Positions 1 through 64,000 of a stretch of DNA of 64,000 bases are shown here, piece after piece; within the stretch, counting starts at the first letter, position 1; each line of letters begins with the position of its first letter. The stretch is from assembly GCA_038061835.1 (NCBI GenBank), contig JBBTYJ010000015.1, positions 3,907 to 67,906 of the forward strand, in the 5' to 3' direction. The notes under the pieces are model-generated. The model saw only the letters and a program-made list of their open reading frames with translations, made no database searches and was not told the origin of the DNA. The stretch is from Patescibacteria group bacterium (GTDB lineage: Bacteria; Patescibacteriota; Minisyncoccia; Phycocordibacterales; Zambryskibacteraceae). Made by a program: the position numbers and the translations under genes.

Positions 1-93
1 GGAAAATGGACAAAGACGTATTGCGTATTACGGGCACTGGGGCAGGACTTGAACCGTTGACTTTGGAAAAACCTTCAGTAGAATAGGCATCCT

Positions 94-489
94 ATGGCCA
101 AGACTCCAACAACAACAAAAACAACCAAAAAGACCGCTCTTAAGGCCATTGCCAAACCCGATAATAAGGCGCTTTATGCCGTCTTTGCCTCCGGTGGCAA
201 ACAGTATCGTGTAGTGGTAGGGGACAAGGTCAAAATTGAAAAACTCAACGATAACCAAAAGGAGGGAGATAAGCTTACTTTTGATAAAGTTCTTTTGGTA
301 GATGACGGGATAAGCGAGGCTACTATTGGTACTCCTTTCATAAAAGGCGCGGAAGTCAAAGCCACCTTAAAAAAAATTGCTCGATATAAAACAATCGATG
401 TTATCAAATATAAACAGAAATCCCGTTATTTCAAAAAATACGGTCATCGTCAACCTTACTTTGAAATTCAAATAGATTCAATTAAATAA
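94..489 (+). CDS. rplU: 50S ribosomal protein L21 with Lys/Thr-rich N-terminal extension
   Basis: Translation contains the L21 core YAVFASGGKQYRV...GDK...; 131 aa. Confidence 0.9.
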   Translation: MAKTPTTTKTTKKTALKAIAKPDNKALYAVFASGGKQYRVVVGDKVKIEKLNDNQKEGDKLTFDKVLLVDDGISEATIGTPFIKGAEVKATLKKIARYKTIDVIKYKQKSRYFKKYGHRQPYFEIQIDSIK

Positions 490-501
490 AAAGTCAGTAG
501 A

Positions 502-1104
502 TTATTTAGTCCGATGCAAGAAAGCGTTTTTGAGAGTTTCTGGGTCAGCATACTCAAGTTCAGCACCAGTTGAGAGTCCCTTACCTAAAGTGGTAAATAT
601 CAAGGGTAGCCCTTGATATTTTTGTTTGATAAATTCAGCGGTATTCTCTCCGTCAAGATTGGCGTTCATAGCTAAAATAATTTCTTTAATACTTTTATCA
701 TTCTTGATCCGTGATTCTAAATTCTTGATTCTTATCCTCTTCTCAGGTTCTTTTTCAAGAATCGGGATAACACCTCCTAAAATAAAATAATATCCTTTAT
801 AGCCGCCGCTTCGTTCCACCGCTTCAAAATCAATATCTCTTGGCACAATCATAAGCATTGAATTATCTCTGGAATTATCGGAGCATATGGCACAAATTTT
901 GGATTCATATCCATTCTTAGCGTAATATCGCATGCATTTCTCACATTGGATAATTTCTTTTTTTATACTTTGAATTGCTTTTATTAATTCACTGGCATAG
1001 TCGCCGTTTCTAGAAAGAAGAAAGTACACGAAACGTTTGGCCTGTCTCGGCCCGATACCCGGAAACCGAGCGAATATTTCCGATAATTTATCTATTGAAT
1101 TCAT
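502..1104 (-). CDS. recR: Recombination protein RecR
   Basis: N-terminal HhH FPGIGPRQAKRF, C4 zinc finger (CEKC...CAIC), Toprim-like C-terminus; 200 aa. Confidence 0.9.
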   Translation of the reverse strand: MNSIDKLSEIFARFPGIGPRQAKRFVYFLLSRNGDYASELIKAIQSIKKEIIQCEKCMRYYAKNGYESKICAICSDNSRDNSMLMIVPRDIDFEAVERSGGYKGYYFILGGVIPILEKEPEKRIRIKNLESRIKNDKSIKEIILAMNANLDGENTAEFIKQKYQGLPLIFTTLGKGLSTGAELEYADPETLKNAFLHRTK

Positions 1105-1108
1105 CCTG

Positions 1109-2527
1109 TTAAAGACTCTCGAATTCCTCTTCCGCTTTACCGTAATTGGAATAATCTATTTCAACAAAAGTATTAAAGCGAGTGTGATAGTCAAGAGTGG
1201 CCACACCAAGAGGACCGTTTCTATGTTTAGCAATGATCAGTTCTTTTCTTTGAACTTCTTTCATTTTCCCGTGCTCATCGCGAATATCATCTTCTCCCGA
1301 ATGAATAAACATCACCAAATCGGCATCCTGTTCAATTGAACCGGAATCTCGCAGGTCAGAAAGCTTTGGTTTACCGCCACGGGTTTCTACCGCGCGGGAA
1401 AGTTGAGAAAGCGCTACCACCGGAATATTGAGTTCGCGAGCCAGATGCTTGAGCGAGCGAGAAATTTCCGTAACTTGCTGAACCATAGAATCGTTGACAC
1501 GCGCAGTCGAAGGCGCCATGAGTTGAAGATAGTCAACAATCAAAAGTTTGAGACCTTTTTCAATTTTTAATTTACGCGCGGCCGAACGCATTTTCATAAT
1601 AGTATTACCGGGTTGATCGTCTATGTAGATAGGAGTGCGCGAGAGATCGTCGAGCGCGTCACGAATATTTTTAAAAACATCATCACGCCAAGTGCCCGTT
1701 TGAACGCGTACCCCCTTGCGAATAATCGAGGAATCTGTACGTGATTGAGCAGCCACAATACGGTCAACAAGTTGATCAGCGCTCATTTCAAGAGAGAAGA
1801 TGCCTACTGGAGTTTGATGCAGGCTGGCGGTTCTTCTGGCGATATCGAGAGCCAGAGCAGTCTTACCAACCGAAGGACGAGCGGCAATAATGATAAGATC
1901 AGAGTTTTGAAAACCGCCTAAAATATCATCGAGAGATTTAAAGCCCGTCGGCACACCTCGTAGTTCGTGTTCCGCCGAAGAAAGTTTTTCAAAACGTTCG
2001 TAAGCCTCGGCCAATAGCGGCACCAGATCTCTAAAACGCGCCGAACCGGCGAAACGTTCGGTAATATCAAACACCTTTTTCTCAGCTTGATCCAAAATTT
2101 CTTCTAGATCACCGGCTTCATTAAAACCTAAATGAGAGAGATGCTCTGAGGCTTCAATGAGTTGACGCATCATATACTTCTTCATCACAATTTCGGCGTA
2201 ATGTTTGGCATTAGCCGAAGATGGTACCGCAGAGGAAAGTTCGGTTAGATATGTCACGCCGCCAATACGTTCGAGCAAATCCTTCTCCTTAAGTCTCGAG
2301 GATAGAGAAAGAATATCTATCGGTTGATGCTTGCTAAAAAGTTCTAGCATCGTCTCAAATATCGTCTTGTGTTTTTCAAAATAGAAAGAGATCGGTGTAA
2401 CAATATCTAAAACATCATAAATAGCATCGGGTCGAAGCATGATCGAACCAAGTAAAGCCATTTCTGCTTCCATACTATGAGGGGGAATGCGCAAGCCCGT
2501 ATTTATTTCTTGAGAAATCGTTTGCAT
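1109..2527 (-). CDS. dnaB: Replicative DNA helicase DnaB
   Basis: PHSMEAEMALLGSIM N-terminal DnaB motif, Walker A ARPSVGKTALAL, RecA-like C-terminal domain; 472 aa. Confidence 0.95.
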   Translation of the reverse strand: MQTISQEINTGLRIPPHSMEAEMALLGSIMLRPDAIYDVLDIVTPISFYFEKHKTIFETMLELFSKHQPIDILSLSSRLKEKDLLERIGGVTYLTELSSAVPSSANAKHYAEIVMKKYMMRQLIEASEHLSHLGFNEAGDLEEILDQAEKKVFDITERFAGSARFRDLVPLLAEAYERFEKLSSAEHELRGVPTGFKSLDDILGGFQNSDLIIIAARPSVGKTALALDIARRTASLHQTPVGIFSLEMSADQLVDRIVAAQSRTDSSIIRKGVRVQTGTWRDDVFKNIRDALDDLSRTPIYIDDQPGNTIMKMRSAARKLKIEKGLKLLIVDYLQLMAPSTARVNDSMVQQVTEISRSLKHLARELNIPVVALSQLSRAVETRGGKPKLSDLRDSGSIEQDADLVMFIHSGEDDIRDEHGKMKEVQRKELIIAKHRNGPLGVATLDYHTRFNTFVEIDYSNYGKAEEEFESL

Positions 2528-2660
2528 AACACTATGCTACCAGTCTGGCTTTCCGCCGCAAACTGGAAAAAGTTGAAAAGTCAGGGTGTAAGTTGGGGAG
2601 AACCTGGTGGTTCGACATTAATCTTATGAGGATTATTTTTTCTGTCTAAATATCCCAAAT

Positions 2661-2679
2661 AGCAAGGTTAAACCTTGCT
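2661..2679. repeat. REP-like palindrome copy 1 (AGCAAGGTT-A-AACCTTGCT, perfect 9-bp arms)
   Basis: Perfect palindrome read directly; same core as the two copies flanking the RAYT gene. Confidence 0.7.
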
Positions 2680-2745
2680 CCACAAAAAGAATGTGGTATT
2701 CTCCTAGCAGGTAGTTCACGAATTAATGTTAAGGAGGAAACGACA

Positions 2746-2916
2746 ATGACAGAAGACACAATTCTTAAGATGTTGGGCGTGATAGGGATTATTTTACTGA
2801 TTGCTTTGGCAATCAAGGGAATCTACCGGCGATACAAGATGAATGGGACGCTAGATGAGAAAGAGGGGAGACAACTCAAAAATAGAAAAACGGTAATATA
2901 TCGACGAGACAATTAG
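2746..2916 (+). CDS. Small hydrophobic protein (56 aa, one predicted TM) with strong SD; not in ORF track (<60 aa)
   Basis: TAAGGAGG 8 nt upstream of ATG; translation MTEDTILKMLGVIGIILLIALAIKGIYRRYKMNGTLDEKEGRQLKNRKTVIYRRDN. Confidence 0.4.
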   Translation: MTEDTILKMLGVIGIILLIALAIKGIYRRYKMNGTLDEKEGRQLKNRKTVIYRRDN

Positions 2917-3013
2917 AGAAAAAGAGGAATTGGGTATTGGTTGATAGAAACAACTTCGACCCTCGGTTTGTCCAAATTTATTTAGGTAAACCGGGGGTTG
3001 TTTTTTATATTTA

Positions 3014-3036
3014 AATATCAAGGTTTAACCTTGCTC
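3014..3036. repeat. REP-like palindrome copy 2 (AATATCAAGGTTTAACCTTGCTC)
   Basis: 23-bp exact direct repeat of copy 3; contains palindrome CAAGGTT-T-AACCTTG; 30 bp upstream of RAYT start. Confidence 0.7.
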
Positions 3037-3065
3037 TAAAGGTCGATTATTGATATAACTTTTGT

Positions 3066-3743
3066 ATGTCCACACGAGTTCCATTTGGCACTGGGGAGTG
3101 GTATCACTGTTACTGTCGTGGCGTTGATAAACGCAAAGTATTTTTAGAATCAAAAGACTATGAAAGATTTATTCTTTCTATGCATGCTGGAAATGGCCCA
3201 TTAGCCGTACATCTCTCAAATATTTTGAGAAATAAAAAATTTAATGAGATTCTTACAACACTTTTTCAGAATGAACATCTGGTTGATATTGGAGCATTTT
3301 GCCTTATGCCAAATCATTTTCACTTACTGCTTAAAGAAGTGGAGGAAGGTGGTATATCGCTTTTTATGCAAAAGGTTTTAACGGGATACACTATGTATTT
3401 TAATGAGAAATATGAGCGGAAGGGTGCCTTATTTGCAAATACCTATAATTCTCGACATATTTTTGATGACAGATACTTTAAGAAAGTTATAGCCTATATA
3501 CATCTGAACCCGGTCGAGTTAGATGAAATAAATTGGAAGGTGGGAAGTGGGGATATTAGAAAAATAGAAAAAAGACTACGTAATTATAAATACTCGAGTC
3601 TCTCTGCCTTTACAGATATCGAAAATCCAAGCAACTCTATTATCTCTGGTTCGGTTTTAGAAATATTTGACTCACTTCCATCAATCAGAGAAATGCTGGC
3701 AGACGCTCAAACTTATTATCAAGAACAAAATATCAAGGTTTAA
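3066..3743 (+). CDS. IS200/IS605-family Y1 (HuH) transposase-like, REP-associated tyrosine transposase (RAYT)-like
   Basis: HuH motif FCLMPNHFHLLL, catalytic-Tyr region YIHLNPV, N-terminal WYHCYCRGVDKRKVF; flanked by REP palindromes; 225 aa. Confidence 0.8.
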   Translation: MSTRVPFGTGEWYHCYCRGVDKRKVFLESKDYERFILSMHAGNGPLAVHLSNILRNKKFNEILTTLFQNEHLVDIGAFCLMPNHFHLLLKEVEEGGISLFMQKVLTGYTMYFNEKYERKGALFANTYNSRHIFDDRYFKKVIAYIHLNPVELDEINWKVGSGDIRKIEKRLRNYKYSSLSAFTDIENPSNSIISGSVLEIFDSLPSIREMLADAQTYYQEQNIKV

Positions 3744-3751
3744 CCTTGCTC
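3729..3751. repeat. REP-like palindrome copy 3 (AATATCAAGGTTTAACCTTGCTC); overlaps RAYT stop codon
   Basis: Exact 23-bp repeat of copy 2; TAA stop of the RAYT gene lies inside the palindrome (GTT TAA CC). Confidence 0.7.
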
Positions 3752-3763
3752 AAAGATGGCTAG

Positions 3764-5179
3764 CTAAAGTTTGGAAATTTGGGGGCCTGAAGCGGTGTCT
3801 TCTATTATAAAACCGAGGTTCTTTATTTTTTCACGGAGCTCGTCAGATTTAACATAGTCACCAGTCGCACGAGCAGATTCGCGATCCTTAAGTAATTGCT
3901 CGATTTCCCTTGGAAGATCTTTTACTTCAAATTCATTATTTTCCAGATTCAAACCGAGCACCTTATCAAAATTCGATAAAGTCATTTTTTTATCAGCTAG
4001 AGAAATAGACTCATCCTTGACTAATTTCCAGACAACAGCTAAAGCCTCCGGAGTATTGAGATCATTTTCAATAGCTTCTGTAAATTCCTTTTTATATTGA
4101 TTGTTTACTTCTCCGTTCTCATATCCAGATGAATTATAAAATTCTTTTAATTTACGATAGGCATTCCCGGCGGCTTCGAGCGCTTCCCAAGAAAAATTAG
4201 TGGGTGTGCGATAATGTGAGTTTAATAAAAAATACCGGAAGGCTAGGGGACTGAAACCTTTTTTAATTATTTCAGAGAGGTAAACGACATTACCTTCGGA
4301 CTTTGCCATCTTTCTTGCCCCTCGGAGCTTCAGCGAAGTGGGGTCTCCGGAAATTTGCAGATGGGCGCGATGGAGCCAATACTTCGCAAACGGAATCCTA
4401 CCAGTAGCCGCTTCGGATTGAGCGATCTCATTGTTGTGGTGTACTGGAATATGTTCAATGCCGCCGGTATGAATATCTATTTGCTCTCCAAGAATTTTAA
4501 TAATCATAGCTGAACATTCGATATGCCAACCCGGGAAACCTTGACCCCATTCGCTCGTAAAACCAAGATTATCGTTGAATTTCCATAGGGCAAAGTCCTT
4601 AGAACTATGTTTCTCAGGATTTATGGAAACTCGCGCCTGGGTATCCGTCGATTCAGAAAGGCCGCCCAACTTGCCGTACTCGGGAAATTTCGACGTATCA
4701 AAATAAATGCCGTCACTTGTCCGATAAGTGAATTCTTTTTCTTCCAGAGTTTTGATCAAGGCAATTTGATCCGAAACATAGTCGCTGGCATAAGGAAAAA
4801 CTGTTCCATTTGTCTTGATGTTTAACTTTCCAATATCATCCAGAAAAATGCCACCATATTTGTGAGCAAGGACCTGCATATTTGCAAGAGTGGGGGAGAG
4901 CCCTTCATTCTTTAAACCTTTAGCCATTTTGTCTTCCCCTTCATCCGCATCAGAAGTCAGGTGTCCAAAATCGGTTATATTAATGACTTGTTTTGTTTTG
5001 AAACCACAATACTCAAGCGTTCGACGCAAGATATCGGTAAATACAAACATGGAAAGATTGCCGATATGCTGAGTACCGTAAGCCGTCGGGCCACAATGAT
5101 ACATTTTGACTTCACTTGCCCTGATTGGTTCGAAGACTTCTAATTTCCCTGTTAGAGTGTTATGCAATTTAATAGCCAC
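3764..5179 (-). CDS. cysS: Cysteine--tRNA ligase
   Basis: HIGH-region MYHCGPTAYGTQHIGN, KMSKS-like KMAKSEGN. The ORF track extends to 5440, but that N-terminus overlaps the divergent ctpA gene; an in-frame GTG at 5179 gives a typical KLHNTLTGK N-terminus (471 aa). Confidence 0.85.
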   Translation of the reverse strand: MAIKLHNTLTGKLEVFEPIRASEVKMYHCGPTAYGTQHIGNLSMFVFTDILRRTLEYCGFKTKQVINITDFGHLTSDADEGEDKMAKGLKNEGLSPTLANMQVLAHKYGGIFLDDIGKLNIKTNGTVFPYASDYVSDQIALIKTLEEKEFTYRTSDGIYFDTSKFPEYGKLGGLSESTDTQARVSINPEKHSSKDFALWKFNDNLGFTSEWGQGFPGWHIECSAMIIKILGEQIDIHTGGIEHIPVHHNNEIAQSEAATGRIPFAKYWLHRAHLQISGDPTSLKLRGARKMAKSEGNVVYLSEIIKKGFSPLAFRYFLLNSHYRTPTNFSWEALEAAGNAYRKLKEFYNSSGYENGEVNNQYKKEFTEAIENDLNTPEALAVVWKLVKDESISLADKKMTLSNFDKVLGLNLENNEFEVKDLPREIEQLLKDRESARATGDYVKSDELREKIKNLGFIIEDTASGPQISKL

Positions 5180-5207
5180 ATATGTATTATATGATACAAT
5201 TCTTGAA

Positions 5208-6428
5208 ATGGAATTTTTAAAAAGACATACTGCCCTCCTGATACTCGGAACAATTATAGCTATCGCCTCGTTTAATCTCGGCTTTAATGCAGGAGAAAAA
5301 AGTCTTTCCACCACAGTAGTCGGAATAGAAAACATGACGGAAGGCGAGCCGTCTAACGTAGACTTTGCCCCCTTTTGGAAAGTGTGGAATCTTATCAATA
5401 CAAAATATGTACCCACCAGCACCACGACCAAAGATGTCAACAGCCAAGAAAAGGTTTGGGGCGCTATTCAGGGTTTGACCAATTCACTCGATGATCCATA
5501 TACAGTTTTCTTTCCTCCTGTAGAATCGGAGCTTTTTGCATCGGATATCCGCGGTAACTTCGAAGGAGTGGGGATGGAAATAGTTGCCAAAGAGGGAGCA
5601 ATTACCGTTGTCGCGCCACTTAAAAATTCCCCGGCAGCCAAGGCCGGCATCATGGCTGGTGACAGAATTATTAAAATAGAAAACAAGGAGACCAGCGGTC
5701 TTTCCACCGAAGAAGCCGTTCAACTCATACGCGGACCAAAGGACACTCGAGTGACCCTAACAATCTTTAGAAACGGTATTAAAGAACCTTTTGAAATAAA
5801 AGTAATACGTGATGTCATAGATGTCCCAACCATTAATACCAAAAAATTGCCGGGAGGAATTTTTGTCATTGAGCTCTATAATTTTTCGGCTCAATCTCCC
5901 AATCTTTTTCGTCTCGCCCTGCGCGAATTTATCCTATTAGGTGATAACAAATTAATCTTGGATCTACGCGGTAATCCGGGCGGATATCTGGAGGCGGCGA
6001 TTGATATGGCCAGTTGGTTCTTGCCTTCGAGCAAAGTGATAGTTAGAGAGGATTTCGGATCATCACGAGAGGAAAAAATCTACCGCAGCAAGGGTTATGA
6101 TATATTCAACGAATCTTTAAAACTTGTCATCCTGGTTGATGGAGGTTCCGCCTCCGCCTCAGAAATATTAGCAGGTGCCTTATCTGAACAGGGTAGGGCG
6201 ATTTTGGTCGGAGACAAGACTTTCGGCAAGGGATCTGTTCAAGAGCTGATAGACATCACGGCAGACACTTCGCTGAAAGTTACTATTGCCAGATGGCTAA
6301 CTCCAAACGGCGTATCTATCTCCAAAAATGGCATCGAACCAGAGTATCTTGTTAAATATACTCTGAAAAATAGAGAGGCCGAACACGATCCACAACTTGA
6401 AAAAGCTATTGAAATTTTAAAACAATAG
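5208..6428 (+). CDS. ctpA: Carboxy-terminal processing protease (S41 family, CtpA-like) with N-terminal TM and PDZ domain
   Basis: PDZ segment GVGMEI..., S41 motifs ILDLRGNPGGYLEAAIDMASWF and TFGKGSVQE; start taken at MEFLKRH (TM helix) because the upstream track extension overlaps cysS. Confidence 0.8.
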   Translation: MEFLKRHTALLILGTIIAIASFNLGFNAGEKSLSTTVVGIENMTEGEPSNVDFAPFWKVWNLINTKYVPTSTTTKDVNSQEKVWGAIQGLTNSLDDPYTVFFPPVESELFASDIRGNFEGVGMEIVAKEGAITVVAPLKNSPAAKAGIMAGDRIIKIENKETSGLSTEEAVQLIRGPKDTRVTLTIFRNGIKEPFEIKVIRDVIDVPTINTKKLPGGIFVIELYNFSAQSPNLFRLALREFILLGDNKLILDLRGNPGGYLEAAIDMASWFLPSSKVIVREDFGSSREEKIYRSKGYDIFNESLKLVILVDGGSASASEILAGALSEQGRAILVGDKTFGKGSVQELIDITADTSLKVTIARWLTPNGVSISKNGIEPEYLVKYTLKNREAEHDPQLEKAIEILKQ

Positions 6429-6447
6429 TTCAATCAATTCACCATAA

Positions 6448-6756
6448 ATGAAAATCATTTTACTCAAAGATATAAAAGGGGTAGGGAAGAGGTTTGAAGA
6501 AAAGTCTGTTTCAAACGGACACGCCATGAATTTTCTCATTCCTAAGAAATTGGCAGTACCTGTCAGTCCAGTATCTTTGAACATGGTAAGACAAATGAAA
6601 GAGCAGAGTGAGAAACAGAGAGCAGAAGAAGAGAAGGAAATAAATGAAAAACTATCGAAGCGACAAGAAAAACACGAGGTACTTGAGAAATTTAGACAGA
6701 CCAGTCTCGCCGAAGCAGAGTCTAGACGGGAACAACGTGCAAAACCTTCTTCTTGA
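6448..6756 (+). CDS. rplI: 50S ribosomal protein L9, N-domain clear, C-terminal half replaced by a charged low-complexity tail
   Basis: [36 protein letters not shown] matches the L9 N-terminal domain; 102 aa versus ~149 typical. Confidence 0.75.
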
Positions 6757-7000
6757 TAATTTTGTTATCGAAATGAATCTTGCGCTTGTAACTAATGGAA
6801 ACTAAACCGTTTCTCACAGCAAATAGAGTGTGATCCTTGCCCATTAAGACATTCTTGCCGGCTAGAAAATTTGAGCCACGTTGACGCACCAAAACAGAGC
6901 CCGCTTGGGCCAGACCGCCGGGCGAGACCTTCACACCGAGATATTTCGGGTTAGAATCGCGGCCGTTTTTAGTTGTACCTGCGGACTTTTTATGTGCCAT
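6722..7000 (-). CDS. rpmA: 50S ribosomal protein L27
   Basis: [24 protein letters not shown]... classic L27 N-terminus; 92 aa. Confidence 0.9.
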
Positions 7001-7011
7001 AATTAAGTTGC

Positions 7012-7455
7012 ATGAGTTTACAGGATATCTGGAATAAAATCAAGCCCCAATCTCAAGTAGAGATCATCAAACTCGATGAGAATGGGGGAGTAGAATCTTT
7101 TCCTCTATTTAAGAAACTCTTCTTATCTACCGTCATAATGTTGGTCGCCTTGTTATCTTTCGGCATTGGACGGTTATCTGTGATGGGGAAGAGAGAACCG
7201 ATCAGAATCGAATATGATTCAGAAATGTCCAATACTCCACTCCAAATTTCAAATGAACAAACGGCCTCGGTCATACAAGGAGTACCGAAATCTAATAATG
7301 AAGTAATTGTGTCCAAGAATGGCGCCCGTTATCATTATTCACATTGTGCAGGCGCCAAGCAGATTAAAGAAGCAAATAAAATCGTCTTTGCCTCACCTGC
7401 AGCGGCCGAAGCCGCGGGTTATACTCTGGCAGCCAATTGTGTGCCCAAACCATAG
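7012..7455 (+). CDS. Membrane-anchored hypothetical protein with C-terminal His/Cys motif (YHYSHC...GY...C)
   Basis: One predicted TM ([18 protein letters not shown]); C-terminal segment [40 protein letters not shown] suggests a small metal-binding domain. Confidence 0.5.
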
Positions 7456-7520
7456 AGGACCAGATAAGCAATATATGGCTTAATTGAGCCATTTTAGAAA
7501 TATTTCACCATTTAAATTGG

Positions 7521-7549
7521 TTGACTTCAAGGGTCAGGTATGATAGTAT
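7521..7549 (+). promoter_or_regulatory. Sigma70-like promoter TTGACT-N17-TAGTAT upstream of lysozyme-like gene (long ~190 nt leader)
   Basis: Hexamers and 17-nt spacer read directly. Confidence 0.45.
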
Positions 7550-7740
7550 GTAGGTAAGTCAGCAGGTGCTGGCTTTTCATTTAGGAGAGCTTGTTCCGCC
7601 ACGATGGAACAAATTACGGAAACAGCCACCTAAAATTAGAAATTTAATTTACTGTTATTTTACAGCTTACGACCATTAGTCTTCTCTTAAGCTTCTCATC
7701 TGGAGCCGCCGCAGTATTACCCGCGATACCATCGCTCGTA

Positions 7741-8148
7741 ATGCCTGTGATTGGCCCGGAGGTAACGGTAGAGCCGGTGCCTAAAGAAGTAAAAGCTGAA
7801 GATTATCAGCCGATTACAGATTCGAAGAATGTCGAGAAATTCATCAATGATTATTTTGCCGATATTCCCGTTCTGGCCCATATTGCCAAATGTGAGTCGC
7901 GCTATCGCCAATTCAACTCGAATGGCGAAGTGTTAAGAGGGGAGAAGAACCGATACGACAGAGGTGTGATGCAGATTAATATCCTGTATCATGAAAGAAC
8001 TGCGGAAGAAATGGGATTAGATATTCACAACATAGATGACAACGTTGCTTATGCTCGTTATCTCTATGAGAAACAGGGCGCTAAGCCTTGGTTATCTTCC
8101 TCAAAGTGTTGGGCAAACTTCACTCAATCTGAAATCGCTAGAGGTTAA
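7741..8148 (+). CDS. Lysozyme-like / lytic transglycosylase-like small protein
   Basis: AKCESRYRQF...GVMQIN resembles the catalytic-Glu region and GLMQI motif of SLT/lysozyme-like folds. The in-frame upstream region encodes a signal-peptide-like hydrophobic stretch but has no canonical start. Confidence 0.55.
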   Translation: MPVIGPEVTVEPVPKEVKAEDYQPITDSKNVEKFINDYFADIPVLAHIAKCESRYRQFNSNGEVLRGEKNRYDRGVMQINILYHERTAEEMGLDIHNIDDNVAYARYLYEKQGAKPWLSSSKCWANFTQSEIARG

Positions 8149-8158
8149 TACCTCAACA

Positions 8159-8190
8159 AACCCCGCCATCACTGGCGGGGTTTGTTTTGT
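8159..8190 (+). terminator. Rho-independent terminator
   Basis: AACCCCGCC-ATCACT-GGCGGGGTT followed by TGTTTTGT. Confidence 0.8.
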
Positions 8191-8240
8191 ATAAATAAAC
8201 GGATTGGATGGAAACTTTTAAATTTAGTACTATCTTAGGA

Positions 8241-8834
8241 ATGAATACAGAGATTGAAGCAAAATTCACTCGTATTGACCCAAGAAACGTAAGAAAACGT
8301 TTAATCGAGTTAGGCGCAAATTTAAAACAACCCGAAAGATTAATGCGAAGGAAAAATTACGATTATGGCGATAATCGGTTAAGAAAGGTCGGGGGTTGGA
8401 TTCGTCTACGAGATGAGATAAATAGAGTGACACTTGCTTATAAACAACTGGATGATCGGACACTTTACGGAACTAAAGAAATTTTAATAACCGTGGAAAA
8501 CTTTGAAGAAACGGCAATTTTTTTGACAACCATAGGTTTACAAATAAAATCCTACCAAGAAACAAAAAGGGAATCGTGGTTGTTAGAAGAAGTAGAAGTG
8601 GAAATTGATACATGGCCCTGGGTTCCGTCATTTGTGGAAATTGAAGGAAAAGATGAAGAGAGTGTTAAAAAAACTGCCAAAATTTTAGGATTCGACTGGG
8701 GGGTGGCAAAACACGGTAGTGTAGAAAATGTTTATCAAGAGATATTTGATGTTACGGAAGAAGAAATAGATGGATGGAAAGAAATTGTTTTCTCGCCAAT
8801 ACCTGCATGGCTAGAAATCAAACGTAGGGGATAG
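8241..8834 (+). CDS. CYTH-domain protein (triphosphate tunnel metalloenzyme / CyaB-like)
   Basis: N-terminal EIEAKF motif typical of CYTH; start taken at MNTEIEAKF (the track ORF starts 11 codons earlier). Confidence 0.7.
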   Translation: MNTEIEAKFTRIDPRNVRKRLIELGANLKQPERLMRRKNYDYGDNRLRKVGGWIRLRDEINRVTLAYKQLDDRTLYGTKEILITVENFEETAIFLTTIGLQIKSYQETKRESWLLEEVEVEIDTWPWVPSFVEIEGKDEESVKKTAKILGFDWGVAKHGSVENVYQEIFDVTEEEIDGWKEIVFSPIPAWLEIKRRG

Positions 8835-9168
8835 AACTCTTGAATTTGATTACATGTCGCACAATATACCTTTTACGACTCTAAGATAGCTTTAAATGAA
8901 CTTCGATTATATTACATTTATAATACGCTATAGCATAAATTAGATGTATTCTCTTTCATGCATCCTCGGATCACAATTTAATTAATTATTAAAATTTTCC
9001 CTGATTAAAGATCGGATAATTAAAAACTAAAAATACAACCTCCCTCTCCCCTATTTTGAAGGATAGATAGGGAAGTTTTAACATTTGATTTTATGAAAAT
9101 TTCTGTTAATATAGCTTCAGAATTAGCAAAGTTCTACGTTACTTTCGGATTGAAAAAGGAGAAAGTCA

Positions 9169-9732
9169 ATGGAACAGACAGAGAGTCTTTATGTTAATAA
9201 GACTAATGTACACCTTGAAACACCTGATTATCGACTGTTTGCAAAACCGTACGGGCCCCTTTATCCAGAAGCCACCGGGAGGATTTTTAGACTTGAGCAC
9301 CATGAATCCTCACCATCAAGTGTTTCCTACATTAAATCGATCGCTCCTATTATCTTTGACTTTAAGATAAGCGAAGAGTTACCAGTCAAAGTATACTACG
9401 AAGCAATGATTGATAATGAAAGAGTACTCATGGTTCGAATCGAGTATGGACAGTATGAACGTCTCATCGACCTTCAGAAAAGGAATGGGAACTGGCTCCT
9501 TTTGTTTCTTTGCACACCAAGATGCCTATTAAGTGAGGGGGCTAAAAGAGCTAAACTCATCATGATCATGCTTGATTCAGAGTATGCTTTCCGAGAAGAC
9601 ATGACGGCGGAAGAAAGGGATGCACTAGATGTTGAACGTCAGTCATTCGCGATGCGAATGGGCTGGACGCAAATGAGTATCCCCGAACTAGAGAAACAGT
9701 GCAAAACACTGACCGACAAGCTGCCATACTAA
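9169..9732 (+). CDS. Hypothetical protein (orphan plus-strand gene with its own SD and terminator)
   Basis: AAGGAGA SD 6 nt upstream; 330-bp AT-rich upstream region; followed by a terminator; no recognisable domain. Confidence 0.5.
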   Translation: MEQTESLYVNKTNVHLETPDYRLFAKPYGPLYPEATGRIFRLEHHESSPSSVSYIKSIAPIIFDFKISEELPVKVYYEAMIDNERVLMVRIEYGQYERLIDLQKRNGNWLLLFLCTPRCLLSEGAKRAKLIMIMLDSEYAFREDMTAEERDALDVERQSFAMRMGWTQMSIPELEKQCKTLTDKLPY

Positions 9733-9752
9733 TAAGTCGTAAGTCTTGAAGG

Positions 9753-9787
9753 GGTCGCTACTATGGGAGGAGTGGCGACCTTTTTTA
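9753..9787 (+). terminator. Rho-independent terminator
   Basis: GGTCGC-loop-GCGACC followed by TTTTTTATTT. Confidence 0.75.
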
Positions 9788-9907
9788 TTTATCCAAAAGG
9801 CCGGTCCACCACTTGAAAGTAAAAGTCATCAATAGATAAGCCGGTAGATAGATAGGTACCAAAATAAAAAACAAGATTAGGCGCACTGTCTTCATGAATA
9901 TTTTCAT
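9785..9907 (-). CDS. 40-aa hydrophobic peptide ORF (not in track) whose ATG abuts MITE copy A
   Basis: Translation MKIFMKTVRLILFFILVPIYLPAYLLMTFTFKWWTGLLDK; speculative. Confidence 0.25.
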   Translation of the reverse strand: MKIFMKTVRLILFFILVPIYLPAYLLMTFTFKWWTGLLDK

Positions 9908-9973
9908 CCCGTTAGAAGTTTACTTCTCATAATATTACCACTATGACTCAAACTTGTTGAACTTCTAACGGGA
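9907..9973. mobile_element. MITE-like element copy A (67 bp; 14-bp TIRs TCCCGTTAGAAGTT/AACTTCTAACGGGA; TSD TTCA)
   Basis: Perfect 14-bp terminal inverted repeats, 39-nt interior, TTCA direct repeat at 9903-9906 and 9974-9977. Confidence 0.7.
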
Positions 9974-9974
9974 T

Positions 9975-10217
9975 TCATACAGATTGCTTAGCTGACCAAA
10001 GTGACATAATCATTCGCCAAATAAACATAACTGCCGGTTTGATATAAAACCAAACTATATTTAACACATCTTTTACATAATTTATGGTATTTTTCCCTTG
10101 TTCCGAGTTGGCTACGTCAATAATAGACCAATTCAAGAAATATTTAAGGAGCGCTAAAGCAATAATGATAAGTATCAGCCAACTGACAAAACCCTTATTT
10201 CTCGGCATATTCTCCAT
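9975..10217 (-). CDS. Small membrane protein (~80 aa, 2 TM)
   Basis: Only the part of track ORF 9975..10415 downstream of the M23 gene stop is non-overlapping; MENMPRNKGFVSWLILIIIALALLKYF... Confidence 0.4.
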   Translation of the reverse strand: MENMPRNKGFVSWLILIIIALALLKYFLNWSIIDVANSEQGKNTINYVKDVLNIVWFYIKPAVMFIWRMIMSLWSAKQSV

Positions 10218-10245
10218 TCTACTCCTCGACAAAGCTCGGAGCAAG

Positions 10246-11529
10246 TTAAAGAACCGGTAAGTAAGCAAGAGGATCGAGATACGCATCTCGTCCTTTCGCA
10301 ATCGGGACAAAGACCTGTTTACATCCGATACTGGTAGTGAATTGTCTAATCTCCACACCTTGTGACGCAAAGAGTCCGACGTGGAGATGCGGACCCTTGG
10401 AATACCCCGAACCATTTACTCCAGGCACCCCGCCTGAATAGCCAATCATCTGCCCCACGCTCACCTCTTGACCTTTTGGCACTAATGAAGCAGATAGATG
10501 GGCGTAAATACTCGTTAGGCCATTATCGTGTTTTATTAGTATCCAGCGACCATACGAATAACAGCCTTTCTGGTTATCCGTATTACCAATACCTTCGATT
10601 ACACCAGCAAGCATTGAACGCACCGGAGTACCCATGGAGGCTCGAAAATCAAGACCATTATGAAAACAGTCAGCGCTGCCATAGATACTGCAATCCGACC
10701 TGCCAAAAAGACCTGTAATAAACACATTATCCAAAGGCCAATCCAAAATGCCGCCCTTGGGTTTAGGAAAAAGAGATGGGTCAAGCGTAATACGTAGTTC
10801 TTGTTCCAAGCGATCAAGATCAGCTTCTGACTCTTTCTGTCGCGCTATGTTTGCTTGGATAAGTTTCTGATATTCCACTTCTTTGTTTTTTGTCTCAGTG
10901 AGAAGTTTTGCCTTTGCCTTCTGATTCTCTTCAACGACCGACTTTTGTCCACTTAACTGTCCACGCAAACTCACTTGTTCCTTTTTTATTTTCTCTTTCT
11001 CCATTTTTTGTTGGTTGAGTATCCTACGAGTCTCGCGTAAGGCGGTAATTTCTTCTTCCAGACGAGCATTCAGACCTGCAAGTTGACTCCCATCCCTCCA
11101 AATATCCGATAATCGGATAGAGGCCAGTATTTGGAGGATTAACGGACTAGAATCGTAATCGGATAAGGAAGTGAGAGTATTGGCAATCGCCGCTCTATGC
11201 GTGATAATCTGTTTCTCTTTCTCGCTCATGGCATTCTCAAGCGAACGGATGGTCAAATCGGCGGAAGTAATTTTCGACTGAGTAATGCTGATATCTTTGG
11301 CAAGCTTCTTTTTGGTCGTATCGAGCGATTTAACAGCGCTGCCGAGAGTCTGACTTTCTTTATTGATTTCATCAAGCTCCACTTGAAGCTTCTTCTGTTC
11401 TTCAACGAGCACTTCTCTATCTCTTCTCACCCGTTCTATTTGTTGTTCCAGTTCGCTTGGATTAGCGGCATTTAGGACAAACGGTATAATCAAAAAGATA
11501 ATAAAAATACTAATGAATCTCTTGTTCAT
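10246..11529 (-). CDS. M23-family (LytM-domain) peptidase with signal peptide and long coiled-coil (EnvC-like)
   Basis: HNGLDFRASMGTPVRSMLAGVI...GPHLHVGLF M23 motifs; N-terminal hydrophobic signal; Q/E/K-rich coiled-coil. Confidence 0.85.
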   Translation of the reverse strand: MNKRFISIFIIFLIIPFVLNAANPSELEQQIERVRRDREVLVEEQKKLQVELDEINKESQTLGSAVKSLDTTKKKLAKDISITQSKITSADLTIRSLENAMSEKEKQIITHRAAIANTLTSLSDYDSSPLILQILASIRLSDIWRDGSQLAGLNARLEEEITALRETRRILNQQKMEKEKIKKEQVSLRGQLSGQKSVVEENQKAKAKLLTETKNKEVEYQKLIQANIARQKESEADLDRLEQELRITLDPSLFPKPKGGILDWPLDNVFITGLFGRSDCSIYGSADCFHNGLDFRASMGTPVRSMLAGVIEGIGNTDNQKGCYSYGRWILIKHDNGLTSIYAHLSASLVPKGQEVSVGQMIGYSGGVPGVNGSGYSKGPHLHVGLFASQGVEIRQFTTSIGCKQVFVPIAKGRDAYLDPLAYLPVL

Positions 11530-11595
11530 CCCGTTAGAAGTTTACTGATAATAAAATCTTTACCAAACTTTATGAGAGCTGAACTTCTAACGGGA
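11529..11595. mobile_element. MITE-like element copy B (67 bp; identical TIRs; TSD TTCA)
   Basis: Same 14-bp TIRs; 39-nt interior about 50% similar to copy A; TTCA at 11525-11528 and 11596-11599; sits exactly between the GluRS-like stop and the M23 start. Confidence 0.7.
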
Positions 11596-11596
11596 T

Positions 11597-12475
11597 TCAT
11601 TTATTTCTGATTTTACCAAGATTGAAATGTTTTCGATTTACCCAAGCTAGTTTTTTTTCGTCGAAAATTGCACCTCCTTTATGAACTTTCGAGAAATCAA
11701 AAACATTTATCAATTCATCAAGAGTAAAAATTTCCTGCTCCGTACCCGGATTCCAACCCAAGAGAGCCAAGTAGTTAATAATAGCCACAGGTAAATATCC
11801 TTTTTGTCTATAATAATCAAGCGAAACTGATTCCCCGTGCTTGCGTTTGGAAAGCTTTGATCTATCCGGAGCCAAAATCAGAGGGAGGTGCGCATAGATT
11901 GGCCGTGGCGCGTCGATTGCCTCCTGAATCAGAATCTGTCTCGGAGTGTTGGAGATGTGGTCCTCGCCGCGGATCACATGTGTAATCTCCGCTTCAAAAT
12001 CATCAACCACAACCGCTAAGTGATAAAGGGGTTCGTTAAGATTTTTTGCAATAATAAAATCTCCAAGTTCGGTGGTATCAAACTCTACCTTACCGCGAAC
12101 CAAATCCTCAAAAACCATTTGTTTATTAGGATTGCGAAAACGCACCACTTCCCTATTCTCACCCTCTGTCTCCGTCGAAATATAGGCCTTATTGATTTGT
12201 ATTAATTTATTCAAGTGAGATTTGTAAATTTCCGTGCGTTCAGACTGATGCCAAAGCTCGCCATCCCTTTCAAAACCGAGCCATTTGAGACTTTCAAGCA
12301 TGCTTTCTTCATATTCCTTCTTGGAGCGCACTCTGTCCGTGTCTTCTATTCTAACTACAAAATCTCCACCATTCTGTCTGGCAAATAGATAGTTGAAAAG
12401 CGCAGTCCTCACGTTACCGATATGCAGCGGTCCTGTCGGCGATGGTGGAAATCGGGTAATAATTTTTTGATTCAT
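11597..12475 (-). CDS. Glutamyl-tRNA synthetase catalytic-domain-only protein (GluQRS/YadB-like length, no anticodon-binding domain)
   Basis: Class-I motifs PSPTGPLHIGN and KLSKR; 292 aa ends right after the catalytic domain (..WVNRKHF). Confidence 0.75.
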   Translation of the reverse strand: MNQKIITRFPPSPTGPLHIGNVRTALFNYLFARQNGGDFVVRIEDTDRVRSKKEYEESMLESLKWLGFERDGELWHQSERTEIYKSHLNKLIQINKAYISTETEGENREVVRFRNPNKQMVFEDLVRGKVEFDTTELGDFIIAKNLNEPLYHLAVVVDDFEAEITHVIRGEDHISNTPRQILIQEAIDAPRPIYAHLPLILAPDRSKLSKRKHGESVSLDYYRQKGYLPVAIINYLALLGWNPGTEQEIFTLDELINVFDFSKVHKGGAIFDEKKLAWVNRKHFNLGKIRNK

Positions 12476-13617
12476 TTCTCTATCTCGTGTTCAAGAGCAA
12501 TTTTAAGAATTTCTTCGGCAATCAAACGCGCGGCGTTTGACTTATAAAATGCTTTGGCTGCTGTTTTCATTTTTTCGCGTTCGATTTCATTTGTAATCAG
12601 CCGTTCAATCTCCGATGCAAGGAGATTAGCCGTAAGATTATTTTCTTCTATTACCTCGCACGCTCCGGCACGAGCGTAGGCAAAGGCGTTCGAATGCTGG
12701 TCATGACTGATTTTTTCATTAATAGGCACGATAATTGACGGTACACTCCAAGACGCGATTTCAAAAATAGTTGAACCAGCGCGCGAAATAACCAAAGAAG
12801 CCACCCCGGCCGCCATGCGCATTGTCAAAACATTAAGATAATCAAGGGCCCTGTATCTCTCTTTATAAAGAGAGTCAAGAAGAACTGCCTCGCTGGTAGC
12901 TCTGACTTCCATAATATTGTTTTTGCCGACCTGATGAATAATTGCGTATTTTTCAACCAAACTCTTAAGATCTTCCAAAATCGTATCATTAATCTTTTGT
13001 GCGCCTTGCGAACCGCCAAGTATTAAAATAACCGGAATATTTTCTTCAATTTTTAAAAATTCGCGGGCGCCTGAAGTGATGGGAAGAGCGATTTCCTTAC
13101 GCACGGGCTGACCGGTATAAGCCACCGCTCCTGCCGGGAAATATCGGACAGCTTCTTTATAAGAAACGGCGACGATCCTGGCAAATTTCCCAGCCCACAA
13201 ATTTGTCTTTCCGGGAATAGTATCGGACTCGTGGATTACCACTGGAATGCGTAAAAGGCGCGCCGCTACCAACGCGGGGAAACTTGCGTAGCCTCCTTTG
13301 CCAAAAACAACATCGGGATAAAGTTTATATACCATGTAGAGCGAGGAAAGAATCCCCCACCCTGTCCTAAATAGATCAACAAAATTAGGGATAAAAATCC
13401 ACCAATGAGCAGAGCGGCGAATTTTGCCTGCACTATTTTTCTTATAGGTAATACCATTTTCAAAGAGTACTCCGGGATTATACGGAGTGGGAGACATATA
13501 AAATAACTCTAGTTCAAGAAGTCTTTTCTCTTTAGTCAGATTATTGAGTTCTTCAGCAATGGAAACTATCGGGTAGAAGTGTCCCCCGGAACCACCACCA
13601 GTAAATAAGATACGCAT
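12472..13617 (-). CDS. murG: UDP-GlcNAc:undecaprenyl-PP-MurNAc-pentapeptide GlcNAc transferase MurG
   Basis: MRILFTGGGSGGHFYP N-terminus, GT28 family pattern; 381 aa. Confidence 0.9.
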   Translation of the reverse strand: MRILFTGGGSGGHFYPIVSIAEELNNLTKEKRLLELELFYMSPTPYNPGVLFENGITYKKNSAGKIRRSAHWWIFIPNFVDLFRTGWGILSSLYMVYKLYPDVVFGKGGYASFPALVAARLLRIPVVIHESDTIPGKTNLWAGKFARIVAVSYKEAVRYFPAGAVAYTGQPVRKEIALPITSGAREFLKIEENIPVILILGGSQGAQKINDTILEDLKSLVEKYAIIHQVGKNNIMEVRATSEAVLLDSLYKERYRALDYLNVLTMRMAAGVASLVISRAGSTIFEIASWSVPSIIVPINEKISHDQHSNAFAYARAGACEVIEENNLTANLLASEIERLITNEIEREKMKTAAKAFYKSNAARLIAEEILKIALEHEIEK

Positions 13618-13694
13618 CCCGTTAGAAGTTAATTTTTATAAACTTGTTGGTAAAAAATATCATGGTAAGTAATTTGAAAAAACTTCTAACGGGA
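13617..13694. mobile_element. MITE-like element copy C (78 bp; identical TIRs; TSD CGCA)
   Basis: Same 14-bp TIRs; 50-nt interior; CGCA direct repeat at 13613-13616 and 13695-13698 (reverse complement TGCG = murG start ATGCG). Confidence 0.7.
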
Positions 13695-13705
13695 CGCATT
13701 GTTGT

Positions 13706-14800
13706 TTATTTGGTTCTAGAAATCGAGAGTATTATACCCACTTCAAGAAGAGTGATAAAAAGAGAAGTACCACCATGGCTCACAAAAGGCAACGTAATGC
13801 CCGATAACGGGACCACTCCAAGCATAGCGCCGATATTGACGAATGCCTGGGATGTAATCATTATAACAATTCCAACAACTGAGAGTCTAGCAAAAATATT
13901 CGTCGTTTCCGAAGCAATTTTAATACCTCGAGTGGCAAAGAGAACGAACATTATCAATAAGAAAACAGAACCCACAAAACCAAATTCTTCGGCCGCCACA
14001 GCAAAAACCGAATCCCCTATTGGCTCGGGAAGATAAGTGAATTTCTGAACACTTTGACCAAAACCACGACCAAAGAGACCACCGGAACCGATCGCGATTA
14101 GAGATTGCTGGACTTGGTAACTTGCTCCTTGGGCATCCACTTGCATATTTAAATAAGTGGTAATGCGTTGCATAATATACGGCCGCATGAAAGCCAGGAG
14201 CCCCAAACCGATAGCGCCACCTAAGATAATCAAAAAGACATAACGCCACTTTCCTCCAGCAGCTATGAACATCGCCATACCAGTAAAAGCAATCATGAGG
14301 AAATTATCGGTATCCGGTTGATTTAAAAGAAGCGCTGCCGAGATAACCAAAAGGATAATAAGTGGCAAGAAACCCCGACGAAAAGTTTTTATTCTATCCT
14401 TGATCCCGGCAAGCCAAGCCGCGAAATAAACAATAAAAGCCAGTTTTAATATCTCGGAAGTCTGGAAGGAAATACCGCCAAACACAATCCAGCGCCGAGC
14501 ACCGGCATGTTCGAAACCAATTTCCGGTACTAACACCAAAATATTGAGAATAATAGCTATGATCAGAAGCCAGAAAGCGGACTTCTTCCAGATTTGAACA
14601 TCCAGACGCGACGCAATTACCATCGCCACAGTACCAGCCAAGAGTCCAAAAATGGTTTGCGAGAAAGCAATACTCGAATAATTTGAATTCTCTTTCGCTA
14701 AAAGAGCAAGCGCTGCCGAGCTAAAAATAAAAAAACCAAATACTATTAAAATAATAGAAATAAATAAAAACGATCTATCGACTTTTCGACCATTTAGCAT
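13706..14800 (-). CDS. ftsW: SEDS-family peptidoglycan glycosyltransferase FtsW/RodA
   Basis: 10-TM protein; conserved GFGQSVQK...LPEPIGDSVFAVAAEEFGF region. Confidence 0.9.
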   Translation of the reverse strand: MLNGRKVDRSFLFISIILIVFGFFIFSSAALALLAKENSNYSSIAFSQTIFGLLAGTVAMVIASRLDVQIWKKSAFWLLIIAIILNILVLVPEIGFEHAGARRWIVFGGISFQTSEILKLAFIVYFAAWLAGIKDRIKTFRRGFLPLIILLVISAALLLNQPDTDNFLMIAFTGMAMFIAAGGKWRYVFLIILGGAIGLGLLAFMRPYIMQRITTYLNMQVDAQGASYQVQQSLIAIGSGGLFGRGFGQSVQKFTYLPEPIGDSVFAVAAEEFGFVGSVFLLIMFVLFATRGIKIASETTNIFARLSVVGIVIMITSQAFVNIGAMLGVVPLSGITLPFVSHGGTSLFITLLEVGIILSISRTK

Positions 14801-14843
14801 AATTGGAAGAATTATAGCATTCCATCCGTCATACGGGACAGCA

Positions 14844-15890
14844 CTAACTAATGAGAGCCAGTATGACCCCGGTGATAGCGCAGATGACAGAAACTATCCA
14901 ATAACGCATAACCACTTTCTCTCTCGGCCAACCCAGCGCTTGGAAGTGATGATGAAGCGGAGCAACTTTAAAAACTCTATATCCGTTGAAAAATTTATAC
15001 ACGTAAATCTGGATAAGATCAGAAGCGGTGGTGGCTGCAAGAGGCAGAGCAACAATGGGTAATAGGAGCACTGAATCCGTGAGAAAAGCGATAACCGAGA
15101 GAGTAACAGTAAGAGCCATCATTCCCGTTTCTCCCATATAAAAACGCGCTGGCGGGACATTAAACCATAAGAAAGCCAGAATAGCGCCGGCTATGGCGCC
15201 GGACAAGGCAGAAATGTCAATCTGATTATTTATGAAAGCAATGATCGCAAAAGCGGTAAAAACGGAAGCGAGCACTCCTCCGGACAAACCATCAATACCA
15301 TCGATAACGGAAGTCGAGAAGGTGGCCAACATTACAACAATAAAGAAGGGTATAAACCAGATTCCCAAATACCAATCCCCATTAAATGGGATGTGAACAA
15401 AATTAAAATCAAGTTTGTAATAGAACCACAAACTGATGACGAGACCAATACCGAGAACGAGAATAGTTTTGACCTTACGATAAACCAACGCATCTTGAGT
15501 AAATCGACTTTGGCCATAGATATGTACCAGATCATCTGCCAAACCTATAAACGCAGCCAGGAAGAACGCTCCTAAGGGTACCAGGGTTTGTGATCGTGAG
15601 AAGAAGTTGAGTTTTAAAGTTAGATCAGATGGTATTGCCAAAGAGAGAAGATAGATGGCACATACGGCAAAAAGTACGGCCACCCAAATTATCACTCCCC
15701 CGACCTTGGGAGTACTCAGTTCGTGTTCGGTATTATGAATATTTTTAAAAGCTTCGGAAGTATTGGCATTCGTCCTCGGCGATCTTTTCCACATCTTGTA
15801 CCGGTAAAAATATCTGGTAAAGAATGGTGTAATAATAATACCAATAAAGAAAGTAAGAACTGTCGGAAAAATAATTTTAAGAATATCCAT
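14844..15890 (-). CDS. mraY: Phospho-N-acetylmuramoyl-pentapeptide transferase MraY
   Basis: DDL, GIDGLSGG and NVPPARFYMGETG motifs. Confidence 0.9.
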   Translation of the reverse strand: MDILKIIFPTVLTFFIGIIITPFFTRYFYRYKMWKRSPRTNANTSEAFKNIHNTEHELSTPKVGGVIIWVAVLFAVCAIYLLSLAIPSDLTLKLNFFSRSQTLVPLGAFFLAAFIGLADDLVHIYGQSRFTQDALVYRKVKTILVLGIGLVISLWFYYKLDFNFVHIPFNGDWYLGIWFIPFFIVVMLATFSTSVIDGIDGLSGGVLASVFTAFAIIAFINNQIDISALSGAIAGAILAFLWFNVPPARFYMGETGMMALTVTLSVIAFLTDSVLLLPIVALPLAATTASDLIQIYVYKFFNGYRVFKVAPLHHHFQALGWPREKVVMRYWIVSVICAITGVILALIS

Positions 15891-17734
15891 TATGGTCTGT
15901 GGCCTACGATAAAGACATTGTACCAGATGGCTAACATCAAAAGGAGATAGATTTTTCTTGAGTTATCACTCTGGCCGGAGATATGATCATCTATAAGATT
16001 TTTAATAAACGAGATATTCATGTGATTCTGGATATATGGATTATCCAAAATAGTATTATAAATACTTTGCCTCTCTTTCGTAAACCAGTTTCTAACGGGT
16101 GTTGGAAAACCAAGTTTCCTTCTCCTGCGCACCGATTCAGGCAAAATTTGTCTAAACGCTTCACGTAAAAGATATTTAGTGATCCCGCGTTTCCATTTAA
16201 ATCGATCTGGAAGACTCGACGCAAGACGCGCCACCTCAATATCTAGAAATGGCACTCTCAATTCGAGTGAATATGCCATAGTCATTTTGTCAGCCTTGGC
16301 CAAAATATCTCCGACAAGCCAAGTATTAATATCAATGTATTGCATTTTGGTCGAATCACTAAAACGAGCAGCTTCCTTGTATAGGTCTCTGATTAAAAAC
16401 TTTTGCTCTGGTTTATCTTTCCAGAGAGATTTAATTTCTGTTCCATTAAAAACAGAGGCGTTGCCAATATACCATTCTTCAAGTTTTTGACTTGCTCTCG
16501 TGGCATAATTTTTACCCCTAAAATCAAAGGGTAATTGGCTAATAAATTTCAAGATAATATTAGGTATCCAAGTAATCCATCGGCGCGCGAAAGGTTCTAA
16601 GTAAATATTATAACCGCCAAAGAGTTCGTCCGAGCCCTCGCCGGAGAGTACTACTTTGACGTGCCGAGCCGCTTCCCGAGCAAGAAAATATAATCCCAGG
16701 GCCGAGGGATCTGCCACTGGTTCATCAAAATGCCATACCGCCTTGGATAAATTTGTAAAATATTCTTCGGCTCCGATAGTAATTTCGCAATGATCAGAAT
16801 CGATCGCTCTAGCGGTCTCCAAGGCTTCTTTGCTCTCGTTTAGAGATTCAAAGCCAACGGTAAATGTTTTAATTTTTTTACTCGCATTGAACGGGATTGG
16901 AGTATTATTTCTAATTTTCTGCATCAGGGTCGCAATGATACTCGAATCTATGCCTCCGGATAAAAAGGATCCAACCGCCACATCGGCTACCATGTGATGA
17001 GCAACAGAATCCTCCATCGTTCTAAGAATTTCTGCGGCCGTTTTTTTCTCATTTAGAGAATTATTCTGTTTGAATTCAAATTGCCAATATTTTTTGATCT
17101 CCGTCGCTCCGGTTTTAACATCTATTTTCATAAAATGGGCAGGCAATAGTTTGAAAACATTTTTAAAAAAAGTTTCCTCAAGAGGATTATATTGGAACGA
17201 CAGATAATTGAAGACTGCTTTGTCATTTACTTCCGATCTAAATTTAGGCAGAGCAAAAAAACTTTTTATTTCTGAAGAAAAAGCGTTGATTTGATTTCCC
17301 TCTTTCCAATAATAAAGTGGCTTGATACCGAAGAAATCGCGTGCCAGAAAGACTTTTTTATCCATGGCATCATAAATGGCAAAGGCAAACATGCCGCGTA
17401 AACGCAGCAATATATTTTCTTCCCACTTTTCGTATCCTGCTAAAATTACCTCGGTATCGCTATTAGTTTTAAACTGATAATCTTTCAGCTCATTTTTAAT
17501 TTCCTTGTAATTATAAATTTCTCCGTTAAAAATAAGCGTGAGTCTGCCATCGTTTGAAGTTATCGGTTGTTTACCTCGGGCAAGATCGATAATCGAGAGA
17601 CGCCTCATGCCAAGCGCTAGATATTCATCAACGAAGAAACCTTCATCGTCCGGCCCGCGATGATGAATTAACTCCGTCATGTTTTTAATGGCGTCTTTTT
17701 CTTTAAAATTAATGATCCCCGCTATACCGCACAT
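15890..17734 (-). CDS. asnB: Asparagine synthase-like glutamine amidotransferase (AsnB family)
   Basis: N-terminal MCGIAGI Ntn nucleophile; PP-loop SGGIDSS; 614 aa. Confidence 0.9.
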   Translation of the reverse strand: MCGIAGIINFKEKDAIKNMTELIHHRGPDDEGFFVDEYLALGMRRLSIIDLARGKQPITSNDGRLTLIFNGEIYNYKEIKNELKDYQFKTNSDTEVILAGYEKWEENILLRLRGMFAFAIYDAMDKKVFLARDFFGIKPLYYWKEGNQINAFSSEIKSFFALPKFRSEVNDKAVFNYLSFQYNPLEETFFKNVFKLLPAHFMKIDVKTGATEIKKYWQFEFKQNNSLNEKKTAAEILRTMEDSVAHHMVADVAVGSFLSGGIDSSIIATLMQKIRNNTPIPFNASKKIKTFTVGFESLNESKEALETARAIDSDHCEITIGAEEYFTNLSKAVWHFDEPVADPSALGLYFLAREAARHVKVVLSGEGSDELFGGYNIYLEPFARRWITWIPNIILKFISQLPFDFRGKNYATRASQKLEEWYIGNASVFNGTEIKSLWKDKPEQKFLIRDLYKEAARFSDSTKMQYIDINTWLVGDILAKADKMTMAYSLELRVPFLDIEVARLASSLPDRFKWKRGITKYLLREAFRQILPESVRRRRKLGFPTPVRNWFTKERQSIYNTILDNPYIQNHMNISFIKNLIDDHISGQSDNSRKIYLLLMLAIWYNVFIVGHRP

Positions 17735-17738
17735 AAAT

Positions 17739-18689
17739 TTAATTGCTACTTATATACCGCATTACGGCGTTAACCAATACACGCGCATCGTCAAAACGAC
17801 CTTCCCCGGCAGAAGCACCGAGGATGGAAACAATAATCGGCCGGCCCAATTCCGGGTCAAAGACAAATGCCAGATTGCCGCCGGCAGTATCGGTAAAACC
17901 AGTCTTAGACGCCATAAGTCCAGGAATTTCCGCGACCAAGCTATTGGTATTTTGGGCGACATGCAGATGATTATCCAATGATTGAAAAGTGGTGGTAGCC
18001 TCTTTGGTTGCATCAAAAAAGGCGGGATGATTCGTGAGTATATATTCCAAAAGAGTACTAATATCTTTAGCCGTGCCATAAGCGCCACCCTTCACATTCG
18101 ACTCATCCAAGCCCGTTTCATTCCAAAAATAAGTGTTCTTAAGATTAAGTTCTCGGGCCTTATCATTCATTTCTCCGACGAAATCATTAATAATTTCCGC
18201 AGACGTTGCATTTGCGCTCGAGAGAGCTCCGAGAGACAGGGCTATCGCCCGCACACCATCATTGGATGACGTTAATAGAGAAAAGTCCAAGAGATCCTTA
18301 AGTTTCCAGTGTTCATTTTTGTATAGACCACTATTGCCTTCCGCGTTTAGGGCTTCCTCAGTTACGATAACCGTGCCATACAAAGGACTTAGATCTTCAG
18401 CAATTAAGGCGGACATGATCTTGGTCAGAGAAGCAAGCGAGAGACGCATGTTTTCGTTTTTAGCAAATAAAACGGTTCGAGTTCTTAAATCATAAACGTA
18501 AACCGCTTTTGCCCCGATTGTTATAGGAGGAAAAGAAACGGCAGCCACCCCGGTAGGAACTGATTTATCTTTCCTTTCCACTTTTGTGTTAAAAATTAAA
18601 GAGACTATAAACAAGCACGAAAGAATAATAGCCAAAACAAGAAAAAATCTTATCTCCGTATGACGTATGGTAGAAAATTGATCATTCAT
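17739..18689 (-). CDS. D-alanyl-D-alanine carboxypeptidase (S11, PBP5-like)
   Basis: SLTK (SxxK), SSNDG (SxN) and KTGFT (KTG) motifs; N-terminal TM/signal. Confidence 0.8.
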   Translation of the reverse strand: MNDQFSTIRHTEIRFFLVLAIILSCLFIVSLIFNTKVERKDKSVPTGVAAVSFPPITIGAKAVYVYDLRTRTVLFAKNENMRLSLASLTKIMSALIAEDLSPLYGTVIVTEEALNAEGNSGLYKNEHWKLKDLLDFSLLTSSNDGVRAIALSLGALSSANATSAEIINDFVGEMNDKARELNLKNTYFWNETGLDESNVKGGAYGTAKDISTLLEYILTNHPAFFDATKEATTTFQSLDNHLHVAQNTNSLVAEIPGLMASKTGFTDTAGGNLAFVFDPELGRPIIVSILGASAGEGRFDDARVLVNAVMRYISSN

Positions 18690-18767
18690 CCCGTTAGAAG
18701 CCGCTACTAGTGACTCGCTGATAATAAATGATATTCATAGTTTTGTATATATGAGCTTCTAACGGGA
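18689..18767. mobile_element. MITE-like element copy D (79 bp; TIRs TCCCGTTAGAAGCC/AGCTTCTAACGGGA, 13/14 match; TSD TTCA)
   Basis: TIRs as in A-C with one mismatch at the inner end; 53-nt interior shares CTGATAATAAA with copy B; TTCA at 18685-18688 and 18768-18771; the scpB stop codon TAG lies inside the TIR. Confidence 0.65.
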
Positions 18768-19337
18768 TTCATTTGATTCTGCGGGCGAAGCTTTTTCAAA
18801 CTCCTCTATTTTTTTAAAAGCAACTCGATATTCCGGTAAATCTTCGCGACAAGTGATCCCTAAATGCTCAAAAAGTTTTAGGGTGGGCTTGTAACTATAG
18901 CTCCTCCCCACTCGAACCGTTTCGTCAGGTGAAGCAAGCGTGTCATCGGGACGTTCAATAAGACCTCGAATAAGAAGCGAGCGGAGAATAAAACTTGAAT
19001 TCACCCCGCGAATATGATCGATCTCGCGGCGGGAAATTGGACCCCTGTAGAGAATAATGGCGAGAGTTTCAAGACTGGCGCGACTAAGCTCGCGAGAAAA
19101 TTCTTCTTTGACTAGACTCTCGATAAGATTACCGGCATCTGGATGAGTACCGAGGCCTGCAAATTCGCCATCGAAAACAATGACAATACCCCTGTTTTTA
19201 TAAAATTCTCCCAATTTTGATAACGTGATTCTTATTTCTTCCGGTTTATTGCCGGTTATTTTCGCCAATTCAGAAACAGAAACCGGTTCGTTCTTGAAAA
19301 AAAGTATTGATTCTATTTTTAATTCTAAATTAAGCAT
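18759..19337 (-). CDS. scpB: Segregation and condensation protein B
   Basis: Winged-helix ScpB pattern ...ISRREIDHIRGVNSSFILRSLLIRGLIE; overlaps scpA by 8 nt. Confidence 0.85.
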   Translation of the reverse strand: MLNLELKIESILFFKNEPVSVSELAKITGNKPEEIRITLSKLGEFYKNRGIVIVFDGEFAGLGTHPDAGNLIESLVKEEFSRELSRASLETLAIILYRGPISRREIDHIRGVNSSFILRSLLIRGLIERPDDTLASPDETVRVGRSYSYKPTLKLFEHLGITCREDLPEYRVAFKKIEEFEKASPAESNESR

Positions 19338-20073
19338 AAATGGGAGTGTTCACTGATTCGCTTTCTATCTCGATATCTTCTCTGCTTTTTTGTGTCACAC
19401 GAATGGCGCCGCGTTTGATCAATTCGAGCATGGCAAGAAAACCAATGATTATAGAGACTTTCTTTTCATAAGTGAGCGCTCCTTTAGTACTATGAAATTC
19501 TTTGAAGCTGAATTTGCTTGTCTTGGTAATGCGTTCCGCCAATTTCCCTATCATCTCTTCGAGACTAATTATCTTTCTGACAATAACTTTAGGTAATGTC
19601 TCTTTCTTCGGTAAAGATTCTATCACCCCCTCGAGAGCAAAGAGAAGATTTTTTGTATCAGTTTTGGAGTCCGGGGAGAAAACTATCGTTTGATTTTTCG
19701 ATGGTGTCTTTTCAAAAATTACCTTCCGACCATAAATCATTTTCAAACCAAGGGTAAGTTCCTTGACTCTGGCATAGACCTTCAAACGATCTTCCAAATC
19801 ATGGATACTTTCTTCTTCTTCGTCTGTCAGTCGAATCATGGGTAGAAGAGATCGAGATTTGATGAGCATCAAGGTTGAGGCGATGACGATAAATTCAGCC
19901 GATTCTTTTAATGGAAATTCTTCGTGCTCATCAATGTATCGTATAAAGTCATCCGTTACTTGAGACAATGACACATCGTTTACGAAAAGTTTCCTTTGAG
20001 TCACTAAATCAAGAAGAAGGTCTAAAGGACCTTCAAAAACCCCCGTTTTTACGGTATATGAGCGCTTTTCCAC
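19330..20073 (-). CDS. scpA: Segregation and condensation protein A
   Basis: Kleisin N-terminal FEGPLDLLLDLVTQRKL; 247 aa. Confidence 0.85.
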   Translation of the reverse strand: MEKRSYTVKTGVFEGPLDLLLDLVTQRKLFVNDVSLSQVTDDFIRYIDEHEEFPLKESAEFIVIASTLMLIKSRSLLPMIRLTDEEEESIHDLEDRLKVYARVKELTLGLKMIYGRKVIFEKTPSKNQTIVFSPDSKTDTKNLLFALEGVIESLPKKETLPKVIVRKIISLEEMIGKLAERITKTSKFSFKEFHSTKGALTYEKKVSIIIGFLAMLELIKRGAIRVTQKSREDIEIESESVNTPIYA

Positions 20074-20097
20074 TTCTCCATCATAGCGTCTTTAGGC

Positions 20098-20679
20098 TTA
20101 ATTTTCAATTAAAATCTCTACTATTTCGTCCCAAGAATAGACTCTGTGAATTGGTGGTTTAATTTCACCCTGATTCCACGGCGCATCAAAGAGTAAAGCA
20201 GGTATGCCAAAGCTTGCAATATCATTCACATTATGTAGAGAATCATCCACAAAAAATTCAACGCCAAGTTCTTTACACACTTCTCCTTTAGTACGTTTGA
20301 GACCCTTTTCTTGATATTGATACTGATTCGTAAAATGAATTCCAGCAAAAGTTTGGGGGAAATGCTTGTCCAACCACTCTAGCGATATATTTTTCAATTC
20401 TTCTGGCTTAGCCGTAATAACATGAAGAATATGATGCTGTTTTAGTTTTTTTATCTTCTCAACCGCTCCATTTATGGGCTCGGCATTACGATGTTCTGAT
20501 GACTGATAAAAACCAAAAACTTTCTTTTTTGATTCTTCCTCCGTACAATTCCACATTTCTGCTAAATTTTCTCTGAACTGGTGACGTTTATAATCTGTTC
20601 CAAAACGATAATTGTGATATCGGTGAAGCGATTCTCGAAAATCAAGCAATACATCATCAAGGTCAAAACCGATGGTCAT
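20098..20679 (-). CDS. HAD-superfamily 5'(3')-deoxyribonucleotidase-like (NT5C family)
   Basis: N-terminal DxDxV motif FDLDDVLLDF; 193 aa. Confidence 0.6.
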   Translation of the reverse strand: MTIGFDLDDVLLDFRESLHRYHNYRFGTDYKRHQFRENLAEMWNCTEEESKKKVFGFYQSSEHRNAEPINGAVEKIKKLKQHHILHVITAKPEELKNISLEWLDKHFPQTFAGIHFTNQYQYQEKGLKRTKGEVCKELGVEFFVDDSLHNVNDIASFGIPALLFDAPWNQGEIKPPIHRVYSWDEIVEILIEN

Positions 20680-21950
20680 GGATTCAGTCTCTTAACATCT
20701 CGCGGTAAATATGTCGCCTCGCGGACATTGGGTAAATCAAGAATTTTCATAATAAAGCGACCCGGGCCAATACCGGCGCCGCCATGCGGCGGACAACCAT
20801 AACGGAAAAAATTCAAATAATCTTTCAGCAACTCGAGATCCATATCCTTCTCTTTGGCTTGTTTTTCAAGAATCTCTGGTCTATGTTCGCGTTGTGCCAG
20901 AGTTGTTACTTCAATACCTCGATAAAGAAGATCCGCCCGACGGCTTCTATCGGAATCTTCGTCTAGACGCATATGATAGAAGGCGCTTTTGGATTTGTGA
21001 TAATCGGTGATAAAAACAAATTCATGTTCATGTTCTTTAAGAATATATTCCGAGATGGTTCGTTCTTCTTCCGGCGAAAGATCGTGCTCCCCGCCCGACT
21101 GAACGATGTCAGTCGTTCGGGCAGGTTCCGGCGAAGAAACACCGAGACTGGATAAAATCTTTTTTGCCTCCACTATTGTCATTCTTGGAAAAGGTCGAGT
21201 CGGCACAGTAATATTCAAATCTGGAAAAACCTTCAATAGTTGCTCGAGGCCGCGAATAATCATCCCCTCTTCTTCGTCCATGACATCGTAGTGGTCCTTA
21301 ATATACGAAACCTCAAAATCCCAACCGGTAAACTCCGTCAGGTGGCGAGTAGTAAAGGAGGGTTCAGCGCGAAACACGGGAGATGTCATAAAAATTTTCT
21401 CAAAACCGGATGCCATGGCCATTTGTTTATAAAACTGAGGAGATTGAGCCAGATACGCTTTCCGATCAAAGTAATTTACCTCAAAGACTTCCGCTCCTGA
21501 TTCCGACGGGGTAGACATAAGGGCCGGCGGGTAAAGCTGGATGAAATTGTTTTCATTCCAATATTTGCGCCAGCCTTTCTCAAATTCCGTCCAAACCTTG
21601 AAAATCTTGGCTTTCTCTGGCTTACGAAGATCAAGCCAGCGATAATCGAAACGTATCGGCGCTTCGGTTTCTTCCCCACTCTTCACCACTACCGGTATCG
21701 GCAATTCCGGCGCGGCCATACTCAACACCTCAATCTTAATCGGATGCATCTCATGACCGCCGGGTGCCTGTGGAGCGTCTATCATTTCTCCGGTCGCTCT
21801 GATGACAGATTCGAGTGTTAAATTCTTGGCCGTCTCGAATTCCGGATTGTCTGTCGTCACTACCAACTGCGTTAAGCCCTTCAAATTGCGCACGATAATA
21901 AAAATTATTTTTGATTGAATGCGCAGAGCATGTACAAATCCCTGAATCAT
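20676..21950 (-). CDS. aspS: Aspartate--tRNA ligase, archaeal/eukaryotic type (class IIb)
   Basis: QSPQFYKQ, motif 2 FRAEPSFTTRHLTEFTGWDFE, motif 3 GCPPHGGAGIGPGRFIM; 424 aa. Confidence 0.8.
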   Translation of the reverse strand: MIQGFVHALRIQSKIIFIIVRNLKGLTQLVVTTDNPEFETAKNLTLESVIRATGEMIDAPQAPGGHEMHPIKIEVLSMAAPELPIPVVVKSGEETEAPIRFDYRWLDLRKPEKAKIFKVWTEFEKGWRKYWNENNFIQLYPPALMSTPSESGAEVFEVNYFDRKAYLAQSPQFYKQMAMASGFEKIFMTSPVFRAEPSFTTRHLTEFTGWDFEVSYIKDHYDVMDEEEGMIIRGLEQLLKVFPDLNITVPTRPFPRMTIVEAKKILSSLGVSSPEPARTTDIVQSGGEHDLSPEEERTISEYILKEHEHEFVFITDYHKSKSAFYHMRLDEDSDRSRRADLLYRGIEVTTLAQREHRPEILEKQAKEKDMDLELLKDYLNFFRYGCPPHGGAGIGPGRFIMKILDLPNVREATYLPRDVKRLNP

Positions 21951-22915
21951 AAAATTTGTAATCCAATTTTTTCTCTAACCTCTTTCATCTTTTTTTCTGC
22001 TCTTTCTCGCGCAACCTGACCGCCTTGGCGCAAGACATTGAGTACCATTTTTTTATCAGTCTCGAGGTCTTGTTTCTTGTCGCGCATCGGTCTTACGAAA
22101 TTTTTTAAATCATCTATCAACACTTCTTTAAGAATTTTGTATTTCCCTTTATTTTCTTCATATAAATTATCGAGAAATTCTTTGTCCTTGAACAAGGCAT
22201 GAATGGCATAAACATTTTCCGGTCTTTCGTTCGAGGAATCAGTCACAATACTCATCACGGATTTTTCTATCTCTTCGTCTGTGGCAAAAAGCGAAATGGT
22301 ATTACCATAACTTTTGGACATTTTCCTGCCATCGATACCCGGTACCGTGGCAACATTTTCCAAAATCAATGATTTCGGTAATCTGAATACTTCTCCAAAT
22401 ATCCGATTAAATTTCTCTGCCGTATCACGCGCAATTTCTACATGTTGTTTCTGATCCTGTCCGACAGGCACAACATCAGCGTCCTGAATAAGGATGTCTG
22501 CGGCCATAAGCAGCGGGTAATCAAAGAGTCCGACGTTAGGTTCTTTACCATTGGTTATTGCATCCTTATAAGCATGCGCACGCATTAGATATGGCACAGT
22601 AGTCAAACAATTAAAAATCCAGGCGAGTTCTGTTACTTGGGGCACATCGGACTGTAGAAATAAAGTAGTTTTGCGTGGATCAAGACCTATGGCGAGATAG
22701 GTGACGGCGATATCAAAAGTATTTTTCTCCAATCCCCTTCTCTGTTCCCCATTATTAGCAACTATGTTGGTTAATGCATGATAATTTGCAATAAAAAAAG
22801 AGCTTTCGTATTTATTCTGAAGCTCAACAAACTGCTTCATTGCGCCAAAATAATTGCCTATGTGCGGTGTGCCGGTCGGTTTGACTCCGGATAGCAGTAT
22901 TTTGCTCTCTGGCAT
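21947..22915 (-). CDS. trpS: Tryptophan--tRNA ligase
   Basis: GVKPTGTPHIGNY HIGH region and KMSKS; 322 aa. Confidence 0.9.
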   Translation of the reverse strand: MPESKILLSGVKPTGTPHIGNYFGAMKQFVELQNKYESSFFIANYHALTNIVANNGEQRRGLEKNTFDIAVTYLAIGLDPRKTTLFLQSDVPQVTELAWIFNCLTTVPYLMRAHAYKDAITNGKEPNVGLFDYPLLMAADILIQDADVVPVGQDQKQHVEIARDTAEKFNRIFGEVFRLPKSLILENVATVPGIDGRKMSKSYGNTISLFATDEEIEKSVMSIVTDSSNERPENVYAIHALFKDKEFLDNLYEENKGKYKILKEVLIDDLKNFVRPMRDKKQDLETDKKMVLNVLRQGGQVARERAEKKMKEVREKIGLQIL

Positions 22916-22929
22916 ATGAACCTATGGTA

Positions 22930-24606
22930 TCAAGAATTGACAGGCAATTCCATAAAAAATGTGGAGCCTCGGCCCGTACCGGCAGATTCTACCCAGACAC
23001 GACCTTTATGCGCCTCCGCCACTTCTTTGACAAAAGAAAGACCAAAACCGGTAGAATTGATATTAACCTTGAGCGAATCCTTGTCTCGTCCACCTTTGGT
23101 AAAAAGCTTCGACTTAAGTTCACTTGAAATACCCACACCCGTATCTTCAATTTTAAACAAGATTTTATCACCATCTTTTGCTTGCCCGTCGAAGCCTTGG
23201 CGTAGTCGAGACATTTGGATTTTGACTTCTCCTTTCGGCGTATAACGGATGGAATTATCAATCAAATTTCTTATAGCTTGTTCCAGCTGGGTCTTGTCAC
23301 CACGCGTATTGTAGTTGCCTTCTTCGATCTGCAATTTAAACGATAGTCCTTTGTCTTCCGCCGTTTCTCTCTGTTTTTCGGCCACGCCCTGAACCAGTTC
23401 TCTCATATCTAACGATTGCATTTCATATTTATAAGTCCCCTTTTCAATATTAGACGCATTAAGAAAATCGGTAACAAAATTGACTCCTTCAGTTACCGAA
23501 TCATAACCCTCCTTAACCAGATGTTGGGCTGACTCTGAAACTGGTCCATAATCCTTGTCGGTCAATAATGCATCAAAAACAAGCCTGGCCTTAGTCATAT
23601 ATCCCTTAATCTGGTGGTTGATGATGTGTATCAAATTCGCCTGCCCCTCGTTGGCAATCTTCAGTTCTCCGGCCAACTTTTCAATTTTCTCGCGCTGTTC
23701 AATTTCCCGCTTAACACTTTTAACCAGCAATAGACCGGAAATAACAGTCAATATGAGAGTAATACCAATTAAAATTCTATTGATATCAGTGGTTACAAAG
23801 AAAAGTTGTGAGCCAATCAATATTATTAGAATAACCAGAAATGCCTGTGTGGCAATTAGTTTAATATTAAAGGCTCGAAATTGTACGATTAAATACATTA
23901 ATATCAGTAAAAAAACAACCATTCCTAAAGGACCCCAGAGATTTATTTCATAAGTTTTGCTCAATTCTGCAAAATAGTTTGAAGCCCAAAAAAAGCCAAG
24001 GAATAGAAGAACACCGATTGGCAATAATATCGATAAAAATTTCTCTTTTCTAGTACTACTTTTAATAAACTTCTCTATCACAATAACTGGTATTATTAGA
24101 AGTATCACTAACTCCAAGATATAAATAATGTCCCATAATCTGCCTACGACGCCTTCACAATTTGATAGATTAAAATACGAAATATTGAGAGTGGTTGGTA
24201 CTAGCAATAAGATTCCTGTATATATTATAAGAAAGATATAATTACACCATGTTGGTACTTCTTTAATAAATAAGAATGAATAACAGAAATAAATACTAAA
24301 GATGTAAATCAATATCTCTGGTATGACTAAGAGCTGCCACGCCAAATATACCACCTCAACATCGGCGGCAATCCATTGAAATAAAATTAAAAAAATCCAA
24401 GCTGCAAAAGCAAAGGAAATATAAGTGAAATATTTAGCATACACCACCTCCTTTCTTTTTTGCCATACCACTATTCCAAATATTATAGAAAGAATCAAAA
24501 TTGGTATATAAGCATAAAACAAAAAAGCGGGGGCAATGGCAACGTCAAATAAATTTAAAAAATTTGGTTGGGCATCCGGACAAAGTGTAAGTGTCATATC
24601 TAACAA
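22930..24606 (-). CDS. Sensor histidine kinase with ~8-TM N-terminal domain (no adjacent response regulator)
   Basis: H-box IINHQIKGYM; N, G1, G2 boxes (NLIDNSIRYT, EDTGVGIS, GFGLSFV). Confidence 0.85.
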   Translation of the reverse strand: MLDMTLTLCPDAQPNFLNLFDVAIAPAFLFYAYIPILILSIIFGIVVWQKRKEVVYAKYFTYISFAFAAWIFLILFQWIAADVEVVYLAWQLLVIPEILIYIFSIYFCYSFLFIKEVPTWCNYIFLIIYTGILLLVPTTLNISYFNLSNCEGVVGRLWDIIYILELVILLIIPVIVIEKFIKSSTRKEKFLSILLPIGVLLFLGFFWASNYFAELSKTYEINLWGPLGMVVFLLILMYLIVQFRAFNIKLIATQAFLVILIILIGSQLFFVTTDINRILIGITLILTVISGLLLVKSVKREIEQREKIEKLAGELKIANEGQANLIHIINHQIKGYMTKARLVFDALLTDKDYGPVSESAQHLVKEGYDSVTEGVNFVTDFLNASNIEKGTYKYEMQSLDMRELVQGVAEKQRETAEDKGLSFKLQIEEGNYNTRGDKTQLEQAIRNLIDNSIRYTPKGEVKIQMSRLRQGFDGQAKDGDKILFKIEDTGVGISSELKSKLFTKGGRDKDSLKVNINSTGFGLSFVKEVAEAHKGRVWVESAGTGRGSTFFMELPVNS

Positions 24607-24760
24607 ATATATTAATCTTTAATCTTGAATTTCAATGATATCAATATGTTTTCTTACAAGAGTATTGTAAGAAGTATAAATGATAATGAAAAAACTTAAT
24701 AAAACAACGAGGATAATAAGACTTGAATTTTTATTCATTGTATGGCAGTTTTAATTATAC

Positions 24761-26059
24761 ATGAGAGTGTTCTTCATTTCCAAAGATCTGATTGCCGGTA
24801 ATTTGGCTTATCTACTTAAAAAAGAGGGACACGATGTGAGACTTTTTATTGATGAAAAGGGCCGCAAGGGTAATTTTACAAATCTTGTTCAGAAAGTTAA
24901 TACCATTAAAGGGGGCGTATCATGGGTTGGTAGAGATGGTTTAATCATTTTTGATGATGTGGGATACGGTAAGATGCAAGATAAATTAAGAAGCATGGGT
25001 TACTTGGTGGTGGGAGGGTCAGAATTAGGAGATAAATTAGAACTAAATAGAGAATTCGGACAAAAGATTTTCGCTGAGCATGGCCTTAAAACAGTACCCT
25101 TAAAGAATTTTGAGGATTTAGATGATGCCGCAGTTTATATAAAAAATAATCCGGCTCCATGGGTTATAAAGAAAAATTCTGGCTCTACCAAATTCATCAG
25201 TTATGTTGGCCAACTTGAAAACGGACAAGATACTTTGGATCTGATAAAAACTTATTTGAATGATAAAACCACAAGTGGCGCCAAGATTTCGTTACAAAAA
25301 AGAGTTGATGGAGTGGAAATAGGAGTGGGAAGATTTTTTAATGGTAACTGTTGGGTTGGTCCGATTGAGTTCAATATTGAGTACACGAGATTTATGCCGG
25401 GCGATATTGGTCCTATCACTAGTGAAATGGGAACCCTGGCATGGTACAGCGAAGATGAGCAGAATAAGCTTTATCAAGAAACTATAGCCAAGCTTGAACC
25501 ATATTTGAAAAAAATTAATTTCAAGGGTGACTTTGAACTTAATTGTATGGTCAATGAATCTGGCGCCTATATTTTAGAGGCAACATCGAGATTCGGATCG
25601 CCAATTGTACATCTACAAACGGAAATACATGAATCCCCTTGGGGTAAATTTCTTTTGGCTTTGGCGAAAGGAGAAAATTATGATTTAAAGTGGAAAAAGG
25701 GTTATGGAATGGTGCTGTGTCTTACGACTCCGCCGTTTCCATATCCAAAGAAATCGAAAGATAATTATTCATACGGAATTAACATACACCTTGAAAATAT
25801 TAATAATGCAGATATGACACACATTCACTTTGAAGAAGTTTCGGCGAGAATGGATAATAGTAAACAGTTATATATTTCAGACAACAGAGGATATATTTTA
25901 TACGTGACTGGTATAGGTAGTTCTGTCATCGAAGCGCAGAAAAAAATATATGAATTGACCAGTAAAATAATTATTCCTAAAGTTATATATAGAAACGATA
26001 TTGGCTCAAGTTTCGCAAACAAGAACGAACAACTTTTAAGAAAGTGGGGATATTTATAG
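24761..26059 (+). CDS. ATP-grasp protein, phosphoribosylamine--glycine ligase (PurD)-like
   Basis: Collinear with PurD; ATP-grasp segment PWVIKKNSGS. Confidence 0.55.
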   Translation: MRVFFISKDLIAGNLAYLLKKEGHDVRLFIDEKGRKGNFTNLVQKVNTIKGGVSWVGRDGLIIFDDVGYGKMQDKLRSMGYLVVGGSELGDKLELNREFGQKIFAEHGLKTVPLKNFEDLDDAAVYIKNNPAPWVIKKNSGSTKFISYVGQLENGQDTLDLIKTYLNDKTTSGAKISLQKRVDGVEIGVGRFFNGNCWVGPIEFNIEYTRFMPGDIGPITSEMGTLAWYSEDEQNKLYQETIAKLEPYLKKINFKGDFELNCMVNESGAYILEATSRFGSPIVHLQTEIHESPWGKFLLALAKGENYDLKWKKGYGMVLCLTTPPFPYPKKSKDNYSYGINIHLENINNADMTHIHFEEVSARMDNSKQLYISDNRGYILYVTGIGSSVIEAQKKIYELTSKIIIPKVIYRNDIGSSFANKNEQLLRKWGYL

Positions 26060-26087
26060 AGAATTTATAGAGAAATCGGCACCCTTT

Positions 26088-26612
26088 TCAGGATGCCGAT
26101 TTGACTGCGCGAATGATCCATTCACTCGCAGTCAGTCCAGAAAAAACCGCAGTTGTCCACCAGGCGTTGGAAATGACAAAAGATATCAAAAAAACTTTCC
26201 AGTCTTTTCTCGTCATCCCATTGTACTGGTGAGCGCCTTGTCTTAAGTAAACGACGCAGACAAACGGATCCCAGTAGACGGAGATGGCTAATACAACCAC
26301 CATGTCCCCTTTTGATAGAATCCATTTGAGAATTCCGTGAAAAATCCCGGTTTCTTCCGCGTCTCTTACTTCTTTTATAGTCTCAATCCCCAACCAGTCC
26401 ACCTTACACCAATCGTAAAACAAAATGGTAAAGTAACAGACCAGTAAAGAAAGCAGCCACATGACTGCCGCTCCCCAGATAAGTCCGAGGAACCATAGGA
26501 CTGATGGGTATAATACGAGATTAAACCCTTTCACCATTAGGAAGTTGGCCGTATGGCCAATTCCCCATAAACCAATGCATCTTTTCCAAGACGAAAGATT
26601 TTGAGAGACCAT
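26088..26612 (-). CDS. Hypothetical polytopic membrane protein
   Basis: Multiple hydrophobic helices, Trp-rich; no recognisable domain. Confidence 0.4.
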   Translation of the reverse strand: MVSQNLSSWKRCIGLWGIGHTANFLMVKGFNLVLYPSVLWFLGLIWGAAVMWLLSLLVCYFTILFYDWCKVDWLGIETIKEVRDAEETGIFHGILKWILSKGDMVVVLAISVYWDPFVCVVYLRQGAHQYNGMTRKDWKVFLISFVISNAWWTTAVFSGLTASEWIIRAVKSAS

Positions 26613-26818
26613 TGTCGACCCCCTTTCCTTTGTTTAAGGTTGATTTTACTGCATACTGTCTGCCACCAATTGTAGCATAAAAAATGCCTACATGTCAATA
26701 GCTGAGAATTATATTTTCTCTTTTCAAATACTCAATAATCCCCTGTCGCACGAACCAAGTAAAATAAGTACTAAAATAGAAAAGCTCATTTTCTCGCCCC
26801 ATACCATCACATTACTTC

Positions 26819-28846
26819 TTAATTTTGATTGAGTTGATCATAAATAAAGGACCATATATCAGCATATTGTTCTACGTATTTATTAATACCATTTGCCCCG
26901 CCATGACCAGCATTTTCTTCAACTCTTAATAAAATTGGGTTAGATGTCTTTGATTTTTTTTGTATTTTTGCTACAAACTTATAAGCATGCATCGGATGCA
27001 CTCTATCATCTTGTTTTGCCGTGAGAACAAGAACGGCCGGGTAAGATATACCTGTATTGATATTATAATAGGGACTAAATTTCAAAAGATTCTTTAAATG
27101 TTTTTTGTTGTTTGGATCGCCATAATCAGAAATCCAATATTTGCCACCGTCAAATAAATGATATCGAATCATATCCAAAACAGGCGCGCCAATAATGGCT
27201 ACCTTACAAATATTTGGATGTTGAGTTATTACACTGCCAATTAAAAGTCCACCATTACTCCATCCAAAGATAGCAAGTTTGTTATAATTGGTATACTTCT
27301 TTTTTACTAGATAATTGAGCCCTGCGGTAAAATCATCAAAACTATTTTGTTTTTTAAATAGTTTTCCATCATCATGCCATTTCTGACCATATTCACCCCC
27401 GCCTCGTATATTGATTTCCACGTATATTCCGCCATCTTCCAAAAAAGGAATGATGTTTGCATGAAAATGCGGAGTTATTGAAAGACCAAACCCACCATAA
27501 CCATAGACCAAAGCAGGATTATTACCATTCTCTTTTAATCCCCTTTTATACACAATAAACATAGGCACTGACGTCCCGTCCTTTGATTTAAAAAATTCTT
27601 GCCTTATCTCTACTTTTTTAAAATTAAAAGGTAATTTAGCTTGAAAAAATATTGTTGGATCTTTTTTCTCAAGAGCAAGATTAAAAATGGCTGCCGGAAA
27701 AGAATACGACGAGAACATAAAGAATAAATGATTACCTTCTTTTTCTCCTCCCATGGTTGATATGGTACCCTTTGTTGGTAGGTTAATTTTCCTCTTAAGC
27801 CTACCTTCCAAATCATAGACATAGAGTCGTGAAGATGCATTCTCCAAGACCTCAACAAAAAGTCTGTCTTTAATAAAACAGATGGACTCTTTTTTATCCT
27901 TATCTTCTCCTAAGATTGTTTTCGGAGCTAATCGACCTAGTTCTAAATTAGAAATTTTTGCTTCTTGCACTTTCCAGTTTGGTGCGCCTTTGTTTGTTAA
28001 AAAATAGACAGAATCACGATGTATATAGGCATAAGAAAGATGGTTTTCCTTTTTTAATATTTCTACTATTTTGTTATTTTTATCACTAGTTTTACCTAAA
28101 AACATTTGCGTTGTTTCTTTTTCTTTTGAAGAATTATAAACAGAAATAATAAAATATTTACCATCTTCTGATATGCTTATCGTAGGCCAATCTGTTTTCT
28201 CAGTTTTGTTTCCCAACAAACACTGATCTTTCTTAAAATTATCTCCGATCTTATGAAAGTATATTTTCATATTTAACTTTTCTTCAGTTTTTGGTGATTT
28301 TAGATTAGAGTGTCTGTACCAAAAACCATTTCCATGGCTGTTCCAACACATAAAATATGGATATATGTAATCAGGTATATGGTTTTTCAAAGTAACTTTA
28401 TTTTTGACATCAAAAGTAAAGATTGAAGTTTTGTCATTACCACTTTTTGATAAAGAGTATGCCAATCTGGTTCCATTCTTATTCGGGATCCAAGATTCTA
28501 AAATATATCCAGATCTTTTGAAAATTGACTCACTATTTATTAGCAGGACTGGTTTTTTTGAACCTTTCTTTATGATGTAGACTGAACCGATTTCCTCACT
28601 TCTCTTTCTCCAACTAAAAAAAGTGTTGCCGTTTTTAATTACAGGAAGAGATTTACTTTCAACATTTTGTAGAAGTTTTATCCTTTTAACTAATGAGCTC
28701 TTGTATTTGTTTTGTAAAAAATACGCATCAGCTTTCTGTTGTTCTAATGTTAGCCACTTTCTTGTTTTTAGTGTATTTTTTTCTAAAAATTGAAAAGGGT
28801 CTGAGTTGTTTTTGTTTTGTTTACTACCTCTCATATTCATAATCAT
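26819..28846 (-). CDS. Prolyl oligopeptidase (S9A family)
   Basis: N-terminal DPFQFLE...W...QN, beta-propeller region, catalytic GWSNGGLL (GxSxGG), C-terminal hydrolase Asp/His region; 675 aa; markedly AT-rich by eye relative to neighbours. Confidence 0.85.
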   Translation of the reverse strand: MIMNMRGSKQNKNNSDPFQFLEKNTLKTRKWLTLEQQKADAYFLQNKYKSSLVKRIKLLQNVESKSLPVIKNGNTFFSWRKRSEEIGSVYIIKKGSKKPVLLINSESIFKRSGYILESWIPNKNGTRLAYSLSKSGNDKTSIFTFDVKNKVTLKNHIPDYIYPYFMCWNSHGNGFWYRHSNLKSPKTEEKLNMKIYFHKIGDNFKKDQCLLGNKTEKTDWPTISISEDGKYFIISVYNSSKEKETTQMFLGKTSDKNNKIVEILKKENHLSYAYIHRDSVYFLTNKGAPNWKVQEAKISNLELGRLAPKTILGEDKDKKESICFIKDRLFVEVLENASSRLYVYDLEGRLKRKINLPTKGTISTMGGEKEGNHLFFMFSSYSFPAAIFNLALEKKDPTIFFQAKLPFNFKKVEIRQEFFKSKDGTSVPMFIVYKRGLKENGNNPALVYGYGGFGLSITPHFHANIIPFLEDGGIYVEINIRGGGEYGQKWHDDGKLFKKQNSFDDFTAGLNYLVKKKYTNYNKLAIFGWSNGGLLIGSVITQHPNICKVAIIGAPVLDMIRYHLFDGGKYWISDYGDPNNKKHLKNLLKFSPYYNINTGISYPAVLVLTAKQDDRVHPMHAYKFVAKIQKKSKTSNPILLRVEENAGHGGANGINKYVEQYADIWSFIYDQLNQN

Positions 28847-28864
28847 GCACTTCTGTGCATTAAA

Positions 28865-28900
28865 AGTGAGTAGCTTCTCGGTTCCGAAAAACTACTCACT
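28865..28900 (-). terminator. Terminator/attenuator-like hairpin in the leader of the prolyl oligopeptidase gene
   Basis: On the minus strand: AGUGAGUAG-18 nt loop-CUACUCACU followed by UUUUAAU, 20 nt before the POP start. Confidence 0.4.
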
Positions 28901-28917
28901 CGTGCCCACGTATCCGA

Positions 28918-28980
28918 CTAATTCGGACGTGGTCGCGGAAGATGCGGCGGTCTTTCCGGCGGTTTTTTATCGTTCCCCAT
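28918..28980 (-). CDS. Candidate proline-rich leader peptide (20 aa) with consensus SD
   Basis: AAGGAGGTG SD then AGGAAA then ATG; translation MGNDKKPPERPPHLPRPRPN; stop lies within a 10-bp hairpin. Confidence 0.4.
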   Translation of the reverse strand: MGNDKKPPERPPHLPRPRPN

Positions 28981-29018
28981 TTTCCTCACCTCCTTTCTAT
29001 ATTAAAGTCTGACCTTAA

Positions 29019-29046
29019 TATAATACAAGTAACACTCTAGTGTCAA
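29019..29046 (-). promoter_or_regulatory. Sigma70-like promoter TTGACA-N17-TTATAT driving leader peptide and prolyl oligopeptidase
   Basis: Hexamers read on the minus strand; spacer 17. Confidence 0.45.
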
Positions 29047-29080
29047 TGGCAACCGCAAATTTCCCACACTGCAGTCTTCT

Positions 29081-29132
29081 TATATAAAAAAGAGGGGCAG
29101 TCACCGTATAAAGCATGTGGTGACTACCCCTC
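29081..29132 (-). terminator. Rho-independent terminator for the upstream minus-strand membrane-protein gene
   Basis: Minus strand GAGGGGTAGTCACC-loop-GGTGACTGCCCCTC followed by TTTTTTATAT. Confidence 0.7.
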
Positions 29133-29145
29133 TGGACCCATGGGA

Positions 29146-29595
29146 TCAGACTGGGCGCTTTCTTAGGCGAAAGTTTTTCATCGAAAGCGTTGATCGCGCC
29201 ATCTTTTTAAGACGCGATATAAATGTGCCGAATCTCCAGGGCCAACTCCTGAAATCCCACTGTTTCAAGTCGGTTGCCATTAAGCAACTGATAATGACGA
29301 GGACAAAGAAAGTTACGCGCAAAGTGATTGTCCAGTCAGGAAAATAACTTCGGGAAAGCGCTAGAACTCCAGAAAGGACAAGCAAAACAGAGACATAACC
29401 AATCCCAAGTGTCCAAGTCATGCTTGGCTTATCCTGTTCGTCATCATCTACATCTGGGATACCGGAGGGGTACAAAGCCCTCGATACACAACCGATGTAG
29501 ACAGCGGTCGAACACAACACGAGAAAAAGTATCCCGAAGATTGACCCGATAAAAACCATAATCCACCGCCACGAAATCAGTGCCAAAATTTCCAT
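29146..29595 (-). CDS. Hypothetical membrane protein (4 TM)
   Basis: Hydrophobic helices; start taken at MEILALISW. Confidence 0.45.
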   Translation of the reverse strand: MEILALISWRWIMVFIGSIFGILFLVLCSTAVYIGCVSRALYPSGIPDVDDDEQDKPSMTWTLGIGYVSVLLVLSGVLALSRSYFPDWTITLRVTFFVLVIISCLMATDLKQWDFRSWPWRFGTFISRLKKMARSTLSMKNFRLRKRPV

Positions 29596-29729
29596 TGTTT
29601 TTTGTCTCCTTTCAAACAAGTATTTGCACTAAAAACAACAATAAAACAAGAACATTACCTTTTATTAATTGTACATAAATTATTCCACAAGTCAATGCGT
29701 CAAAATTTATGGTATGGTAATAGCGTTCA

Positions 29730-29800
29730 GGGCCTATAGTTCAGTGGCAGAACGTAGCATTCGCATTGCTGAAACGGCGGTCCGATTCCGCCTAGGTCCA
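29730..29800 (+). tRNA. tRNA-Ala (anticodon CGC)
   Basis: Acceptor GGGCCTA/TAGGTCC with G3:U70, D-stem GTTC/GAAC, anticodon stem TAGCA/TGCTG with loop TTCGCAT, T-stem GGCGG/CCGCC, discriminator A; CCA not encoded. Confidence 0.8.
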
Positions 29801-29843
29801 CTGCTTCGCCGAGGCTTCGCAGTGCACAGCACTAATTGGTAAG

Positions 29844-30239
29844 TTAATAAATGTTATCCTTTGGATACCTTGTGCCTCTTTTTATAAAATTGGTTTCAAC
29901 ATTTTTCAGAGTAAATTTTTCTTTGAAATACTTGGTCAAAAAATCGGTATCCATACCGTTTCGGCAGCTGTAAACATCAACGCTGACAAAACCGCGCAGA
30001 GGAAAGGTATGAATACTGATATGGCTTTCGGCAATAATGACAAAACCCGTCCAACCGCCGGGATCTTTGTTATCATTACTCGGCGCATTGACCACTTGTG
30101 GCTCTACCAAAACTTCCATACCGAGCAAACTTGGAAGAGTATTAAGAATCTCTAATATAAGATTTTTATTATCTAAAAAAATTTTGTTTCCACCATAACC
30201 GTCGATAGTTAAATGTTCTCCAAAGTGCATTGGGGTCAT
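29844..30239 (-). CDS. speH: S-adenosylmethionine decarboxylase proenzyme (bacterial/archaeal SpeH type)
   Basis: GFVIIAESHISIHTFP self-processing region ES|H; 131 aa. Confidence 0.85.
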   Translation of the reverse strand: MTPMHFGEHLTIDGYGGNKIFLDNKNLILEILNTLPSLLGMEVLVEPQVVNAPSNDNKDPGGWTGFVIIAESHISIHTFPLRGFVSVDVYSCRNGMDTDFLTKYFKEKFTLKNVETNFIKRGTRYPKDNIY

Positions 30240-31102
30240 TATAACCCTAATTTCTTTAATTCTTCAACAATTTTATGAGCTTCTTTAGAAAGTTTTTCCG
30301 GTATTTGAACGGAAATACGAATATATAAATCACCGCGACTCTTGGAACCTGCGCCATGCGGCACTCCCTTACCCTTCACTCGCAGAATACTTCCGTGTTT
30401 AGTACCAACTGGTATCTTCAGAGTAATTTCTCCATCGAGGGTATGAATAACTTTTTCTGCACCAAGAAGCGCTTCGGTCAGCTTAACATCCAAATCCATG
30501 ATCAAGTTATATCCTTCTTTGCGAAGATATGGATGCTTTCTGACATGCACTTTGACATAAAGATCTCCCGGCACTCCCCCGTCCAAAGTTTCTCCCATCC
30601 CTGAGAGTCGGATCATTTGGCCGCTATCAATACCGGGCGGGACATTAATAGACACCTCTTTTTGCTTCACGAATTTGGAATTAATTACCACTTTTCTCTC
30701 CGCGCCGAACACCGACTCTTGGAAAGAAAGTTCGATATCCACTGCGATATCCCGTCCGCGTCTCACACGACGACCGCCAAAAATACTTGAGAGAATGTCT
30801 CCCAGATCCTCCGTATCGAAACCGGTATTTTTAAAACCTGAGAAATCAAACCCTAAACCAGACGAATCAAAACCTGCGCTTCCTTGGAATCCGCCAGTGC
30901 CGGTTGCACCAAAAGCGTCATATTGAGCGCGCTTCTTTTTATCGGAGAGCGTAGCATAAGCCTCGCTTGCTTCCTTAAACTTTGCTTCATCACCGCCAGA
31001 CTTGTCTGGATGATGAACATGCGCCAGTTTACGAAAGGCCCTTTTTATTTCCTCCTCGCTCGCATTCTTATTGACTCCTAGAATTTTATAGTAATCTTTC
31101 AT
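30239..31102 (-). CDS. DnaJ-family co-chaperone lacking Cys-rich zinc-finger domain (CbpA-like)
   Basis: J-domain DYYKILGV...HPDK, G/F-rich linker, C-terminal substrate-binding domains; no CxxCxGxG repeats. Confidence 0.8.
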
Positions 31103-31139
31103 TTATTATTATAATGATATTTATTTGATTCTAGCATAC

Positions 31140-31168
31140 TTGACATAGATTATCAAGTATGCTATCAT
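31140..31168 (+). promoter_or_regulatory. Sigma70 promoter TTGACA-N17-TATCAT
   Basis: Consensus -35, 17-nt spacer, near-consensus -10; downstream AAGGAGG SD and GTG start. Confidence 0.5.
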
Positions 31169-31205
31169 GGTGGGTAGAATTAAATCTCTCGACAAGGAGG
31201 AAACC

Positions 31206-31544
31206 GTGGACAAGTTCTTTGCTGGAGGTGTTATGACCTTGATTGTTCTCGTCGTGGTGGGCTACGTCTATGTAATGACCCCACCGTGGGTGAAGAAGGA
31301 TCTGATGGATAATGCCGCTGTGGCGGTCGGGCGTCAGGTCGTAGAGAAGAGTGATTGTGGTCAGATAGTGAGGGTAAGAGTGTACAAGAGACCAACCTTC
31401 AGCACCTTCCCGCCAGATATACTCTTCACCTCGTACAAACATCATGTTGTACTCGAAGATGGACGAAATAGGACATTCGATAGCTATTCTATCTACCGGG
31501 TCGGTTGGACCCACTGCATCTTCTGGACCGAGTACATCAAGTGA
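31206..31544 (+). CDS. Hypothetical small membrane-anchored protein; GC-elevated; inserted antisense between dnaJ and dnaK
   Basis: AAGGAGG 5 nt before GTG; translation VDKFFAGGVMTLIVLVVVGYVYV... The track ORF start at 31167 lies inside the -10 box, so the GTG start is preferred. Confidence 0.45.
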   Translation: MDKFFAGGVMTLIVLVVVGYVYVMTPPWVKKDLMDNAAVAVGRQVVEKSDCGQIVRVRVYKRPTFSTFPPDILFTSYKHHVVLEDGRNRTFDSYSIYRVGWTHCIFWTEYIK

Positions 31545-31603
31545 TGGTCAAGTCCCGCTTCAAACAAGGCCTCGTGCCTGTTTGGACGGGGCTTTTGTTT
31601 TGT

Positions 31604-33499
31604 CTAAACTTTTGGTTCCGTATCGTCTTTCTTCTCTTCTTTGACTTCCGCATCTTTGACCTCGGGTTCGCCAGATTTTTGACCGGAAGAATCAGCGGGA
31701 GGATTCTTACTCATATACTCACCAATCCTCTGCATTTCCGACGAAAGAGCCCCAGTGGCGGATTTGATAGAGTCCAAAGCGCCGGAATCTTTCTCCTTCT
31801 TTAAAGCAGTTATTTTATCATTGACCGCAATCTTAATATCTTCCGGAACACCGGCGTTATCTTTCAGAGATTTTTCCGCCGTATAAATCAGCTGTTCGGC
31901 AAGATTTTTAGCATCTACCAAATCTTTTTTCTTCTGATCTTCTGTAGCATTAGCTTCTGCATCCCTTTGCATCTTCTCAATCTCATTTTTCGACAAACCG
32001 GAACTTGCTTCTATTCTAATGGACTGCTCCTTGCCAATCGTTTTGTCTTTGGCTTTGACATTTAGAATACCGTTAGCATCTACATCAAAGGTGACTTCTA
32101 TTTGAGGCATACCGCGTGGAGCGGGCGGAATACCGTCAAGAATAAATCGACCGAGAGATTTGTTGTCGGCGGCCATGGCGCGCTCACCTTGCACAATATG
32201 TATTTCGACGGAAGTCTGACTATCAGCCGCGGTTGAGAATATTTGTGATTTTGCGGAAGGAATAGTGGTGTTTTTCTCGATGAGCTTAGTTGCCACCCCA
32301 CCCATCGTTTCAATTCCTAAAGAGAGAGGAATCACATCGAGTAAAAGCACATCTTTGACATCGCCGCGGAGAATTCCTCCTTGGATAGCGGCGCCGAGCG
32401 CCACCACTTCGTCCGGATTTATGGATTTATTCGGTTCTTTCCCAAAAAACTTTTTGACCGCCTCTACGATAGCCGGCATGCGCGTCTGACCTCCAACCAA
32501 AATCACCTCATGTAAATCACCTATTTTGAAAGGAGATGCTCCCATGGCTCGTTTAGTAATATCCATGGCTCGATTGATAAACTCTCCGGACAGTTCTTCA
32601 AGTTTTGCTCTTGAAAGTTTCAGAAGCAAATGTCTTGGACCGGATGCATCGGAAGTGATGAAGGGTATATTAATTTCGGTTTCTGTTGCGGTGGAGAGCT
32701 CAATCTTGGCCTTCTCGGCAGCTTCGTCGAGTCTTTGGAGCGCTAGGGCATCCGTTCTGACATCAATACCGGACTCCTTCTTGAATTCTTCTGCAATATA
32801 ATTGAGAATCTTTTGATCAATATCTTTGCCTCCTAAATGAGAATCGCCATCAGTGGATTTTACTTCGACCACATCATCTCCCACTTCAAGAATGGAAACG
32901 TCAAAGGTGCCGCCCCCAAAGTCAAAGACGGCAATTTTTTCATTCTTCTTTTTGTTAAAACCGTAGGCTAAAGCCGCGGCAGTCGGTTCATTAATGATAC
33001 GCTTAACGTCCAGTCCGGCAATTTGACCTGCATCCTTGGTGGCCTGACGCTGCGAATCGTTAAAATAAGCCGGCACAGTGATAATGGCCTCCGTAATTTT
33101 TTCTCCCAGTTTAGCTTCGGCATCTGTCTTTAATTTTTGAAGAATCATGGCAGAAATTTCCTCCGGACGATAATCCTTATCAGACATTTTCACCAGAACT
33201 CCACCAGTCGAACCGGTCTTCACTTCAAAAGGCACCGTGGCCTTATCTTTCTGTACAGCAGGATCGGAAAAAGTGTGACCGATAAACCGCTTAATGCCAA
33301 AAATTGTATTTTTAGGATTAGTAACTGCCTGACGTTTGGCTAAAAGACCCACCAAGCGATCACTTGTTTTAGAAATAGCAACAATAGAAGGAGTGGTGCG
33401 CGCTCCTTCGGCATTTTCTATAATTCTCGGCTGGCCCGCTTCCATCACCGCTACAGCCGAATTTGTGGTGCCGAGATCAATACCAATTATTTTTGCCAT
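31604..33499 (-). CDS. dnaK: Chaperone DnaK (Hsp70)
   Basis: [22 protein letters not shown], canonical Hsp70 throughout; 631 aa. Confidence 0.95.
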
Positions 33500-33511
33500 A
33501 TATTTTGTAAA

Positions 33512-34033
33512 TTAATTTGTAATAAATTCTCCCACTTTTACCTTTGCCGGACGAATCATTTTACCATTCAATCTATATCCCTTCCGTAAAACCTCGAGTA
33601 CTTTATGGTCTTCTTCACGCTTATCCGTCGGAATCATGGTCAGCGCCTCGTGTTCTTGCGGACTGAAGATCTTGTTGATTGGATCAAGTTCCTCTAGACC
33701 ATTAGCCTTAAGCACCGCCGTCAGTTGATTATATAGGGGCTCAAAATCTTTATGACCCTGAACAAGAGCTATATTAAAACTATCGAGCACAGGAATCAAT
33801 TCCTCAATTAAAGATAAGTTAGCAAACTTGATAAATTCAAGTTTAGATTCTTCATCGCGCCTGCGAAGATTGGTAAAATCCGCTTGCGCCCTCTGCCAAC
33901 CATCCAGATATTCTTTAGCCTTAATTTCAGCCTCTTTTAAACGCATTCGAAGCTTTTTCAACACCTCGGATGAAGCTGTTAAATCCGGATCGTCCTCTAT
34001 TACGATATCGTCATTTTCCTCTTTCATATTCAT
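33512..34033 (-). CDS. grpE: Nucleotide exchange factor GrpE
   Basis: Coiled-coil N-terminus then the GrpE core ...WQRAQADFTNLRRR...; 173 aa. Confidence 0.85.
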   Translation of the reverse strand: MNMKEENDDIVIEDDPDLTASSEVLKKLRMRLKEAEIKAKEYLDGWQRAQADFTNLRRRDEESKLEFIKFANLSLIEELIPVLDSFNIALVQGHKDFEPLYNQLTAVLKANGLEELDPINKIFSPQEHEALTMIPTDKREEDHKVLEVLRKGYRLNGKMIRPAKVKVGEFITN

Positions 34034-34041
34034 TAACCCAT

Positions 34042-34440
34042 TTATCTCTTACTCCACTTCGGAGCCTTACGGGCTTTCTTGAGACCGAATTTTCTACGTT
34101 CTTTAGCGCGAGGATCACGCTTGAGAAAACCTTTAATCTTTAACTTTGTACGTAAATTAGGGTCAAAAGAAACGAGCGCTCTGCCTAAACCATGTCGCAG
34201 GGCATCGGCCTGCGAAGCAATGCCTCCTCCATTTAATTTGGCTGATACCGTAAATTTATCTTCCGTATTATCAAAAATAGATAAAACGGTTTTCTGAAGG
34301 ATAGGGGTGGCAAAATATTTTTCTAATTCTTTTTCATTGACGAAAATAGAGATTTTTGAAGCAGGAGTAATACGCACCCTGGCCACAGAAGTTTTCCTTC
34401 TCCCTACCGCCTCTATATACTTGTCAGTTTTTTCTGCCAT
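34042..34440 (-). CDS. rpsI: 30S ribosomal protein S9
   Basis: GRRKTSVARV ... C-terminal KARKAPKWSKR. Confidence 0.9.
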   Translation of the reverse strand: MAEKTDKYIEAVGRRKTSVARVRITPASKISIFVNEKELEKYFATPILQKTVLSIFDNTEDKFTVSAKLNGGGIASQADALRHGLGRALVSFDPNLRTKLKIKGFLKRDPRAKERRKFGLKKARKAPKWSKR

Positions 34441-34443
34441 ATA

Positions 34444-34818
34444 TTAAGGTTTGATTTTCAAGTTCTTCATCATTTGAGCGCGCAATTTATTTTTTGGAAG
34501 CATACCATAGACAGCTCGACGCAACACTTCTTGGGATCCTTTGTTTTTGATCATATAATCCTGAGAGCGTCTCTTAAGATTTCCAGGAAAACCGGAGTGA
34601 GAAGAATACATTTTGTCTCTTAATTTTTTGGCGCTAAATATCATTTGAGAACTGGAAATTACTTCCACTTCAATATCCGGAATACGATTTCTGGCAAAAT
34701 CCGTTCGATTTTTACCCATGAGAAAACCCGCCACCTCCGTAGCCACTCTGCCCGGCACTCTTCCTTTTGCATCTATAACGTGTTTGTTCATTTGTGGTGA
34801 ATTTATCGGACTATACAA
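34444..34818 (-). CDS. rplM: 50S ribosomal protein L13 (start may be at MNKHVID, 34791)
   Basis: Collinear L13 similarity ...DAKGRVPGRVATEVAGFLMGK... Confidence 0.9.
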   Translation of the reverse strand: MYSPINSPQMNKHVIDAKGRVPGRVATEVAGFLMGKNRTDFARNRIPDIEVEVISSSQMIFSAKKLRDKMYSSHSGFPGNLKRRSQDYMIKNKGSQEVLRRAVYGMLPKNKLRAQMMKNLKIKP

Positions 34819-35158
34819 ATTCTATAATAGCCATCGGGCTCGCATCAGTCATTCGCGACCCCAGCTTGGTGATACGCGTATAACCCCCCGATCTATCTTT
34901 ATATGCTACAGAAAATTTTTCCACAATTTTTTTGGCAGCCTCAGGACCAATCCGACTCTCAAGAATACGACGAGAAGCAATGGTTTGCTTTTTCCCCAAA
35001 GTAACAAGCTTCTCCATATAAGGACGAAGTGACTTGGCCTTAGATTCTGTGGTTTCGATTTTACCCCTTAAGGCAAGTGAGTATGCCAATGACTTGAGAA
35101 GAGCATTTCTCTGATTTTTTTCGCGCCCGAATTTTCTATTGGTATTATGATGTCGCAT
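34811..35158 (-). CDS. rplQ: 50S ribosomal protein L17
   Basis: MRHHNTNRKFGR...GYTRI. Confidence 0.9.
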   Translation of the reverse strand: MRHHNTNRKFGREKNQRNALLKSLAYSLALRGKIETTESKAKSLRPYMEKLVTLGKKQTIASRRILESRIGPEAAKKIVEKFSVAYKDRSGGYTRITKLGSRMTDASPMAIIEFV

Positions 35159-35168
35159 AATTTTTTAA

Positions 35169-36149
35169 TTATTTCAACGTGATACCAAATTCTCCCAAGG
35201 CCTTTTTAATTTCTTGGATACCTTTAGCCCCAAGACCGTCAATTTCAAGCAAGTCCTTCTCTTTTTTGCGTGCCAGACCTCCCACTGTACGAATATTAGC
35301 AAGAGAAAGCGCACTTCGTGTACGGGGAGAGACATCTAGAGATTCTATGCGTGTCTTAAGCACTTCCGGATCCACCGCTGATTTAGTAACTGGATTGCGA
35401 GTTTCCCGAGCGTTTTTTTCTTCAATTACCGGCTTATCTTCTTTGAAACCGACAATGGCCTTCAATTGATCTATCATGATTCCAATAGCGGAAGAGAGAG
35501 CGACAGAAGGAGAAATGGTACCGTCAGTTTCGATAAACATCCTTAGCTTATTGAAATCGGTTCTATCTCCCACACGCATATTTTCTACTTCATAACTGGC
35601 CCGACGAATAGGAGTAAAGATACCATCGAGGGCGATGGTGCCGATATCAACGCGAGACTTCTCAATCATTTCTTTAGGCATAAAACCGAGACCTTTTTCA
35701 GCCTTAATTTCCATCTCAAGCGTCGCATTTTTACCGACAATAGTGGTAATAATCTCATCTGGAGTAAGAATTTCTACTTGGCCAGGAATTTCCAAATCAG
35801 AGGCTCGCACTACTTTCTCCCCTGCCTGTGTCGATGAGCCTTTTACCTTAAGATAAAGAGTCTGGGGCTCGTCGGTAGTAAAACGCATTCGAATTTTTTT
35901 AAGATTTAATAGGATGGTAACAACATCCTCCTTCACACCATCCAAGACAGTAAACTCATGATTAACACCAGCAATCTTAACCGAGGTAATAGCCACTCCG
36001 GGCAGAGAAGAAAGAATGATGCGACGAAGACTGTTTCCAAGAGTGTGGCCGTAACCGGGGTAAAGGCCATCGATTTCGAAAACACCATTCTTTCTCTCTT
36101 CGGAGACAATTTTCGGCTGTGATGGTAAAAGTATCATGTAATCAGTCAT
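35169..36149 (-). CDS. rpoA: DNA-directed RNA polymerase subunit alpha
   Basis: N-terminal dimerisation domain (LGNSLRRIILSSLPG) and C-terminal HhH domain; 326 aa. Confidence 0.9.
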   Translation of the reverse strand: MTDYMILLPSQPKIVSEERKNGVFEIDGLYPGYGHTLGNSLRRIILSSLPGVAITSVKIAGVNHEFTVLDGVKEDVVTILLNLKKIRMRFTTDEPQTLYLKVKGSSTQAGEKVVRASDLEIPGQVEILTPDEIITTIVGKNATLEMEIKAEKGLGFMPKEMIEKSRVDIGTIALDGIFTPIRRASYEVENMRVGDRTDFNKLRMFIETDGTISPSVALSSAIGIMIDQLKAIVGFKEDKPVIEEKNARETRNPVTKSAVDPEVLKTRIESLDVSPRTRSALSLANIRTVGGLARKKEKDLLEIDGLGAKGIQEIKKALGEFGITLK

Positions 36150-36181
36150 AAAATATAAAAATTAAGGTTTAAATTATAACA

Positions 36182-36790
36182 CTATCTATTATAGAATTCA
36201 ATTACCGTTCCGAGATCAAAAACATTTTCTCGAACAATATAAATTGACTGTCCTAAGACGGTTGCCTGCTTACGCTCGGCATCAATTTGAAGCCAAGCAG
36301 GTACCACTATCGTTTTCATTCTCTCCTCGACTTCTCCAAAAAGAGGACTTGAGACGGAACTAGGGCGAAGATTTATGACATCTCCCTCCGAAAGAAGCAT
36401 GGAAGGTATGCTAGCACGTTTGTTATTTACCACGATATGACCATGATTTACCGCCTGCCGAGCCTGGGCGCGTGTTTTGGCCAAGCCAGCCCGATACACA
36501 ATATTATCAAGCCGACTCTCAAGAATCCCAAAAAGTTTCTGAATGGGATCCTTGGTACGAAGAGCTTTGTTGACGTAAATTCTAAACTGCGCCTCGCTAA
36601 GACCGTAACTGTAACGGGCCTTTTGTTTTTCGATAAGTTCATGACCAAATTCGCTTTGAGATTTTCTTCGGCCCCTTTTGTCATTTTTTTCTCTGCGAGC
36701 GAGAGAGAGCGCGTATTTTGGGGTCTGGGTTTTTTCAAAGATTGGCGCGCCCAGACGTCTCGCTATTTTGTATTTAGGTCCTATTTTCAT
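36182..36790 (-). CDS. rpsD: 30S ribosomal protein S4
   Basis: MKIGPKYKIARRLG... with S4 RNA-binding domain. Confidence 0.9.
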   Translation of the reverse strand: MKIGPKYKIARRLGAPIFEKTQTPKYALSLARREKNDKRGRRKSQSEFGHELIEKQKARYSYGLSEAQFRIYVNKALRTKDPIQKLFGILESRLDNIVYRAGLAKTRAQARQAVNHGHIVVNNKRASIPSMLLSEGDVINLRPSSVSSPLFGEVEERMKTIVVPAWLQIDAERKQATVLGQSIYIVRENVFDLGTVIEFYNR

Positions 36791-36816
36791 GGTGTTGATA
36801 TTTAAAATTAGAAAAA

Positions 36817-37257
36817 TTATGTGCGCCTAGGTTTGGGTGGTTTAGGACCATTGTGCGGCACAGCTGTTTTGTCTTGGATTGTAATCAAATTTATACCTTT
36901 AGAAATAAATCCCCGAATGGCAGACTCTCGACCAGAACCGACACCACGAACAATCACTTTTACCTCCTTGACACCTAAGGTTTGCGCCTTGAGCGCCAAA
37001 GCTTCCCCTACCTTTGCGGCCGCAAAGGGTGTTCCTTTTTTCGCTCCTTTAAAACCCAAACTTCCGCTTGAAGACCAAGCAAGAGTGTTACTTTTGTTAT
37101 CCGCGAGCATTAGTTTGGTATTGTTGTATGTGGACTCAATATAAAGAATACCGGAATCAATATGTCTTTTACCAGACCTCTGTTCTTTGACAATTTCTGC
37201 TCCGACGGGTTTTTCTTCTACTTTATCCTCGACTGTGGCTATTTTTTTCTTTCCCAT
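36817..37257 (-). CDS. rpsK: 30S ribosomal protein S11
   Basis: ...GSLGFKGAKKGTPFAAAKVGE... conserved S11 core. Confidence 0.9.
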   Translation of the reverse strand: MGKKKIATVEDKVEEKPVGAEIVKEQRSGKRHIDSGILYIESTYNNTKLMLADNKSNTLAWSSSGSLGFKGAKKGTPFAAAKVGEALALKAQTLGVKEVKVIVRGVGSGRESAIRGFISKGINLITIQDKTAVPHNGPKPPKPRRT

Positions 37258-37292
37258 TTTTATATCTACTGTTTATATTTTTACGTTACTAA

Positions 37293-37670
37293 CTATTTTT
37301 TTTCTGCAACCTTGCGTCCTGTACCCATCGTCTTCCTTACACCTCGCTTCGTGCGAGCATTGGACTTGGTACGTTGGCCATGCACAGGAAGGTTACGCAT
37401 GTGACGCAGTCCTCGATAAGATTTTATTTCTTTGAGCCGTTTGATATTTCCGGTTACTTCCCTTTTCAAATCACCTTCTAGAGTCAGACTTTCAATTACT
37501 GAACGAATTCTATTTTCTTCTTCTATGGTGGTTTCTTTGGGCCTCTTTCCAAAAGGTATACCAGCTTTTGTCAGAATAAATCTGGCTCTGGGACGACCAA
37601 TACCAAAAAGTGTCGTAAGACCGATTTCAAGACGCTTTTCCTCTGGGATGGTGATACCGAGTATTCTCAT
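37293..37670 (-). CDS. rpsM: 30S ribosomal protein S13
   Basis: MRILGITIPEEKRLEIGLTTLFGIG. Confidence 0.9.
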   Translation of the reverse strand: MRILGITIPEEKRLEIGLTTLFGIGRPRARFILTKAGIPFGKRPKETTIEEENRIRSVIESLTLEGDLKREVTGNIKRLKEIKSYRGLRHMRNLPVHGQRTKSNARTKRGVRKTMGTGRKVAEKK

Positions 37671-37787
37671 TTAACCTTGTCTTTGTTTATGTCGCGGATT
37701 GGCTTTACAGGTTACGTAAACATAGCCCCTTCTGCGGACTATTTGACATTTTGCGCATAGTTTCCTGACCGATGCCTTAACTTTCAT
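37671..37787 (-). CDS. rpmJ: 50S ribosomal protein L36 (38 aa; not in ORF track)
   Basis: Minus-strand translation [38 protein letters not shown] with zinc ribbon C..C..C..H; its stop abuts the rpsM ATG. Confidence 0.85.
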
Positions 37788-37816
37788 AACAAGCCTGCAT
37801 TCTAACCCGATTGCAT

Positions 37817-38596
37817 TTATTTGTAAACCACTACCGCTCTATTATTCATAAGTTCCCAATCAGAATTAAATTCTTTCGTATTCATATTAATCAGACCGTA
37901 AATAGGGTCAATGAGAATCACTTTTTTGGGATTATCCGGTTTTCCCACAAAACCTATTAACACTCGTGCATGCTCTCCAGGTTGCACTTCAACGGTCTTA
38001 CCTTCAATAGTCTTCCATGATATCAGTTTCTTTCTTGAAAGCAGGCCCCAGACAATAACTGGATTGCCTGACAGTACCTCTTTTAAAGCTTTGGTTAAAT
38101 TAGCATTTTCAATAATAGCCGCTTTTCTATAATTCAAAGCTAAATCAAGAATGGGTTTTTCATAAACACCAAAACCCGTGCGGTCAAAAATAGAACCGTT
38201 AATATCACCGATAAATCCTTTCTCCGGATCACCCCAAATACCATTCGGGGATATTGGATCTCTGGTATCAAATGCTAATTTATGCACCAATTCCTCTTCC
38301 GAGACATATGTGCCGTGATAAGCAAGGGCTGTTCTTAACGCCGCCACTTCGCAGGTTAGACCGTTTTCTTGTTTGTAATACGGCATCGAAAGAGAAAAGG
38401 ATTCATCTTTTTGCGGTAATACCAGCGCCAAGCCGATGCCCATGGAATAGAGAATTGTTTTCACCAAATATTCCAGACGACTTAATTTGTGATAAGAGGA
38501 ATTTTCGCGAGTAAACAAAAAAATAAGAAGTATCAATAAAATACATGACGCAACCGTTCTAAATTTTTTGTGAGATTTCCTCGAGACCATGAGCAA
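37817..38596 (-). CDS. Membrane-anchored papain-like cysteine peptidase, C39-like (Peptidase_C39_2-type)
   Basis: N-terminal TM; [20 protein letters not shown] (Gln/Cys active-site context) and HARVLIGF (His); 259 aa. Confidence 0.55.
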
Positions 38597-38614
38597 AAAT
38601 GTTAAGAAGACAAC

Positions 38615-38863
38615 TTAAAGCCGTTTGATAATACGGGCCTTGCCGCCATACGGTTCAAGCTCAAGTAGCACTCTATCTCCCACTAAAACTCTAATACGAT
38701 GTAGACGCATTTTTCCGGAAAGATACGAGAGTATTTCTTTTGTTTCATTTGATTCCGCAGTGGAATCGGATTCTTCGTCCAATTTGACACGAAACATAAT
38801 ATTGGGCAGAGATTCGACGACAACTCCCGTTCTTTCTAAATTCGAAGCTTTGCTTTGCGACAT
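38615..38863 (-). CDS. infA: Translation initiation factor IF-1 with ~15-aa acidic insertion
   Basis: GVVVESLPNIMFRVKLD ... ILSYLSGKMRLHRIRVLVGDRVLLELEPY matches IF-1; DEESDSTAESNETKE inserted in the OB fold. Confidence 0.8.
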   Translation of the reverse strand: MSQSKASNLERTGVVVESLPNIMFRVKLDEESDSTAESNETKEILSYLSGKMRLHRIRVLVGDRVLLELEPYGGKARIIKRL

Positions 38864-38866
38864 ATA

Positions 38867-40198
38867 TTACCTAGCGGACAATTTTTTCAGAGATATATTG
38901 GCACCATCTTCAGGGAACGAACTGTTCCAAAAGGGTCTGATCGTGGCAGTGGCTTTTATAATAGTCGGATAGTTATTGAGAATAGAAGGAAGATCTCTTT
39001 TGCTTTTCCCAATTAAATCTGATTTGAGTGCCACTTCGTCTACACGCCATATTGCTATTGCTTCTCCTTGCACGGAAAATCTGATTTCGTCTGAAGGTAT
39101 TGAGTCTGTGGCAGTATTGTTGATGAAAGCAAAGCCGAGTGAATCAAGTTCAACAATATCGACTGACTCGCCAATTGCCAACATAATCTTATCCGCAACC
39201 AAGCGATTGGCCAAATCAACCTTTTTAAATATAATGCCGGACAAATCAGCGTGCATATTTATCATGACACTGTTTTCATTATCGGAATCAGTTTGAGGTA
39301 AATCCCAGAAAGTCACCGAGGAAAGAGAAGATAATAAAATGAAATCTTCCGGCACTTGCGCCTTGGCTTCAGAAATAAGCTCCTCTTTTAACAGTTTTTC
39401 AAGTTGAGATTTTGCCGCAACTTCGTCTTCATTCTTTATGGCTCTTTCCCCGGCAATAGCCCCACCGGACATATTGGTCTTGGAACGAGCATAAACAGAC
39501 GAGAAAAGCGACGTACCCTTAAGACCAGGAAGAATGAAATCAGTAAGACCGATGTTAAATTCTTTTCCTGGACGTTCCGCATACACCACAATTTCCAGAG
39601 TGCCTGGGTTTTCTTTGCCGCCAATCACCTTCTTTTCCGGCACGGTAATAGCATCGGGCACTTGATAAACTTGGCCGTCTGGAGTTTCAAAACGCGTTGT
39701 TGCCCTGAATCTTTGTTCCGTTACACTAGTGTTATAAATAATAATAGTTCCACTGGCTTTTTTCTCCTCGCTGGTTTCTCCAGACGCAGATACTTTCATG
39801 CCTCTTTCTCCGGAAAGTTTAACAACGCTAAAAAGAAGATTGTCTTCGCCGGCTTTATGCGCTGTGTACAAATCGCCATTGAAAGACACTGCTTGAGATT
39901 TTGGAACATAAGCTAAAGTGGCACCATTAAATATAGACATTATGGCAAACACGAGTATTAAAAGAGCTATACCGCCCGCGATCCACTTGCGTCTACCTCT
40001 ACCGCCGATATAAGGAGTTTCCTTCGGTGGAATATTAAAGTTCTCGCGCGGTGAACCATTAAATTGGTTAGTTTCTTTTGGTACAGGCGAAACACCATGC
40101 CTTTCAAATCTGCGGCGTCCTTCCGGGATAGGAATATCTCTAATGCTTCTTTTTCGATCTGAAACAATGATGTCTTCAATATGTTTCGGCATGCTCAA
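38867..40198 (-). CDS. Hypothetical membrane-anchored extracytoplasmic protein
   Basis: Basic cytoplasmic N-terminus, single TM (IAGGIALLILVFAIMSIF), ~340-aa extracellular region; no recognisable domain; 10 nt downstream of alaS fragment. Confidence 0.5.
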   Translation of the reverse strand: MSMPKHIEDIIVSDRKRSIRDIPIPEGRRRFERHGVSPVPKETNQFNGSPRENFNIPPKETPYIGGRGRRKWIAGGIALLILVFAIMSIFNGATLAYVPKSQAVSFNGDLYTAHKAGEDNLLFSVVKLSGERGMKVSASGETSEEKKASGTIIIYNTSVTEQRFRATTRFETPDGQVYQVPDAITVPEKKVIGGKENPGTLEIVVYAERPGKEFNIGLTDFILPGLKGTSLFSSVYARSKTNMSGGAIAGERAIKNEDEVAAKSQLEKLLKEELISEAKAQVPEDFILLSSLSSVTFWDLPQTDSDNENSVMINMHADLSGIIFKKVDLANRLVADKIMLAIGESVDIVELDSLGFAFINNTATDSIPSDEIRFSVQGEAIAIWRVDEVALKSDLIGKSKRDLPSILNNYPTIIKATATIRPFWNSSFPEDGANISLKKLSAR

Positions 40199-40207
40199 AA
40201 TTATAAC

Positions 40208-41503
40208 TTATTTTTTAAATTTATGCTCTCCACTAGAACGCGAGAGAGCTTGATGTTTTCTCATTTCCGCATCAAACACAGCACGATCAATAGACACACC
40301 CTTCTCTTTAGCAAGCTCCTCGGTTAATTCTATCGGGAAACCGTAACTTGTGAAGAGCACAAACGGGTCCACACCTTTATCAAATTGTTTGAGGCCTGAT
40401 TCCAAAGTGTTGCTAAATTTCTCGATTTCCGCCGAAATAATTTTTTTTGTTTCCGGATGAAAAATATAAAGTCCTTGATAACTATTGTGGTGAGTAACAA
40501 CGTCCACCGCAGCATTTATTATTTCGAGACTACTTCCTATTTTGTGCGCGTGAACATAGGCGCGACGAAGAAGTCGCCGTAGAATGTATCCTCTATCGGT
40601 ATTCGACGGCAAGACACCGTCATTTATTATAAACACCGAAGTGCGAATATGATCAGCAATAACTCGTTGGGAATGAGCGTTATCTGAATTCGATTTATCC
40701 AAAATCGCCATGATTGGCAGAAAGAGGTCGGTTTCAAAAATATTATTTTTATTTTGGAGAGCCATAGTTAAACGTTCCAGTCCCGCGCCTGTATCAACAT
40801 TTTTTTGTAAAAGTTTGTTTGTAATTTGACCGTTCTTTTTTTCATACTCCATGAACACATCGTTCCAAATTTCCACCACCTTCTGTTCCGTATCGGCTTT
40901 TTGATATTCCTCTTTAGTTAAATTTCCCAAACCATGAGGGGTGATGTCGTAGAACATCTCGGTATCGGGGCCACAAGGACCGTTTTCTCCCACACCCCAC
41001 CAATTAGATTTTGCTCCCATGAAAAAAATTCGGTTCTCCGGCACGTATTTCTGCCAAATTCTGAATGCTTCTTCGTCTTTAGGAGCATTCTTATCACCTT
41101 CAAATACCGTAATGTAAAGTCGTTTTGGATCAATGCCAAATCCTTTTTCCTTATCCGTCAATAACTCAAAACTCCATTGAATTGCGTCTTCTTTAAAATA
41201 ATCCCCCATAGACCAATTACCCAGCATTTCAAAAAAAGTATCGTGAGTATTGTCGCCAACTTCTTCAATATCTTGCGTACGTACACATTTCTGAATATTA
41301 ACCAAACGTTTACCCAGGGGATGTTTTTGTCCCATAAGATATGGCACCAGAGGTTGCATTCCCGCGGTGGTAAAAAGTACCGAAGAATCATTCTCCGGCA
41401 CAAGCGAAGCCGAAGGGATAACTTTATGTCCCCGCTTTTCAAAAAAGGCCAAGAATCGTCGTCGAATTTCTTCGGAGCGCATATCTGAAACAATATAACA
41501 CAA
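40208..41503 (-). CDS. alaS: Alanine--tRNA ligase N-terminal fragment (aminoacylation + tRNA-recognition domains only; no editing or C-Ala domain)
   Basis: EIRRRFLAFFEKRGHKVIPSASLVP, LFTTAGM, THDTFFEMLGNWSMGDYFK class-II AlaRS motifs; stops at 431 aa and the next gene is unrelated. Confidence 0.8.
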   Translation of the reverse strand: MCYIVSDMRSEEIRRRFLAFFEKRGHKVIPSASLVPENDSSVLFTTAGMQPLVPYLMGQKHPLGKRLVNIQKCVRTQDIEEVGDNTHDTFFEMLGNWSMGDYFKEDAIQWSFELLTDKEKGFGIDPKRLYITVFEGDKNAPKDEEAFRIWQKYVPENRIFFMGAKSNWWGVGENGPCGPDTEMFYDITPHGLGNLTKEEYQKADTEQKVVEIWNDVFMEYEKKNGQITNKLLQKNVDTGAGLERLTMALQNKNNIFETDLFLPIMAILDKSNSDNAHSQRVIADHIRTSVFIINDGVLPSNTDRGYILRRLLRRAYVHAHKIGSSLEIINAAVDVVTHHNSYQGLYIFHPETKKIISAEIEKFSNTLESGLKQFDKGVDPFVLFTSYGFPIELTEELAKEKGVSIDRAVFDAEMRKHQALSRSSGEHKFKK

Positions 41504-42112
41504 TTAGATTAGAGTCTTAAGTACCTTAAAATCTTCTTTAAGGGTATCGAGCAGATGCTGATTGTAAATTGCGGCAGCGGGGTGATAAAGAGGAATGAAT
41601 TTAAAGGTCAGACCTTGAGAATTTATATCTAAGGTCTGACCTTGGAAGACTTTGCCGTGTAATTTACTTATAGAATCCAGTTCCCATTCAAGACCATATC
41701 TCGTCATCACATATTGCATTGAGAATCGACCGAGCGTTGCTACCACTTTCGGTTTAATAATTTCAATCTGACGATCCAAAAACGGCGCATAGATTTCTAT
41801 CTCGTCGGGATACGGATCGCGATTACCTGGTGGACGATCTTTGACAATATTAGTCACGTACACATCCTTCCTGTCTATGCCAACAGAAGTTAAAAGTATG
41901 TCCAAGACCTTTCCTGCCCGCCCGCAAAACGGCTTGCCGGTCTTGGCTTCGTTTTCCCCTGGTGCCTCGCCGATAAACATTATGTCAGCTGAATGATTTC
42001 CTTCTCCTATTACCGGGAAATACTTGTTCTTTACTCGTTCGGCATAAAGCGGTGAGGCCACAAGACCAATAATCTCGTTCTTAATTTTTTTTAATTCTTC
42101 ATCACAATTCAT
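41504..42112 (-). CDS. Uracil-DNA glycosylase, family 4 type
   Basis: GEGNHSADIMFIGEAPG motif and 4Fe-4S-type Cys pattern; 202 aa. Confidence 0.8.
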   Translation of the reverse strand: MNCDEELKKIKNEIIGLVASPLYAERVKNKYFPVIGEGNHSADIMFIGEAPGENEAKTGKPFCGRAGKVLDILLTSVGIDRKDVYVTNIVKDRPPGNRDPYPDEIEIYAPFLDRQIEIIKPKVVATLGRFSMQYVMTRYGLEWELDSISKLHGKVFQGQTLDINSQGLTFKFIPLYHPAAAIYNQHLLDTLKEDFKVLKTLI

Positions 42113-42959
42113 TTATTTCGTTCATGACGGGTTCTGTATTAAAATTTTTGCCGAGAAATTCATTCAATAATTTTGGATTCTTTTTTATGTCTGAGCAAAG
42201 CACAGTTCTGTTTTCCAAAAGTGCTTTTTTGTCGTTGGTTGAGAGCGAAATCAGACAAGTGATCGGGTGAAGCGCCTCGCTTTCAATCATATCCTGCAGA
42301 CTTCCTTTTTCAGGATAATTCCACCCGATCATAGTCAGATTCTGACAGATTCCATAATGAATAGCAGTGCTTGAGAACTTGGTATTGGTCACAAGCCAAC
42401 AGCCAGTAATGTGCCGATTTGAAGCGCCATAATCAAAAACATTGTCGCGCAAATCATCAAATCTTGCCTTAATATAGAGAACTACTTTCAAATCGGATTT
42501 TGTACCCAGATCATTATGAAACTTTGCTTCAATCATTATTAGTTCTTTTTCGTTGTAAGCCACCACGTCAACTTCGTGCGCCACACATTCGCCAAGCACA
42601 GTTTGACGAGTCTGACATTTGTAACCCTTGGCTTCAAGCACTTTGGCAATAAAATCTTCAAACGGAAAACCTGACGGTCCGAGATCCATCACTGCTCGGC
42701 GGAGAGAATAACTTCTAGCAATCGGTTTGCTTATTTTCTGAAGTACAGAAAAGGCGTGTCTGTAAATATCGTTAGTAGTCATTTCGTTGTGAAGCTCTGG
42801 CCAGATATGCGACCTTACTTGTTCTACGGCTTCTTCCGTCGCGCCAGCATGAAAAAGAGAGGCCATGAGCTTCTCTTCATCAAAAATTTCCCGCTCCCCG
42901 TTCGCCTTGAGAACTGTTACTTGTTTGCTTAGTTGTGTCATTTCATCATTATACCTCAC
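42102..42959 (-). CDS. ATP-cone domain fused to PD-(D/E)xK restriction-endonuclease-like (Mrr_cat-type) domain
   Basis: N-terminal ATP-cone (VLKANGEREIFDEEKLMASLFHAG...), then FEDFIAKVLEAKGY...VDVVAY...IMIEAKFH (D...ExK); overlaps the UDG gene by 11 nt. Confidence 0.55.
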   Translation of the reverse strand: MRYNDEMTQLSKQVTVLKANGEREIFDEEKLMASLFHAGATEEAVEQVRSHIWPELHNEMTTNDIYRHAFSVLQKISKPIARSYSLRRAVMDLGPSGFPFEDFIAKVLEAKGYKCQTRQTVLGECVAHEVDVVAYNEKELIMIEAKFHNDLGTKSDLKVVLYIKARFDDLRDNVFDYGASNRHITGCWLVTNTKFSSTAIHYGICQNLTMIGWNYPEKGSLQDMIESEALHPITCLISLSTNDKKALLENRTVLCSDIKKNPKLLNEFLGKNFNTEPVMNEINEL

Positions 42960-43049
42960 AAAACTACTTCAATATTATCCATTAATACAAAAAGAAAGCC
43001 GCCCCAGAGAGAGGTCGGCTCCTTTGTGGCGGCAATGTTCGAGTGATAT

Positions 43050-43574
43050 TTATTTCGTCAAGTCGCGTGACCCGGTTTCCACGCCATCACGGAAATTATG
43101 ACCATCATCTGGCAGTTCACTCTGTTCACACCATCTTTCATGGATTATGAACTCGAGCGTACCCTGGACAACTTTAATACCGTTTTTTTCGAAGACCGGT
43201 TTGAGGAAATCAAATCCTTTGTCAATTATTGGATCAAGGAACACCCATGGCTTATGGGGATGGGCACGGAGGGCTTCCGAGATGCGTTCGGCGGCATTAT
43301 CAATGTTCGCAGTACAGCGAACCCAATCATGTTCATTGACAATGGAAAAAATTTCTAAGTCCTCATGTTCGGCAATATACTTGAGGACTTCATGCACGCT
43401 GGAGGTTGCTGCGGAAGCTAAAGTCCACCCCATATGCATACCCCTCAGTCCGCTTTTTAGAGACGACCGCCAAAAAATGTACCGACCGTCTTCCATTTGT
43501 CCATTTTCACAGACTCTATCGGAGAGGCCAAGCACCAGTACACGAGTGTATTTTTTTATTTCTGAATACCTCAT
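43050..43574 (-). CDS. Hypothetical protein (mildly GC-elevated), own promoter and SD
   Basis: TTAAGGAGG 6 nt upstream of ATG (MRYSEIKKY...); upstream TTTACA-N17-TATTATAAT; the track ORF start at 43667 is probably too long. Confidence 0.45.
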   Translation of the reverse strand: MRYSEIKKYTRVLVLGLSDRVCENGQMEDGRYIFWRSSLKSGLRGMHMGWTLASAATSSVHEVLKYIAEHEDLEIFSIVNEHDWVRCTANIDNAAERISEALRAHPHKPWVFLDPIIDKGFDFLKPVFEKNGIKVVQGTLEFIIHERWCEQSELPDDGHNFRDGVETGSRDLTK

Positions 43575-43669
43575 CACTAACCTCCTTAACAAATTAAGAG
43601 AAATTTGAACGACACATACAATTCTGGCATTATAATAGCATGTGGAAGACATTTTGTAAATGACCAAAT

Positions 43670-44830
43670 CTATTTGATTATACTATCCATCACTCCGCCG
43701 CCGAGACAAGCGCTTGCGCCATCCTTATCAAGATCGCCGTAAAACACTATTGATTGGCCTAGGGACAATCCGCGCACTGGTTCTCTAAACTCCACCTCCA
43801 CCCTGTCAAAAGCTAAGCTTTTGACAGTAACTGGGAGTTTGTTTCCGCGGTATCGTATTCGGGCAAATAGTTGTCGTGTTTTAAATTCATTGATCCAATT
43901 TACACCCTTAACCACAATTCGTGTCGGTGAATGTAATACCATCTCCAGCTCATTATTTGAAACAGTGAGAGTATTCGCCTTCATATCTTTGGATAAAATA
44001 TAAAACGCTCCTTCCTCCGGTGACCTCTTGGTGATTTCGAAACCGTGTCTTTCTCCTATGGTATAAAGCAAGGCGCCCTTGTGAGTACCGATGATATCGC
44101 CGCGAGTATTTAGTACCTTGCCCGGTTTGGTTTTAATAAAATGAGAAAGAAATTCATCCATCGATACATCGCCGATAAAACAAATCCCCTGACTATCTTT
44201 CTTCTCAGAAACCGGCAGATGATACCTACGGGCCAGTTTTCGCACTTCGCCTTTCTCTAAATCACCGATGGGAAAACATGTATGGGATAAATCATTTTGA
44301 TTGAGAGTCCAGAGAAAATAACTTTGATCCTTTCCTCTATCTTTCCCCTCTTTCAGCAAATATCGATACAGAGGTTTAACCTTTGTAGTCCCAAGGTTAA
44401 ACCTCTGTATTTGAGAATAGTGTCCGGTGGCAATAAAATCTGCCCCCATTTCTCGAGCCTTTTTCCAAAACGCGCCAAATTTAATTTCTCTGTTGCAAAG
44501 CACGTCTGGATTCGGTGTCCGGCCGACCTTGTATTCGGCCACCATCTTGTCCGCTACATCCTTTTTATACTCCTTTTCAAAATCAAAAAAGAGAAACGGG
44601 ATATCAAGCGCAATCGCCACTTTCATCGCATCGCGTCTCTCGTCTCTCCAATTGCAAGGCAAAAAATCCGGTTGCCAGACTTTTATAAATACACCCGTGA
44701 CGTTGTAACCGGCTTTCTTCAAAAGCGCGGCGCTGACCGCGGAATCCACACCTCCAGATAAACCTACAAAAATTTTACGATGAGAGGTATTTGGTAATGT
44801 TTTTTTTATGTTCATCGAAAGTCTTGGCAT
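43670..44830 (-). CDS. mnmA: tRNA-specific 2-thiouridylase MnmA
   Basis: PP-loop SGGVDS, catalytic Cys regions, DQSYFLWTL; carries an in-frame ~10-aa insertion encoded by a REP doublet. Confidence 0.85.
   Translation of the reverse strand: MPRLSMNIKKTLPNTSHRKIFVGLSGGVDSAVSAALLKKAGYNVTGVFIKVWQPDFLPCNWRDERRDAMKVAIALDIPFLFFDFEKEYKKDVADKMVAEYKVGRTPNPDVLCNREIKFGAFWKKAREMGADFIATGHYSQIQRFNLGTTKVKPLYRYLLKEGKDRGKDQSYFLWTLNQNDLSHTCFPIGDLEKGEVRKLARRYHLPVSEKKDSQGICFIGDVSMDEFLSHFIKTKPGKVLNTRGDIIGTHKGALLYTIGERHGFEITKRSPEEGAFYILSKDMKANTLTVSNNELEMVLHSPTRIVVKGVNWINEFKTRQLFARIRYRGNKLPVTVKSLAFDRVEVEFREPVRGLSLGQSIVFYGDLDKDGASACLGGGVMDSIIK
44368..44408. repeat. REP-like palindrome doublet inside mnmA coding sequence (ACAGAGGTTTAACC-13 nt-GGTTAAACCTCTGT)
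   Basis: Perfect 14-bp inverted repeat whose cores (GGTTTAACC / GGTTAAACC) match the REP copies flanking the RAYT gene. Confidence 0.65.
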
Positions 44831-45641
44831 AATGCATTTCCCCGTCCTTGCCTGTCAAGAAATACAGATATGGAGTTGGAGTTGGATGAATGGCCGCCTC
44901 AATCGAGACAAGACCGGGATTATTGATGGGACTTTTCGGCAAACCGACATACTTATAAGTGCCGATCTCCGAATCAACTTGCAAGGGCATACCCAGATCA
45001 AATCGTTTCCACAATATGTCGGAGGCCATTTCTCGATCTTCTTTAGTATCTGTTTCTGCTTCGAGAAGTGAGGCCATAATAATAATTTCTTCTAAGGTTC
45101 TGCCTGAAGATTTAATATCTGGCAAAATAGAAGAAATTTGACGAATAAAATTATCATTAAGCAGTTTAATGGTTGAGGATGCGGTTGCAGTGACGGGTAT
45201 AAAATAGGTATCCGGAAATAGATATCCTTCTGGGGCTGAAACTAGAAAACTCTCGCGATTAAAGGATTGGAATTTATTGTCAAAAAGCGAAGCAATCTTT
45301 GTGACAGTAAAACCTTCTGGAATAGTTAGTTTAACTGTCTTTACACCATACTTTCCGTGAAAAAATCTCCAAGCGATAAAAAAAACATTTTCAGGAGCAG
45401 ACATTAAATATTGACCGGCTTTCATATTGCGCCCGCCGCCAAGTATGATGGCAATCGTCCGAAACCAAAACGGGGAGCGGATTACTTTTTCCTCCTTTAA
45501 TTTTTCCGTCAAAGAGTAAAGTCCAATTCCTTCTGGAACAGTAATCATCGCGCCCGAAGGAAATGTAAACGGAGAAGTAGTAAAAAAAGAACCAATTACG
45601 AATAAAATGATACCAATAAAAGAAAGATATATTCTCAACAT
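44775..45641 (-). CDS. mltG: Endolytic murein transglycosylase MltG (YceG-like)
   Basis: N-terminal TM; YceG motifs incl. YKYVGLPKSPINNPG; 288 aa. Confidence 0.8.
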   Translation of the reverse strand: MLRIYLSFIGIILFVIGSFFTTSPFTFPSGAMITVPEGIGLYSLTEKLKEEKVIRSPFWFRTIAIILGGGRNMKAGQYLMSAPENVFFIAWRFFHGKYGVKTVKLTIPEGFTVTKIASLFDNKFQSFNRESFLVSAPEGYLFPDTYFIPVTATASSTIKLLNDNFIRQISSILPDIKSSGRTLEEIIIMASLLEAETDTKEDREMASDILWKRFDLGMPLQVDSEIGTYKYVGLPKSPINNPGLVSIEAAIHPTPTPYLYFLTGKDGEMHYAKTFDEHKKNITKYLSS

Positions 45642-46888
45642 TAGACGGGTAGATTTGCCGGCGCTTCCGTTTTCTTCGACTCCACGCGTATGAGGGTCGG
45701 GGTTGTAACAGTAGCTCCGGGAAAATGAAAGATTGTGGCCAATTCTTCGACTGTTAAGACGTACGGTTTACCAAAAACATTTTTAAACGGCGGATTAAAG
45801 ACCGAGCGTCTCTTGTATGCCTCAAGTAATGTCCTTTGTCTGTATTTTCTTTTTATATCAAAAACGTCTTCCCAGGGATACACGATGCCGGGAAGAAATT
45901 TGTGCGGCCGAATATGGTTTAAAAATGTTCTCGAACCCAACTGGCGCATAGCGCCAATAATTCCGACTGTCCTGCGAACTGCTATTGTTTTGGGGGCGAT
46001 ATAGACCATTCTAAACATGGCATCAAACGCCAATTTGGCCGCATTTCGTTCGATAGAATCGATTGTATCACTTTGAGTTTTAGTGAGATTAAAAAGACTA
46101 TTGGGTTTACCCTTTTCTGTTTCAATAAAACTTTCTTTTTTAATGAACTTGTCTATTTCTTCCTTGATATTTTCCTTCCAATCGGGTTTGGTAAATAATC
46201 GAACATCTTCAAAACCCTCTTTACGATGACCTTGGATCAAAATTTGGATCCATTGATTCTCTCCCGGTTTAAGAGTCCCCAAATATTCTAGAATGGGAGC
46301 GATTGGGTCAATTATTTCTGTCTGTTCTTTGCCTGTCTTATCAAGCCCAAAATCAATATATGTTTTGATTGGATAGATATCTGGTTTGTGCAATCGAGTC
46401 GTTATGCCGGATAGATTCATTGTTTTAGGATCAAAGATAATTTTTGTGGCATAATCTTCCACTTCCACAACCTCGGCGCCGGGATAATGAGTATAAATTC
46501 TAGATTCAATTATGCGTTTCCATTTGGGAAACGCCCAGATAAAAAATTTTACTTGCCCACCAATCGATACTATTTCAAGAGAAAAAACGTCTCTTACCGC
46601 ACCCTCAAAATAAACCTCTGTCAATGTGCCTATGACATCTTCCCAGATACCATCAAGCACCATTTCCATGGCTGCTGGCGACTTTTCGGTATTTTTAGGA
46701 ATTTTTATTTCCAGAAGAATACTGCCAGTTTTTTTCAACCATTCGCGCCTTTTGTAATTGATCCAAGTGTGCATAAACAGCCACAGTAGAAACACCGGCA
46801 ACCAAATGGGCCAAGTGGCAGATACAATCCGCCAAACCTCCCGATAAAAATCAGTTTGAAAAAGGGCGAGAAAGTCACTAATAATCAT
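45641..46888 (-). CDS. Hypothetical protein with N-terminal TM segment
   Basis: No recognisable domain; abuts the mltG start. Confidence 0.45.
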   Translation of the reverse strand: MIISDFLALFQTDFYREVWRIVSATWPIWLPVFLLWLFMHTWINYKRREWLKKTGSILLEIKIPKNTEKSPAAMEMVLDGIWEDVIGTLTEVYFEGAVRDVFSLEIVSIGGQVKFFIWAFPKWKRIIESRIYTHYPGAEVVEVEDYATKIIFDPKTMNLSGITTRLHKPDIYPIKTYIDFGLDKTGKEQTEIIDPIAPILEYLGTLKPGENQWIQILIQGHRKEGFEDVRLFTKPDWKENIKEEIDKFIKKESFIETEKGKPNSLFNLTKTQSDTIDSIERNAAKLAFDAMFRMVYIAPKTIAVRRTVGIIGAMRQLGSRTFLNHIRPHKFLPGIVYPWEDVFDIKRKYRQRTLLEAYKRRSVFNPPFKNVFGKPYVLTVEELATIFHFPGATVTTPTLIRVESKKTEAPANLPV

Positions 46889-46909
46889 GCTCTTAATTCT
46901 ACACGGAAC

Positions 46910-47986
46910 CTAAACGCAATGGTAGCGGCCAGAAGAATCTTTCTTAAAATACTTAGTATTCTGAAGATTTACTAAAATAGTGTTTTCCTTGACGTAGCGT
47001 TCTTTGAGAACTTTCTCTATAATCTTATCTTTCGTCAATGGACCTTCTTTTTCCAAAATCTTTTTAATAACGTCTTTAACCACACCGGACATATATCCCC
47101 ATTCAGAGAGAGCATAGAGACCGCGTCCCACCAAGACAAATCTGGGATCCTTAATCAGTTCATTGTGGGTAGTAGCCACATGCGCCTTTTTATTGAAATA
47201 TTGAGTAATTGCTTTGGCCACTTCTTTGAAATGAATCGGGGAACCATGTTTTCTGATTACCAGAAAGGCGTAATCGCGCATCCCCTTTGCATTAACATTT
47301 GAAGATGATGCTCGACCCCACTCCCCTAAAGGATTTTTGCCAATTTTATGGGAAATGGCGAACCAACGTTTAATCATTTCTTCATTTTTGTACTTTTCGT
47401 TCAAATCCTTTACTTCTTCAAGAAAAGAGCCGATGAGATCGCTCTCTACCACAAGTTCATCATCAGACAGCGAGGAGTATAATTTGCGGAGCGCGGATTT
47501 AATCTTTTCCGCAAGCTCTCTATCTACGTGCCAATGATGCTTGAACTCTTCGTCTGCCTTCTCGCGCTTAAACTCTTCGCCAATAATTAGTAAAAAATAA
47601 AAATGATTTTGGATACTCGGCTCTTTGCTCAAATGTTTAAGAAGATCTTTCTCGGAAATAATACCGCCAAGTGCAAGAATGGTTTCCTTCAATTCGACAA
47701 AAACCGGTTCGAGATCCTTATAGACCTTAGATTTACGAATAGTTAAAAGAGAGTGATTCTCTATTTGGCGCACCCGTTCTCTGGTAATACCATATTTCTT
47801 GCCTATAGCATCCAAGGTAAACTTGATAGCTTTGGATCCCAATCCGTATCGATTAATAAGAATATCCTGTCCACGCTTGGTTAAAACTGATAATAGCCGT
47901 TTGGTGATCTCCTTGGGTTTGAAGTTTAGGGCAATTTTTTCGCTCATGTTTCTCTCATTTGTATCACCTATATAAAGAAGTGTCAA
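46910..47986 (-). CDS. Sigma-70 region-4-like HTH at N-terminus plus C-terminal HARE-HTH-like domain
   Basis: LTKRGQDILINRYGL...YGITRERVRQIENHSLLTIRK resembles sigma70 r4.2; C-terminal AFLVIRKHGSPIHFKEVAKAI...GRGLYALSEWG resembles HARE-HTH. Confidence 0.5.
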   Translation of the reverse strand: MTLLYIGDTNERNMSEKIALNFKPKEITKRLLSVLTKRGQDILINRYGLGSKAIKFTLDAIGKKYGITRERVRQIENHSLLTIRKSKVYKDLEPVFVELKETILALGGIISEKDLLKHLSKEPSIQNHFYFLLIIGEEFKREKADEEFKHHWHVDRELAEKIKSALRKLYSSLSDDELVVESDLIGSFLEEVKDLNEKYKNEEMIKRWFAISHKIGKNPLGEWGRASSSNVNAKGMRDYAFLVIRKHGSPIHFKEVAKAITQYFNKKAHVATTHNELIKDPRFVLVGRGLYALSEWGYMSGVVKDVIKKILEKEGPLTKDKIIEKVLKERYVKENTILVNLQNTKYFKKDSSGRYHCV

Positions 47987-47999
47987 GACAAGTTTCGAA

Positions 48000-50180
48000 T
48001 CAGGTTACAATGCTGACAATTTTCCCAGGTATCATAATAATCTTCTTGGGATTTTTTCCACCAAGCCATTTTTGAACCTCTGACAGAGCCAAGACGTTTA
48101 TTCTTATTTCTTCCTCACTTTGACTGCGAGTAACAAGCAAATTAGCTCTCACCTTACCATCAACTTGCACAGCCAAATTTACTTCATCTTTTACCAATTT
48201 CTTCAAATCGTAAGTCGGCCAACTTTGGACATGAATGGAATCTTTGTGTCCGAGAGATGCCCATAATTCTTCGGTAATATGCGGAGCAAAAGGCGCAAGA
48301 AGTAAAATTAAAGTCTCGAATTCTTTTTGGAAAATTTCTTTTTGCTTATCCAGAGCATTGACGTAGATCATCAGAGCAGACACCGCAGTATTAAATCCCA
48401 TAGACTCTATATCGTCAGATACTTTCTTAATCGTTTGATGCATCAAGGTCTCGCTCTTTAAGGTCAGACCTTTGGAAACTTTGGATTGAAGCCGCCAGAC
48501 CTTCTCCAAAAATCTCCGCGGACCAACAAGCGCATCTTCGCTCCAAGCAATGGCTTGTTCGAATGGACCCATAAACATCTCGTAGAGCCGCAGGGTGTCC
48601 GCACCAAAACGTTCTGCTATAGTGTCGGGATTAATGACATTGCCTTTTGATTTACTCATCTTCTCTCCCCCCTCGGCTAAAATCAGTCCGTGAGAAGTAC
48701 GTTTCTTGTATGGTTCGCTCGTGGGAACAAGTTTCAGATCATAAAGAAATTTGTTCCAAAAACGCGAATATAAAAGATGAAGCACCGTGTGTTCCATACC
48801 GCCGTTATACCAGTCAACCCCGCCATGGCGGGGCAAGTCGCCATCCAGCCAATATTTCAGTTTATCCAGAGATGCAAATTCTCTATCATTAAACGGGTCG
48901 CAATAACGTAGGAAATACCAGGATGATCCGGCCCAATTTGGCATGACGTCAGTTTCCCTTTTGGCTTGTTCATTACAATTTGGACATTTGACATTCACCC
49001 ATTCCGTGATATTAGCAAGCGGAGATTCACCATCCGGTCCAGGTTCATATTTATCCACTTTAGGCAGTTCCACCGGTAAATCTTTTTCCGGTACCGGCAC
49101 AACGCCACACTTGTCACAGTGAATCACCGGAATGGGCTCACCCCAATAACGCTGACGTGAGAAAACCCAATCGCGTAGTTTGTACTTGACGACCCTTTTG
49201 CCAAAATCTTCGAATTTAGCTCTTTGGTATTCCTTAATAATTGCTAAATTATGTTTCTTTGCAAATATCATATCGCGTTCATCATCGGCAGGAACACCCA
49301 TGATAGCGCCGGTACCATAATCAGACATTACATATTCTGCCTCCCAGACCGGAATCTTCTCTTTGGTCGCGGGATTAGTCACGAAGCGACCAGTAAATTT
49401 ATCTTCCTTGCCATTAACCACGACAAAAGTGGCTCCAAAAATCGTATCAGGCCGTGTGGTAAAAATTTCAACATCATCAAATTTAATCAGTACCCCTTCG
49501 CTCCTTCCGATCCAGTTTTTTTGTTGGGTTTTGACTCGTTTCGGATAATCTACGCTGTCTAAATCTTTTTCAAGTCTTTCGGCATATTTAGTAATAGCAA
49601 GCATCCACTGTTCTTTCTCCTTCTGTTCAACAGATGTGCCGCAACGTTCACAACCACCATCAACCACTTCCTCATTGGCCAGACCAATCTTACATTTCGG
49701 ACACCAATTAATTGGAATCTTTGCCTTGTATGCCAAACCTTTTTCAAGAAATTTAAGAAATATCCACTGCGTCCATTTGTAGTATTTGGGATTTGAAGTA
49801 TCAATCTCTCTAGACCAATCAAAAGAGAGGCCTAATCTTTTAAGTTGCGCACGAAAATTGTCTGTATTTTCTTTTGTAATCTCTGCAGGCTGTCTGCCAG
49901 TTTTGATCGCATAATTCTCCGTTGGTAAACCGAATGAATCCCAGCCGATCGGATACAGGACATTAAATCCTTCCATCCATCTTTTACGCGCAATAATATC
50001 CATCGCTGTATAGGCTCTCACGTGACCAAGATGAATCCCCACACCAGATGGATACGGAAACTCTACCAATGCGTAATATTTTGGTTTCTTGGAATTATTG
50101 TTCGCTTGATAGATTCCGGATTTTTCCCACTCTGTTTGCCACTTAGTTTCTATCTCTTTAGGATTATATTCCCTAGCCAT
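48000..50180 (-). CDS. leuS: Leucine--tRNA ligase
   Basis: PYPSGVGIHLGHV HIGH region, CP1 TTRPDT motif, KMSKS; 726 aa. Confidence 0.9.
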   Translation of the reverse strand: MAREYNPKEIETKWQTEWEKSGIYQANNNSKKPKYYALVEFPYPSGVGIHLGHVRAYTAMDIIARKRWMEGFNVLYPIGWDSFGLPTENYAIKTGRQPAEITKENTDNFRAQLKRLGLSFDWSREIDTSNPKYYKWTQWIFLKFLEKGLAYKAKIPINWCPKCKIGLANEEVVDGGCERCGTSVEQKEKEQWMLAITKYAERLEKDLDSVDYPKRVKTQQKNWIGRSEGVLIKFDDVEIFTTRPDTIFGATFVVVNGKEDKFTGRFVTNPATKEKIPVWEAEYVMSDYGTGAIMGVPADDERDMIFAKKHNLAIIKEYQRAKFEDFGKRVVKYKLRDWVFSRQRYWGEPIPVIHCDKCGVVPVPEKDLPVELPKVDKYEPGPDGESPLANITEWVNVKCPNCNEQAKRETDVMPNWAGSSWYFLRYCDPFNDREFASLDKLKYWLDGDLPRHGGVDWYNGGMEHTVLHLLYSRFWNKFLYDLKLVPTSEPYKKRTSHGLILAEGGEKMSKSKGNVINPDTIAERFGADTLRLYEMFMGPFEQAIAWSEDALVGPRRFLEKVWRLQSKVSKGLTLKSETLMHQTIKKVSDDIESMGFNTAVSALMIYVNALDKQKEIFQKEFETLILLLAPFAPHITEELWASLGHKDSIHVQSWPTYDLKKLVKDEVNLAVQVDGKVRANLLVTRSQSEEEIRINVLALSEVQKWLGGKNPKKIIMIPGKIVSIVT

Positions 50181-50204
50181 ATGGGCTAGTATAACAAAAC
50201 TTAT

Positions 50205-51128
50205 TTATTTGAGTCTTACCGGATACAACTCCGGGTCGATAGTGCGAGTAAAACATTGACGTCCCGCTTCATGTTGCCAACTCTCACCAGACTTACCCAT
50301 TGGTTCAGGATAAACTACTCGAGTCGCGGACCCCGAAACATCTTGTGAGATTTTGTTGAATTCCGCGCAAAGATTGAAAGCAAGATTCCCGGTTTTTTTA
50401 TACTCATAAGAATCTCTAGTCTGTGGATCAACCGGAACAACAAAACCAGATATCGGATCTTGCAAATCTTCAAGTGAGGCGGGTAGTACTCCCTTTTGCT
50501 GCCAATAATTTACGATTTGCCACTGGATACTTTGCAGATCAGAAACTTTTTGTACATCATAACGAAGCATGCGTTGATTTTGGGGCGTACCCAAGACGCT
50601 AAAACCAGCTACAATAGAGCCGACCACCAAAATCACTGCCACCACTCTCCAGATATTTCTACGAGAACCGGTTAATCTATCTCTCAAATCATCCATATAG
50701 TAACCAAAAACACAGCCAGCAACCACCAATACCGAGAGAATTTTTAAAAGAAAGGCCGTCGTCATCTCCTGTCCATCAAGAAAATAATAAATAAGAGTGA
50801 CAAGATCCCCCGCAAGCACTCCGCCGGCAAGGAAGATGGTGATGTAGATGAGCCACTTGCGGACCGGATAATCTTTACGACTCGGATCTTCTGCGTATCC
50901 CTTTCGGACAAAATTGGTCAGAAAAAGAAAGAGGGGGAAAACGACGATCAACGTTGCCACCGGTAGGGAGATAGACGTTGAGTCGTAGTAGGAATATTGA
51001 TTAACTTGCGGAAAGGCAACGTTGATAACGCGAAACAAAATATTGAGAAGTGCCACTGTGCCTGTGTATAGAATTGCGATAAGAGCAATGTGTAAAAAGA
51101 AATCCTTGGCTGTTATTTTGGTATTCAT
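50205..51128 (-). CDS. Hypothetical polytopic membrane protein
   Basis: 5-6 hydrophobic helices in the N-terminal half, soluble C-terminal domain; no recognisable motif. Confidence 0.45.
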   Translation of the reverse strand: MNTKITAKDFFLHIALIAILYTGTVALLNILFRVINVAFPQVNQYSYYDSTSISLPVATLIVVFPLFLFLTNFVRKGYAEDPSRKDYPVRKWLIYITIFLAGGVLAGDLVTLIYYFLDGQEMTTAFLLKILSVLVVAGCVFGYYMDDLRDRLTGSRRNIWRVVAVILVVGSIVAGFSVLGTPQNQRMLRYDVQKVSDLQSIQWQIVNYWQQKGVLPASLEDLQDPISGFVVPVDPQTRDSYEYKKTGNLAFNLCAEFNKISQDVSGSATRVVYPEPMGKSGESWQHEAGRQCFTRTIDPELYPVRLK

Positions 51129-51140
51129 GTCTCTATTGTA

Positions 51141-51959
51141 TCAAATCAGAAATTCAATAACATCTCCGTCTTGAACCACATATTCCTTACCTTCGGTTCG
51201 GAGCCAGCCCTTTTCGCGTGCCTTGACGAGAGAACCCGCTTCAATCAACTTGTCATAATGTATCACTTCGGCACGGATAAATTTTTCTTGGAAATCGGAG
51301 TGAATTGATTTACCCGCTTCCGGCGCTTTCGCGCCTCGCCACGTTGTCCAGGCTCGCGACTCATCTTCTCCTGTAGTAAAAAATGTAATCAGATTAAGTA
51401 GTTTGTATGCTTCTACAATCAACTTATCCAAACCTGTGCCAAATACCGGATCAACCTCGAGATACGGTCCGGGAATTTTATTTTTGAAATCTGCCGATAT
51501 TTGGCCTGCAACTTCGGAAATATTTAATACATACAAAGTTGGTTTCCTAACTTCCGCTGCCTCAAGTTCCATATTGATAATTTCAATGTCAAAAAGCGGA
51601 TCCACTTTTTCATGCACATGAATAATATCTGGATCTTCAAAGGTTCGCACCACTTCAATAATGGTGTCCACTTCGCGGATATGAGAGAGAAATTTATTGC
51701 CCAACCCCTCACCCATTGAAGCTCCTTTGACCAATCCGGCGATATCAACAAACTCCACCACCGCCGGAATAGTTTTCTTGGATTGTGACAAAGTTGAAAG
51801 TTTTTCTAATCTCTCATCCGGCACCGGCACAATCCCCACTGACGGATCAATGGTGCAGAAAGGATAATTCTCCGCCGGGACGCTTTTTTTAGTAAGCGCA
51901 TTAAAGAGCGTGCTTTTACCCACGTTTGGTAGACCCACGATACCAATTTTTAACGACAT
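51141..51959 (-). CDS. ychF: Ribosome-binding ATPase YchF (Obg family), shortened
   Basis: GIVGLPNVGKSTLFNALT, G2-G4 motifs, C-terminal TGS-like VVQDGDVIEF; 272 aa versus ~363. Confidence 0.85.
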   Translation of the reverse strand: MSLKIGIVGLPNVGKSTLFNALTKKSVPAENYPFCTIDPSVGIVPVPDERLEKLSTLSQSKKTIPAVVEFVDIAGLVKGASMGEGLGNKFLSHIREVDTIIEVVRTFEDPDIIHVHEKVDPLFDIEIINMELEAAEVRKPTLYVLNISEVAGQISADFKNKIPGPYLEVDPVFGTGLDKLIVEAYKLLNLITFFTTGEDESRAWTTWRGAKAPEAGKSIHSDFQEKFIRAEVIHYDKLIEAGSLVKAREKGWLRTEGKEYVVQDGDVIEFLI

Positions 51960-51998
51960 GGGGTTAGATTATCACAAAATACTTGAGGATTCTTTTGA

Positions 51999-52301
51999 TT
52001 GACATATTCATATTCGAGAGTAAGTTATGCTGTAGAAACAACTGAATTTATAAAAAAGGAGGCAAAGATGTTTCTTGAACAAGTCACTGCGTCCTGGGCC
52101 GGACATCAGACCATGAAGGGTTTTCCGCTCCTGCCTAAAACTCTCCCCACCGAGAGTTCCTACAAACGAGGCGATTCCCAGATTACCAAAACCAGGTGTT
52201 TTAGAACCGTAAGATGGGCTCGTGTATGGCGCAGGGTGGGAAGAAATCCCTCCACAGGCAAAGATATATGGAAATGGAAGGATGCGTACTGGATTGATTA
52301 A
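51999..52301 (+). CDS. Divergent HU/IHF-like small basic protein (possible start at 52068 after AAGGAGG)
   Basis: ...FRTVRWARVWRRVGRNPSTGKDI resembles the HU beta-arm (RxxRxGRNPxTGxxI); GC-elevated; strong SD before the internal ATG. Confidence 0.35.
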   Translation: MTYSYSRVSYAVETTEFIKKEAKMFLEQVTASWAGHQTMKGFPLLPKTLPTESSYKRGDSQITKTRCFRTVRWARVWRRVGRNPSTGKDIWKWKDAYWID

Positions 52302-52323
52302 CTGATAAATGGAGGAAGTTGTG

Positions 52324-52362
52324 AGGGGTCAGGCTAACCACCTGACCCCTTTCGTTTTATTT
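52324..52362 (+). terminator. Rho-independent terminator
   Basis: AGGGGTCAGG-CTAACCA-CCTGACCCCT followed by TTCGTTTTATTT. Confidence 0.8.
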
Positions 52363-52380
52363 ACGGTGGACGTAGTAGAA

Positions 52381-52692
52381 CTACCTTATCGCCACTATTG
52401 CAAACTGCATAAAATATTTTTCTAAATCTTGAAGAGTAGTTTTATATTCCGCACTGCCAAGCACTGCATCGGCAAAAAGCTCTTTGGCTCTATTTATCTC
52501 TAACATACGTTTGATCCAGCGCTTATCTCTTTGAGTAAGATCAAATAGCTCCATGGCTCGTGTCACCGCTCCCCAAAAAGAACTTTCATCTTTCCCCTGC
52601 CATTTGGCCGCACGACCAACCTCGCTACCAATATTCCCAAACTGCTCAGCGAATGATAGAGACCACCATCTTTCTTTTGAAACCAATTGCAT
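52381..52692 (-). CDS. Hypothetical small protein
   Basis: ORF only; 2 nt from the upstream small gene (possible two-gene module). Confidence 0.35.
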   Translation of the reverse strand: MQLVSKERWWSLSFAEQFGNIGSEVGRAAKWQGKDESSFWGAVTRAMELFDLTQRDKRWIKRMLEINRAKELFADAVLGSAEYKTTLQDLEKYFMQFAIVAIR

Positions 52693-52693
52693 A

Positions 52694-53041
52694 TTACTTG
52701 ACTAATTTAACTACAATTTCCCGTATCTCTTTTTGGATCTCGATATCTTCAACTCTACGAGTCTTATTTTCGAAAGCAGGTTTGAGGTTGATCATAGAAT
52801 CAAATTCAATGAAATCCTCTCCTGATTTATCCAAATATAAGTTTATACCCCACGTATCTTGTGATTCAGAATTTTCTTTTTCCATAAGAAGAGATTGAAT
52901 ATCCACGTGTAATTCTCCACCCACACCCATAATACCTCGTCTCACATCAACAACCGCTTTAATGACATCCCCATATTGTTTATGGGCTAGATTTTCTAAC
53001 TCACCCTTAGTAATCTTATCTTTAACGATTATGGTCTCCAT
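52694..53041 (-). CDS. Hypothetical small protein
   Basis: ORF only. Confidence 0.35.
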   Translation of the reverse strand: METIIVKDKITKGELENLAHKQYGDVIKAVVDVRRGIMGVGGELHVDIQSLLMEKENSESQDTWGINLYLDKSGEDFIEFDSMINLKPAFENKTRRVEDIEIQKEIREIVVKLVK

Positions 53042-53096
53042 ATAACAAGTTTATCATATTCCCCCACTTATCTATTACCAAACAACCTCTTAAAAA

Positions 53097-53693
53097 TTAT
53101 TTCGCTTTGCGGCCGAAATTAAAGACCTTGCGCTTAATGCGCTCTCGACGGGCCACACTGCTAAAATGTTTCAGATAACCAAACTTGCGTACATAAATTG
53201 GACCGAACCCGGCAAACCACAAAATTCCCTTCCTCAATTCATTGGTGGTATCGCCAAAGACAATTCTCTGTATAAAAGGAATGGTATCGGATGTGACAAA
53301 CATGGTGGCGCTTCTGCCTTTCAAAAGTTTTTTCCAAGTAAATTCACTTGTAAATTTATAGGCAAAATCGGGAAGCCACACTCTATCAAAGAGACCCTTC
53401 AATATGGCCGGCATAGTTGACCACCATGATGGGTAAAAAATCACAAAGTGATCACACCATCGTATATTATCTTGAAAAGCCATCAGGTCTGGTTCAAGTT
53501 CTTGTTTCAGTCTATATCCATGGTGCAGAATGGGATCAAATTGCATACTTCCAATATTCATACGACGCACTTCACGCATAGATTCTTCTGCTCCCTTCTG
53601 ATAATCGTCGGCCAAAGTACAGTTAAAGCTGTCTTCGTCTGGATGACCAACTAGAATAAAAATTTTTTTCTTCTTTTTTCCAAATACAAACAT
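53097..53693 (-). CDS. Flavodoxin-like-fold NAD(P)H dehydrogenase (quinone) family (KefF/MdaB-like)
   Basis: ILVGHPDEDSFN..., YPSWWSTMPAILKG..DRVWLPDFAY pattern typical of the family. Confidence 0.7.
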   Translation of the reverse strand: MFVFGKKKKKIFILVGHPDEDSFNCTLADDYQKGAEESMREVRRMNIGSMQFDPILHHGYRLKQELEPDLMAFQDNIRWCDHFVIFYPSWWSTMPAILKGLFDRVWLPDFAYKFTSEFTWKKLLKGRSATMFVTSDTIPFIQRIVFGDTTNELRKGILWFAGFGPIYVRKFGYLKHFSSVARRERIKRKVFNFGRKAK

Positions 53694-53694
53694 G

Positions 53695-53925
53695 CTATTT
53701 CATTAATCTTTGCAATTCAGCTTGATGTTCGCGCATAACAACCATAGTGGCCGCCATCTCACTTTGGCCAGTCTTCACCCTTTTTTGCACCTCATCTCCG
53801 ATCTTCTTAAAGAAGTCCGGATATTTTTCCATCAGTCCAAGGATAAGATCGCGCTCTTTTTCCGGCATGTCTTTCATCTTCGCCTTCATGGCTTGCCGAA
53901 GGAAGAAATCTTTAATTTTCCCCAT
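53695..53925 (-). CDS. Hypothetical small protein
   Basis: ORF only, 76 aa. Confidence 0.3.
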   Translation of the reverse strand: MGKIKDFFLRQAMKAKMKDMPEKERDLILGLMEKYPDFFKKIGDEVQKRVKTGQSEMAATMVVMREHQAELQRLMK

Positions 53926-53935
53926 ACCTGATATT

Positions 53936-54343
53936 CTACCAATTCTTGCAGCACTCTACTACTATTTTAAACCAATTCTTTGTCCGACCGTTTCTCGAAA
54001 GAAATATCAATCCAAACAATAACCACGTTACAACCACCTCTAAAATAATTAATATATCAAGAGTCCTGCTCAAAATTGAATAAAACACGATAAAGACAGA
54101 CAGTAAAAATGGAAGTTTAAAAAACTCAAACTTTTCCGGCAATGCGCTGGCCAAATAATACATCAAACCCACCGCAGTACCACCCATCAAAAGCGCCAGA
54201 ATCACCAGATCCAAACCAATCGCTAATCCCACAAGCCATGTACCAGACACGGCAAAACAGATAGCGCAGATTTTTGTAAAAATCTTTTTAAGACCCAAAG
54301 AAAGAACAAAAAATATGATTATAAGTATGGTGGCAATAAACAT
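53936..54343 (-). CDS. Small membrane protein (4 TM), last gene of the copper operon
   Basis: Hydrophobic; abuts the upstream gene. Confidence 0.4.
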   Translation of the reverse strand: MFIATILIIIFFVLSLGLKKIFTKICAICFAVSGTWLVGLAIGLDLVILALLMGGTAVGLMYYLASALPEKFEFFKLPFLLSVFIVFYSILSRTLDILIILEVVVTWLLFGLIFLSRNGRTKNWFKIVVECCKNW

Positions 54344-54859
54344 TTAGGTTGTGATTTGCAGAATTATACCGGCCAAAACAATAAGAATAAAAGTGATGAC
54401 AAGACCCTGGTACGGCAACATTCTTTCATTTCGACTTCTTGTCAGCGCCGTACTTAAATAAGGAGAAATAAAAAGAAGAAGAGCTCCGACAGTCGCGCCA
54501 AAAAGATACAAATTTATAAGATAAGTGTTATGAAACACTGTGCCATATCCGCCCCAAAGAGAAACGTAAAACGATCTGGATTCCTTAATAAACGGCATGA
54601 TGGGAATAATAGTGGAAAAAAAGACAACAAGAGTGACGACCGCATCCTGGCCTTGAAAATATTTTTGCTTAATCATTTTTGCAAGCCACAAACCAAGTGC
54701 CAAAGAGAAAGCGCCAATAAACACACCGACTGATGCGGTGGAGACTCCAAGTGACGCCGCCAGCACGGCAAGCGCTCCCGCGCCAATGGTACAAAGTGGA
54801 CAATGGGCCAGTGTAATTTTAGGAATTAAGACTAGTGTTAAAAGAAAGAATTTTTTCAT
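54344..54859 (-). CDS. Membrane protein with N-proximal HCPLC motif (possible metal-binding)
   Basis: Signal/TM then HCPLCTIGAG; 4-5 TM; in copper operon. Confidence 0.45.
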   Translation of the reverse strand: MKKFFLLTLVLIPKITLAHCPLCTIGAGALAVLAASLGVSTASVGVFIGAFSLALGLWLAKMIKQKYFQGQDAVVTLVVFFSTIIPIMPFIKESRSFYVSLWGGYGTVFHNTYLINLYLFGATVGALLLFISPYLSTALTRSRNERMLPYQGLVITFILIVLAGIILQITT

Positions 54860-54868
54860 AATCTTATG

Positions 54869-55600
54869 TTAGACATTACATCCTCCGCCCTGTTTCTCTC
54901 CTGGTTCATATCCGGGAAACCAGAACGAGTTTAGGACCAGAGCGCTATTATACATTTCTTTTTCAGTGGCTCCTTGCGACGCCGTAAGTTCCAAGAAACC
55001 GAGCATAGCCATACCATGATTACAGTCGGGAAAATACGCCGAGTTGCCACAGCAGGGTCTGTATATACTTTGAGCCACTCTGGCAACCGATTTTTCTTGT
55101 TCGGCAGTCAGATTAATAAATCGATGCGCATTGTAATGGTCCATGACGTCCCCTTTCGCCATTGTCCATCCGGCGGTAGAAGCAAAATTTTGTGGTCCGC
55201 CGTATTTTGGATTAGCCATTTCCCCATCCTCCAATACGGGACTTTTATTCCCCAGCCCTAACGCCCACAATAAATTCAAAACAAATCCCGCATTATCTTT
55301 ATTGATCTCAAGTTGTCCATCATCTTCTCCAAATAACAAGTTGGCATACTCATTGGTAAATTGGCCGCGTCCTTCATATATGGCCTTGAATTTCTCACTG
55401 TCTATCACTCCCGCTCTCACTAATTGAACGCCCATATCATCCCAAGAAACTATCAGGGCCGCTTTGTCGGCTGATGCGGTTTGTTTACCGGTGGCAGTGG
55501 TAGATTTTAATGGTTGCTGATAAAGCACAGCCCCTGCAACAATGAGTCCCGCCACCACAATACTTGCCGGTACGATATTTATGTCGCGTGAACCATTCAT
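54869..55600 (-). CDS. Secreted/anchored Cys-rich protein (CCGNSAYFPDCNHG)
   Basis: N-terminal TM; C-terminal Cys/His cluster; in copper operon. Confidence 0.45.
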   Translation of the reverse strand: MNGSRDINIVPASIVVAGLIVAGAVLYQQPLKSTTATGKQTASADKAALIVSWDDMGVQLVRAGVIDSEKFKAIYEGRGQFTNEYANLLFGEDDGQLEINKDNAGFVLNLLWALGLGNKSPVLEDGEMANPKYGGPQNFASTAGWTMAKGDVMDHYNAHRFINLTAEQEKSVARVAQSIYRPCCGNSAYFPDCNHGMAMLGFLELTASQGATEKEMYNSALVLNSFWFPGYEPGEKQGGGCNV

Positions 55601-56100
55601 AGCGTTACCATTGCCTTGATTTCTAACTGAAGCGCGCCACCCTTTTCATCCACAAGATAAATTTGACGTTCTATGGGCCCTACTCCGAGAGGGCCGTGCG
55701 CGGCCGGGTCAAAAACAACTTCAATAGTTTTCTCCTCACCGGCTTTGATAATTTCATTAGCCCGAGGCACTTCATTACCATGACCGGGCATACCGAACGG
55801 ACCCCGTTTGCCCTGTGCATCCACAATGTAAGCATTTGTGCACATGCACGAAGTCACCACCGTATCAACTCTTAAATCATTTTCAGTTTTATTGGAAACA
55901 ACAAAAGTTGTAGTGACACTACCGTCTTTCATTGAGATTGTACCGAAATCGTAACTGTTTTTCTCCGCGGTAAGAATACTGCCCGAATCTATTTGACTTT
56001 CAGCCGGCAAGACCGCCGTGCCGTTATCACCCTTCCACAGAAACAACGCTATAATACCCAACACAATCAAAACTAAAATAATTAATGTTTTATTTTTCAT
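55597..56100 (-). CDS. DUF1573-like secreted protein
   Basis: YDFGTIS...VVSN and TSCMCT motifs characteristic of DUF1573. Confidence 0.55.
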   Translation of the reverse strand: MKNKTLIILVLIVLGIIALFLWKGDNGTAVLPAESQIDSGSILTAEKNSYDFGTISMKDGSVTTTFVVSNKTENDLRVDTVVTSCMCTNAYIVDAQGKRGPFGMPGHGNEVPRANEIIKAGEEKTIEVVFDPAAHGPLGVGPIERQIYLVDEKGGALQLEIKAMVTL

Positions 56101-58043
56101 AATTTTCTTATAGCTAATAAACTGGCATTTACCGCTACAACCACAGTAGATACCGACATAAGTATCGCCGCAACGGCAGGTTCAAGCACAATGCCTTTCG
56201 AGATAAGCACGCCAGCCGCCAGCGGTATGGCCACCACGTTGTATCCTGTGGCCCAGAAAAGATTCTGAATCATTTTGGAATACGTCATACGCGAAAGACG
56301 AATAATCTTCACGATATCCCGCGGATCGTTCTTAACCAAAATGATGCCGGCGGATTCAATAGCCACATTAGTACCGGCGCCAATAGCAATACCCAGATCG
56401 GCTTGCATCAGCGCCGGCGCGTCGTTTACTCCGTCGCCCACCATCGCCACCTTTAAACCCTTGCTTTGAAGCAATTTGACTTTTTCAATTTTTTCTTCTG
56501 GTTTCACTCTGGCAAAATATTCATTTATACCGAGCTCTGCCGAAACTTCCTTGGCCACTTCTTCGGAATCACCGGTAATCATGATGATATTCAACCTCAT
56601 ATCCTTTAGCGCGTTTAGAGCCTCTCTGGCTTCAACGCGCACGGTATCGGAAACAATGATATTGCCGAGCGCTCGATTATCCGCTTCCACTTTTATATCC
56701 GCGCTGTCTCTGTGCCCAACGAAAATTTTTTTGCCTTCTACCAGAGCTTCCGCGCCAACGCCGGGAATGCGCCGAAAATTTTTAGCTTCTTTAATCTCTA
56801 AGTTTCTCTTGCGTGCTTCAGTCACAATAGCCGAAGCAATCGGATGTTCTGAATGTGCTTCTATAGTGGCAGCAAGACTTAATGTTTCATCCGAACTAAA
56901 TCCTGTCACACTAAATTTTCCCTCCGTGAGCGTACCTGTCTTATCGAAGAGAATAACGTCAACATTTCTTGCTGATTCTAGAGCTAGACGTTGTTTGATC
57001 AAGCAACCGTTCTTGGCCGCTTTAGTGGTGGAAATGGAAGCAACCAGAGGCACCGCAAGTCCAAGCGCGTGCGGACAAGCAATTACCAGCACGGCCACCA
57101 CACGAGCAACAGCAAAGGCCACGGTAGCGCCAACCGTGAGCCACGTGACGAAAGTAATTATTCCTCCGACCACGGCAATACCGGTTAGATACAGAGCGGC
57201 TTTATCCGAAAGTTTCTGCAGTCGAGATTTGGAAACCTGCGCTTCAGCAACCAGCCGCATCACTCCGGACAAGAAGGTGTGTTCGCCTATTTTTGTCACT
57301 TCAACCTTGAGAGCGCCATCGCCATTGGTGGAACCGGCAATAATTTCATCACCTACCGATTTTGAAACGGGTTTAGATTCACCGGTAACGAGAGATTCAT
57401 TTATCTCCGAATTACCTTCAATAATTTTGCCGTCAGCGGGCACCCTTGAACCCGGCTTAACCAGAAGAATATCTCCAACCACCAATTCACCTAAAGATAA
57501 AGTGATTGTTACCTCATCGCCGAGTTTAGACGGACGTATTACTTCCGCTGTATCGGGCAAAAGTCTGGAGAGTTCTTTGAGAGCGCTCTGCGCGCCAGAA
57601 ACAGCGCGCATTTCCATCCAATGACCAAAAAGCATAACAGTAATAAGAGTGGTTAGTTCCCAAAACAATGTTTCCTCTCCTGCAAACACGGCATAAACAC
57701 TCCAAAGGTAAGCGGAAACAATAGCAAGGCCTATAAGCGTCATCATGCCCGGTAATCTTGCCTTCATTTCTTTCCACGCCCCAGTGAGAAAAACCCAACC
57801 CCCATAAAAGAATACTGTTGAACCGAGCGCTAGTGATAAATATTCCGAACCAATAAATATCGGCGGAGACCAATTAAAAATATTTTTCATCACATCGGCA
57901 TAAAGAACGACGGGAATGGTCAAGATGAGAGAAAACCAAAATTTATTTAAAAATGTTTGAGCATCATGTCCTTGGTGTTTATTGTGATCTGTGAGATTAG
58001 CAGACGGACGGTGAGAACTGGATGAATGACAACAATTATCCAT
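56097..58043 (-). CDS. copB: Copper-translocating P1B-type ATPase (CopB-like, His-rich N-terminus, CPH motif)
   Basis: CPH in TM6, DKTGTLT, GDGVNDAPAL, His/Cys-rich N-terminus MDNCCHSSSSH. Confidence 0.9.
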   Translation of the reverse strand: MDNCCHSSSSHRPSANLTDHNKHQGHDAQTFLNKFWFSLILTIPVVLYADVMKNIFNWSPPIFIGSEYLSLALGSTVFFYGGWVFLTGAWKEMKARLPGMMTLIGLAIVSAYLWSVYAVFAGEETLFWELTTLITVMLFGHWMEMRAVSGAQSALKELSRLLPDTAEVIRPSKLGDEVTITLSLGELVVGDILLVKPGSRVPADGKIIEGNSEINESLVTGESKPVSKSVGDEIIAGSTNGDGALKVEVTKIGEHTFLSGVMRLVAEAQVSKSRLQKLSDKAALYLTGIAVVGGIITFVTWLTVGATVAFAVARVVAVLVIACPHALGLAVPLVASISTTKAAKNGCLIKQRLALESARNVDVILFDKTGTLTEGKFSVTGFSSDETLSLAATIEAHSEHPIASAIVTEARKRNLEIKEAKNFRRIPGVGAEALVEGKKIFVGHRDSADIKVEADNRALGNIIVSDTVRVEAREALNALKDMRLNIIMITGDSEEVAKEVSAELGINEYFARVKPEEKIEKVKLLQSKGLKVAMVGDGVNDAPALMQADLGIAIGAGTNVAIESAGIILVKNDPRDIVKIIRLSRMTYSKMIQNLFWATGYNVVAIPLAAGVLISKGIVLEPAVAAILMSVSTVVVAVNASLLAIRKL

Positions 58044-58044
58044 G

Positions 58045-58353
58045 TTATTTTTTCTTTTGCGCTAATTTATACACTTTGAGAATTTCGTCCACGGCTTGCC
58101 TTTCTCGACCGCTCTTCATCTGTTCAAGAACGTGGGTAGAAAGATGATTCTCCAATATGAGATGCTCCACGCCGGAAAGCGCTTCTTTAATAGCGCTAGA
58201 TTGAGTAATAATATCCACGCAATACTTATCATCCTCGACCATACGAATCAGACCGTTAAGTTGGCCTCGGATAACATTCAATCGGCGTAAGGCGGATTTC
58301 TTTATTGATTTTTTCACACTTTCAAGTATACCCCATGGGGGTATTGATGACAA
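58045..58353 (-). CDS. csoR: CsoR/RcnR-family metal-sensing transcriptional repressor
   Basis: RLNVIRGQLNGLIRMVEDDKYCVDIITQSSA matches CsoR (Cys and His ligands). Confidence 0.8.
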   Translation of the reverse strand: MSSIPPWGILESVKKSIKKSALRRLNVIRGQLNGLIRMVEDDKYCVDIITQSSAIKEALSGVEHLILENHLSTHVLEQMKSGRERQAVDEILKVYKLAQKKK

Positions 58354-58362
58354 GTGAACATA

Positions 58363-59277
58363 CTAATCTGTTTTACAAAGCGTTTTTAATGCCGCAAAGT
58401 CGGTTTTTGATAAAACTTTTGTATGACCTTCATTTAACTCATACATTATCGCTTCATGGTCATCTACATGTTCGAGACCAAGCGCATGTCCGAGTTCGTG
58501 TGCCAGCACCTTCACTAATTTATCCCGATTGCTAAATTCATAAACATTTATTTCTTGGACATCTTCAGTAATCTGATAGACTCCTCCCACAAACGTTTCG
58601 CCGCGCAAGGCGCCAATAGTATTGTAAGCTTCCACGTTTAGATTCAACGATTTGACGAGATTATTAAGTAATCCGACCAAATGATTGATTTCATTAACCA
58701 TTTGATTTAACCGCGTCTCCAAGAGTTTCAGCTCCGTTGCCTCGTTCTCAAGCGCCAGTCTTGCCGTCTCCAACTGTTCAAGTTCTGTGTTGGAGGTTCT
58801 CTTTCCCCTATTCCAAACCTTTACCCGTTGCTCATAATCCGAATTCTTTTCATTGAATAATTCAATTTGCGCATTATAAATACTTTTGACATTTTCGTAT
58901 TCTGCTTTTAAGCTAACGTATTTTGAACGAAGTGTCCGATATGCAACTTCATCTTTTGTTACGACATTTTCAAGACTGGAGAGCACGCCTGTCGTTTCTT
59001 GCCTGTAGTCATAAATAAGATTGACCGCTAATTCGTCGCTTTCCGGAGAGTACATAAAAAGCTCTTTTCCGATCGGCTTTTCCAAAATTGCTTCGGCTTC
59101 AGCAAGCGCGCTCAAAAAGGTTTGGTACGAAATGCCAAATCTTCTATCAAAAGTACCAATGCCATATTCAATCGGTCTGTCGCATGCCGATAAAATCTCC
59201 CTAGATTTGGAATAATTCCAGATCGTAAAAAACACCGCAAAAATAAAAGTAGCAGCTATTATGTTTCTAAAACTCAT
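58363..59277 (-). CDS. Metzincin (matrixin-like) zinc metalloprotease with N-terminal TM and coiled-coil
   Basis: HELGHALGLEHV (HExxHxxGxxH) then Met-turn ..AIMY. Confidence 0.7.
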   Translation of the reverse strand: MSFRNIIAATFIFAVFFTIWNYSKSREILSACDRPIEYGIGTFDRRFGISYQTFLSALAEAEAILEKPIGKELFMYSPESDELAVNLIYDYRQETTGVLSSLENVVTKDEVAYRTLRSKYVSLKAEYENVKSIYNAQIELFNEKNSDYEQRVKVWNRGKRTSNTELEQLETARLALENEATELKLLETRLNQMVNEINHLVGLLNNLVKSLNLNVEAYNTIGALRGETFVGGVYQITEDVQEINVYEFSNRDKLVKVLAHELGHALGLEHVDDHEAIMYELNEGHTKVLSKTDFAALKTLCKTD

Positions 59278-59281
59278 AAAG

Positions 59282-59854
59282 CTATTTTACTAAATTTTTC
59301 AATTCCTTATAGCGAAAACATGATTGGATATGATCGTTTATCATACCAACCGCTTGCATATGGGCATAAACAATGGTTGGACCGAGAAATTTGAAACCGC
59401 GTCTTTTCAAATCAGTTGCCAGGGCCACGGACTCCTTGCTGAGAGCCGGTAAATCTTTTTGCTTTTTGCGTTTTCCGTCCATTGGTTTTCCTTTTACAAA
59501 GTTCCACATGTATTTGCTGAAAGTGCCAAATTCTTTTTGTATCTCTAGAAATCTTTGAGCATTGTGAATAGCGGTCTTTATCTTTAATCGATTCCTGACA
59601 ATACTGGGATTTTTGACAAGTCTGGCAATATCTCGAACGCCAAACCGCGCCACTCGGCGCGGTTTGAAATCGGCAAAGGCCTGTTTATAACCATTTCTCT
59701 TCTTCAATATCGTAAGCCACGAGAGTCCGGCTTGCGCGCTCTCAAGCACTAGAAACTCAAAAATTTTTTTATCGTTCGTGACCGGTCTACCCCACTCTTT
59801 ATTATGGTACTTAACCATCAAGGGATCGCCCTTGGGCCACCAACAAGTCCCCAC
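59282..59854 (-). CDS. tag: DNA-3-methyladenine glycosylase I (Tag)
   Basis: CWWPKGDPLMVKYHNKEWG ... LESAQAGLSWLTIL. GTG start proposed because the longer track ORF overlaps the upstream zinc-ribbon ORF. Confidence 0.8.
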   Translation of the reverse strand: MGTCWWPKGDPLMVKYHNKEWGRPVTNDKKIFEFLVLESAQAGLSWLTILKKRNGYKQAFADFKPRRVARFGVRDIARLVKNPSIVRNRLKIKTAIHNAQRFLEIQKEFGTFSKYMWNFVKGKPMDGKRKKQKDLPALSKESVALATDLKRRGFKFLGPTIVYAHMQAVGMINDHIQSCFRYKELKNLVK

Positions 59855-59858
59855 GGAG

Positions 59859-60023
59859 TTATTTCTTCTTCTTGGCAGAAAGGATGCGATACATACCCGT
59901 ACCACAAACAGGGCACTTACCCTTGGCAGCGGGACGGCCAGGTTTTATCTCAACCTTCTGAACATCTTTTATTTCACGCTTTGTTTTGCACTTTACACAA
60001 TATCCAATAACTTTTTCGTCCAT
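59859..60023 (-). CDS. 54-aa zinc-ribbon protein (not in ORF track)
   Basis: MDEKVIGYCVKCKTKREIKDVQKVEIKPGRPAAKGKCPVCGTGMYRILSAKKKK: two CxxC pairs. Confidence 0.45.
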   Translation of the reverse strand: MDEKVIGYCVKCKTKREIKDVQKVEIKPGRPAAKGKCPVCGTGMYRILSAKKKK

Positions 60024-60063
60024 AAATTATATTAAATGATTAAATATCGTACCAACCGCCATT

Positions 60064-60112
60064 GTACCATAGGAAAAGCCCCGTGCCAGCTGATCATAAG
60101 ACTAGCTGGCAA
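60064..60112 (-). terminator. Rho-independent terminator after response-regulator gene
   Basis: Minus strand GCCCCTTGCCAGCT-loop-AGCTGGCACGGGGC followed by TTTTCC. Confidence 0.65.
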
Positions 60113-60134
60113 GGGGCGTGACGAAGCGAGTAAA

Positions 60135-60518
60135 CTAGGAACATCCGGCGTCTTCAAGTAGAGCGACAAGATCGTTTATAGAAAACGGCTTCGCCAAGAA
60201 GGTTGCACCATACTTAGTGCACATCTCCTCCAACTCTTCCTGTGAGGATTGAATACTGCCCCCACTCATGAGAATGAAGGGGATCTCAGCTAGATCCAGC
60301 CGAGGATCGTTGCGAATGTTCAACAACAAACCAATCCCGTTCATCTCTGGCATCTGATAATCCGAGATGATATAGTCGAACCTTTCTCCTTTCTCGAGAA
60401 GTCCCCATGCTTCTCGACCATTGGTAGTTAAAACGACCGAGTGATCGCCATTCTCCTGGAATAAGCACCCTAACATCTCGCGAAGTAAATTATTATCTTC
60501 CGCCAATAGAATCTTCAT
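60135..60518 (-). CDS. Single-domain response regulator (CheY-like receiver)
   Basis: MKILLAEDN...ISDYQMPEMNG...KP receiver-domain pattern (phospho-Asp, Lys). Confidence 0.8.
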   Translation of the reverse strand: MKILLAEDNNLLREMLGCLFQENGDHSVVLTTNGREAWGLLEKGERFDYIISDYQMPEMNGIGLLLNIRNDPRLDLAEIPFILMSGGSIQSSQEELEEMCTKYGATFLAKPFSINDLVALLEDAGCS

Positions 60519-60581
60519 ATGGACTCCTTGGTTGCTAAGCTGTTAGTCTATGTATAGAATTATCATAATTATACTAAAGAG

Positions 60582-61187
60582 TCAAGGGGCAATCTTTTTT
60601 GAATTCTTTCTTTCTTTGAAATATTCCCAAATCGGTGGAATGAAAGATATTATGATAATGATTACCACAATTGGTATCACATACTGATCGGCATTAGGCA
60701 CTCTGTGTCCGAAGACATATCCTAGAACAGTAAGACCGACTGCCCAAAGAAACGCCCCGAGTATGTTGAATTTGGCGAAGATACTGTATTTCATTCCACC
60801 CACTCCGGCCATAATTGGAGCGAAGGTGCGTACTATGGGAACAAAGCGTGCGATGAGAATAGTTTTTGAACCATATTTATCAAAAAATTTAGTGGTTTTA
60901 TCAATATGCGAAGGATGAAAGAAAAAAGATTGAGGTCTAGAAAATAACTTCGGACCAATTTTCTTACCAAATAAATAACCCACGGCATCACCACTAACGG
61001 CTGCAATAAAGAGCAGAATCGTTAGTGGCGCTATTGAGAAATACCCTTGAGAAGACAAAAATCCTGCGGTAAAAAGTAAACTATCGCCCGGAAGAAAGAA
61101 ACCGAAGAATAGTCCCGACTCGGCAAAGACAACAAGAAACAGACCTAGATAACCGCCAATTTGTATTATTGACATAACATCTACCAT
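60582..61187 (-). CDS. dedA: DedA-family (VTT-domain) membrane protein
   Basis: FFLPGDSLLFTAGFL...ARFVPIVRTFAP motifs. Confidence 0.8.
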   Translation of the reverse strand: MVDVMSIIQIGGYLGLFLVVFAESGLFFGFFLPGDSLLFTAGFLSSQGYFSIAPLTILLFIAAVSGDAVGYLFGKKIGPKLFSRPQSFFFHPSHIDKTTKFFDKYGSKTILIARFVPIVRTFAPIMAGVGGMKYSIFAKFNILGAFLWAVGLTVLGYVFGHRVPNADQYVIPIVVIIIIISFIPPIWEYFKERKNSKKIAP

Positions 61188-61235
61188 AATGATGCTATCT
61201 TAACAGATTTGTATCATTTTTTATAAAAAGAAGAC

Positions 61236-61259
61236 GGCGCGACCAAGAGGTCGCGCCGT
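61236..61259 (-). terminator. Rho-independent terminator
   Basis: GGCGCGACC-loop-GGTCGCGCC then, on the minus strand, GTCTTCTTTTTAT. Confidence 0.7.
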
Positions 61260-61292
61260 TAAGTTATGCATTCAGGATATCACCTTCAAAGA

Positions 61293-61889
61293 TCAGCCCG
61301 TCGCCAGCATGGTGGGATGTGCACCCCGAATCTCATCTGCATCGGGTAAACTTTTGATGGCCTTCAAAAGTCGCCCAAGTTGTGCCGAATCTTCATAGAT
61401 TTCCGGCACCCCCACACGGACTCTAAAATGTCCATTGTCTTCCAAATGCACTTGGATCACCCAATCCGGACCATAGACTGAGCGAGTGGATGTTGGCACT
61501 TGAGTAATCAGGTATTTCTCCCGACTACCATCCCATTTGGATTTTGTGAGTTTTAACGCCCAATCAGTGATCACATTCCACAATGGCTCATATTCGAGGA
61601 AATGAAAACGAACAAGACTTTGTGACCACCCTTTCTTGATCAGCGCTTCGCAGATGGGATCGAGAGTCCAATCGACCTTACCCATGGATTGGGCGCACAC
61701 ATTGAGATCATATGCGCCATACCCTCTATATTTGTAATTCACCACTACCAAACCTTCTGCCAAGGCAAGGTACCGGGGAATACTAAACTGGTCCGTACAA
61801 AGCACATATTGTCCGCGGTCCTGTTCTGCCACCATCACAAAACTTCGGTTATGATAGTGTTTATGAATCGTCTTAACATTAATCAACAT
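61293..61889 (-). CDS. Hypothetical protein (mildly GC-elevated) with consensus SD
   Basis: CAAGGAGG 5 nt before ATG (MLINVKTIHKHYH...); the track ORF starts 9 codons earlier. Confidence 0.45.
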   Translation of the reverse strand: MLINVKTIHKHYHNRSFVMVAEQDRGQYVLCTDQFSIPRYLALAEGLVVVNYKYRGYGAYDLNVCAQSMGKVDWTLDPICEALIKKGWSQSLVRFHFLEYEPLWNVITDWALKLTKSKWDGSREKYLITQVPTSTRSVYGPDWVIQVHLEDNGHFRVRVGVPEIYEDSAQLGRLLKAIKSLPDADEIRGAHPTMLATG

Positions 61890-61992
61890 GGAAGCCTCCT
61901 TGGCTTGAGTTAGCACACGCGGTTTGTCTATTCAATCTACGTATGTAATACAACAAAAGCGGATAATTCACAAATCACTATTTACGATCCCA

Positions 61993-63291
61993 TTAAGACG
62001 CAAGATAATCAGTGATGTTCTTAGCAATCGTGTTAACGGTTTTTTTAAAGCGGGTATCATTCTGTTCAAGAAGCAGAAATCTAAACCCATGGAAAGAAGA
62101 ATTGAATCCGGAGGAGAGGGGCACCACACATATACCGGTCGAAGCAAGTAGATAATACACAAAGCGTTTGTCCATTGAGGCGTTTAGCAGAAGTGAATCA
62201 ATATATTTTTTCAAACTATTTTTGACTGGCAAAGTATGATGGTTCTTTAAAGTCCCCTTCTTAAACACACAAGTAAAGTAGAATGCGCCACGCGCTTTAT
62301 GGACAATAATCTCGGAAATTTTGGAGAGAACAGAATATGCATATTCTGAACGTGCTTGGTACCGATGAGTGCGCAGAGCTAAATACGGATAATACCTTTT
62401 GTCCCCCATCACTTTCGGCAAAACCCTCTGCGGAAGTGTGGTCGAACAAACTTCAAGAGTTTTGGAATCAACTATCGAATGTACGTATCGATTGAAATTT
62501 TCATCTTTGTCACGATTATAAAATTCTATCCAGCCGCATCGCGCTCCCGGCCACGGAAATTCTTTGGAAATACCGCGCATGGCAATGCCCGGCACTCCGT
62601 CTATAACCGACGCAAGTTTATACATTCCGCTTCCCCTAAATGCCAGATTTGAATATATCTCATCAGAAATGATAAAGAGTTCGTATTTCTTCGCAAGCGC
62701 TACTATGGCACGAATTGTTTCCTGCGGATAGACAAATCCGGTCGGGTTATCCGGATTTACAATAAGGATACCGCCGATATTTTTGTGTTCGCGAATTTTT
62801 TTCTCCATCTCCGTCAAATCAGGCTTCCATCCATTTTCGGGGTTAAGTTTATAGGTGATATGCGGTTTATCGGAATGTGCCGCTTCAGTGGATGAATGTG
62901 TTGGATACGCTGGGTCAGGCCCGAGTATTCGCGTTCGCGGATTAAGATTTCGATAAATATGCGATATGGCATCGCCAAGCCCATTAAAAAATAAAATGTC
63001 GTCGGGCGTAATCTGAATACCCTTTTCAAAATTTCGTTCACGCGCGATATAAGCGCGGGTTTCATTAAGACCCTTGGTCGGTGAATAAGCAAAAGTTAAA
63101 TCTTCCTTGATAGCATTGGATACTATTTTCTTGATCCATGTTGGCGGCGCTTCCCCTTTTGCTACCGGATCGCCTATATTCTCCCAGACTATAGATATGC
63201 CCTCTTTTGCCACACGCTTGGCGACATCAACAATCCCACGTATTTCGTAACGTAATTTGTCTGCCCCCGGATGTACTAAATTTTGTCTCAT
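61993..63291 (-). CDS. Class I/II PLP-dependent aminotransferase (AlaT/AspC-like)
   Basis: SKEFPWPGARCGW (PLP-Lys region), NPDNPTG; 432 aa. Confidence 0.85.
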   Translation of the reverse strand: MRQNLVHPGADKLRYEIRGIVDVAKRVAKEGISIVWENIGDPVAKGEAPPTWIKKIVSNAIKEDLTFAYSPTKGLNETRAYIARERNFEKGIQITPDDILFFNGLGDAISHIYRNLNPRTRILGPDPAYPTHSSTEAAHSDKPHITYKLNPENGWKPDLTEMEKKIREHKNIGGILIVNPDNPTGFVYPQETIRAIVALAKKYELFIISDEIYSNLAFRGSGMYKLASVIDGVPGIAMRGISKEFPWPGARCGWIEFYNRDKDENFNRYVHSIVDSKTLEVCSTTLPQRVLPKVMGDKRYYPYLALRTHRYQARSEYAYSVLSKISEIIVHKARGAFYFTCVFKKGTLKNHHTLPVKNSLKKYIDSLLLNASMDKRFVYYLLASTGICVVPLSSGFNSSFHGFRFLLLEQNDTRFKKTVNTIAKNITDYLAS

Positions 63292-63472
63292 AAATCAAAT
63301 TTGGTGGTCTACGCTTGAAATAGCTCGAACGTTCGCCGCCCCCACCGGCGGCGAAAACCCCAGCGAGAAATTCGGCGCGGCAAAGCCGCACCGCTAACAA
63401 TATCAAATTTTTCTTTGGCGGACTAGATTCGAGCGCGAAGCGCACAATTTTGTTCTTTATGAAAAACAGAAA

Positions 63473-63520
63473 CCGCTCACCAAGATGAGCTGGTGAGCAG
63501 CTTCTGGTGAGCGGTTGATG
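63473..63520 (-). terminator. Rho-independent terminator after GC-rich gene
   Basis: Minus strand CCGCTCACC-loop-GGTGAGCGG followed by TTTCTGTTTTTCAT. Confidence 0.6.
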
Positions 63521-63525
63521 AACCG

Positions 63526-63855
63526 TTAGCGGGCGATCTTTCCCTCGAGGGCTCCGGTCCAACGCCCGCGATGGTATTGCACAACGATGGAGTCGCCGGT
63601 CCGCAGAAGGTCAAAGACCTTCTTGGAAACGGTGATTCGCATGTCGCCATGCTGCGTCATCACGAAGATGAAGTGCGCCGGAGAGGCGTAGCCCATCGAC
63701 GACGAAGCGCCGTACCCCGTTCCCATAAATGGGAGCGAAACACCTTCCTTCTTGTCGGCGACGGTGGTGCGTTCGACGTGGTTGGCTGTGAAGATGAAGT
63801 CGGTCGGAAGCGGTTGAGGCCGGTCCCAGCCGTATCTGATTGCTGTCGCGTTCAT
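63526..63855 (-). CDS. Hypothetical protein encoded by a high-GC (~58%) gene with strong GC3 bias
   Basis: Codon third positions almost all G/C; CTAAGGAGGG SD 4 nt before ATG (MNATAIRYGW...); consensus promoter upstream; the antisense track ORF 63571..63999 is Arg-rich and judged spurious. Confidence 0.5.
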   Translation of the reverse strand: MNATAIRYGWDRPQPLPTDFIFTANHVERTTVADKKEGVSLPFMGTGYGASSSMGYASPAHFIFVMTQHGDMRITVSKKVFDLLRTGDSIVVQYHRGRWTGALEGKIAR

Positions 63856-63918
63856 TTTGCCCTCCTTAGGCGTTGTGGCCAAAAGGCCGAATCAAAGAAA
63901 CTACCGAATTCTCCTACG

Positions 63919-63948
63919 ATTATACACCCAAGACCACGAGTTTGTCAA
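63919..63948 (-). promoter_or_regulatory. Consensus sigma70 promoter TTGACA-N18-TGTATAAT for the GC-rich gene
   Basis: Perfect -35 and extended -10 hexamers read on the minus strand. Confidence 0.5.
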
Positions 63949-64000
63949 GTGGTCAAGGACAACGACAAAAACGTCATATTTATCAATCCAATTCTTTGAA

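What the first reader, a model, noticed from the sequence alone, without database searches (positions are those of the whole stretch)
28847..29060. Textbook promoter + SD + proline-rich leader peptide + hairpins upstream of an AT-rich prolyl oligopeptidase gene
On the minus strand, TTGACA-N17-TTATAT is followed by the perfect SD AAGGAGGTG and a 20-codon ORF encoding MGNDKKPPERPPHLPRPRPN, with 8 Pro and two PP pairs. Its stop codon is embedded in a 10-bp hairpin (CCACGT..ACGTGG). A 9-bp-stem hairpin plus UUUUAAU follows, 20 nt before the prolyl oligopeptidase ATG.

The architecture matches leader-peptide attenuation, with proline-rich stalling (EF-P dependent) as a plausible sensor, a neat functional link to a proline-specific peptidase. 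The prolyl oligopeptidase gene itself (26819-28846) is visibly more AT-rich than its neighbours, suggesting acquisition.
Basis: partly seen in the sequence, partly recalled or inferred. Interest (0 to 1): 0.6.

Follow-up and report, generated by a model that had tools for sequence, protein, structure and literature searches.

The report
Oncocin-like peptide gene beside prolyl oligopeptidase
An ultra-small groundwater (Patescibacteria/CPR) bacterium has a conserved 20-codon gene in front of its prolyl oligopeptidase, and the peptide it encodes carries the same core sequence that lets insect and mammalian proline-rich antimicrobial peptides (oncocin, Bac7) plug the bacterial ribosome, so it looks like a peptide with its own function paired with its own peptidase and not only a proline-sensing leader.

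Summary
The described features are all present: promoter, perfect Shine-Dalgarno (SD) site, 20-codon ORF, stop-codon hairpin, strong hairpin plus UUUUAAU, and an AT-rich prolyl oligopeptidase (POP). Corrections: 7 Pro not 8, and the stem is 17 bp not 9.

The small ORF (sORF) is a real gene. Four variants sit upstream of the only four POP lineages with at least 51% identity:
- MGNDKKPPERPPHLPRPRPN (window)
- MAEDKKPPERPPTLPRPRPK
- MEDDKKPPERPPWLPRPRP
- MGYLYADKPGVDKPPHLPRPRPR

Differences in the PPxLPRPRP core are all synonymous except at x. About 50 more distant POP loci lack the sORF.

The core matches the ribosome-binding core of type I PrAMPs. The fourth variant shares 11 of 13 residues with oncocin (VDKPPYLPRPRPP).

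Classical attenuation is poorly supported:
- There is no conserved antiterminator.
- The stop-codon hairpin is not conserved.
- The stop-to-hairpin spacing varies from 9 to 29 nt.
- A natural allele with an identical POP protein has lost exactly the SD and sORF but keeps the promoter and hairpin.

Best reading (about 0.45): a mobile two-gene module. It would comprise a highly expressed PrAMP-like peptide, a leaky terminator that sets the peptide:enzyme ratio as in mccA, and a cytosolic POP that trims or destroys the peptide. A cis-acting arrest peptide is the main rival. Nothing comparable turned up in the literature searched. All functional claims are inferred.

The parts
29086..29130 (-). 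Intrinsic terminator of the upstream ORFan membrane-protein gene: a 12-bp stem GGGGUAGUCACC/GGUGACUGCCCC followed by UCUUUUUU. It insulates the module from upstream transcription.
   Evidence: Read directly from the sequence.
29017..29046 (-). Sigma-70-type promoter: TTGACA, 17 nt, TTATAT (or 18 nt, TATATT).
   Evidence: Best promoter match in the region at 11/12. The -35 box, spacing and -10 box are conserved in L115, L001/L129, L128 and L002.
28987..28996 (-). Shine-Dalgarno site AAAGGAGGTG, 6 nt before the ATG.
   Evidence: This is one of very few strong SDs in a window where most genes have none. The same SD and spacing occur in L115, L128 and L002.
28918..28980 (-). Small ORF encoding MGNDKKPPERPPHLPRPRPN (20 aa, 35% Pro, net charge +3). 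Residues 11-19, PPHLPRPRP, form the PrAMP-like core.
   Evidence: Orthologous variants are in L115, L128/L131 and L002/L075/L102/L120-122. Synonymous changes dominate. Similarity to oncocin and Bac7 is shown.
28906..28932 (-). Hairpin spanning the sORF stop codon (CCACGUCCGA / UCGGAUACGUGG). It is lineage-specific.
   Evidence: It is reduced to 4 bp in L115 and absent in L002.
28858..28901 (-). 17-bp hairpin with a GAAC loop plus UUUUAAU. Read as a terminator-like element (leaky terminator or transcript stabiliser) between the sORF and POP.
   Evidence: One search gives z = -8.1. Equivalent hairpins with different stem sequences occur in L115 (z -3.9), L002 (-3.75) and L001/L128 (-5.1). An A-U to G-C double change between the window and L115 keeps one pair intact.
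28845..28860 (-). Small 6-bp hairpin overlapping the first ATG of the POP ORF. Found only in the window lineage; probably incidental.
   Evidence: It is not present in L115, L001 or L002.
26819..28840 (-). Prolyl oligopeptidase (S9A), 673 aa, with no signal peptide and no SD. An alternative upstream ATG lies at 28846.
   Evidence: Both Pfam domains hit. The closest solved structure is Myxococcus xanthus prolyl endopeptidase 2bkl, E = 6e-120, and the GWSNGG, DDRV and GHGG catalytic motifs align. The start was set by alignment with L115 and L001 and by the 673-aa gene call.

Best explanation
The sORF and POP form a self-contained, occasionally mobile two-gene module. The sORF product is the point of the module and is more than a translation sensor.

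Steps shown by the sequence:
- A strong promoter drives a first cistron that carries one of the genome's rare perfect SD sites.
- That cistron encodes a 19-23-aa cationic Pro/Arg peptide. Its sequence ...DK(K)PP..PPxLPRPRP(x) is held by purifying selection.
- A stable hairpin with a short U-tract follows.
- POP lies behind the hairpin with no convincing promoter and no SD of its own.

Steps inferred:
1. The hairpin is a partial terminator or stabiliser. It would give many short peptide transcripts and few read-through POP transcripts, as in the mccA-terminator-mccB arrangement of microcin C.
2. The free peptide binds the ribosomal exit tunnel and A-site cleft in the manner of type I PrAMPs (oncocin, Bac7, Tur1A). 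Its PPxLPRP stretch is the segment that superposes in all PrAMP-ribosome structures, and x is the residue that stacks on C2452/U2504.
3. POP is a cytosolic endopeptidase generally regarded (established S9A biochemistry, my own knowledge) as restricted to peptides of about 30 residues or fewer. The window peptide offers it five Pro-Xaa bonds. POP would act on the peptide in one of two ways. It could trim the 8-10-residue N-terminal extension, for example MGNDKKPP|ERPPHLPRPRPN or MGYLYADKP|GVDKPPHLPRPRPR. Or it could degrade the peptide, giving self-protection or turnover.

Whether the peptide is aimed at a host or competitor cell or throttles the producer's own ribosomes is left open.
For: Coding selection:
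- There are four variants. The alignment of three of them has M, D, K, PP, L, P, R, P, R, P invariant, and the fourth (L128) agrees by eye except for its GTG start.
- The window and L002 differ in 6 of 9 core codons, and all six changes are synonymous.
- The window against L115, and the window against L128, each show 5 synonymous changes. Non-synonymous changes fall only at residues 2-3, position x and the last residue.

Linkage to POP:
- The sORF is found in all four POP clusters with at least 51% identity, out of 5.8 billion proteins.
- It is absent from 6 CPR POP loci at 40-45% identity. It is also absent from 43 further genome loci, most at about 29-38% identity.
- The neighbouring genes differ between lineages.

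PrAMP likeness:
- L002 residues 11-23, VDKPPHLPRPRPR, against oncocin residues 1-13, VDKPPYLPRPRPP, give 11/13 identities. None of 3000 composition-preserving shuffles reached this.
- The window peptide against Bac7(1-16) gives 9/16 identities, p about 0.02.
- Onc112 residues 4-10 and Bac7 residues 7-13 (PPYLPRP and PPRLPRP) adopt the same ribosome-bound conformation. Residues 14-19 of Onc112 are disordered.
- Tyr6His and Tyr6Trp Onc112 are reported as slightly more active on some E. coli strains. The natural x residues here are H, W, T and H.
- C-terminally truncated oncocin (Onc15) stays active, and oncocin made inside E. coli is growth-inhibitory.

Architecture precedent: mccA, intrinsic terminator, mccB, with an abundant short transcript.

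S9A peptidases and PrAMPs: E. coli oligopeptidase B is reported to cleave PrAMPs (reference cited).

Presence/absence polymorphism of the sORF with an identical POP, and an IS element next to the module, fit an accessory peptide gene with an orphan partner.
Against: - There is no experimental datum. Ribosome binding, POP cleavage and termination are all inferred.
- Only four sequence variants exist, all from one narrow Parcubacteria clade.
- As encoded, 10-13 residues precede the PPxL core, against 3 in oncocin and 6 in Bac7. The PrAMP N-terminus is critical for binding, so processing must be assumed.
- One variant has Thr at x, which cannot stack.
- For the window peptide alone, the similarity is only modestly beyond composition (p about 0.02).
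- No exporter or uptake gene is conserved with the module, which argues against a classical secreted bacteriocin.
- A canonical POP would also cut inside the core (P12-H13, P15-R16 and so on).
Confidence: 0.45

Rival explanations
1. Cis-acting ribosome arrest peptide. The nascent or just-released peptide ...PPxLPRPRP(x) jams its own ribosome in the tunnel near or at the stop codon. The stalled ribosome then changes read-through of the hairpin or stability of the transcript, and so sets POP expression, possibly in response to a small ligand. This would be in the manner of TnaC, SpeFL, SecM or ApdA.
For: - The conserved motif is C-terminal and ends 0-1 residues before the stop codon in all four variants.
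- The sORF lies directly upstream of POP with a hairpin between them.
- Arg/Pro-rich sequences bind the tunnel in either orientation. RxPP, PR repeats and polyproline are described as self-inhibiting for translation.
- Before the 3' arm is made, the terminator 5' arm can pair with ORF codons. This resembles the mccA case, where ribosome occupancy decides termination.
Against: - The ORF-arm pairing is not better than chance.
- The stop-to-hairpin spacing is 9-29 nt, and the stop-codon hairpin is not conserved.
- POP has no SD that could be masked or unmasked.
- The type II PrAMP hallmark, a penultimate Arg that traps the release factor, is absent: the penultimate residue is Pro or Arg-Pro-stop.
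- The deletion allele keeps the hairpin and POP unchanged.
- The close match, including the N-terminal VDK, to type I PrAMPs, which bind in the reversed orientation, would be a coincidence under this model.
Confidence: 0.25
2. One reading: a classical leader-peptide attenuator that reads proline supply or EF-P activity through 7 Pro codons and two PP pairs. Stalling would switch an antiterminator/terminator pair and induce the proline-specific peptidase.
For: - Pro codons are dense: 6-7 in each of the four variants.
- There is a terminator-like hairpin before POP.
- CPR bacteria depend on scavenged peptides (general knowledge), so a link between Pro supply and POP is plausible.
Against: - No alternative structure is conserved.
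- The number of PP pairs is not conserved: 2 in the window but 1 in L002.
- Non-Pro residues (L, R, R, D, K) are conserved while Pro codons change synonymously between CCG, CCA, CCC and CCT. These codons are presumably read by different tRNA-Pro species (inference).
- With the only candidate pairing, stalling at PP would cover the ORF strand and favour termination, the opposite of induction on starvation.
- The deletion allele argues against it.
Confidence: 0.08
3. The peptide has some other trans function tied to POP. It could be a dedicated substrate or competitive inhibitor that tunes POP activity, a DnaK-binding peptide, or a RiPP precursor that POP cyclises or trims, as POP-family enzymes do for amatoxins and orbitides and as FlaP does in a class III lanthipeptide cluster (my own knowledge).
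For: - The peptide-POP pairing is conserved.
- PrAMPs with YLPRP bind DnaK, and dnaK-dnaJ lie 1.3-4.5 kb upstream in the window.
- POP-family macrocyclases (PCY1, GmPOPB, OphP) appear among the PDB relatives.
Against: - The POP is much closer to ordinary hydrolytic POPs (E = 1e-120) than to the macrocyclases (about 1e-75).
- No other RiPP enzyme is conserved alongside it.
- The dnaK neighbourhood is not shared by L002 or L128.
- These models do not explain why the sequence copies the ribosome-binding core so precisely.
Confidence: 0.12

Closest known systems
Type I proline-rich antimicrobial peptides: oncocin / Oncopeltus peptide 4, pyrrhocoricin, metalnikowin (insects); Bac7, Tur1A (mammals)
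   Same: - Length is about 20 aa, with at least 25% Pro, a net positive charge and overlapping PRP motifs.
- The core PP-x-L-P-R-P-R-P matches Onc112 residues 4-12 and Bac7 residues 7-15.
- L002 even carries the VDK that precedes the core in the insect peptides.
- The variable x is the position that is Tyr in the insect peptides and Arg in Bac7.
   Different: - It is encoded by a bacterium (Patescibacteria) as a stand-alone 19-23-codon gene with a bacterial promoter and SD. It is not part of an animal pre-pro-protein.
- It has a longer N-terminal extension and no C-terminal uptake tail.
- It is paired with a cytosolic POP.
- Activity and target are untested. The 2026 literature still describes PrAMPs as encoded by mammals and insects.
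Microcin C mccA / intrinsic terminator / mccB arrangement
   Same: A tiny, efficiently translated peptide gene is followed by an intrinsic terminator in the intergenic region. The gene after the terminator encodes the enzyme that acts on the peptide. The short transcript is abundant and the read-through transcript is minor, and upstream ORF RNA can pair with the terminator.
   Different: - The peptide and the enzyme are unrelated to those of microcin C: a peptidase here, not an adenylyltransferase.
- There are no export or immunity genes.
- Termination was not measured here, and the pairing is not statistically supported.
Regulatory arrest / leader peptides (TnaC, SecM, SpeFL, ApdA/ApdP; trp/his-type attenuators)
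   Same: A short ORF lies immediately upstream of the gene it could control. It has a conserved C-terminal, Pro-containing motif close to the stop codon, and a terminator-like hairpin follows.
   Different: - No conserved alternative RNA structure or fixed geometry links a stalled ribosome to the hairpin.
- The downstream gene has no SD to unmask.
- The leader is dispensable in a natural allele.
S9A peptidases acting on PrAMPs or peptide precursors (E. coli oligopeptidase B; POP-type RiPP peptidases)
   Same: It belongs to the same peptidase family, S9A. That family is generally regarded as restricted to short peptides (my own knowledge). Oligopeptidase B is reported to degrade PrAMPs.
   Different: The enzyme here is a canonical post-proline POP, not the basic-residue-specific OpdB. 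It scores far below the NCBIfam OpdB cut-off (177 against 1313 bits). Its substrate was not tested.

Membership tests
Type I PrAMP (definition of PMC7736402 Box 1 plus the structural core of PMC4797290/PMC4797285) | At least 25% proline and net charge of at least +1 | tested here: met
   Window peptide 35% Pro, +3. L115 35%, +3. L128 37%, +1. L002 26%, +3. Counted from the sequences; criteria.
Type I PrAMP | PRP motif(s) and the PP-[Y/R]-L-P-R-P core that superposes in the ribosome complexes | tested here: met
   PP[H/T/W]LPRPRP is present in all four variants. L002 shares 11/13 residues with oncocin (0 of 3000 shuffles reach this). The window peptide shares 9/16 with Bac7(1-16), p about 0.02. 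The x residue is H, W or T, not Y or R. H and W are tolerated in Onc112; T is untested.
Type I PrAMP | A short free N-terminus (3-6 residues before the core) that occupies the A-site tRNA pocket | tested here: inconclusive
   As encoded, 10 residues (window, L115, L128) or 13 residues (L002) precede the PPxL core. A Pro-Xaa bond that POP could cut lies 2-4 residues before the core in every variant, but cleavage was not tested.
Type I PrAMP | Antimicrobial activity with an intracellular target (70S ribosome and/or DnaK) | not testable with these tools
   This needs synthetic peptide, in vitro translation or toeprinting, and MIC assays.
Type I PrAMP | Product of animal innate immunity, made as a secreted pre-pro-peptide | tested here: not met
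   It is encoded in Patescibacteria MAGs with a bacterial promoter and SD and has no signal or pro region. It therefore works like a PrAMP at most. It is not a member by descent as far as can be shown.
Type II PrAMP (apidaecin/drosocin) | Penultimate Arg that contacts the release-factor GGQ motif; binds in the nascent-chain orientation | tested here: not met
   The C-termini are RPN, RPK, RP and RPR, so the penultimate residue is Pro (Arg in the L128 variant, where Pro is last). Criterion.
Leader-peptide transcription attenuator (trp/his type) | Short translated ORF enriched in the regulatory codon | tested here: met
   6-7 Pro codons out of 19-23. However, the non-Pro residues are equally conserved.
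Leader-peptide transcription attenuator (trp/his type) | Intrinsic terminator between the leader and the structural gene | tested here: met
   Hairpins have z from -3.75 to -8.1 and a U-rich tail in all lineages. The U-tract is short (4-5 U), and termination itself was not measured.
Leader-peptide transcription attenuator (trp/his type) | Mutually exclusive antiterminator whose formation depends on ribosome position | tested here: not met
   The stop-codon hairpin does not overlap the terminator and is not conserved. ORF / 5'-arm pairing is not better than in synonymous recodings. The spacing is 9-29 nt.
Ribosome arrest peptide regulators (TnaC/SecM/ApdA class) | Conserved arrest motif at a fixed distance from the stall site, and a downstream mRNA element whose state depends on the stalled ribosome | tested here: inconclusive
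   The motif is conserved and ends 0-1 residues before the stop codon (met). No conserved responsive mRNA element was found. Arrest itself cannot be tested here.
Peptide-antibiotic operon with precursor / terminator / enzyme layout (mccA type) | Small, efficiently translated precursor gene, intergenic intrinsic terminator, downstream enzyme that acts on the peptide, plus export and immunity genes | tested here: inconclusive
   The first two features are met. Whether the enzyme acts on the peptide was not tested. No conserved export or immunity gene is present.
Prolyl oligopeptidase, MEROPS S9A | N-terminal beta-propeller plus C-terminal alpha/beta-hydrolase domain with a Ser-Asp-His triad | tested here: met
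   PF02897 (6e-57) and PF00326 (1e-55) both score above their cut-offs. The full-length alignment to 2bkl has GWSNGG, DDRV and GHGG aligned.

The most novel reading that the evidence does not exclude
Candidate Phyla Radiation bacteria encode a genuine ribosome-plugging peptide of the oncocin/Bac7 type. It would be the first prokaryote-encoded PrAMP and would have arisen by convergence on the universally conserved A-site cleft and tunnel. It comes packaged with a dedicated prolyl oligopeptidase that matures it or protects the producer. The cell would use it either against the host or competitor it lives on or to throttle its own translation. The H/T/W variation at the residue that stacks on C2452 would then reflect target adaptation.
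Probability: 0.35. Interest if true: 0.9.

Novelty: new variant of a known kind. Interest (0 to 1): 0.75.

Why it matters
PrAMPs are regarded as products of animal innate immunity, and the literature searched here describes them only in animals and plants. A bacterial version, in the poorly understood and mostly episymbiotic CPR, would matter in several ways.

- It would show a third independent convergence on the same ribosome-binding sequence.
- It would give a natural minimal pharmacophore of 12-14 residues, with natural H, W and T variants at the key stacking position.
- It would suggest a way for ultra-small bacteria to control a partner's or their own translation.
- It would identify POP as a natural processing or resistance enzyme for this antibiotic class.

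It is directly testable with a few synthetic peptides and standard toeprinting.

If the peptide instead acts in cis, it would be a new arrest-peptide regulator of a peptidase, in a phylum where almost no gene regulation has been characterised.

Tried and rejected
RNA families:
- An Rfam scan of the region at E <= 10, and of the whole window at gathering thresholds, found only tRNA-Ala(CGC) at 29730-29801 and no known leader or riboswitch. The tRNA is not tRNA-Pro.

Searches for more copies of the peptide:
- A viral-contig scan for PP[HY]LPRPRP gave 26 hits. All are off-frame stretches or lie in GC-rich ORFs, and none is a short SD-led ORF.
- A metagenome scan with the same motif plus 'x-stop' gave 42 hits. 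Only 2 are real, and both are identical to L002. This pattern was too narrow: it would miss the T and W variants and the variant with no residue after RPRP.
- tblastn of the peptide against plasmids and phages found nothing relevant.
- An exact look-up found only an unnamed 30-aa N-extended call of the L002 peptide.
- Six-frame motif matching found no second PrAMP-like ORF in the window.

Tests of the attenuator model:
- The antiterminator hypothesis was tested by co-transcriptional folding and by 2000 synonymous recodings per locus. It was not supported.

Tests of partner genes and context:
- The flanking 149-aa membrane ORF was considered as a possible exporter or immunity gene. It is an ORFan present only in this population and is absent from relatives, so it was rejected as a conserved partner.
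- PADLOC gave no defence-system match for POP or its neighbours.
- NCBIfam gave only sub-threshold OpdB and Dpp5 hits for POP.
- The L002-lineage POP annotation of 703-710 aa extends through the sORF in another frame. I judged this a gene-calling artefact, since 46 open codons in AT-rich DNA is not unusual.

Literature:
- Searches for PrAMP together with Patescibacteria/CPR, and for 'bacterial PrAMP' and similar phrases, found no prior description.
Full report
OBSERVATION

- TTGACA at 29046-29041, 17 nt, then TTATAT. This is the best promoter match in the region at 11/12.
- AAAGGAGGTG at 28996-28987, 6 nt before the ATG at 28980.
- A 20-codon ORF ending at TAG 28920-28918 that encodes MGNDKKPPERPPHLPRPRPN.
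- A 10-bp bulged hairpin with the stop codon in its loop (28932-28906).
- A second hairpin at 28901-28864 followed by UUUUAAU.
- The prolyl oligopeptidase (POP) ORF.

The segment with the hairpins folds at -45.3 kcal/mol, z = -8.1.

Corrections:
- The peptide has 7 prolines, not 8.
- The second stem has 17 pairs, not 9.
- The POP start shared with relatives is the second ATG at 28840, giving 673 aa.

POP hits both S9 Pfam domains. It aligns end to end with Myxococcus xanthus prolyl endopeptidase 2bkl at E = 6e-120, and the catalytic motifs are intact. It has no signal peptide.

Its GC content is 31.9% against 41.1% for the window, among the lowest 2-kb stretches.

ORGANISM AND CONTEXT

The window is from a Patescibacteria (CPR) MAG. 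An identical locus occurs in a Hainich groundwater assembly.

Most genes in the window have no Shine-Dalgarno (SD) sequence, including dnaK, dnaJ and POP. The sORF has a perfect one. POP's missing SD is therefore normal for this genome, and the sORF's SD is the exception.

IS THE SMALL ORF REAL?

Among 5.8 billion proteins, only four POP clusters have at least 51% identity to this POP. The sORF, or a fresh deletion of it, sits upstream of all four:
- Window: MGNDKKPPERPPHLPRPRPN.
- L115 (72% POP identity): MAEDKKPPERPPTLPRPRPK.
- L128/L131 (77% cluster): MEDDKKPPERPPWLPRPRP, starting at a GTG placed at the same distance from the same SD.
- L002 and five identical loci (51%): MGYLYADKPGVDKPPHLPRPRPR.

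Each copy has a TTGACA-type promoter, a GGAGGTG SD site and a following hairpin.

Between the window and L002, six of the nine core codons differ, and all six changes are synonymous. Against L115 and against L128 there are five synonymous changes each. Replacements are confined to residues 2-3, one core position (H/T/W) and the last residue. This is selection on the peptide sequence. It is not selection on RNA structure or on Pro codons alone.

Six CPR POP loci at 40-45% identity lack any such ORF, as do 43 further genome loci, most at about 29-38% identity. The surrounding genes differ between lineages. The conserved unit is therefore sORF, hairpin and POP.

The peptide is essentially unannotated. 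Gene callers place antisense ORFs over it or run POP through it.

WHAT THE PEPTIDE LOOKS LIKE

The core PP-x-L-P-R-P-R-P, preceded by D-K, matches the ribosome-binding part of type I proline-rich antimicrobial peptides (PrAMPs):
- Oncocin: VDKPPYLPRPRPPRRIYNR.
- Oncopeltus peptide 4: VDKPPYLPRPPPPRRIYNNR.
- Pyrrhocoricin and metalnikowin.
- Bac7(1-16): RRIRPRPPRLPRPRPR.
- Tur1A..RPPYLPRP...

L002 residues 11-23 share 11 of 13 positions with oncocin 1-13. None of 3000 composition-preserving shuffles reached 11 against a nine-peptide panel. The window and L115 peptides share 9 of 16 positions with Bac7(1-16), p about 0.02 and 0.01. So part of the resemblance is composition, and the rest is order.

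Published ribosome structures show the following:
- Onc112 residues 4-10 and Bac7 residues 7-13 adopt the same conformation.
- Tyr6 (Arg9 in Bac7) stacks on C2452/U2504 and is buttressed by the following Leu.
- Residues 14-19 of Onc112 are disordered.
- The N-terminus is critical for binding.

The one variable core residue here, H/T/W, is exactly that stacking position. Tyr6His and Tyr6Trp Onc112 were reported as slightly more active on some E. coli strains. C-terminally truncated oncocin remains active, and oncocin produced inside E. coli inhibits growth.

All four peptides meet the compositional PrAMP criteria of at least 25% Pro, net positive charge and PRP motifs.

They do not carry the type II hallmark, a penultimate Arg.

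The differences from known PrAMPs are real:
- Ten to thirteen residues precede the core.
- One variant has Thr at the stacking position.
- The host is a bacterium.

TESTING THE ATTENUATOR READING

A strong hairpin with a U-rich tail lies between the sORF and POP in every lineage. The stem sequences differ, and one A-U to G-C double change separates the window from L115. The hairpin is therefore a selected structure, and POP, with no convincing promoter of its own, probably depends on read-through.

The rest of an attenuator is missing:
- The stop-codon hairpin is strong only in the window.
- The spacer from the stop codon to the hairpin is 16, 21, 9 or 29 nt.
- Before the 3' arm is transcribed, the terminator 5' arm can pair with ORF codons. 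That pairing is no stronger than in synonymous recodings of the same peptide.
- Contigs carrying a 100% identical POP protein (P0125) exist in two forms, one with the sORF and one with a clean 74-nt deletion. The deletion removes exactly the SD and sORF and leaves the promoter and hairpin in place. An IS transposase follows POP in these relatives, and the upstream neighbour differs between the two forms.

A presence/absence polymorphism of the small gene beside an unchanged partner fits an accessory peptide gene better than an indispensable cis regulator. It does not exclude the regulator.

MOST LIKELY MECHANISM

Shown:
- A real, strongly signalled small gene.
- A conserved hairpin.
- POP behind the hairpin.
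- The three travel together as a unit.

Inferred:
- The hairpin acts as a leaky terminator or stabiliser, so that peptide mRNA exceeds POP mRNA. The documented precedent is mccA, intrinsic terminator, mccB.
- The released peptide binds the ribosomal tunnel and A-site cleft as type I PrAMPs do.
- POP cuts the peptide. POPs are generally regarded as acting only on short peptides (my own knowledge), and this peptide offers Pro-Xaa bonds. POP could remove the N-terminal extension: a cuttable bond lies 2-4 residues before the core in every variant. Or it could destroy the peptide for self-protection or turnover. A related S9A enzyme, E. coli oligopeptidase B, is reported to degrade PrAMPs.

No conserved exporter exists. 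An intracellular role, or delivery by contact or lysis, therefore has to be considered.

I give this reading about 0.45.

RIVALS
- A cis-acting arrest peptide that sets POP read-through: about 0.25. It is helped by the C-terminal position of the motif and by the known ability of Arg/Pro sequences to bind the tunnel in either orientation. It is hurt by the lack of any conserved responsive RNA element.
- The original proline-supply / EF-P attenuator: about 0.08.
- Other trans roles (POP substrate or inhibitor, DnaK ligand, RiPP precursor): about 0.12.
- A non-functional ORF takes the small remainder.

NOVELTY

Rfam has no matching family. Literature searches found no report of a bacterial or CPR PrAMP. 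A June 2026 paper still describes PrAMPs as encoded by mammals and insects.

Whichever reading is right, this is a new variant of a known kind. It is either a prokaryotic PrAMP-like peptide with a dedicated POP or a new arrest or leader peptide controlling a peptidase in CPR bacteria. It can be tested with a few synthetic peptides.

Noticed in passing
whole window; e.g. 31604-33499 (dnaK), 30239-31102 (dnaJ), 26819-28840 (POP): Most genes in this genome have no SD sequence. Strong SDs are confined to a handful of ORFs: the sORF, 29146-29595, 26088-26612 and 9169-9732. Three of these four cluster around the POP locus.
   Followed up: partly
window 29146-29595 (-): A 149-aa predicted membrane protein with a strong SD and its own strong terminator lies immediately upstream of the sORF promoter. 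It is an ORFan: the only match among 5.8 billion proteins is itself. It is absent from the syntenic relative L001/L130.
   Followed up: yes
L128 3286-4019, L129 2971-3704, L131 2642-3375; L001 between 6031 and 7430: An IS-type transposase (rve/DDE, 349 aa) directly follows POP in the 77%-identity lineage. The gene upstream of the module differs between contigs that carry an identical POP: an ATP-grasp gene in some, SAM decarboxylase plus tRNA in others. The module's neighbourhood is therefore being rearranged.
   Followed up: partly
L129 ~620-640 and L001 ~3925 versus L128 ~850-925: A clean 74-nt deletion removes exactly the SD and sORF. It leaves a residual non-homologous ORF (MERVATQTRGFSGLGNPLF) that runs into the hairpin. 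The breakpoints lie in short A-runs.
   Followed up: yes
L002 3845-5977, L120 3001-5112: In the L002 lineage the POP reading frame stays open for 46 codons upstream of the homologous start, across the hairpin and the sORF in another frame. Public annotations therefore give a 703-710-aa POP and hide the sORF. Elsewhere, antisense ORFs are called over the sORF (L115 17-259, L120 2785-2898).
   Followed up: partly
window 30239-34033 (-): A grpE-like gene, dnaK and dnaJ lie 1.3-5 kb upstream of the sORF. PrAMPs with YLPRP are also known DnaK ligands. The proximity is shared with L001 but not with L002 or L128, so it is probably coincidental.
   Followed up: partly
window 24761-26059 (+): A PurD-like ATP-grasp protein scores well below the purD equivalog cut-off (120 against 288 bits) and lies in the same low-GC stretch. 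It is near POP in the window and in L001, and directly adjacent and divergent to the sORF-POP module in L128. It is not present near L002.
   Followed up: no
window 28941-28948 versus 28987-28993 (-): The His-Leu-Pro codons CAUCUUCC are complementary to the sORF's own SD GGAGGUG and pair with it in the minimum-free-energy fold of the window transcript. In L002 the same codons instead match the terminator 5' arm. This could be autoregulatory pairing or simply a consequence of CCN-rich coding.
   Followed up: partly
window 29730-29801 (+): tRNA-Ala(CGC) lies between the SAM decarboxylase gene and the ORFan, on the opposite strand. It is the only Rfam or ARAGORN hit near the locus.
   Followed up: yes

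Follow-up and report, generated by a model that had tools for sequence, protein, structure and literature searches.

To our knowledge, proofreading of Ser and Gly is usually regarded as universal for alanyl-tRNA synthetase (AlaRS), the enzyme said to present a "serine paradox", and its editing has been considered the most universally retained. Across the three domains of life, free-standing AlaX proteins back up this Ser/Gly editing. The LeuRS, ThrRS and PheRS of Mycoplasma are reportedly editing-defective, which resembles the case described here in that reduced-genome, host-dependent bacteria have lost aaRS proofreading and tolerate mistranslation, but concerns synthetases other than AlaRS. 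AlaRS has been described as the one synthetase that keeps a four-domain prototype throughout life (PMC10036535).

Here we report a cellular, bacterial case of an architecture that has been reported naturally only in a virus. The alaS gene of a member of the Patescibacteria, contained in a 64-kb stretch of DNA (the whole of the sequence analysed, hereafter the window), encodes an aminoacylation domain and a helical tRNA-recognition domain only. Its closest precedent is the Tupanvirus mini-AlaRS (TuAlaRS), an aminoacylation-only enzyme of 461 aa (Antika et al. 2023, PMC10036535) that is active, specific for G3:U70 and able to replace yeast AlaRS, and that is, according to its authors, the sole natural aminoacylation-only aaRS known (PMC10036535). 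The two proteins share the same architecture, and in each a Thr stands in place of the G3-reading Asp (T416 in TuAlaRS, T378 in the window AlaRS). They differ in that TuAlaRS is viral, derives from the AlaRS of a eukaryotic host and coexists with the full enzyme of that host, whereas the window AlaRS is bacterial, derives from the small-AlaRS of the CPR and is apparently the only alaS product of its cell; a conserved Asn that is lost in TuAlaRS is also kept in the window protein (N294). Because the nearest relatives of the window protein are all small-AlaRS of Patescibacteria, we infer that it arose independently of the Tupanvirus enzyme.

The small-AlaRS of CPR and DPANN (∼581 aa) has already been described (bioRxiv 10.1101/2023.05.29.542759), and this preprint is all that searchable literature on CPR/Patescibacteria AlaRS without an editing domain yielded, which is not proof of absence. 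Small-AlaRS is the direct ancestor family of the window protein; it shares the synteny of the window gene and likewise has Thr at the position of E. coli D400, and differs in keeping a compact editing core with HxxxH and CxxxH motifs, which the window AlaRS lacks. The E. coli fragments 441N and 461N and A. aeolicus N453, which aminoacylate tRNA-Ala and minihelices (PMC10036535), have the same boundaries and fold as the window AlaRS (3hxu, 1riq; TM 0.79-0.84), but they are laboratory truncations of editing-proficient enzymes, whereas the window AlaRS is a natural gene under selection. In the split AlaRS (alpha, beta) of Nanoarchaeum equitans the catalytic part is likewise encoded without the editing domain; there, however, the editing and C-Ala part is kept as a second gene, the split falling inside the recognition domain (PMC10036535), while in the window the editing part is deleted and about 83 kb of sequence contains no partner gene.

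The alaS gene and its product

The open reading frame at 40208-41503 on the minus strand, confirmed in the window, had been read in a first-pass annotation as an AlaRS reduced to its N-terminal 431 aa, without editing or C-Ala domains, and followed 10 nt later by an unrelated membrane-protein gene. The features of the locus, together with the presumed tRNA substrate, are as follows.

40208..41482, minus strand: alaS, encoding the mini-AlaRS, 424 aa plus stop, C-terminus ...SGEHKFKK
41483..41503, minus strand: upstream in-frame stretch MCYIVSD from TTG, a start used in the ENA call P0001 only
40200..40210, minus strand: stop codon and deletion junction, TAAGTTATAAT, the same motif being found past the truncated alaS in L008 and L010
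about 40349-40351, minus strand: Thr378 of alaS, the D400 equivalent by alignment
38867..40192, minus strand: membrane protein, 441/443 aa, conserved, with no Pfam or NCBIfam match
29730..29801, plus strand: tRNA-Ala(CGC), presumed substrate, found by ARAGORN and its sequence read directly

The length of 431 aa is that of the form beginning at the upstream TTG. As the homologs and the NCBI gene call begin at ATG 41482, the protein is likely of 424 aa (P0002 / MEK7461730.1), and the segment upstream of this ATG is probably not translated; the N-terminus M-x-S-x-E-I-R is common to all homologs. The gene does end at 40208, with a TAA read at 40210-40208, and the protein terminates right past a conserved KFK motif, ahead of the GGLAG linker. 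The membrane-protein gene adjoins it as described, although the gap is 9-15 nt, according to a start at TTG 40198 or ATG 40192, and its product is not related to AlaRS.

Reduction to the N-terminal part was borne out by profile searches. The single Pfam domain detected was PF01411 (tRNA-synt_2c; E = 9e-126, profile positions 1-434/552), with neither PF07973 (tRNA_SAD) nor PF02272 (DHHA1) found in the Pfam scan of the protein. The model for the 595-aa short AlaRS, NF002436, matched at positions 1-443/595 only with 464 bits (cut-off 529), and TIGR00344 matched at positions 1-431/847 with 428 bits (cut-off 457). The scores fall below the equivalog cut-offs of both models, for which reason MEK7461730.1 carries the NCBI name "alanine--tRNA ligase-related protein". 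The window protein is neither a canonical bacterial AlaRS (TIGR00344, ∼875 aa, with editing and C-Ala domains) nor a CPR small-AlaRS (NF002436, ∼595 aa, with a compact editing core); it is a mini-AlaRS, the product of a natural, conserved gene that ends after the recognition domain.

Correspondence to the minimal active AlaRS fragment, also proposed in the first-pass annotation, was upheld by alignment and by modelling. Over residues 1 to ∼421 the protein can be aligned without truncation to three crystallised fragments, namely 9jc7 (435 aa), A. aeolicus N453 (1riq) and E. coli 1-441 (3hxu). The AlphaFold model, for which 50 homologs were supplied (pLDDT 87.6, pTM 0.86), superposes on these structures, with a Foldseek match to 3hxu at E = 8e-38 (TM 0.84/0.81) and TM values of 0.88/0.83 against human 5knn. 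The active-site residues R69, N212, D235 and G237 of E. coli correspond to R68, N207, D230 and G232 of the window AlaRS, a mapping backed by the alignment to the PDB fragments, and their equivalents are unchanged across 30 short and 89 long AlaRS homologs. Ala233, next to the G237 equivalent, was considered as an active-site change specific to the short forms; all short forms (100%) have Ala there, yet so do 34% of the long ones, and the residue is therefore not diagnostic.

The presumed substrate, the sole tRNA that ARAGORN found in the window, has the pairs G1-C72, G2-C71 and G3-U70 and the discriminator A73, with CCA not encoded, so that the G3:U70 pair previously attributed to it is present. 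Of the Asn/Asp pair that reads G3:U70 in E. coli, the Asn303 equivalent is kept (N294) while the D400 equivalent is Thr378, and the pair is thus incomplete. Across all 119 small and mini AlaRS of CPR that were compared, long forms included, the site is occupied by T, S or Q. The Asp at this site (D400 in E. coli, D450 in A. fulgidus) reads G3, and Asn303 is retained across the CPR family. Recognition of G3:U70 by the window AlaRS is plausible from these alignments but, because the D400 equivalent is Thr, would not be guaranteed to be E. coli-like.

A second truncated synthetase, a GluRS-like protein of 292 aa with the catalytic domain only, is encoded at 11600-12475 on the minus strand, followed by a gene for an M23 peptidase; PF00749 is matched to the profile end and there is no anticodon-binding domain, the gltX_bact model gives 383 bits (cut-off 290) with model positions only up to 317/470, and the protein falls below all GluQRS cut-offs. 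The LeuRS (48003-50180, minus strand) has only 726 aa, and its matches to the CP1 editing-domain model PF13603, confined to two short stretches (best 80-138/185), suggest that the editing domain may be shortened. An IS200-like Y1 transposase gene (PF01797; 3066-3740, plus strand) lies between the CysRS and DnaB genes.

Gene order and origin of the short form

On gene order and sequence similarity, the window gene is the orthologous alaS at the normal alaS position. The order YceG-MnmA-(ATP-cone/Mrr-UDG)-alaS-[∼400-aa FtsA/PilM-like gene]-membrane protein-infA-rpsM-rpsK is kept in genomes with long and with short forms, and the protein is 62-79% identical to the N-terminal parts of bona fide small-AlaRS over the first ∼424 residues. 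No second alaS-like sequence was present in the about 83 kb searched. Genomes of either form, long or short, carry homologs of the membrane protein downstream of alaS, normally as its second neighbour, whereas in the window the gene adjoins alaS directly. On the other side, the gene at 42102-42959 (minus strand) encodes an unusual fusion of 285 aa between an ATP-cone and an Mrr-type restriction-endonuclease fold, and its position beside UDG and alaS is kept in relatives.

The usual AlaRS of the clade has ∼581 aa and consists of the catalytic and recognition domains, the GGLAG linker and a ∼155-aa editing core carrying HxxxH and CGGPH (CxxxH) motifs, with neither the beta-barrel subdomain nor C-Ala. 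Given this baseline, the window AlaRS has lost only the compact editing core of ∼155 aa and not ∼450 aa. In the long-form relatives L009, L013, L014 and L003, alaS is followed by the ∼400-aa gene and then by the membrane-protein gene; neither the editing core nor the ∼400-aa gene is present in the window, L008 or L010, where the junction TAAGTTATAAT joins the linker region of alaS directly to the region upstream of the membrane-protein gene. The ∼400-aa FtsA/PilM-like gene (11783-12952 in L009, to be compared with 40190-40210 of the window) is retained in L009, L013, L014, L003, L030 and L096, and has no homolog anywhere in the window. That these three share the junction suggests a single ancestral deletion, of ∼1.7 kb, which would have removed the editing core together with the ∼400-aa gene in this lineage.

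Judged from their gene ends and neighbours, other lineages have lost the editing domain independently. In L030 the protein ends in ...KFK followed by AVLE, a precise in-frame excision in which the original C-terminal residues and the ∼400-aa gene are kept; in L096 (P0044) it ends in ...MFKI, with a ∼391-aa neighbour kept and no editing-domain match within +/-6 kb; and P0035, whose gene order is the same, ends in ...MFKL. A neighbour-joining tree divides the short forms among several clusters, with long forms between them. Three of 80 species representatives (L008, L010 and L030) are short with no editing domain within 10 kb, while L024 keeps the last third of the domain and L085 runs off its contig. 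Intermediate states also occur: the 530-aa alaS product of L024 (9932-11521) matches editing-HMM positions 104-155 only, the HxxxH part being gone, and P0072, encoded on a 292-kb contig, is an AlaRS of 497 aa that ends inside the editing domain.

We consider it likely, with a probability of roughly 0.8, that the window gene encodes the orthologous, functional AlaRS of the organism, cut by an ancient genomic deletion to a mini-AlaRS made up of the class II (class IIc) catalytic domain and the helical recognition domain. The ancestor would have been a CPR small-AlaRS of ∼581 aa with catalytic and recognition domains and a compact, AlaX-S-like editing core. A single event of ∼1.7 kb would then have taken this core and the neighbouring FtsA/PilM-like gene, leaving a stop codon two residues past the conserved KFK.

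Competing explanations and the question of editing in trans

Database entries include CPR alaS genes interrupted by frameshifts, N-gaps or contig ends, and the stop could likewise be an assembly or sequencing error, or mark a gene that a nonsense or frameshift mutation has recently turned into a pseudogene. We regard this as highly improbable, since the same sequence is carried by three assemblies and yields an identical protein in each (NCBI, 109.8 kb; ENA, 45.6 kb; Logan contigs), and since relatives at 62-79% identity end at the same point. The window corresponds, in reverse complement, to the initial ∼64 kb of CAYILB010000002.1 (GCA_964364215.1), and its sequence has also been assembled from Hainich groundwater. 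The nearest relatives belong to Patescibacteria (Parcubacteria/Paceibacterota, Candidatus Zambryskibacteria). Among the 120 nearest homologs, 30 are shorter than 450 aa (about 400-435 aa) and one further homolog has 497 aa; most of the short ones share one C-terminal alignment column, right after KFK. The two objections that the first-pass annotation had raised against itself, a sequencing error creating the stop and an in-frame editing continuation downstream, consequently find no support: the stop recurs in independent assemblies and homologs, and no continuation or remnant of the editing domain was found in any frame by tblastn or HMM. With 88 long-form C-terminal tails as queries, tblastn matched only the last ∼45 residues of alaS itself in the window. 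An editing-core HMM of 155 positions, applied to ORFs from all six frames of the window and of 87 loci, detected the domain in 75 of 80 GTDB-representative loci and had no match in any frame of the 64-kb window nor in ∼19 kb of flanks reached via L092 and L094; a rerun with --max at E <= 10 returned noise only. A decaying gene is also at odds with the dN/dS of 0.085 between the window alaS and the 79%-identical Zambryskibacteria gene of L008 (dN 0.122, dS 1.435), a ratio that is approximate because dS is near saturation, more distant pairs being saturated outright.

The NCBI name and the scores below the equivalog cut-offs would fit a non-essential "AlaRS-related" paralog with another role, charging being done by a normal alaS elsewhere. 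This is very unlikely for a gene that sits in the exact syntenic slot of the alaS of its relatives, with high identity to their N-terminal parts, all catalytic residues invariant and strong purifying selection, and with no second copy in about 83 kb. Read-through of the stop codon, fusing AlaRS to the downstream membrane protein, was considered as well, alaS and the next ORF being in frame in the window and in L008 with the TAA and five codons between them. A shared frame is, however, expected by chance in one case in three; in long-form genomes the membrane-protein gene has this N-terminus as its own; and the spacer of L010 contains additional in-frame stops and leaves the ATG in another frame. 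We rejected the fusion because the arrangement is not conserved in L010, and its probability is negligible.

The weightier alternative accepts the same mini-AlaRS but assigns fidelity to a free-standing AlaX-type protein whose gene lies elsewhere in the genome. The enzyme would then be functionally split, like that of N. equitans or the alaS genes divided by a frameshift in other CPR lineages. AlaRS editing is reportedly under strong selection in general, as the sti mouse is said to illustrate, and free-standing or split editing ORFs do occur in CPR (L005-L007, at least 64 contigs). Against this, the junction indicates deletion rather than translocation, and every separate editing ORF examined was adjacent to alaS, at a contig edge or due to an N-gap, with none standing alone elsewhere. 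Those of L005-L007 and L089-L091 adjoin their own N-terminal gene, that of L088 is a contig-edge fragment and that of L003 is an N-gap artefact. Candidates for free-standing editing proteins were set aside on the same grounds: P0135 (124 aa, 83% identical), from a syntenic relative, results from an N-run inside a long alaS; P0148 is a fragment at a contig edge; and P0134 and P0183 adjoin frameshift-fragmented N-terminal genes. Of the top 120 relatives found for the closest editing domain, none resembled a relocated copy, and no match lay within the ∼83 kb of contiguous sequence searched, from a genome of probably 0.6-1 Mb. A separately encoded editing or C-terminal subunit, as in a split AlaRS, was absent from the 64-kb window and its ∼19 kb of flanks; improvised motif searches of the window revealed no DTD or AlaX motifs, and 20 small window ORFs contained no relevant Pfam domains. 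We hold an AlaX acting in trans to be possible but lean against it, and on balance judge that this organism probably lacks a dedicated AlaX.

The split gene of L005-L007, which represent another CPR lineage, is an observation in its own right. At about 5960-6001 the GG linker carries a 1-nt insertion (AAAGGTCGGTTTAGC vs the expected AAAGGTGGTTTAGC) that divides alaS into a 442-aa N-terminal gene and, 10 nt further on, a 140-aa editing ORF; at least 64 contigs, drawn from many samples, have this arrangement. Either a genuinely split gene or programmed frameshifting could account for it.

Proposed consequences for translation and synthetase fidelity

By analogy with 441N/461N, N453 and TuAlaRS, the mini-AlaRS produced by the proposed deletion would activate alanine and charge tRNA-Ala through contacts with the acceptor stem (G3:U70), and it would probably act as a monomer because C-Ala is absent. 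Since the D235-type amino-acid pocket is unchanged, misactivation of Ser and Gly is expected to continue, and since the gene contains no editing domain the step that proofreads them is missing from it, so that no clearance would take place in cis. If there is no AlaX, Ser-tRNA-Ala may be tolerated in a symbiont with a small proteome, and a D-aminoacyl-tRNA deacylase, provided that one is encoded, might clear Gly-tRNA-Ala. By analogy with the editing-defective Mycoplasma enzymes, tolerance of some Ser-for-Ala mistranslation would be the likeliest outcome. We put forward tentatively, at somewhat short of even odds, the wider proposal that several species of Paceibacteria/Zambryskibacteria translate with no proofreading of Ser-tRNA-Ala in cis or in trans, following at least three independent losses and long purifying selection thereafter.

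On a practical level, users should be aware that annotation pipelines label mini-AlaRS genes as "AlaRS-related", and that genomes carrying them may therefore be scored as lacking alaS. In the comparison of alaS length across relatives that the first-pass annotation proposed, a quarter of the nearest homologs (30/120) are likewise shorter than 450 aa.

The weight of the mini-AlaRS for synthetase fidelity depends on the absence of AlaX. If it is indeed lacking both in cis and in trans, AlaRS editing would for the first time prove dispensable in a cellular organism, which would imply either a constitutive Ala-to-Ser ambiguity or an unknown mechanism of discrimination. Lineages in which the editing domain has been lost repeatedly while the gene remains under selection would provide a natural system for asking whether proofreading by AlaRS is a true necessity, what level of Ser-for-Ala mistranslation is tolerable to a minimal symbiont, and how G3:U70 is read by an enzyme that has no canonical Asp.

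Follow-up and report, generated by a model that had tools for sequence, protein, structure and literature searches.

A predicted ATP-cone nuclease family and its overlap with a family-4 uracil-DNA glycosylase gene in a patescibacterial genome

On the minus strand of a 64,000-nucleotide stretch of the genome of a Patescibacteria group bacterium (contig JBBTYJ010000015.1; hereafter the window), the gene for a predicted nuclease that carries an N-terminal ATP-cone runs into the start of a gene for a uracil-DNA glycosylase (UDG). Does this arrangement mark a dedicated system? The original prediction was that the pair could be a restriction or repair module that depends on the nucleotide pool and on uracil in DNA. 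Both open reading frames lie on the minus strand where they had been predicted, and the family-4 UDG neighbor and the 11-nt overlap were verified (Table 1). We consider it reasonably probable, however, that these are two ordinary chromosomal genes, a nucleotide-gated nuclease and an Fe-S-free UDG, which became neighbors by derivation and constitute no dedicated two-gene or defense system.

The nuclease gene was first read as a 285-aa frame (42102-42959, minus strand) beginning with GTG at 42959. That frame exists, but its start is probably 18 nt upstream of the true one. A database protein with 100% identity to the window nuclease (P0001) is 279 aa long, and residues 2-5 of the 285-aa frame are gaps in >90% of family representatives (n = 150). 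Because of the length of P0001, and because the N-terminal extension is missing from homologs, the ATG at 42941 is preferred as the probable start. The TATAAT hexamer 6 nt upstream of this ATG may be a -10 box, in which case the nuclease-UDG transcript would be leaderless or nearly so. Upstream of the nuclease gene and downstream of orf205, RNA folding gave a GC-rich hairpin with arms GGAGCCGACC and GGGGCGGCU, followed by UUUCUUUUUG, which we interpret as a putative terminator. A scan for consensus promoters and terminators upstream of the nuclease gene called neither the hairpin nor the hexamer, so both signals are proposed at the level of sequence. The gene orf205, upstream of the hairpin and the nuclease gene, is an inserted gene.

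Table 1. Features of the nuclease-UDG locus (positions in the window).
Feature	Position	Strand	Remarks
Family-4 uracil-DNA glycosylase, 202 aa	41504..42112	-	ATG at 42112-42110
Nuclease/UDG overlap, 11 nt	42102..42112	-	ATGAATTGTGA; read from sequence
ATP-cone / PD-(D/E)xK / HhH-like nuclease CDS	42102..42941	-	279 aa from probable ATG at 42941; ORF list
C-terminal helical domain AF1548-like_C	42105..42284	-	Rad51-N / helix-hairpin-helix-like fold
PD-(D/E)xK nuclease domain, Mrr_cat / AF1548 type	42285..42671	-	Catalytic E101, D131, E144, K146
ATP-cone domain	42693..42917	-	Residues 15-89 of the 285-aa ORF
TATAAT hexamer	42948..42953	-	6 nt upstream of ATG 42941; sequence reading
Terminator-like GC hairpin and U-run	42989..43022	-	RNA fold; downstream of orf205, upstream of nuclease

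To both halves of the predicted composition, ATP-cone and Mrr_cat-type PD-(D/E)xK nuclease, the window nuclease gave Pfam matches above cutoff. The ATP-cone match is borderline (PF03477, 26.1 bits against a cutoff of 25.8, residues 15-89) and the Mrr_cat match reached 25.1 bits against a cutoff of 21 (residues 97-203). PF03477 was matched by 95 of 95 aligned family members (best E = 6e-9). A PDB search with the N-terminal 95 residues as a single sequence gave no match; the ATP-cone relatives were recovered through a family profile and a fold search. In the AF2 model (pLDDT 92.1, pTM 0.86) the N-terminal domain has the beta-hairpin lid and four-helix cone fold expected of an ATP-cone, and the nuclease domain has a restriction-endonuclease-like alpha/beta core with the E ... 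D ... ExK motif. The C-terminal AF1548-like_C domain is likely a nucleic-acid binding module. The nuclease core is structurally similar to MspJI/AspBHI and to the Can2/Card1/Cdn1 and NucC effectors, and its structural neighbors include PD-(D/E)xK repair nucleases such as NucS. NA-iREase1 gave a weak match in 4 of the 95 family members.

The stretch VDVVAY...IEAKFH, which had been singled out as nuclease-like, indeed contains the catalytic D...ExK. D131, E144, and K146 were invariant in 150 diverse representatives, so the concern that these residues might not be conserved in homologs falls away. E101 was likewise at 100%, as were H128, E129, R166, and D169 in the active-site region. In the ATP-cone, the NrdR contacts K53, E59, F61, K65, L66, and Y131 align to K18, E24, F26, K30, L31, and Y84 of the nuclease. 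Conservation among the same 150 representatives was high for K18 (97%), F26 (90%), K30 (96%), and Y84 (95%); E24 was kept in 50-80% and L31 was not strictly conserved. The KRDG motif of ribonucleotide reductases (RNRs) reads K-A/S-x-G in the nuclease family, with the Arg absent, so the nucleotide specificity of the family could differ.

The window nuclease has 3406 close homologs and belongs to a family of at least 434 clusters (50% identity, E<=1e-30) with hosts in Patescibacteria and Bacteroidota. Lengths were ~265-335 aa in nearly all of the best 150 clusters, and the architecture (ATP-cone, AF1548/Mrr-type PD-(D/E)xK, HhH-like; ~280 aa) is fixed across the family, which is widespread and vertically inherited. 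Compared with the window, 40 species loci had a mean identity of 61% for the nuclease, against 66% for the UDG, 56.5% for mnmA, 50% for mltG, and 53% for the alaS fragment; the nuclease evolves as slowly as its housekeeping neighbors. No relatives of the nuclease were found in a pattern-limited scan of IMG/VR viral contigs with the family profile. Literature searches combining ATP-cone with nuclease, endonuclease, or restriction endonuclease, and searches on AF1548, returned only a 2007 GOS prediction for AF1548. They also found no characterised system composed of an ATP-cone nuclease and a UDG, in agreement with the original prediction.

The UDG scored 187 bits against TIGR00758 (cutoff 125) and E = 4e-32 against PF03167. 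Its match to the S. tokodaii UDG 4ZBX had E = 1e-46, with ~50% identity by eye over the printed alignment. The protein has motif A (GEAPG, 48-52), motif B (HPAAA, 177-181), and the conserved Phe and Asn. The four [4Fe-4S] ligands are absent: the Cys positions of 4ZBX correspond to L17, S20, D92, and A109 in the window UDG, and Cys at these positions was found in 0 of 83 CPR orthologs. Because there is no Cys at the four positions aligned to 4ZBX, we file this UDG, judged by its sequence, as a functional-looking, clusterless family-4-type enzyme that has lost the Fe-S cluster. The characterized family-4 UDGs T. thermophilus UDGA, T. maritima TM0511, and S. tokodaii UDG share motifs A and B, the Phe, and the Asn with the window protein; they differ from it and from the 83 CPR orthologs in having the four cluster cysteines. 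An Fe-S-free family-4 UDG across a whole lineage is a side result of this analysis.

At the junction of the two genes, the nuclease stop TGA (42102-42104) falls inside the UDG start region (ATG 42112-42110). Many adjacent minus-strand ORFs of the window overlap by 1-8 nt, and gene overlap is unremarkable here. The -11 junction was seen in the closest relatives only (L001-L003 and L009), while in other loci the two genes overlap by 8 or 4 nt or are separated by as much as 2.3 kb. Among syntenic GTDB species loci, 9 of 65 had an overlapping or abutting nuclease-UDG junction; the mnmA-nuclease junction, present in 54 of 67 loci, is better conserved. We also inspected 110 CPR loci, each extending 3 kb or more downstream; like the GTDB sample, they were ranked by similarity to the query and are therefore biased towards one CPR class. 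A UDG lay within 6 kb downstream in 73 of the 110, and about two thirds of CPR loci keep it downstream on the same strand. The first recognized downstream gene, on the other hand, was mgtC in 36 of the 110, a Cas4-like nuclease gene in 25, and the UDG in 25. Seven syntenic loci that still carry the alaS fragment have no UDG, and neither has any of ten Levybacteria-type loci, five of which have a convergent dinB downstream.

The gene order in the wider lineage is mnmA - nuclease - [mgtC] - [Cas4-like nuclease] - [ogt] - [PolB-like exonuclease] - UDG - [pepF] - alaS fragment. Between the nuclease and the alaS fragment we found genes for Cas4-like PDDEXK_1, Ogt, PolB-like exonuclease, HD 5'-deoxynucleotidase, and MazG proteins; the CPR nuclease heads a variable slot that is rich in DNA-repair and nucleotide-sanitation genes, and to this extent a weaker version of the original prediction survives. 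Neighbors in the window are rpoA, rpsD, infA, the alaS fragment, mnmA, mltG, a gene for a sigma-like protein, and leuS. Two candidate neighbors were rejected. A dUTPase proposed for the ~420-nt nuclease-UDG gap of many loci is an MgtC-family membrane protein, and the large conserved gene upstream in Levybacteria-type loci, considered as an RNR or NrdR neighbor that would explain the ATP-cone, encodes a DUF2079/LPG-synthase membrane protein.

Outside CPR the surroundings are different. The UDG was absent from all eight non-CPR contexts, and in seven of the eight a beta-CASP/RMMBL metallo-beta-lactamase gene was located directly downstream or one gene away, often overlapping. This gene is surrounded by Usp, PPK2, P-type ATPase, HSP20, thymidine/AMP-phosphorylase-like, and PRPP-synthetase-like genes, together with PAS-kinase/Crp-type regulators, which make up a stress-gene cluster. 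Neither the window nor any of 80 GTDB CPR loci had a beta-CASP gene. The co-occurrence of nuclease and UDG that had been predicted thus holds within one CPR lineage and breaks down in the Levybacteria-type loci and the non-CPR contexts; the two genes do not form a conserved two-gene module.

How, then, is the pair to be understood? One possibility is a single repair pathway in which the UDG excises uracil and the nuclease incises or otherwise processes DNA containing AP sites or uracil, but only when the dATP/ATP state sensed by its ATP-cone permits repair synthesis; coupling of the genes would provide stoichiometric expression. The shared strand and 11-nt overlap in the window are consistent with this, as are the UDG within 6 kb downstream in two thirds of the CPR loci, the repair and nucleotide-sanitation genes that recur in the nuclease-alaS slot, the convergent dinB of half the Levybacteria-type loci, and the NucS-type repair nucleases among the structural neighbors. 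The pathway is nevertheless unlikely: direct adjacency (25/110) and overlap (9/65) are infrequent, the commonest immediate neighbor is the unrelated membrane gene mgtC, the UDG is missing from seven otherwise syntenic loci, all Levybacteria-type loci, and 8/8 non-CPR contexts, and the nuclease keeps its junction with mnmA better than that with the UDG. The same adjacency and overlap counts argue against the dedicated nucleotide-pool and uracil module of the original prediction. Because roughly two in three CPR loci keep the UDG downstream and the slot is rich in repair genes, some connection to DNA repair that is not specific to the UDG is possible. The beta-CASP/RMMBL partner and stress genes in Bacteroidota suggest, instead, that the nuclease substrate could be RNA rather than DNA. 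The nuclease would then serve RNA or nucleotide turnover in energy stress or dormancy, low ATP releasing a breakdown that feeds salvage, and the UDG would be coincidental. CPR bacteria are not known to make nucleotides de novo and rely on salvage, which fits this explanation, as do the seven non-CPR contexts with the beta-CASP gene. We still think it unlikely, as there is no beta-CASP gene in the window or the 80 GTDB CPR loci, the C-terminal Rad51-N/HhH-like fold is one that typically binds duplex DNA, and the CPR neighbors are DNA-repair rather than RNA-decay genes.

An anti-phage role, for the pair or for the nuclease alone, would make the protein a Mrr-like type IV enzyme that, in cells with disturbed nucleotide pools, attacks foreign DNA such as DNA with uracil or modified bases. 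The Mrr_cat match and the resemblance of the core to MspJI/AspBHI, Can2/Card1/Cdn1, and NucC point in this direction, and PADLOC gave a weak local match to PDC-S02 (E = 4e-4), although it spans just 60 residues. PADLOC on both proteins and ten neighbors otherwise yielded only trivial domain-level matches and nothing significant, and a defense system was rejected. The protein lacks the N-terminal DNA-recognition domain of Mrr, and neither a methyltransferase nor another defense gene lies nearby; its fixed syntenic position and housekeeping-level conservation are the opposite of what is seen in patchy, fast-evolving defense genes, and the pattern-limited IMG/VR scan gave no relatives in viral contigs. 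A location in a defense island is not borne out by the PADLOC result, the housekeeping neighbors, or the viral scan, and we regard restriction as extremely unlikely. A last alternative is that the PD-(D/E)xK domain has lost catalysis and only binds DNA, which would make the protein a transcription factor that responds to ATP/dATP like NrdR. NrdR is a precedent for the fusion of an ATP-cone with a DNA-binding domain, DNA binding is known for inactive restriction-endonuclease folds, and the few NA-iREase1 matches could be read in the same way. This is very unlikely, as complete conservation of all four catalytic residues and of H128, E129, R166, and D169 is unexpected for an inactivated nuclease.

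Under the preferred reading, that of two ordinary chromosomal genes, both would be co-transcribed and probably translationally coupled within a long run of housekeeping and repair genes that share one strand of a Patescibacteria genome of the Paceibacteria/Zambryskibacteria type. Direct juxtaposition of nuclease and UDG would be a derived state, the two having been brought together because the window's subclade is without the optional slot genes. The ORFs, domains, fold, residue conservation, and synteny statistics were observed, whereas nucleotide binding, an oligomeric switch, and nuclease activity with its substrate are predicted. The ATP-cone would bind adenine nucleotides (ATP or dATP), binding would alter the oligomeric state as it does in RNR and NrdR, and this change would turn the metal-dependent PD-(D/E)xK nuclease on or off while the HhH-like C-terminal domain keeps it on DNA. 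Nucleic-acid cleavage would in this way be tied to the adenine-nucleotide/dNTP state of the cell.

Since the claim of a nuclease-UDG system fails, the locus itself is ordinary. Its value is that it flags a family of predicted ATP-cone nucleases shared by Bacteroidota and the genome-reduced CPR bacteria. The ATP-cone is known from textbooks as the allosteric switch of ribonucleotide reductases and NrdR; coupled to a nuclease throughout a large, slow-evolving family, it would bring nucleic-acid cleavage under ATP/dATP sensing. At the most ambitious, the family would provide the first case, outside ribonucleotide reduction, of an enzyme whose catalysis an ATP-cone controls, a dATP/ATP-licensed endonuclease of DNA repair or processing that Bacteroidota have reused in an energy-stress regulon with a beta-CASP nuclease. 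We hold this to be rather improbable. If true, DNA would be cut (for instance after the action of the UDG, Ogt, or Cas4-like enzymes whose genes lie beside the nuclease in CPR) only once dNTPs are at hand for resynthesis, an adaptation of bacteria that are nucleotide auxotrophs and depend on salvage. With ~280 aa and a confident model, the family is a cheap biochemical target.

The window nuclease has parts in common with several known systems. It shares the Mrr_cat catalytic domain with Mrr and other type IV enzymes (HMM match above threshold), but has an ATP-cone in place of the Mrr_N winged-helix recognition domain and, unlike them, it lies outside any defense island and shows the conservation and synteny of a core gene; it does not belong to a type IV (Mrr-like) restriction system. 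Can2/Card1/Cdn1 (CARF), Cap4 (SAVED), and NucC sense the cyclic oligonucleotides of defense systems and are encoded in CRISPR or CBASS loci. In contrast, the window nuclease, which resembles them in the nuclease core only, has an ATP-cone and a housekeeping context without defense partners; Pfam detected no CARF or SAVED domain in it, and its surroundings contain no CRISPR or CBASS genes. The structural-genomics protein AF1548 from Archaeoglobus fulgidus (PDB 1Y88) is a predicted restriction-endonuclease-like enzyme without an ATP-cone, and its solved chain begins ~20 residues before the nuclease core. The ATP-cone itself has weak sequence similarity to those of NrdR and RNR (profile E ~0.1). 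In NrdR and at the N-terminal activity sites of class I/III RNRs the output is a Zn-ribbon DNA binder or a reductase, while in the window protein it is a predicted nuclease.

The ATP-cone (residues 15-89, 26.1 bits against a cutoff of 25.8) and the Mrr_cat domain (residues 97-203, 25.1 bits against 21) of the 285-aa ORF both scored above their Pfam cutoffs, confirming that the two are joined in one protein. The second ORF carries a UDG superfamily domain (E=4e-32, Pfam) and, as had been proposed, it belongs to family 4 (NCBIfam TIGR00758, 187 bits against 125). Both ORFs of the predicted overlapping pair were found, and the 11 nt common to the stop codon region of the nuclease gene and the start codon region of the UDG gene were read from the sequence as ATGAATTGTGA.

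The nuclease gene probably starts at the ATG at 42941, giving a product of 279 aa: this is also the length of the identical protein in the database, and the six N-terminal residues of the 285-aa form are missing in homologs. A TATAAT hexamer lies 6 nt 5' of this ATG, past a hairpin that follows the upstream gene; both elements are putative because a consensus scanner called neither of them upstream of the nuclease gene. The upstream 205-aa ORF is an insertion that separates mnmA from the nuclease gene. It had no Pfam or PADLOC match and, among 80 GTDB loci, was present in a single one (L003, 60% identity).

Coordinates of features in the window and of examples from compared loci
Feature	Position	Strand	Remarks
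alaS fragment	40208-41503	-	431 aa
UDG ORF	41504-42112	-	202 aa; ATG start
Nuclease ORF	42102-42959	-	285 aa; GTG start
Terminator-like hairpin	~42989-43022	-	3' of the 205-aa ORF; from sequence
205-aa ORF	43050-43667	-	
Sigma-like protein gene	46910-47986	-	358 aa; Sigma70 region 4 and HARE-HTH domain
Shortened nuclease homolog, example	L036:5983-6702		
Slot between nuclease gene and alaS fragment, examples	L044:6850-7960; L036:7133-7840; L060:6839-7456; L051:11081-11596; L039:7373-8725; L008:6825-7247		

To place the pair in a wider context, the window genes were mapped onto 80 loci with nuclease relatives taken from GTDB species genomes. Seventy of these loci share one collinear block (sigma-like orf358 - orf415 - mltG - mnmA - nuclease - ... 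- UDG - alaS fragment - orf443 - infA). Where sequence continued for >1.5 kb downstream (65 syntenic loci), 58 loci carried a same-strand UDG gene no more than 6 kb away; seven syntenic loci lacked it but retained the alaS fragment. The gap between the nuclease and UDG genes was <=0 in 9 syntenic loci, 1-100 nt in 9, 100-700 nt in 20 and >700 nt in 20. The junction of mnmA with the nuclease gene was tighter (<=150 nt in 54/67 loci), and the 11-nt overlap was limited to the nearest relatives. As overlaps of 1-8 nt are common along the nearly all-minus-strand window, the overlap alone does not set the pair apart.

The picture was unchanged in 80 additional metagenome loci. A combined count took in the 110 loci whose sequence extended >=3 kb downstream. 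In these, the first recognised gene after the nuclease was mgtC (36 loci), UDG (25), a Cas4-like PDDEXK_1 nuclease (25), pepF (6), a convergent dinB (4), the alaS fragment (3) or ogt (2), with none recognised in 9. The intervening genes, identified with Pfam, are optional, while their order is invariable: nuclease, [mgtC], [cas4-like], [ogt], [PolB-like exonuclease], UDG, [pepF], alaS fragment. The arrangement in the window is therefore best read as a longer conserved row from which optional genes have been lost. No UDG gene was found near the nuclease in the ten Levybacteria-type loci or in eight non-CPR contexts (mostly Bacteroidota). The nuclease-UDG pair is not the system that the original prediction considered possible.

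What lies between nuclease gene and alaS fragment differs from species to species in Paceibacteria-type genomes. This slot can hold genes for a Cas4-like PDDEXK_1 nuclease, Ogt, a PolB-like 3'-5' exonuclease, an HD 5'-deoxynucleotidase, MazG, an OMP-decarboxylase/PRTase fusion, MgtC or oligopeptidase F, the majority of which serve DNA repair or nucleotide sanitation. The Levybacteria-type loci (43-48% identity) have none of the collinear synteny; a DUF2079/LPG-synthase membrane protein is encoded upstream in 9/10 and a convergent dinB lies downstream in 5/10.

A defence setting for the pair was likewise not borne out. The window neighbours are housekeeping genes and others (rpoA, rpsD, a C39-like peptidase, infA, the AlaRS catalytic fragment, mnmA, mltG, a sigma-like protein and leuS), PADLOC gave no system-level match for the nuclease, UDG or window neighbours, and a pattern scan of IMG/VR with the family profile found no nuclease relatives. 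Across 40 species loci, mean identity to the window protein was higher for the nuclease (61%) than for mnmA (56.5%), the AlaRS fragment (53%) and mltG (50%). Together with the commonness of overlaps, these data point to a core-like gene with vertical inheritance rather than a restriction system. The sigma-like protein is the most conserved of the block (mean 74.5% identity over 40 species). A normal AlaRS has roughly 870 aa; the AlaRS of the window matches the 552-position tRNA-synt_2c model only from 1 to 434. The remainder is absent from the window, where the gene that follows codes for an unrelated membrane protein, and this short form is kept across syntenic CPR loci.

The UDG itself is a clusterless family-4-type enzyme, judging by its residues, and is otherwise unremarkable. 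Its motifs A and B are GEAPG and HPAAA, and it aligns with S. tokodaii UDG (4ZBX) at E=1e-46, with roughly 50% identity by eye over the printed alignment. Although a family-4 member, it departs from the Fe-S criterion of that family: L17, S20, D92 and A109 replace the four 4ZBX cysteines (C-x2-C, VKCRPP, ACSPYL), which we take to be the [4Fe-4S] ligands of family 4. The lack of a cluster appears to be lineage-wide, as 0/83 CPR orthologs (from loci L001-L169) have Cys at any of these positions.

The interest of the locus rests instead on the highly conserved family of ATP-cone nucleases. This family is large and uniform: at E<=1e-3 a single-sequence search returned 3406 proteins, of which the top 120 all have 258-299 aa and 67-100% identity, and a search of 50%-identity cluster representatives gave 1128 matches at E<=1e-3 (434 at E<=1e-30), the best 150 being nearly all ~265-335 aa and aligned nearly all end to end. 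Many proteins from Bacteroidota (Cyclobacterium, Algoriphagus, Roseihalotalea and Saprospiraceae among them) were added by a profile search; in their sources they are named 'restriction endonuclease', 'ATP cone domain-containing protein', 'ATPase' or 'Holliday junction resolvase-like'. ATP-cone and Mrr_cat were matched in 95/95 members of a mixed alignment and AF1548-like_C (PF22357) in 71/95; an AlphaFold2 model on this alignment was confident, with pLDDT 92.1 and pTM 0.86. In one CPR subclade (L026-L037, L045, L046, L048, L062, L065) the homolog stops at about residue 227-239, before the HhH-like domain, so that some lineages do without this C-terminal domain.

Residues E101, D131, E144, K146, R166 and D169 are invariant in 150 divergent representatives, so that the D...ExK motif is kept in all, and H128, E129 and N192 are nearly so; this conservation argues for an active rather than a dead nuclease. 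C125, C205, C235 and C255 (C119/C199/C229/C249 in the 279-aa form) are also invariant or nearly so family-wide. In the ATP-cone, K18, G21, F26, K30 and Y84 are 90-97% conserved in these representatives, E24 is kept in 50-80% and L31 is not strictly conserved. The family profile aligns K18/E24/F26/K30/L31/Y84 with E. coli NrdR K53/E59/F61/K65/L66/Y131, which according to a 2025 structural study provide the adenine cover, the hydrophobic pocket and, for Y131, ATP versus dATP discrimination (bioRxiv 10.1101/2025.03.28.645925). As these contacts have largely conserved counterparts, the cone looks competent for adenine-nucleotide binding.

In NrdR and RNR, ATP or dATP on the cone alters quaternary structure (bioRxiv 10.1101/2025.03.28.645925). 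By analogy, nucleotide binding could toggle the oligomeric state of the nuclease, which in turn would toggle its activity. PD-(D/E)xK enzymes generally cleave duplexes only as dimers or larger assemblies. The HhH-like domain may provide sequence-independent DNA contact, and this domain, with the company of repair genes in CPR and Levybacteria, leads us to favour DNA as the substrate. A serious rival is that the nuclease acts on RNA or in nucleotide salvage during energy stress, as the Bacteroidota operons suggest. In the non-CPR loci (L081, L083, L084-L089, L170-L172) it is surrounded by genes for Usp, PPK2, a P-type ATPase, HSP20, thymidine/AMP-phosphorylase-like and PRPP-synthetase-like proteins and PAS-kinase/Crp-type regulators, a cluster that resembles a dormancy or hypoxia regulon. 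A beta-CASP/RMMBL metallo-beta-lactamase gene comes next after the nuclease in 6/8 contexts, often overlapping it, and lies one gene away in a seventh; no such gene is present in the window or the GTDB CPR loci. A more far-reaching reading, in which dATP/ATP would license a DNA-repair endonuclease in CPR bacteria that are auxotrophic for nucleotides, is rather unlikely in our view.

Of the original interpretation, then, the domain composition and active-site residues stand, while the conserved nuclease-UDG module and the restriction system do not. The family is already visible in databases through Pfam domains, NCBI names and the 1Y88 structure; consistent with the earlier remark that no characterised system is known to have this composition, our literature search found no paper describing or testing an ATP-cone-nuclease fusion. 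The only solved relative, Archaeoglobus fulgidus AF1548 (1Y88), matches the nuclease domain and the C-terminal domain (E=2e-24; E=6e-47 in the profile search) and shares three of the four conserved cysteines but, unlike the window protein, has no ATP-cone. Its predicted restriction-endonuclease-like catalytic residues D38/E51/K53 (Yooseph et al. 2007, PMC1821046) align to D131/E144/K146. Tests for an Mrr-type restriction system, a CARF/SAVED effector and a conserved nuclease-UDG module were negative, and those for the ATP-cone and the PD-(D/E)xK fold and motif were positive. We class the protein as a putative ligand-gated PD-(D/E)xK nuclease with the ATP-cone as its predicted sensor, parallel in design to the CARF- and SAVED-gated PD-(D/E)xK effectors, although its proposed signal is metabolic whereas theirs is immune.
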